Part shown: piece by piece, positions 1-12,839 of the stretch
How positions within the stretch are numbered: the first letter of the stretch is position 1
Layout: every line of letters begins with the position of its first letter
Source of the DNA: Candidatus Odinarchaeia archaeon
GTDB taxonomy: Archaea > Asgardarchaeota > Odinarchaeia > Odinarchaeales > Odinarchaeaceae
Reading direction: 5' to 3'
NCBI GenBank assembly: GCA_029856525.1
Contig: JAHQXC010000034.1
Coordinates: 1-12,839 of the forward strand
DNA length: 12,839 nt
Notes under the pieces: generated by a model
What the model was told of the DNA's origin: nothing
The model's database searches: none
What the model saw: only the letters and a program-made list of their open reading frames with translations
Translations under genes and position numbers: made by a program

Positions 1-7487: not shown

Positions 7488-8147
7488 TTAGAATAATATT
7501 ATTGAGATAACGGTTAAAGCGATTAACGCTATAATTAGATTCCATGCTAGAATCGCTGTTAAAAGCTGTTTTCGGGATTCTTTGATAATATCTGAAAACT
7601 CAAGTATCAATTCTGCGCTAATATGATTTGAAATAGGTTTCTCTTCTCTAAGATTTTTTAAAGCTAGTTTAAGTATTTCACGGCTTGTTAAAGTGGTTTT
7701 AAAATCTAGTTCAACAGGTTTACCCTCTTCAACTCGGTATAATGATAGTGTTCTATTATCTAAATCCTGTTTTTTCCAGTATTCTAGGGGATCGATCACT
7801 AATGCTACAGCTTGAGGGAAAAGCCTCTGATACACGGTTTGAGTTTTAACATCTATTTGAGACATGAAATCCGCGCCCATACCAGGGTGAGTGTGAAACC
7901 AGCCGCAGATGATTTCACCAGGCTTATATTTTGCAAGTTCGTTTACAACTTCAATTAAAACATCCGCGTCTAATTTAACCGATATTCTAGACGACTCTTG
8001 AACAGGGATATTCACGTCTTTTATAATTAATCTGTCTTCTTCTAAAATCCCTGTTAAATAGCCGGCTGCTTCTTTCTGTAAGCTGCTTGTAGCCTCGATT
8101 ATTTTTAATACTACCGATGGATCTATTAATACGTTCAATTCTATCAA
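7488..8147 (-). CDS. MPN+/JAMM metalloprotease (Rpn11/CSN5-like) with C-terminal transmembrane anchor
   Basis: Catalytic Glu in KEAAGYLTG, JAMM motif GWFHTHPGMGADFMSQID, followed by VKTQ and AVALVIDP as in Rpn11-type proteins. The last 25 aa (7491-7565) are hydrophobic. Start is TTG at 8147 or TTG at 8138; the latter has AGGTTGATAGAA upstream. Confidence 0.9.
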   Translation of the reverse strand: MIELNVLIDPSVVLKIIEATSSLQKEAAGYLTGILEEDRLIIKDVNIPVQESSRISVKLDADVLIEVVNELAKYKPGEIICGWFHTHPGMGADFMSQIDVKTQTVYQRLFPQAVALVIDPLEYWKKQDLDNRTLSLYRVEEGKPVELDFKTTLTSREILKLALKNLREEKPISNHISAELILEFSDIIKESRKQLLTAILAWNLIIALIALTVISIILF

Positions 8148-8157
8148 CCTATAGAAT

Positions 8158-8928
8158 TTATTCTATAAGGTATCTCCCCGGGTTTGCGTTTATTTCCTTT
8201 ACCACGTTTTCAAATTCTTTCAAAACCTCGGTTATAAAATTCGGTGGAGATGTATCTGTGATCTCGATTGTTTTTTCAACAATAACCCAATCTTCAAGAT
8301 TACTCGCAGATTTTAACGGCTTCAAGTATTTTTCATCAGCTCGAAGAAGATTCATATTATTTTTAAACACATCTTTTTTTATAAAATCCACTAGGCTAGA
8401 AAATATTTTACGGTAGCCGCCGGATAGCAGAAATCTAGCTATTTCAGCAGGAGATAAAGCTCTCACAGATATTTTAAACTCTTCTTCCTCCTCATCTAAT
8501 ATTAAAGGGATCGACCCCTTAGGTTTAATCTCACCTATTTTTCTTTCAAATAAAGCTTGACCTCTCTTCCTAATCACTCTTCGAATTTTAGTTATAATCT
8601 GCTCGGTATCAGCGTTACCGTAAGGGTCGATTATATCCGGGTTCATTAAATCTATTAACGGTATTTCCATGTTGGGTCTAAGCTCTGTAGCGTCTAATAT
8701 CACTGCGATTACAGGCTCCATTATGTTAACAGGATGTTCTTTAATAACCCCCTTACCGGCTAAAACACCCGGGCCTATAAACATTGAACGAGCTTCATTA
8801 TTTCTAAGAATAGTCCATAATTGCTCTGAGATTACTAGTAGCTTGCCTTGAAAGTCGAGTTTACCATAGCTTAAAGATAAACCTGGGATTAGAGAATCTA
8901 CCAGCCATATTAAAGGCGGCATGCTCAC
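8158..8928 (-). CDS. Hypothetical protein, possible divergent longin-like N-terminal domain
   Basis: 256-aa ORF whose GTG start overlaps the upstream TGA (GTGA overlap at 8925-8928; alternative ATG at 8922). It ends 10 nt before the JAMM gene. Fold assignment is by secondary-structure pattern only. Confidence 0.8.
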   Translation of the reverse strand: MSMPPLIWLVDSLIPGLSLSYGKLDFQGKLLVISEQLWTILRNNEARSMFIGPGVLAGKGVIKEHPVNIMEPVIAVILDATELRPNMEIPLIDLMNPDIIDPYGNADTEQIITKIRRVIRKRGQALFERKIGEIKPKGSIPLILDEEEEEFKISVRALSPAEIARFLLSGGYRKIFSSLVDFIKKDVFKNNMNLLRADEKYLKPLKSASNLEDWVIVEKTIEITDTSPPNFITEVLKEFENVVKEINANPGRYLIE

Positions 8929-10175
8929 TCACTATGCTCGTTGATTAAATGTTTCATAAAATATTCTGAGATTTTTTTAATTACGTGTTCGCGTGGAAGA
9001 GGTTGTTTAATATTTAAATAATCGTATAATTCTTTTTCAGAAACCTGGGGTGGAATACTCGCCGATGCCTGTTTATTATAATCTGCATAGATTACTTCAG
9101 CAAGCTGAGTTCTATTCAGCGGATGATGGTTGAAGCGCTTTAATATTTCGGTTATCATAGTGTAGGCTACTTCAAGCGGATTAGCTATTTCATAATTCAT
9201 GTTTTTAAAAACTTTAGTCACTGTTTTCAACAGAAAATCTTGGCGTTCAAGTTCAGGTCTCTTTCTAGCAAGGATTATATCACGTTCTAAAAAGTCTATA
9301 GGTGATTTAAGATCAGGGCCGATAAGCCCGTTACGGGTTACAGGCGCGTGAATGATAAGTATATTAGAAGAAGCTGCCGCGTTTAACTCAGGTTTTACCC
9401 TAGGAATAGCTTGAAGGAGAACATGAGCTAGTGTACTTGGAGGCATCTCTTTTAATGGTTTAAGAAGGCTTCTACGTATCTCGATGATCTGAATTTTAGT
9501 TTGAACACCTCCCTCTTCAATATTTATTTTCTCGGTTAAAACATCTAAGTTGAAGAAAAACATTTTAGCCGAGTTAACCGCGGCGATTAAGATTTTATAC
9601 GCATCCCTTGGATCTGCTTTTATGATAGGGGAGAGGAGGGCTGTTGCAGCGTGAATTTGATTTAAATTATCGTGTTCCTTAATCCATTTCTCAATGAGAG
9701 GAATTATATAATTATCTATTAAATTAATTCTCGAGTTAAGTAAATCTGCGATCTTCTCTAGCGGCGGAGCGGCGTCGGATTCTATTGAAAGCTCGGTGTT
9801 TATTAAAGGTCGAAGTTTATCTTCAAGTATATACTTGAATTTACCGTAAAGGAATTGAAGCCACGCCCCCTCTCTGGCCGCGAAGTTGAACATGTAAGTG
9901 GGGGTTTCAGGGATTGGGGTCCCAGCTTCTTCATATATCTTCATTAGCCAGGTAAGGTAATTATAGGTTTGATTGGGGTTTAGCTTATTCTCCAGCTCTA
10001 AAATATAGATTACTTTACATAAATCTGTGTTTAATTTGAACTCTTCTATTATTTCAGCTATTTGGGTTAGATTTACTCTGGAAAGTCTCTCCTTGAAATC
10101 GTATTTTTTCTCAAATTCGGCGGCAAGTTCCCTAGCTAACGTGTATTTTGTGTGCGAGGGGGTTTCAAATTGCAT
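8925..10175 (-). CDS. Hypothetical, predominantly alpha-helical protein
   Basis: 416-aa ORF with ATG preceded by AAGTGATAAT and its own TATA/BRE; coupled to the next gene. No family recognised, and no signal peptide or TM seen. Confidence 0.85.
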   Translation of the reverse strand: MQFETPSHTKYTLARELAAEFEKKYDFKERLSRVNLTQIAEIIEEFKLNTDLCKVIYILELENKLNPNQTYNYLTWLMKIYEEAGTPIPETPTYMFNFAAREGAWLQFLYGKFKYILEDKLRPLINTELSIESDAAPPLEKIADLLNSRINLIDNYIIPLIEKWIKEHDNLNQIHAATALLSPIIKADPRDAYKILIAAVNSAKMFFFNLDVLTEKINIEEGGVQTKIQIIEIRRSLLKPLKEMPPSTLAHVLLQAIPRVKPELNAAASSNILIIHAPVTRNGLIGPDLKSPIDFLERDIILARKRPELERQDFLLKTVTKVFKNMNYEIANPLEVAYTMITEILKRFNHHPLNRTQLAEVIYADYNKQASASIPPQVSEKELYDYLNIKQPLPREHVIKKISEYFMKHLINEHSE

Positions 10176-10207
10176 ATTATCACTTGATTTTTAAAGAAGA
10201 ATTTTGC

Positions 10208-10221
10208 TTATAAATTTTTTG
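10208..10221 (-). promoter_or_regulatory. BRE/TATA promoter for the minus-strand cluster
   Basis: Minus strand CAAAAAA-TTTATAA (10221-10208), 33 nt upstream of the ATG at 10175, typical archaeal spacing. Confidence 0.58.
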
Positions 10222-10283
10222 TAGCACCACTACTTAAAATTACTTTCAGTAATAAATGGTATAAATTTTATGAGCAAAAAACA

Positions 10284-10296
10284 TAAAGTTTTTATA
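10284..10296 (+). promoter_or_regulatory. BRE/TATA promoter for mat (divergent promoter region)
   Basis: TAAAG-TTTTTATA at 10284-10296, about 45 nt upstream of the ATG at 10341. Confidence 0.45.
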
Positions 10297-10340
10297 GTAA
10301 AAAATTCCGTTAAAAATCGAGTGATCACATAGCGTGTGGG

Positions 10341-11567
10341 ATGATCATGCAAAGAAACATTAAAGTTAATGAGTTAAAAGTCACCCCAATAGAAAACCAA
10401 GAGATGGAGATAGTGGAACGGAAAGGGAGAGGTCACCCTGACACAATCTGCGACGCGATAGCTGAAGAGGTTAGCCGGAAACTATCAAAATACTATTTAG
10501 AGAATTTCGGGAGGATACTACACCATAACGTGGATAAAGCTAGTTTAGCTGGAGGCAGAGCTAAAGCAGTGTTCGGCGGCGGTGAAATACTTGAGCCGAT
10601 TTATATATTAATGCTTGGGAGAGCTGTGTCAGAAGTATTACACAACGGTGGAATAGAGAGAATACCCTTAGGAACATTATGCGGAGACGCGATTAGAGAT
10701 AAAATCGCGGAGAGCATAAGATACCTAGATGTTGAAAGACATCTAATAATAGATCATAAAATAAGAGCAGGATCATCTGATCTAGTCGGATTATTTAACT
10801 CGGCGAAAGAAATACCGAAAGCGAACGATACATCTTTCGGCGTAGCCTTCGCACCTTTATCAGAAACTGAAAAACTAGTTTTACAAACAGAGCTCTTATT
10901 AAATTCACCTGAATATAAGAAGAAAATGCCTGAGACCGGCGAAGATATTAAAGTAATGGGGTTAAGGCAGGGAGATAAGATCAAACTGACAATAGCCATG
11001 GCTATGATATCAACGCTTATCCCTGATTTAGATCATTACTTAAACGTTAAAGAACAGGTTAAAAACGACGTGCTAGATTTAGCGGCTAAAATAACTAATA
11101 GAGAAGTCACCGTAGACGTTAACACAGCGGATATAATCGACGCTAGTAATCCATGCGTGTATATCACGGTAACAGGGACATCGGCTGAGAACGGGGATGA
11201 CGGACAGGTTGGAAGAGGAAACAGGGCTAACGGGCTTATCACACCGTTTAGAACAATGTCATTAGAGGCAACCTCAGGTAAGAATCCTGTAAGCCATGTC
11301 GGTAAAATTTACAATGTTTTAGCGATGGATATAGCCGACCAGATTATAGAAGAAGTGAAAGGAGTGAGAGAAGTATACGTGAGAATACTAAGCCAGATCG
11401 GTAAACCTATAGATCAGCCTCTTGTAGCAAACGCTCAAGTCATTCTCGATCAAGGCGTTAAATTTAACACAGTTGACTCAGATATTAAAAATATAATCGA
11501 TGAAAACCTAGAGCATATTACAAAAATAACGGAGAGATTCCTGAAAGGAGAGGCTAGACTCTACTAA
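10341..11567 (+). CDS. mat: Archaeal-type S-adenosylmethionine synthetase (methionine adenosyltransferase)
   Basis: Archaeal MAT signatures [67 protein letters not shown] and [13 protein letters not shown]. Start is 10341 or 10347. Confidence 0.97.
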
Positions 11568-11608
11568 TTTTTTATATAATCTTTTAAAATTTTTTAAAAA
11601 AAAATTAT
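11568..11608. terminator. Probable bidirectional oligo(T) terminator between convergent genes
   Basis: T6 tracts on + at 11568-11573 and 11590-11595; A9 at 11596-11604 (T9 on -). AATTTTTT/AAAAAATT is also self-complementary. Confidence 0.55.
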
Positions 11609-12196
11609 TTAACGGATAAGCTTCGGCTTACACCGCTGTTTTTTCAAAGCATCTACAAGCTGGTTAACGTTATCAATTCTATCAAGAAATTCAGTGCAAC
11701 ACCATCCGAACTCTGAAATATTATGCGCATCCGACCCGGCTGTAGCGGAAACATGCTTTTTTAAAGCTATTGTTAAAGCGTTTTCATCTATTTTAAATCT
11801 GGATCTATCCGAGACTTCAACACCATCCACATCTAGATCATAGACTCTCTCGCCTAGTTTAACAGGCCAAGACCTGAACGGGTGAGCTGCAACCACGGCA
11901 CCACCCTCACGGTGAACTGCTTCAATAATTATTTTAGCCGGTGTATAAGGTTGAAAAACATTATTTAAACCGTATATTAACAGTTCACCTTCTAAAACTG
12001 TTAGTTCATAGCCTAGAAAAACGGTTAAACCGTGTTTTTCAGCTTTTCTAAGCTCCTCGCTAAAATCCCCGATAACATTATGATCTGTTAAAACTACGCC
12101 GTCTAGACCATATGAGGGGGCTAATTCAAGTATCTCTGTTAAAGTTAACTCGGAGCAAGGGGAAATCTGAGAGTGAACGTGTAAATCTATTAGAAA
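11609..12196 (-). CDS. PHP-family metal-dependent phosphoesterase; start codon unresolved
   Basis: The frame of track ORF 11609..11896 stays open up to 12199. It adds (EF)LIDLHVHSQISPCS...GLDGVVLTDHN...GYE upstream of AAHPFR and AGSDAH, the characteristic PHP motif series. No ATG/GTG/TTG occurs between the in-frame TAA at 12202-12200 and 11896. Confidence 0.85.
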   Translation of the reverse strand, partial: FLIDLHVHSQISPCSELTLTEILELAPSYGLDGVVLTDHNVIGDFSEELRKAEKHGLTVFLGYELTVLEGELLIYGLNNVFQPYTPAKIIIEAVHREGGAVVAAHPFRSWPVKLGERVYDLDVDGVEVSDRSRFKIDENALTIALKKHVSATAGSDAHNISEFGWCCTEFLDRIDNVNQLVDALKKQRCKPKLIR

Positions 12197-12211
12197 TTCT
12201 TACACCCCCTT

Positions 12212-12835
12212 TTACACATCTCCAGTAATTCGATTAAGCCAGTTATCTATGTCTTTAATTAAATTATCAGCCTCCTCAGGGGGGATAGGCTTATTCCTAG
12301 GCATACGCTTAATTTTCTGAATCCACTCGTGCATCTCATAGAATACAGGGTGATGCGGAGTCCAGCTCATTAAAGTGTCACGGGTCTCCGCTATTTTAGC
12401 GATAAGATTAGCCGCCGGCGTCTGCTCGCCAACCGCTTTAGCTAGATTTTTTAAAATATTCTCTGTAGCTGTCCTATTAGCATCCCGCTTTATATAAACA
12501 GGAGTGGTCGCGTTAATTTCAACAGGAGGCTCCTCAACCTCTTGAATTTTGATTTCTTCAACGCTAGGTTTACTTTTAACAATCTTCTCTAATTCTAGCA
12601 CTCTTTCGATAAGCTTCTCCAATGCCTCTTTAGTAGTAAACCGTAAACCTCGTATAGAAACCTCTAAAGCCTCTATTTTCTTAACATTTTTTTGAAGCTC
12701 CTCGAATTGGTTTTGGAAACCGCCTAGTCTTTCAATAACACTTAAACCGAATCTCTCTAATGTATCCTTTATTTTAGTTAAGTTTTGAACAGTTTCGTTG
12801 AGAATATTTTTGACTTCAATAAGCGATTGATTCAA
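12212..12835 (-). CDS. Coiled-coil protein with C-terminal Vps28-CTD-like helical bundle (may extend beyond the window)
   Basis: 207-aa ORF from TTG 12835; the in-frame codon upstream is GGA, so the true start may lie outside the window. Heptad-rich N-terminal ~88 aa, Pro/Glu linker, then an ~84-aa helical domain containing EWIQKIKRM...IPPEEADNLIKDID. Confidence 0.78.
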   Translation of the reverse strand: MNQSLIEVKNILNETVQNLTKIKDTLERFGLSVIERLGGFQNQFEELQKNVKKIEALEVSIRGLRFTTKEALEKLIERVLELEKIVKSKPSVEEIKIQEVEEPPVEINATTPVYIKRDANRTATENILKNLAKAVGEQTPAANLIAKIAETRDTLMSWTPHHPVFYEMHEWIQKIKRMPRNKPIPPEEADNLIKDIDNWLNRITGDV

Positions 12836-12839
12836 TCCG

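What the first reader, a model, noticed from the sequence alone, without database searches (positions are those of the whole stretch)
7488..8147. Tail-anchored Rpn11/CSN5-like JAMM isopeptidase
Seen: a complete JAMM catalytic set (Glu in KEAAG; H-x-H...S-x-x-D) and eukaryote-type flanks (ISVK, DVKTQ, AVALVIDP, versus Rpn11 VSVE, DVNTQ, AVAVVVDP as recalled). A 25-aa hydrophobic helix, LLTAILAWNLIIALIALTVISIILF, ends at the stop codon, and there is no signal peptide. Established: characterised JAMM enzymes (Rpn11, CSN5, AMSH, BRCC36, archaeal HvJAMM1) are soluble; AMSH reaches endosomes via ESCRT partners. Inference: a deubiquitinase-like enzyme hard-wired to the membrane with its catalytic domain in the cytoplasm, editing ubiquitin-like marks on membrane proteins. 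I know of no described example.
Basis: partly seen in the sequence, partly recalled or inferred. Interest (0 to 1): 0.8.

Follow-up and report, generated by a model that had tools for sequence, protein, structure and literature searches.

The report
Membrane-anchored Rpn11-like deubiquitinase, Odinarchaeon
This Asgard (Odin) archaeon's only ubiquitin-removing protease of the Rpn11 type ends in a conserved membrane anchor, so its ubiquitin is probably matured and removed at the inner face of the cell membrane; I found no paper describing this layout.

Summary
Its closest solved relatives are CsRpn11 of Caldiarchaeum, then Rpn11 and CSN5. All catalytic residues are present (E26, H85-x-H87-x8-S96-x2-D99). 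A 26-residue, charge-free hydrophobic helix runs to the stop codon.

The tail is not an artefact. It is kept in every Odinarchaeial orthologue down to 35% identity, including a one-contig genome. It is also kept in Jord-, Baldr-, Freya- and Heimdall-type Asgard relatives: 23 of the 25 nearest 50%-identity clusters are tail-anchored.

This is the only JAB-domain gene found in four Odinarchaeum genomes. The Ub/E2/E1/RING operon lies elsewhere, and Odin ubiquitins carry 0-10 variable residues after RTEGG.

In 301 Asgard genomes this JAMM type tracks E2 family by family. It does not track the two orphan genes it is co-transcribed with.

Best reading: a tail-anchored pro-ubiquitin-processing and deubiquitinating enzyme facing the cytoplasm. 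It is not an Rpn11 orthologue or lid subunit.

I found no paper describing it. This scan has already noted the same design in other Asgard genomes. Verdict: a new variant of a known kind; activity and localisation are untested.

The parts
7488..8147 (-). Whole gene: tail-anchored Rpn11-like JAMM/MPN+ metalloprotease, 219 aa, TTG start, TAA stop at 7488-7490
   Evidence: ORF list and translation; Pfam JAB 55.1 bits against a cut-off of 22.5; 74-77% identical orthologues in other Odinarchaeum assemblies
7695..8147 (-). MPN/JAMM catalytic domain, residues 1-151
   Evidence: AF2 model pLDDT 93-98 over this range. Foldseek top hits are Rpn11 5u4p_B (TMt 0.83), CsRpn11 6fnn_A (TMt 0.87, 35% identity) and CSN5. 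phmmer against PDB: 6FJU/6FJV E 7e-21
8070..8072 (-). Codon of the catalytic Glu26 (..LQKEAAGY..)
   Evidence: Aligned to the Glu of CsRpn11 ..LQREVAG..; at least 90% conserved in 70 relatives and invariant in the 21 closest
7851..7895 (-). Zinc-binding motif H85-T-H87-PGMGADFM-S96-QI-D99 (H-x-H-x8-S-x2-D)
   Evidence: Read directly from the sequence. H85, H87, S96 and D99 are invariant in 70 relatives. The extra residue relative to CsRpn11 and Rpn11 is seen and is shared by the tail-anchored family
7617..7685 (-). Post-MPN helix (residues 155-168) and flexible linker (169-177)
   Evidence: AF2 secondary structure; pLDDT falls to about 61 in the linker. CsRpn11 has soluble helices H4/H5 at this position (PMC6043591)
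7569..7616 (-). Juxtamembrane helix, residues 178-193, ending in the basic ESRKQ stretch
   Evidence: Continuous with the TM helix in the AF2 model. E190 and R192 are invariant in Odin orthologues
7491..7568 (-). C-terminal transmembrane anchor, residues 194-219 (LLTAILAWNLIIALIALTVISIILF), ending at the stop
   Evidence: Hydropathy scan. Conserved in all orthologues with invariant L196, I199, L200, W202, N203. The same architecture is seen in Jord, Baldr, Freya and Heimdall relatives
8158..8928 (-). Upstream orphan gene 'F256' (256 aa), 10 nt before the JAMM start; probably co-transcribed
   Evidence: No Pfam or PDB match. Syntenic with the JAMM in Odin, Jord and Freya, and with one gene in between in Baldr and a further lineage. 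Also present in Asgard families where neither this JAMM type nor E2 was found
8925..10175 (-). Orphan gene 'F416' (416 aa), overlapping F256 by 4 nt; first gene of the probable unit
   Evidence: No Pfam or PDB match. Always adjacent to F256 in the loci examined

Best explanation
The gene encodes an active zinc isopeptidase of the archaeal Rpn11-like (CsRpn11) kind. A single C-terminal transmembrane helix fixes it to the cytoplasmic membrane, with the catalytic domain in the cytoplasm.

Shown here:
- MPN+ fold with a complete catalytic set.
- Tail-anchor architecture: the one TM lies in the last 26 residues, nothing follows it, basic residues precede it, and there is no signal peptide.
- Conservation of that architecture across Asgard classes.
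- It is the only JAB-domain gene found in four Odinarchaeum genomes.
- A Ub-E2-E1-RING operon lies elsewhere in the genome, and its ubiquitin ends RTEGG plus 0-10 variable residues.
- This JAMM type and E2 are found in the same Asgard families.

Inferred:
- The enzyme cuts after the Gly-Gly of Odin pro-ubiquitin and removes ubiquitin from conjugates, as CsRpn11 does in vitro.
- Because it is tethered, both reactions take place close to the inner membrane face. A roughly 16-residue stalk helix plus a 9-residue flexible linker would hold the domain about 5 nm from it (my estimate from the model).
- This would bias ubiquitin turnover towards membrane-proximal substrates.
- Insertion is probably post-translational, through the ArsA/Get3 homologue present in the genome.
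- Co-transcription with the two orphan genes F416 and F256 suggests a lineage-specific partnership. It is not required for the enzyme's core role.
For: Fold and family:
- Pfam JAB E 8e-15.
- PDB sequence hits: CsRpn11 6FJU E 7e-21, then Rpn11, AMSH/Sst2 and CSN5.
- AF2 pLDDT 93.9. Foldseek finds Rpn11, CsRpn11 and CSN5 at E 1e-13 to 1e-15.
- Catalytic residues invariant.

Anchor:
- Hydropathy 2.65 with no charges; a long terminal helix in the model.
- Kept in 7 of 7 Odin homologues.
- 23 of the 25 best and 43 of 155 representative clusters are tail-anchored.
- Named members come from Odinarchaeia, Baldrarchaeia and Heimdallarchaeum.
- In GTDB representative genomes all Odin, Baldr, Freya and Heimdall hits and 4 of 6 Jord hits are tail-anchored, whereas Aigarchaeota/Nitrososphaerota hits are not.
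- On the tree the tail-anchor label needs only one change.

Link to ubiquitin:
- Sole JAB/Prok-JAB hit in the own genome and in 3 congeners, including a one-contig genome.
- No OTU or USP hit.
- Ub, E2, E1 and a RING protein lie on contig C72.
- Odin ubiquitins have variable extensions after RTEGG in 4 of 5 genomes.
- By family code in 301 Asgard genomes, this JAMM type and E2 are both found in 22 families, neither is found in 6 (including f6, 0/76 for both), and 2 are mixed (f20: E2 in 1 of 7 genomes and no JAMM; f24: JAMM but no E2).
- CsRpn11 cleaves pro-ubiquitin and ubiquitin conjugates in vitro (PMC6043591, PMC5654768).
- Membrane-spanning JAMM forms in Bathyarchaeia and Thermoplasmata sit beside E2 and E1 genes.

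Insertion route: an ArsA/Get3 homologue scores 315 bits over the full length.
Against: - No experiment: activity, substrate, zinc binding and localisation are all inferred.
- The H-x-H to Ser spacing is x8, not x7. The effect on catalysis is unknown, though the spacing is conserved across the family.
- The gene is not next to the ubiquitin operon. In the one-contig relative the two lie hundreds of kb apart, unlike the Caldiarchaeum arrangement.
- The own genome is 93% complete, so a second peptidase could be missing there (the one-contig congener argues against this). Only the OTU and USP families of cysteine deubiquitinases were searched, and the OTU search had no positive control.
- The family-level co-distribution with E2 counts related genomes and used a profile that also detects non-anchored JAMMs.
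- TM prediction rests on hydropathy and AF2. No dedicated topology predictor was available.
Confidence: 0.7

Rival explanations
1. The JAMM is chiefly the catalytic, membrane-anchoring subunit of a complex with the co-transcribed orphan proteins F416 and F256 (and in Odin perhaps F361 and F137). It would act on a substrate of that module, not on free or conjugated ubiquitin in general.
For: - The gene order F416-F256-JAMM, with a 4-nt overlap and a 10-nt gap, is kept in Odin, Jord and Freya. It is kept with one inserted gene in Baldr and a further lineage.
- In these Asgard loci the JAMM does not sit next to the ubiquitin operon, whereas the soluble Aigarchaeal form does.
Against: - The F256 family is in 74 of 76 genomes of family f6, where neither this JAMM type nor E2 was found. 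The JAMM is present in many families without F256: f4 29/29, f9 57/68, f14, f21, f27.
- Family f13 has F416-F256-F361-F137 with no JAMM between them.
- Heimdall tail-anchored JAMMs have unrelated neighbours.
- Jord has a second, stand-alone tail-anchored paralogue.
- So the pairing is lineage-specific and the JAMM tracks E2 instead.
Confidence: 0.12
2. It is a desampylase-type enzyme. It would remove or mature ThiS/MoaD-like small modifiers activated by the other ThiF-type E1-like proteins (as HvJAMM1 does in Haloferax), not the eukaryote-like ubiquitin.
For: - The genome has three strong ThiF-family hits, and only one of them is in the Ub operon.
- As the only JAMM found, this enzyme would have to serve any such system too.
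- There is a weak Prok-JAB match, E 4e-4.
Against: - The best sequence and fold matches are CsRpn11, Rpn11 and CSN5, not JAMM1-type proteins.
- The Pfam JAB score is far above the Prok-JAB score.
- It tracks E2, which SAMP-type systems lack.
- The two roles are not mutually exclusive.
Confidence: 0.08
3. The hydrophobic C-terminus is not a membrane anchor. It would be a hydrophobic oligomerisation or partner-binding helix, as the C-terminal helices of Rpn11 and CSN5 join a helical bundle, and the protein would be soluble in a complex.
For: - Rpn11 and CSN5 use C-terminal helices for assembly (PMC6043591).
- A conserved W-N pair inside the helix could mediate helix-helix contacts.
Against: - There are 26 consecutive uncharged, mostly I/L/V/A/F residues with mean hydropathy 2.65, far beyond an amphipathic bundle helix.
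- The sequence varies freely between lineages while length, position at the extreme C-terminus and hydrophobicity are kept. This is the pattern of a lipid-facing TM.
- Related forms continue after the same helix into large PKD-type ectodomains.
- No second MPN protein or lid-like partner was found in the genome.
Confidence: 0.05

Closest known systems
CsRpn11, the Rpn11 homologue of Candidatus Caldiarchaeum subterraneum (PDB 6FJU, 6FJV, 6FNN, 6FNO; Fuchs et al. 2018, PMC6043591; Hennell James et al. 2017, PMC5654768)
   Same: - Best sequence match (E 7e-21, 32-36% identity) and among the best fold matches.
- Same MPN+ core and catalytic residues, and similar overall length (202 against 219 aa).
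- Same side of the 95%-supported split in the MPN tree.
- Comes from a genome with a Ub/E2/E1/small-RING operon whose ubiquitin needs C-terminal trimming.
   Different: - CsRpn11 is soluble and monomeric, with C-terminal helices H4/H5 instead of a TM helix.
- Its gene sits divergently next to the ubiquitin operon, whereas this one lies far from it, behind two orphan genes.
- The HxH-to-Ser spacing is x7 in CsRpn11 and x8 here.
Eukaryotic Rpn11/PSMD14 and CSN5 (MPN+ subunits of the proteasome lid and the COP9 signalosome)
   Same: MPN+ fold, the JAMM motif and similar flanking motifs (GW.H.HPG, D..TQ, AVA.V.DP). Foldseek E 1e-12 to 1e-15.
   Different: - Those enzymes are soluble. They pair with an MPN- partner (Rpn8, CSN6) and are built into PCI complexes through extra N- and C-terminal helices.
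- Here there is no second MPN gene, and the C-terminus is a membrane anchor.
- Three eukaryotic MPN proteins group away from this family in the tree.
AMSH/STAMBP and yeast/fission-yeast Sst2 (endosomal JAMM deubiquitinases)
   Same: JAMM enzymes that work at a membrane surface on ubiquitinated cargo and are active on their own. They hit the query at E 3e-9 to 1e-6.
   Different: AMSH reaches the membrane through protein partners (ESCRT-0/ESCRT-III, general knowledge). It has no transmembrane segment and is more distant in sequence than CsRpn11 or Rpn11.
USP19 and USP30 (C- or N-terminally membrane-anchored deubiquitinases of eukaryotes; general knowledge, not tested here)
   Same: The same logic: a deubiquitinase fixed to a membrane by one TM helix, with its catalytic domain in the cytosol.
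   Different: They are cysteine proteases of the USP family and unrelated in fold. No USP-family hit was found in this genome.
JAMM proteins with a mid-chain TM helix and a large C-terminal ectodomain in Bathyarchaeia and Thermoplasmata (unnamed; P0065, P0084, P0109, L054, L055)
   Same: N-terminal JAMM domain followed by one TM helix at about residues 180-215. Same side of the tree split. They are linked to E2/E1 genes.
   Different: They continue into 200-550 residues outside the membrane (PKD-type repeats by one source's name), whereas the Odin protein stops at the end of the helix.

Membership tests
JAMM/MPN+ metalloproteases (Pfam JAB, PF01398) | Match to the family model above the curated threshold | tested here: met
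   55.1 bits against a cut-off of 22.5, E 8.3e-15, covering profile positions 5-116 of 117
JAMM/MPN+ metalloproteases (Pfam JAB, PF01398) | MPN fold | tested here: met
   AF2 pLDDT 93.9. Foldseek probability 1.00 to Rpn11, CsRpn11, CSN5 and BRCC36
JAMM/MPN+ metalloproteases (Pfam JAB, PF01398) | Catalytic motif E...H-x-H-x7-S-x2-D | tested here: met
   E26, H85, H87, S96 and D99 are present and conserved. The spacing is x8, a one-residue insertion shared by the tail-anchored family
JAMM/MPN+ metalloproteases (Pfam JAB, PF01398) | Zn-dependent isopeptidase activity | not testable with these tools
   Needs an enzyme assay
CsRpn11-like archaeal Rpn11 homologues (Caldiarchaeum/Asgard JAMM group of Fuchs et al. 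2018) | Closest sequence relatives are CsRpn11-type proteins | tested here: met
   6FJU/6FJV are the top PDB hits at E 7e-21. It groups with Caldarchaeum and Aigarchaeota sequences behind a 95% SH-aLRT branch
CsRpn11-like archaeal Rpn11 homologues (Caldiarchaeum/Asgard JAMM group of Fuchs et al. 2018) | Gene adjacent to the Ub-E2-E1-RING operon | tested here: not met
   The Ub operon is on another contig (C72). In the one-contig congener the JAMM is at 0.23 Mb and Ub/E2 at 1.06 Mb. Aigarchaeal homologues do have the adjacency
CsRpn11-like archaeal Rpn11 homologues (Caldiarchaeum/Asgard JAMM group of Fuchs et al. 2018) | Soluble protein with C-terminal helices H4/H5 | tested here: not met
   The C-terminus is a 26-residue TM helix. 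CsRpn11 is described as monomeric in solution
Eukaryotic Rpn11 (proteasome lid subunit) | MPN- partner (Rpn8-like) and lid/PCI context | tested here: not met
   Only one JAB or Prok-JAB hit in the own genome and in three congeners
Eukaryotic Rpn11 (proteasome lid subunit) | Extra N-terminal helix and C-terminal helices that join the lid helical bundle | tested here: not met
   Alignments to Rpn11 cover only query residues 10-125, starting at Rpn11 residue 31. The C-terminus here is a TM anchor
Eukaryotic Rpn11 (proteasome lid subunit) | Groups with eukaryotic Rpn11 in a tree | tested here: inconclusive
   Three nematode MPN proteins fall on the other side of a 95% branch. However, the tree is quick, uses 149 columns and is unrooted, and verified Rpn11, CSN5 and AMSH sequences could not be brought in
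Tail-anchored membrane proteins (class defined by topology) | Single TM helix within about the last 30 residues, at most a few residues after it, and no N-terminal signal sequence | tested here: met
   The only hydrophobic segment is residues 193-219 of 219; terminal helix in the AF2 model
Tail-anchored membrane proteins (class defined by topology) | Post-translational insertion (Get3/ArsA-type or other route) and actual membrane residence | not testable with these tools
   An ArsA/Get3 homologue is present (315 bits), but that family rings in all 14 control genomes, so its presence is only permissive

The most novel reading that the evidence does not exclude
In Asgard archaea the ubiquitin cycle is membrane-centred. 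The ancestral Asgard Rpn11-like enzyme was tail-anchored, so ubiquitin maturation and removal happen on the inner membrane face. This would make it a functional forerunner of ESCRT-coupled deubiquitination (AMSH/Doa4-like logic) and not of the proteasome lid. In some classes it has recruited two orphan proteins (F416, F256) into a new membrane module. The soluble TACK-type homologues may reach the membrane too, through a short cationic amphipathic C-terminal helix.
Probability: 0.3. Interest if true: 0.8.

Novelty: new variant of a known kind. Interest (0 to 1): 0.62.

Why it matters

Published work has treated the Asgard and Caldiarchaeum Rpn11-like proteins by their catalytic core only. The main cluster analysis cut off the termini (PMC6043591), and the Asgard ubiquitin-ESCRT survey only counted JAB domains (PMC9192718).

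If the only deubiquitinase of an Odinarchaeon is fixed in the membrane, then where ubiquitin is matured and removed is constrained in a way not considered so far. The enzyme also gives a simple handle, one small protein with a known soluble relative, for testing whether archaeal ubiquitin signalling is tied to the membrane.

Tried and rejected
- Structure of the upstream 256-aa protein: the AF2 model had mean pLDDT 42 and was unusable, so no fold search was made.
- Test of F256 as a hidden MPN- partner: hhalign against the JAMM profile gave probability 1.4%. Rejected at sequence level.
- Families for F416, F256 and F361. Pfam per-member scans, PDB profile searches and the protein atlas gave nothing for F416 and F256. 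F361 gave only weak winged-helix hits. A search for longer, fused forms of F256 found none, which is weak evidence.
- Complex prediction of F416 + F256 + JAMM(1-176): no verdict, score 0.00. It says nothing either way.
- Heimdall neighbours of the tail-anchored JAMM compared with the F416 and F256 profiles: no similarity.
- The search for related loci with the 70-sequence alignment failed for lack of a conserved stretch. It was repeated with 21 sequences.
- Full phylogeny against named Rpn11, CSN5 and AMSH: not possible because verified reference sequences could not be brought into the tree. Three eukaryotic (nematode) MPN proteins from the search were used instead.
- Frameshift or assembly artefact for the tail: rejected.
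- Pseudoenzyme: rejected because all catalytic residues are invariant.
- Literature searches for a described membrane-anchored JAMM in archaea: eight searches, none relevant.
Full report
**The gene.** The window (GC about 38%) carries an archaeal-type S-adenosylmethionine synthetase. Its gene order matches Candidatus Odinarchaeum yellowstonii LCB_4 throughout, and the assembly it belongs to is 1.32 Mb in 127 contigs, 93% complete. The finding's ORF is real: 7488-8147 on the minus strand, 219 aa, TTG start 10 nt after the stop of the preceding ORF. Orthologues begin at the same position.

**Fold and catalytic site.**
- Pfam JAB matches at E 8e-15, 55 bits against a threshold of 22.5.
- Against PDB sequences the best hits are the Rpn11 homologue of Caldiarchaeum subterraneum (6FJU/6FJV, E 7e-21). 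They are followed by yeast and human Rpn11 (about 1e-11 to 1e-10), Sst2/AMSH (about 1e-9 to 1e-6) and CSN5 (about 1e-8).
- An AlphaFold model built on 70 relatives has mean pLDDT 93.9. Foldseek returns Rpn11, CsRpn11 and CSN5 at E 1e-13 to 1e-15.
- E26, H85, H87, S96 and D99 are invariant or nearly so in the 70-sequence alignment.
The extra residue (GMGAxFMS) is shared by the closest relatives.

**The tail.**
- Residues 194-219 contain no charged residue and have a Kyte-Doolittle mean of 2.65 over 19 residues. They are preceded by ESRKQ and end at the stop codon. No other hydrophobic segment exists in the protein.
- AlphaFold draws a helix at 155-168, a loose linker at 169-177 (pLDDT about 61) and one long helix at 178-218.
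- This is the architecture of a tail-anchored protein with a cytoplasmic N-terminal domain.

**The tail is conserved, not an artefact.**
- All seven homologues at 40-100% identity, from independent assemblies including the finished LCB_4 chromosome, keep the tail with an invariant I-L-x-W-N core. Between close orthologues the tail shows both synonymous changes and hydrophobic-for-hydrophobic replacements.
- In an exhaustive search of 1.8 billion cluster representatives, 23 of the 25 best hits and 43 of the 155 examined are tail-anchored. A further 21 have one TM helix (in most at about residue 180-215) followed by a large C-terminal domain.
- Named members are from Odinarchaeia, Baldrarchaeia and Heimdallarchaeum.
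- Among 80 loci from GTDB representative genomes, the Odin, Baldr, Freya and Heimdall hits and four of six Jord hits are tail-anchored. One Bathyarchaeia hit, one uncultured-archaeon hit and one from a MAG labelled Candidatus Deferrimicrobium (a bacterial label) are also tail-anchored.
- By contrast, all complete Aigarchaeota, Nitrososphaerota and Thermoproteota hits (the CsRpn11 type) lack a TM.
- In a quick maximum-likelihood tree of the MPN core (149 columns), a 95% SH-aLRT branch separates two groups. One holds the tail-anchored forms, the Caldarchaeum-type soluble forms and the Bathy/Thermoplasmata membrane-spanning forms. The other holds three eukaryotic MPN proteins, long soluble Asgard JAMMs and Chloroflexi sequences.
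- The tail-anchor label needs only one change on that tree, at support 76. This is compatible with a single origin of the anchor, but the tree is short and unrooted.

**Link to ubiquitin.**
- The own genome has a classic archaeal ubiquitin operon on another contig: a UEV/E2-like fragment, a coiled-coil protein, an 81-aa RING protein, ubiquitin, E2, and an E1 with a C-terminal Ubl.
- The JAMM of the finding is the only JAB or Prok-JAB hit in this genome and in three congeners, one of them a single contig. No OTU or USP hit was found, although the OTU search had no positive control.
- In five Odinarchaeial genomes (four of the genus and one of a sister genus in the same order) ubiquitin keeps RTEGG and then carries 0, 2, 4, 10 or 10 unrelated residues. 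Most of these ubiquitins therefore need C-terminal trimming, the reaction CsRpn11 performs in vitro (PMC5654768, PMC6043591).
- In a sample of 301 Asgard genomes, this JAMM profile (E <= 1e-20) and E2 (PF00179) go together by family code. Both are found in 22 families and neither in 6, including the large family f6 (0/76 for each). Two families are mixed: f20 has E2 in 1 of 7 genomes and no JAMM, and f24 (one genome, 85% complete) has the JAMM but no E2.
- Related genomes are not independent, and the profile also detects non-anchored forms, so this is supportive and not conclusive.

**Surroundings.**
- Upstream, and probably co-transcribed, are two orphan genes: F416 (8925-10175) and F256 (8158-8928). 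They overlap by 4 nt, and F256 ends 10 nt before the JAMM start.
- Downstream there is a 97-nt AT-rich gap with a TATA-like element. It is followed by a 361-aa protein (weak winged-helix matches), a 137-aa protein and a 1551-aa surface protein.
- The trio F416-F256-JAMM is kept in Odin, Jord and Freya. It is kept with one inserted gene in Baldr and one further lineage.
- The soluble Aigarchaeal homologues instead sit divergently beside Ub-E2-E1-RING.
- The pairing is not obligatory. F256 occurs in 116 of 301 genomes, including f6 (74/76), where neither this JAMM type nor E2 was found. Family f13 has F416-F256-F361-F137 with no JAMM between them.
- Heimdall forms have unrelated neighbours, and Jord has a second, stand-alone tail-anchored paralogue.
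- I therefore read the orphan pair as a lineage-specific associate, not as the enzyme's defining context. Their folds remain unknown.

**Mechanism proposed.** The enzyme is an active MPN+ isopeptidase held within a few nanometres of the inner membrane face by a tail anchor. It trims pro-ubiquitin after Gly-Gly and removes ubiquitin from conjugates. Insertion may use the ArsA/Get3 homologue present in the genome. The fold, motif, anchor, conservation, uniqueness in the genome and presence of a ubiquitin that needs trimming are shown. Activity, substrate and localisation are inferred.

**Comparison with what is known.**
- It works like CsRpn11 but fails two features of that group as described: solubility and adjacency to the ubiquitin operon.
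- It is not a lid-type Rpn11. There is no MPN- partner and no lid helices, and it groups away from the eukaryotic sequences available.
- Membrane-anchored deubiquitinases are known in eukaryotes only in the unrelated USP family (general knowledge). AMSH reaches membranes through partners.
- The Fuchs et al. cluster analysis removed everything outside the JAMM core. The Asgard ubiquitin-ESCRT survey only counted JAB domains. My searches of the held paper library found no description of a membrane-anchored JAMM. The library misses most subscription journals, so absence is not proven.

**Earlier notes of this scan.** They describe the same tail-anchored enzyme in several other Asgard genomes, and the F416/F256/JAMM cassette in another Odinarchaeon. 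My results agree with them on the enzyme. They differ on the cassette by showing that the orphan pair occurs widely without the JAMM, while the JAMM tracks E2.

**Verdict.** This is a new variant of a known kind, of real interest for the origin of eukaryotic ubiquitin signalling, but untested at the bench.

Noticed in passing
L008 (own genome, contig C72) 894-2846; L119-L122: A complete archaeal ubiquitin operon (small RING, Ub, E2, E1 with a C-terminal Ubl, plus a UEV/E2-like fragment and a coiled-coil gene on the other strand). Odin ubiquitins keep RTEGG but are followed by 0, 2, 4 or 10 unrelated residues in different genomes. The own copy has a second GG inside the extension (RTEGGKPDTRGGSVL).
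   Followed up: partly
L031, L033, L036, L039, L041, L042, L045-L052 (Aigarchaeota/Nitrososphaerota homologues): The soluble CsRpn11-type homologues end in a short cationic amphipathic stretch (for example ..KFFSKTKKLL.., ..FERAKKILRN..). Its hydrophobic moment is 0.6-0.8 and its net charge +1 to +5, values reached by 0.3-14% of shuffles. This could be a peripheral membrane-binding helix. In the CsRpn11 crystal structure residues 174-202 were not resolved.
   Followed up: partly
L054, L055, L066, L075; P0065, P0084, P0109: Bathyarchaeia and Thermoplasmata have JAMM proteins with an N-terminal catalytic domain, one TM helix at about residue 180-215 and a 200-550-residue C-terminal domain (PKD repeats by one source's name). 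In L054 and L055 they lie next to E2- and E1-like genes.
   Followed up: partly
window 8158-10175; L105-L118: The orphan pair F416-F256 is a widespread, single-copy, always-adjacent Asgard gene pair: F256 is in 116 of 301 sampled genomes. It includes a large family (f6, 74/76) where no E2 and no JAMM of this type were found. No known family or fold was found for either protein.
   Followed up: partly
L110, L111 (Asgard family f13): The order F416-F256-F361-F137 is kept without a JAMM gene. A short F361-like piece lies where the JAMM sits in Odin. The JAMM-type hit of these genomes is short (145-172 aa open frames) and lies about 150 kb from F256, close to an E2 gene.
   Followed up: no
window 5876-7390 and 828-5483: The 361-aa protein (weak winged-helix hits at residues about 257-340), the 137-aa protein and the 1551-aa surface protein with one TM and a roughly 200-aa cytoplasmic tail follow the JAMM in all Odin loci seen. 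A TATA-like element lies in the 97-nt gap after the JAMM stop.
   Followed up: partly
window 11609-11896: The PHP_C-only ORF is 95 aa here, whereas the syntenic gene in LCB_4 is 189 aa with PHP plus PHP_C domains. This may be a different start, a frameshift or a truncation in this assembly.
   Followed up: no
L024, L026, L104 against L025, L029 (Jordarchaeia): Jordarchaeia carry two tail-anchored JAMM paralogues: one behind F416-F256 and one standing alone among unrelated genes.
   Followed up: no
L011 18169-18810; L016 11868-12443; L018 8778-9467; L109 9647-9997: A Roadblock/LC7 gene lies within a few kb of the tail-anchored JAMM in Odin, Baldr and a further Asgard lineage.
   Followed up: no

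What the first reader, a model, noticed from the sequence alone, without database searches (positions are those of the whole stretch)
12212..12466. Vps28 C-terminal-domain-like bundle on a coiled-coil protein
EWIQKIKRMPRNKPIPPEEADNLIKDIDNWLNRI aligns without gaps to the end of human VPS28 as I recall it (QWLQTLSGMSASDELDDSQVRQMLFDLESAYNAF). W, Q, M, D and N are identical and the hydrophobic register is kept; IAETRDTL also parallels LRELMETM in the preceding helix. Established: the Vps28 CTD four-helix bundle links ESCRT-I to ESCRT-II/III, and Vps28-like proteins are known in Asgard archaea. Unusual here: the N-terminus is a long coiled coil plus linker, and the visible downstream neighbours are PHP and mat genes, not ESCRT genes. 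It could be the ESCRT-I subunit itself or a separate paralogue that recruits ESCRT to another complex.
Basis: partly seen in the sequence, partly recalled or inferred. Interest (0 to 1): 0.72.

Follow-up and report, generated by a model that had tools for sequence, protein, structure and literature searches.

The report
Second Vps28-like adaptor in Odinarchaeia
This Odinarchaeial gene encodes a small coiled-coil protein whose tail is a true relative of the ESCRT-I Vps28 C-terminal domain, but it is an extra paralogue in a phosphoesterase operon, one more member of an already described Asgard set of Vps28-C adaptor proteins.

Summary
Window 12212-12838(-) encodes all but the first 12 residues of a 220-aa protein. 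It has a heptad-rich helix, a disordered linker and a confident C-terminal four-helix bundle.

The likeness to eukaryotic Vps28 alone is not significant (Pfam VPS28 E 0.03; PDB profile search E 0.23). Deeper tests support homology:
- hhalign of a 138-sequence domain family against 36 genuine Asgard Vps28 gives 94.5% probability and P 8e-8 over all four helices. Decoys give 3.3% or less.
- HMM hits inside the genome are reciprocal.
- The three best structural matches are all Vps28 C-terminal domains (Z 12.6-13.0).

It is not the ESCRT-I subunit. The genome has a bona fide Vps28 beside Vps22 and Vps25 on contig C85.

The full-length family was found only in Odinarchaeia. There it sits in a conserved operon between an alkaline-phosphatase-superfamily phosphodiesterase and a PHP phosphoesterase. 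In two other Asgard families that slot holds a GT2 glycosyltransferase.

The domain is widespread in Asgard (135 of 301 genomes; five proteins in this genome). Coiled coil plus Vps28-C was published for Thorarchaeota (Makarova 2024).

ESCRT docking is inferred only. This is a new member of a known kind, of moderate interest.

The parts
12212..12838 (-). ORF of the Vps28-C paralogue: residues 13-220 plus the stop codon. The first 12 codons lie beyond the contig end; the start codon is on contig C20.
12647..12838 (-). N-terminal long amphipathic helix or coiled coil (model residues 13-76 of 8-76). It contains the invariant Gly/Leu positions of the FGLSVI..LG stretch.
   Evidence: AlphaFold2; heptad test; conservation
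12575..12646 (-). Invariant RGLRFTTK motif and second helix (model residues 77-100). hhalign extends the Vps28 alignment back to here.
12494..12574 (-). Poorly conserved linker rich in Pro, Glu and Val, predicted disordered (model residues 101-127).
   Evidence: pLDDT under 50
12224..12493 (-). C-terminal four-helix bundle homologous to the Vps28 C-terminal domain (model residues 128-217). The profile-aligned core is 12227-12466.
11609..12190 (-). Downstream PHP/PHP_C phosphoesterase gene, same strand and same frame, about 21 nt after the stop. It is the third gene of the conserved phosphodiesterase / this gene / PHP operon.

Best explanation
The gene encodes a 220-aa paralogue of Vps28. The full-length family was found only in Odinarchaeia. 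The protein has three parts: an N-terminal heptad-rich helix that probably oligomerises, a flexible linker, and a C-terminal four-helix bundle homologous to the Vps28 C-terminal domain.

Shown:
- the three-part architecture;
- homology of the bundle to Vps28-C;
- that it is distinct from the genome's real ESCRT-I Vps28;
- the conserved operon with an alkaline-phosphatase-superfamily phosphodiesterase and a PHP phosphoesterase.

Inferred: it works as a modular adaptor. The coiled coil forms a stalk and binds the family's own partner, possibly the two operon enzymes. The tethered Vps28-C bundle is the docking module. By analogy with Vps28 it would dock on ESCRT-II or ESCRT-III, which would give ESCRT access without the core ESCRT-I. 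I put the ESCRT-docking step alone at about 0.35.
For: Family and architecture:
- Nine cluster representatives, all Odinarchaeia, 49-100% identical and about 219 aa.
- AlphaFold2 gives a helix at 8-76, disorder at 101-127, and four helices at 128-217 with pLDDT near 90 or above. The heptad signal is significant.

Homology of the bundle to Vps28-C:
- hhalign of the 138-sequence domain family against 36 genuine Asgard Vps28: 94.5% probability, P 8e-8, 80 columns. Reversed, column-shuffled and Vps22 decoys give 3.3% or less.
- hhalign of the Odin-only profile against Vps28: 94% over 137 columns.
- Among the genome's 3749 ORFs, the Vps28 HMM hits only the real Vps28 and this ORF (7.9e-5). The domain HMM hits the real Vps28 C-terminal domain (2e-7). 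That HMM holds no genuine Vps28.
- The family profile and Pfam VPS28 (over its cut-off) hit the same C-termini of ~800-aa Asgard proteins.
- Foldseek's top hits are 2j9w, 2j9v and 2g3k. VIA-align puts the same three on top at Z 13.0, 12.8 and 12.6; the next match scores 10.7.

Separate paralogue: the real Vps28, Vps22 and Vps25 are on contig C85.

Operon: conserved in two Odinarchaeial families, f1 and f2.

Literature: Asgard proteins carrying Vps28-C are proposed to reach ESCRT-II without ESCRT-I, and a Thorarchaeota protein with a 'BAR'-like N-terminal part and a C-terminal part matching the Vps28 C-terminal domain is listed (PMC10936438).
Against: - Direct matches to eukaryote-based models are below threshold: Pfam VPS28 14.4 bits against a cut-off of 24.5, and PDB sequences E 0.23. 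Eleven other family members show no Pfam VPS28 hit.
- Four-helix bundles are common. The aligner's own note says Z up to about 13 can arise for helical bundles.
- No ESCRT or ubiquitin gene is in the operon.
- Relatives carrying this domain sit in unrelated contexts: next to selenocysteine-synthesis genes, E2 enzymes, or fused to GTPases. The domain's partner may therefore differ from family to family.
- There is no binding, expression or oligomer data.
Confidence: 0.55

Rival explanations
1. ESCRT-independent scaffold. The bundle descends from the Vps28-C fold but now serves only as a subunit or organiser of the phosphodiesterase-PHP enzyme pair. In other Asgard families that pair flanks a GT2 glycosyltransferase. 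The protein would act in some sugar-phosphate, lipid or envelope pathway and have nothing to do with membrane remodelling.
For: - Tight operon, with gaps of about 24 and about 21-35 nt, conserved in two Odinarchaeial families.
- In the sampled loci of families f19 and f7, the slot between the phosphodiesterase and PHP genes holds a ~240-aa GT2 glycosyltransferase instead.
- PHP lacks its own canonical start codon, which suggests coupled translation.
- Other carriers of the domain lie in non-ESCRT contexts, for example between SepSecS and PSTK.
Against: - The domain family keeps the features it shares with genuine Vps28 C-terminal domains: the His-Pro at the start of helix 3 and the Trp in helix 4.
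- Published analysis ties Vps28-C domains to ESCRT (PMC10936438).
- Gene neighbourhood alone does not show binding.
Confidence: 0.3
2. It is the ESCRT-I Vps28 subunit of this organism.
For: The length and three-part layout resemble Vps28. A weak colinear BLASTP match to the Odin Vps28 exists (E 0.028).
Against: - A Vps28 that passes the Pfam cut-off (48.7 bits) lies on contig C85, directly upstream of Vps22 and facing Vps25.
- Both genes co-occur in every well-assembled Odinarchaeial genome searched.
- The first ~96 residues of this protein show no profile similarity to the Vps28 N-terminal core (2% probability).
Confidence: 0.03
3. Chance or convergent likeness: a generic four-helix bundle with no common descent from Vps28-C.
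For: - Sub-threshold Pfam and PDB sequence scores.
- Many generic bundles (BRIL, HPt, FAT domains) score Z 9-10.7.
Against: - Profile-profile P 8e-8, with decoys at or below 3.3% probability.
- Reciprocal, genome-specific HMM hits.
- All three best structural matches are Vps28 C-terminal domains.
- Transitive link through the ~800-aa proteins.
Confidence: 0.07

Closest known systems
Vps28 (ESCRT-I), C-terminal domain; Pfam PF03997; PDB 2J9W, 2G3K, 2J9V, 2J9U
   Same: - A four-helix bundle of about 90 residues at the C-terminus, on a flexible linker behind a helical N-terminal part.
- Total length of about 220 aa.
- Profile-profile homology to Asgard Vps28.
- Best structural matches.
   Different: - Fails the Pfam cut-off.
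- The N-terminal ~96 residues show no similarity to the Vps28 core or steadiness box.
- Not encoded with Vps22, Vps23 or Vps25.
- Coexists with the real Vps28.
- Lies in a phosphoesterase operon.
Asgard multidomain Vps28-C proteins of Makarova et al. 2024 (mBio, PMC10936438), in particular Thorarchaeota KXH73277.1: 'BAR'-like residues 1-110 plus residues 155-235 matching 2J9U_A
   Same: - Same layout and size: a coiled-coil N-half and a Vps28-C bundle at the end.
- The Thorarchaeial proteins I recovered (221-233 aa) match the window family's domain at E 1e-12 to 1e-15. They are probably that published family, though I could not fetch the accession.
   Different: - The N-terminal halves are not alignable with the Odin family, and the RGLRFTTK motif is Odin-only.
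- The Thorarchaeial genes sit beside a Zn-ribbon protein and an E2 enzyme, not beside phosphoesterases.
- The Odin family was not found in the stored (cut) supplement text of that paper that I searched.
NCBIfam NF045535 'Sel_Asgard' (putative selenocysteine system protein)
   Same: It is the best curated sequence hit for the C-terminal domain: E 3.5e-5, 23.8 bits, model positions 130-188 of 195. It is a ~220-aa Asgard protein that ends in the same kind of domain. The window family's profile hits it.
   Different: - The score is far below the 132-bit cut-off.
- Odinarchaeial genomes carry a separate true Sel_Asgard gene elsewhere.
- Its context differs: between SepSecS and PSTK in one Asgard family, and about 7 kb from a Vps28 gene in most sampled genomes of another.

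Membership tests
Vps28, ESCRT-I subunit (Pfam PF03997) | Whole-protein score over the Pfam gathering cut-off (24.5 bits) | tested here: not met
   14.4 bits, E 0.032; 12.8 bits in the six-frame genome search.
Vps28, ESCRT-I subunit (Pfam PF03997) | C-terminal four-helix bundle homologous to the Vps28 C-terminal domain | tested here: met
   hhalign 94.5%, P 8e-8, with decoy controls; reciprocal HMM hits; Vps28 C-terminal domains are the top three structural matches, Z 12.6-13.0.
Vps28, ESCRT-I subunit (Pfam PF03997) | N-terminal Vps28 core (steadiness-box hairpin) that joins the Vps23 headpiece | tested here: inconclusive
   No profile similarity for residues 1-96 (2% probability). AlphaFold2 draws one long helix, not a hairpin, but a monomer model cannot exclude a hairpin in a complex.
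Vps28, ESCRT-I subunit (Pfam PF03997) | Encoded with ESCRT-II/ESCRT-I genes and present as the genome's Vps28 orthologue | tested here: not met
   The orthologue is on C85 with Vps22 and Vps25. This gene's neighbours are a phosphodiesterase, PHP and SAM synthetase.
Vps28, ESCRT-I subunit (Pfam PF03997) | The C-terminal domain binds ESCRT-II (or ESCRT-III) | not testable with these tools
   Needs pull-down, SEC or two-hybrid assays with Odinarchaeial Vps22, Vps25 and ESCRT-III.
Asgard Vps28-C-domain adaptor proteins (Makarova et al. 2024) | Asgard protein with a terminal domain of profile-level similarity to Vps28-C, joined to a different N-terminal module | tested here: met
   The domain is C-terminal in nearly all of 148 clusters, and coiled coil is the usual N-terminal partner.
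NCBIfam NF045535 Sel_Asgard | Score over the curated cut-off (132 bits) across the 195-position model | tested here: not met
   23.8 bits, positions 130-188 only. True members lie elsewhere in Odin genomes.

The most novel reading that the evidence does not exclude
In Odinarchaeia this Vps28-like coiled-coil protein physically couples a phosphodiesterase/PHP enzyme pair to ESCRT-II or ESCRT-III. Alternatively, it is the undetermined factor that Hatano et al. 2022 proposed to bridge ESCRT-I and ESCRT-II in Odinarchaeota. Either way, phosphoester turnover on a lipid, glycan carrier or protein would be linked to membrane remodelling, an archaeal forerunner of phosphoinositide-style control of sorting.
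Probability: 0.1. Interest if true: 0.7.

Novelty: new member of a known kind. Interest (0 to 1): 0.4.

Why it matters
Asgard archaea are the closest known relatives of eukaryotes, and how ESCRT-I, II and III are wired together in them is still open. In Odinarchaeota the link between ESCRT-I and ESCRT-II was not found experimentally (PMC9192718).

This 1.3-Mb genome carries five proteins with a Vps28-C-type domain: the real Vps28, this one, two more coiled-coil forms, and an Arf-like GTPase fusion. That supports the view that Vps28-C is a reusable docking module.

It also gives thermostable, small, expressible candidates for binding tests.

This family is databased only as 'hypothetical protein', and Pfam does not detect the domain in it. 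The annotation itself is therefore useful, though the concept is not new.

Tried and rejected
- Complex prediction of the C-terminal domain (alignment A4) with Odin Vps22 (alignment A6) gave no verdict: ipSAE 0.00 and 0.01 against a mark of 0.32, and the controls were not run. This counts neither for nor against binding.
- No RNA run is listed for this DNA, so I did not lay reads.
- A Pfam scan of 12 family members gave no VPS28 hit, only coiled-coil families.
- A PDB sequence-profile search found nothing significant.
- An ESM Atlas search with the N-terminal half gave only generic long helices.
- A glycosyltransferase that seemed to carry the domain (P0136) is a repeat-driven false hit, so it gives no fusion link to the GT2 that fills the operon slot in other Asgards.
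- The search for related loci with the domain alignment failed for lack of conserved words. With A1 it returned only two Odinarchaeota records.
- The Makarova supplements are stored cut. A search for Odinarchaeial locus tags found no mention of this family.
- I considered a MIM-like reading of the helix after RGLRFTTK and dropped it, because the register does not fit the MIM1 pattern. This was by eye, with no tool.

Full report
**The gene.** The window is the whole of contig C47 of a 1.32-Mb Odinarchaeial assembly in 127 contigs (organism names). On the minus strand, 12212-12838 is an open frame that runs off the contig end. Its exact product occurs on a 9.1-kb public contig (P0002). That contig, together with the start of contig C20, shows that only 12 codons are missing. 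C20 begins with the end of the upstream gene, a GGTGA ribosome-binding site and the ATG. The gap between C20 and C47 is 18 nt. The real protein has 220 residues.

**Family.** A word-indexed search of 5.8 billion proteins found nine cluster representatives. All those named are Odinarchaeota, they are 49-100% identical, and they are 214-221 aa long apart from one with an over-long start call. Sixty-two columns are invariant. They include an RGLRFTTK motif and a run spanning the end of helix 2 to the start of helix 3 of the C-terminal domain. Full-length matches in 301 Asgard genomes are confined to two families, f1 and f2, which are the Odinarchaeia.

**Architecture.** AlphaFold2 with an 18-sequence alignment gives:
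- one long helix at 8-76;
- a short helix at 82-100;
- an unstructured stretch at 101-127 (pLDDT under 50);
- four helices at 128-217 with pLDDT about 90-96.

Hydrophobic residues fill 14 of 19 heptad a/d positions in residues 8-76. Only 6 of 2000 shuffles reach that count.

**Is the bundle Vps28-like? Sequence evidence.**

The raw likeness is weak:
- A profile of the domain against all PDB sequences places Xenopus Vps28 only fourth, at E 0.23.
- An Odin-only profile against six Odin Vps28 gave 26% probability.

I therefore widened both sides:
- An exhaustive HMM search with a 13-sequence domain alignment found 148 clusters at E up to 1e-3. The domain is almost always at the very C-terminus. 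None of these clusters is a genuine Vps28.
- Pfam VPS28 run over 121 Asgard genomes gave genuine Vps28 genes. I extracted 36 of them.
- hhalign of the 138-sequence domain family against these 36 gives 94.5% probability, P 8e-8, and 80 aligned columns covering all four helices with one 3-residue gap.
- Reversed, column-shuffled and Vps22 decoys reach at most 3.3%.

Two further lines agree:
- Within this genome's 3749 ORFs, the Vps28 HMM hits only the true Vps28 and this ORF (7.9e-5). The domain HMM hits the C-terminal domain of the true Vps28 (2e-7).
- The Odin family profile and Pfam VPS28 (over its cut-off) hit the same C-termini of ~800-aa Asgard proteins, for example G103:C44 and G040:C36.

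**Is the bundle Vps28-like? Structural evidence.** Foldseek's best PDB matches are 2j9w, 2j9v and 2g3k, all Vps28 C-terminal domains (E 0.015, probability 1.0). VIA-align ranks the same three on top at Z 13.0, 12.8 and 12.6, with 92-95 residues aligned at 2.6-3.1 A. Generic bundles follow at 10.7 and below. The aligner warns that helical bundles can reach such Z values, so I treat this as support, not proof. Sequence and structure together make homology likely, at about 0.9.

**Not the ESCRT-I subunit.**
- Contig C85 carries a Vps28 scoring 48.7 bits over the whole Pfam model. A Vps22/EAP30 gene follows it directly, and a Vps25 gene faces it.
- The genuine Vps28 and the present family co-occur in four of the six Odinarchaeial genomes sampled besides G000: G001, G013, G044 and G053. 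In each of the other two, one of the pair was not found.
- The first ~96 residues of the present protein show no profile similarity to the Vps28 N-terminal core.
- hhalign does extend the match back to the helix after RGLRFTTK (137 columns, 94%). That hints that the whole C-terminal two-thirds descends from a Vps28-like ancestor.

**The wider picture.**
- The domain occurs in 135 of 301 sampled Asgard genomes.
- This genome has five carriers: the true Vps28; this protein; a 203-aa coiled-coil form on C24; a 319-aa coiled-coil form on C65; and a 365-aa protein on C118 with an Arf/Ras-like GTPase before the domain.
- Longer carriers elsewhere are mostly longer coiled coils.
- Thorarchaeial proteins of 221-233 aa have the same layout. 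They fit the entry in Table S3 of Makarova et al. 2024, where KXH73277.1 has a 'BAR'-like part at 1-110 and residues 155-235 match 2J9U_A.
- That paper states that Asgards hold many proteins with Vps28-C, and that these may reach ESCRT-II without ESCRT-I.
- The best curated sequence hit for the domain is NCBIfam Sel_Asgard (23.8 bits against a cut-off of 132). This is another ~220-aa family with the same kind of ending. It lies between SepSecS and a PSTK-like kinase in one Asgard family, and about 7 kb from a Vps28 gene in most sampled genomes of another.

**Context.**
- In LCB_4, in this genome, in two further genomes of its genus (G013, G024), and in the second Odinarchaeial family, the gene lies between a 428-aa alkaline-phosphatase-superfamily phosphodiesterase and a ~190-aa PHP/PHP_C phosphoesterase. 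All three genes are on one strand, with gaps of about 24 and 21-35 nt.
- The phosphodiesterase is widespread in Asgards (63 of 121 genomes). In the sampled loci of families f19 and f7 it is again followed by PHP, but the gene between them is a ~240-aa GT2 glycosyltransferase with no trace of the domain. Odinarchaeia have therefore placed the Vps28-like gene in the slot of a conserved enzyme module.
- No ESCRT or ubiquitin gene is in this operon.
- The JAB protease set further along the window is a separate transcription unit beyond the convergent SAM synthetase gene. Another agent has already covered it.

**Mechanism.** My best reading is a modular adaptor. The coiled coil forms a stalk and carries the family-specific surface: the invariant glycines and the RGLRFTTK motif. 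The linker gives reach. The Vps28-C bundle is the docking end. That it docks on ESCRT-II or ESCRT-III is an analogy with Vps28 and with the published proposal, and it is not shown here. The main rival keeps the homology but makes the protein a subunit of the phosphoesterase module with no ESCRT role.

**Verdict.** The family is unannotated and its operon is new to me, but the kind of protein (Vps28-C on a coiled coil in Asgard) is published. I rate it a new member of a known kind, with interest 0.4.

Noticed in passing
window 12185-12214 (-); L066:10660-10700: The PHP gene has no ATG, GTG or TTG before its HxH metal motif in three of the four Odinarchaeial genomes compared (two of the five aligned sequences come from this genome). 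It follows the Vps28-like gene in the same frame, behind two TAA stops and a GGGGGT box. A conserved AT[A/C]-GAx-TTx-CAC (I-D-L-H) suggests either an ATA/ATC start or reinitiation. Only LCB_4 has TTG at the Leu codon.
   Followed up: partly
G000:C24:7952-8560 (-), L034: A second small protein (203 aa) with a coiled coil, a V/P/E linker and a Vps28-C-like bundle. It scores E 2.5e-22 with the domain HMM. It lies between a Rieske ferredoxin gene and an unknown gene. An earlier first-reader note (e1-5449311) describes it.
   Followed up: partly
G000:C118:2505-3599 (-), L035: A 365-aa protein with an Arf/Ras-like small GTPase domain (residues 114-263) and a Vps28-C-like end (305-364, E 7e-7). This fuses a GTPase to the ESCRT-type docking domain.
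   Followed up: partly
G000:C65:16320-17276 (-), L081:4321-5250: A 310-319-aa coiled-coil protein that ends in the same domain (E 1e-7). It sits among deaminase, GNAT and ATP-grasp genes.
   Followed up: no
L093-L098, L102, L104-L106: A three-gene module of phosphodiesterase, GT2 glycosyltransferase and PHP is conserved in two other Asgard families (the GT2 was recovered in six of these nine loci). In Odinarchaeia the middle gene is the Vps28-like protein instead. The module's function is unknown.
   Followed up: partly
L075-L080; G001:C1:279972-280529: NCBIfam 'Sel_Asgard' (putative selenocysteine system protein) ends in a Vps28-C-like domain. It lies between SepSecS and a PSTK-like kinase in one Asgard family and about 7 kb from a Vps28 gene in most sampled genomes of another. 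Its model also covers the last ~195 residues of ~800-aa proteins that pass Pfam VPS28. No true member was found in this assembly, which is 93% complete.
   Followed up: partly
L010, L016, L030: The Thorarchaeial coiled-coil/Vps28-C genes are followed by a ~215-aa protein with a C-terminal zinc ribbon. In two of the three loci scanned (L010, L030) they are divergently paired with a ubiquitin-conjugating E2 (UQ_con). Yeast Vps28 C-terminal domain binds a zinc finger of Vps36.
   Followed up: no
window 12839 / G000:C20:1-70: Contigs C47 and C20 are neighbours separated by an 18-nt gap inside this gene. A public 9.1-kb contig bridges them.
   Followed up: yes
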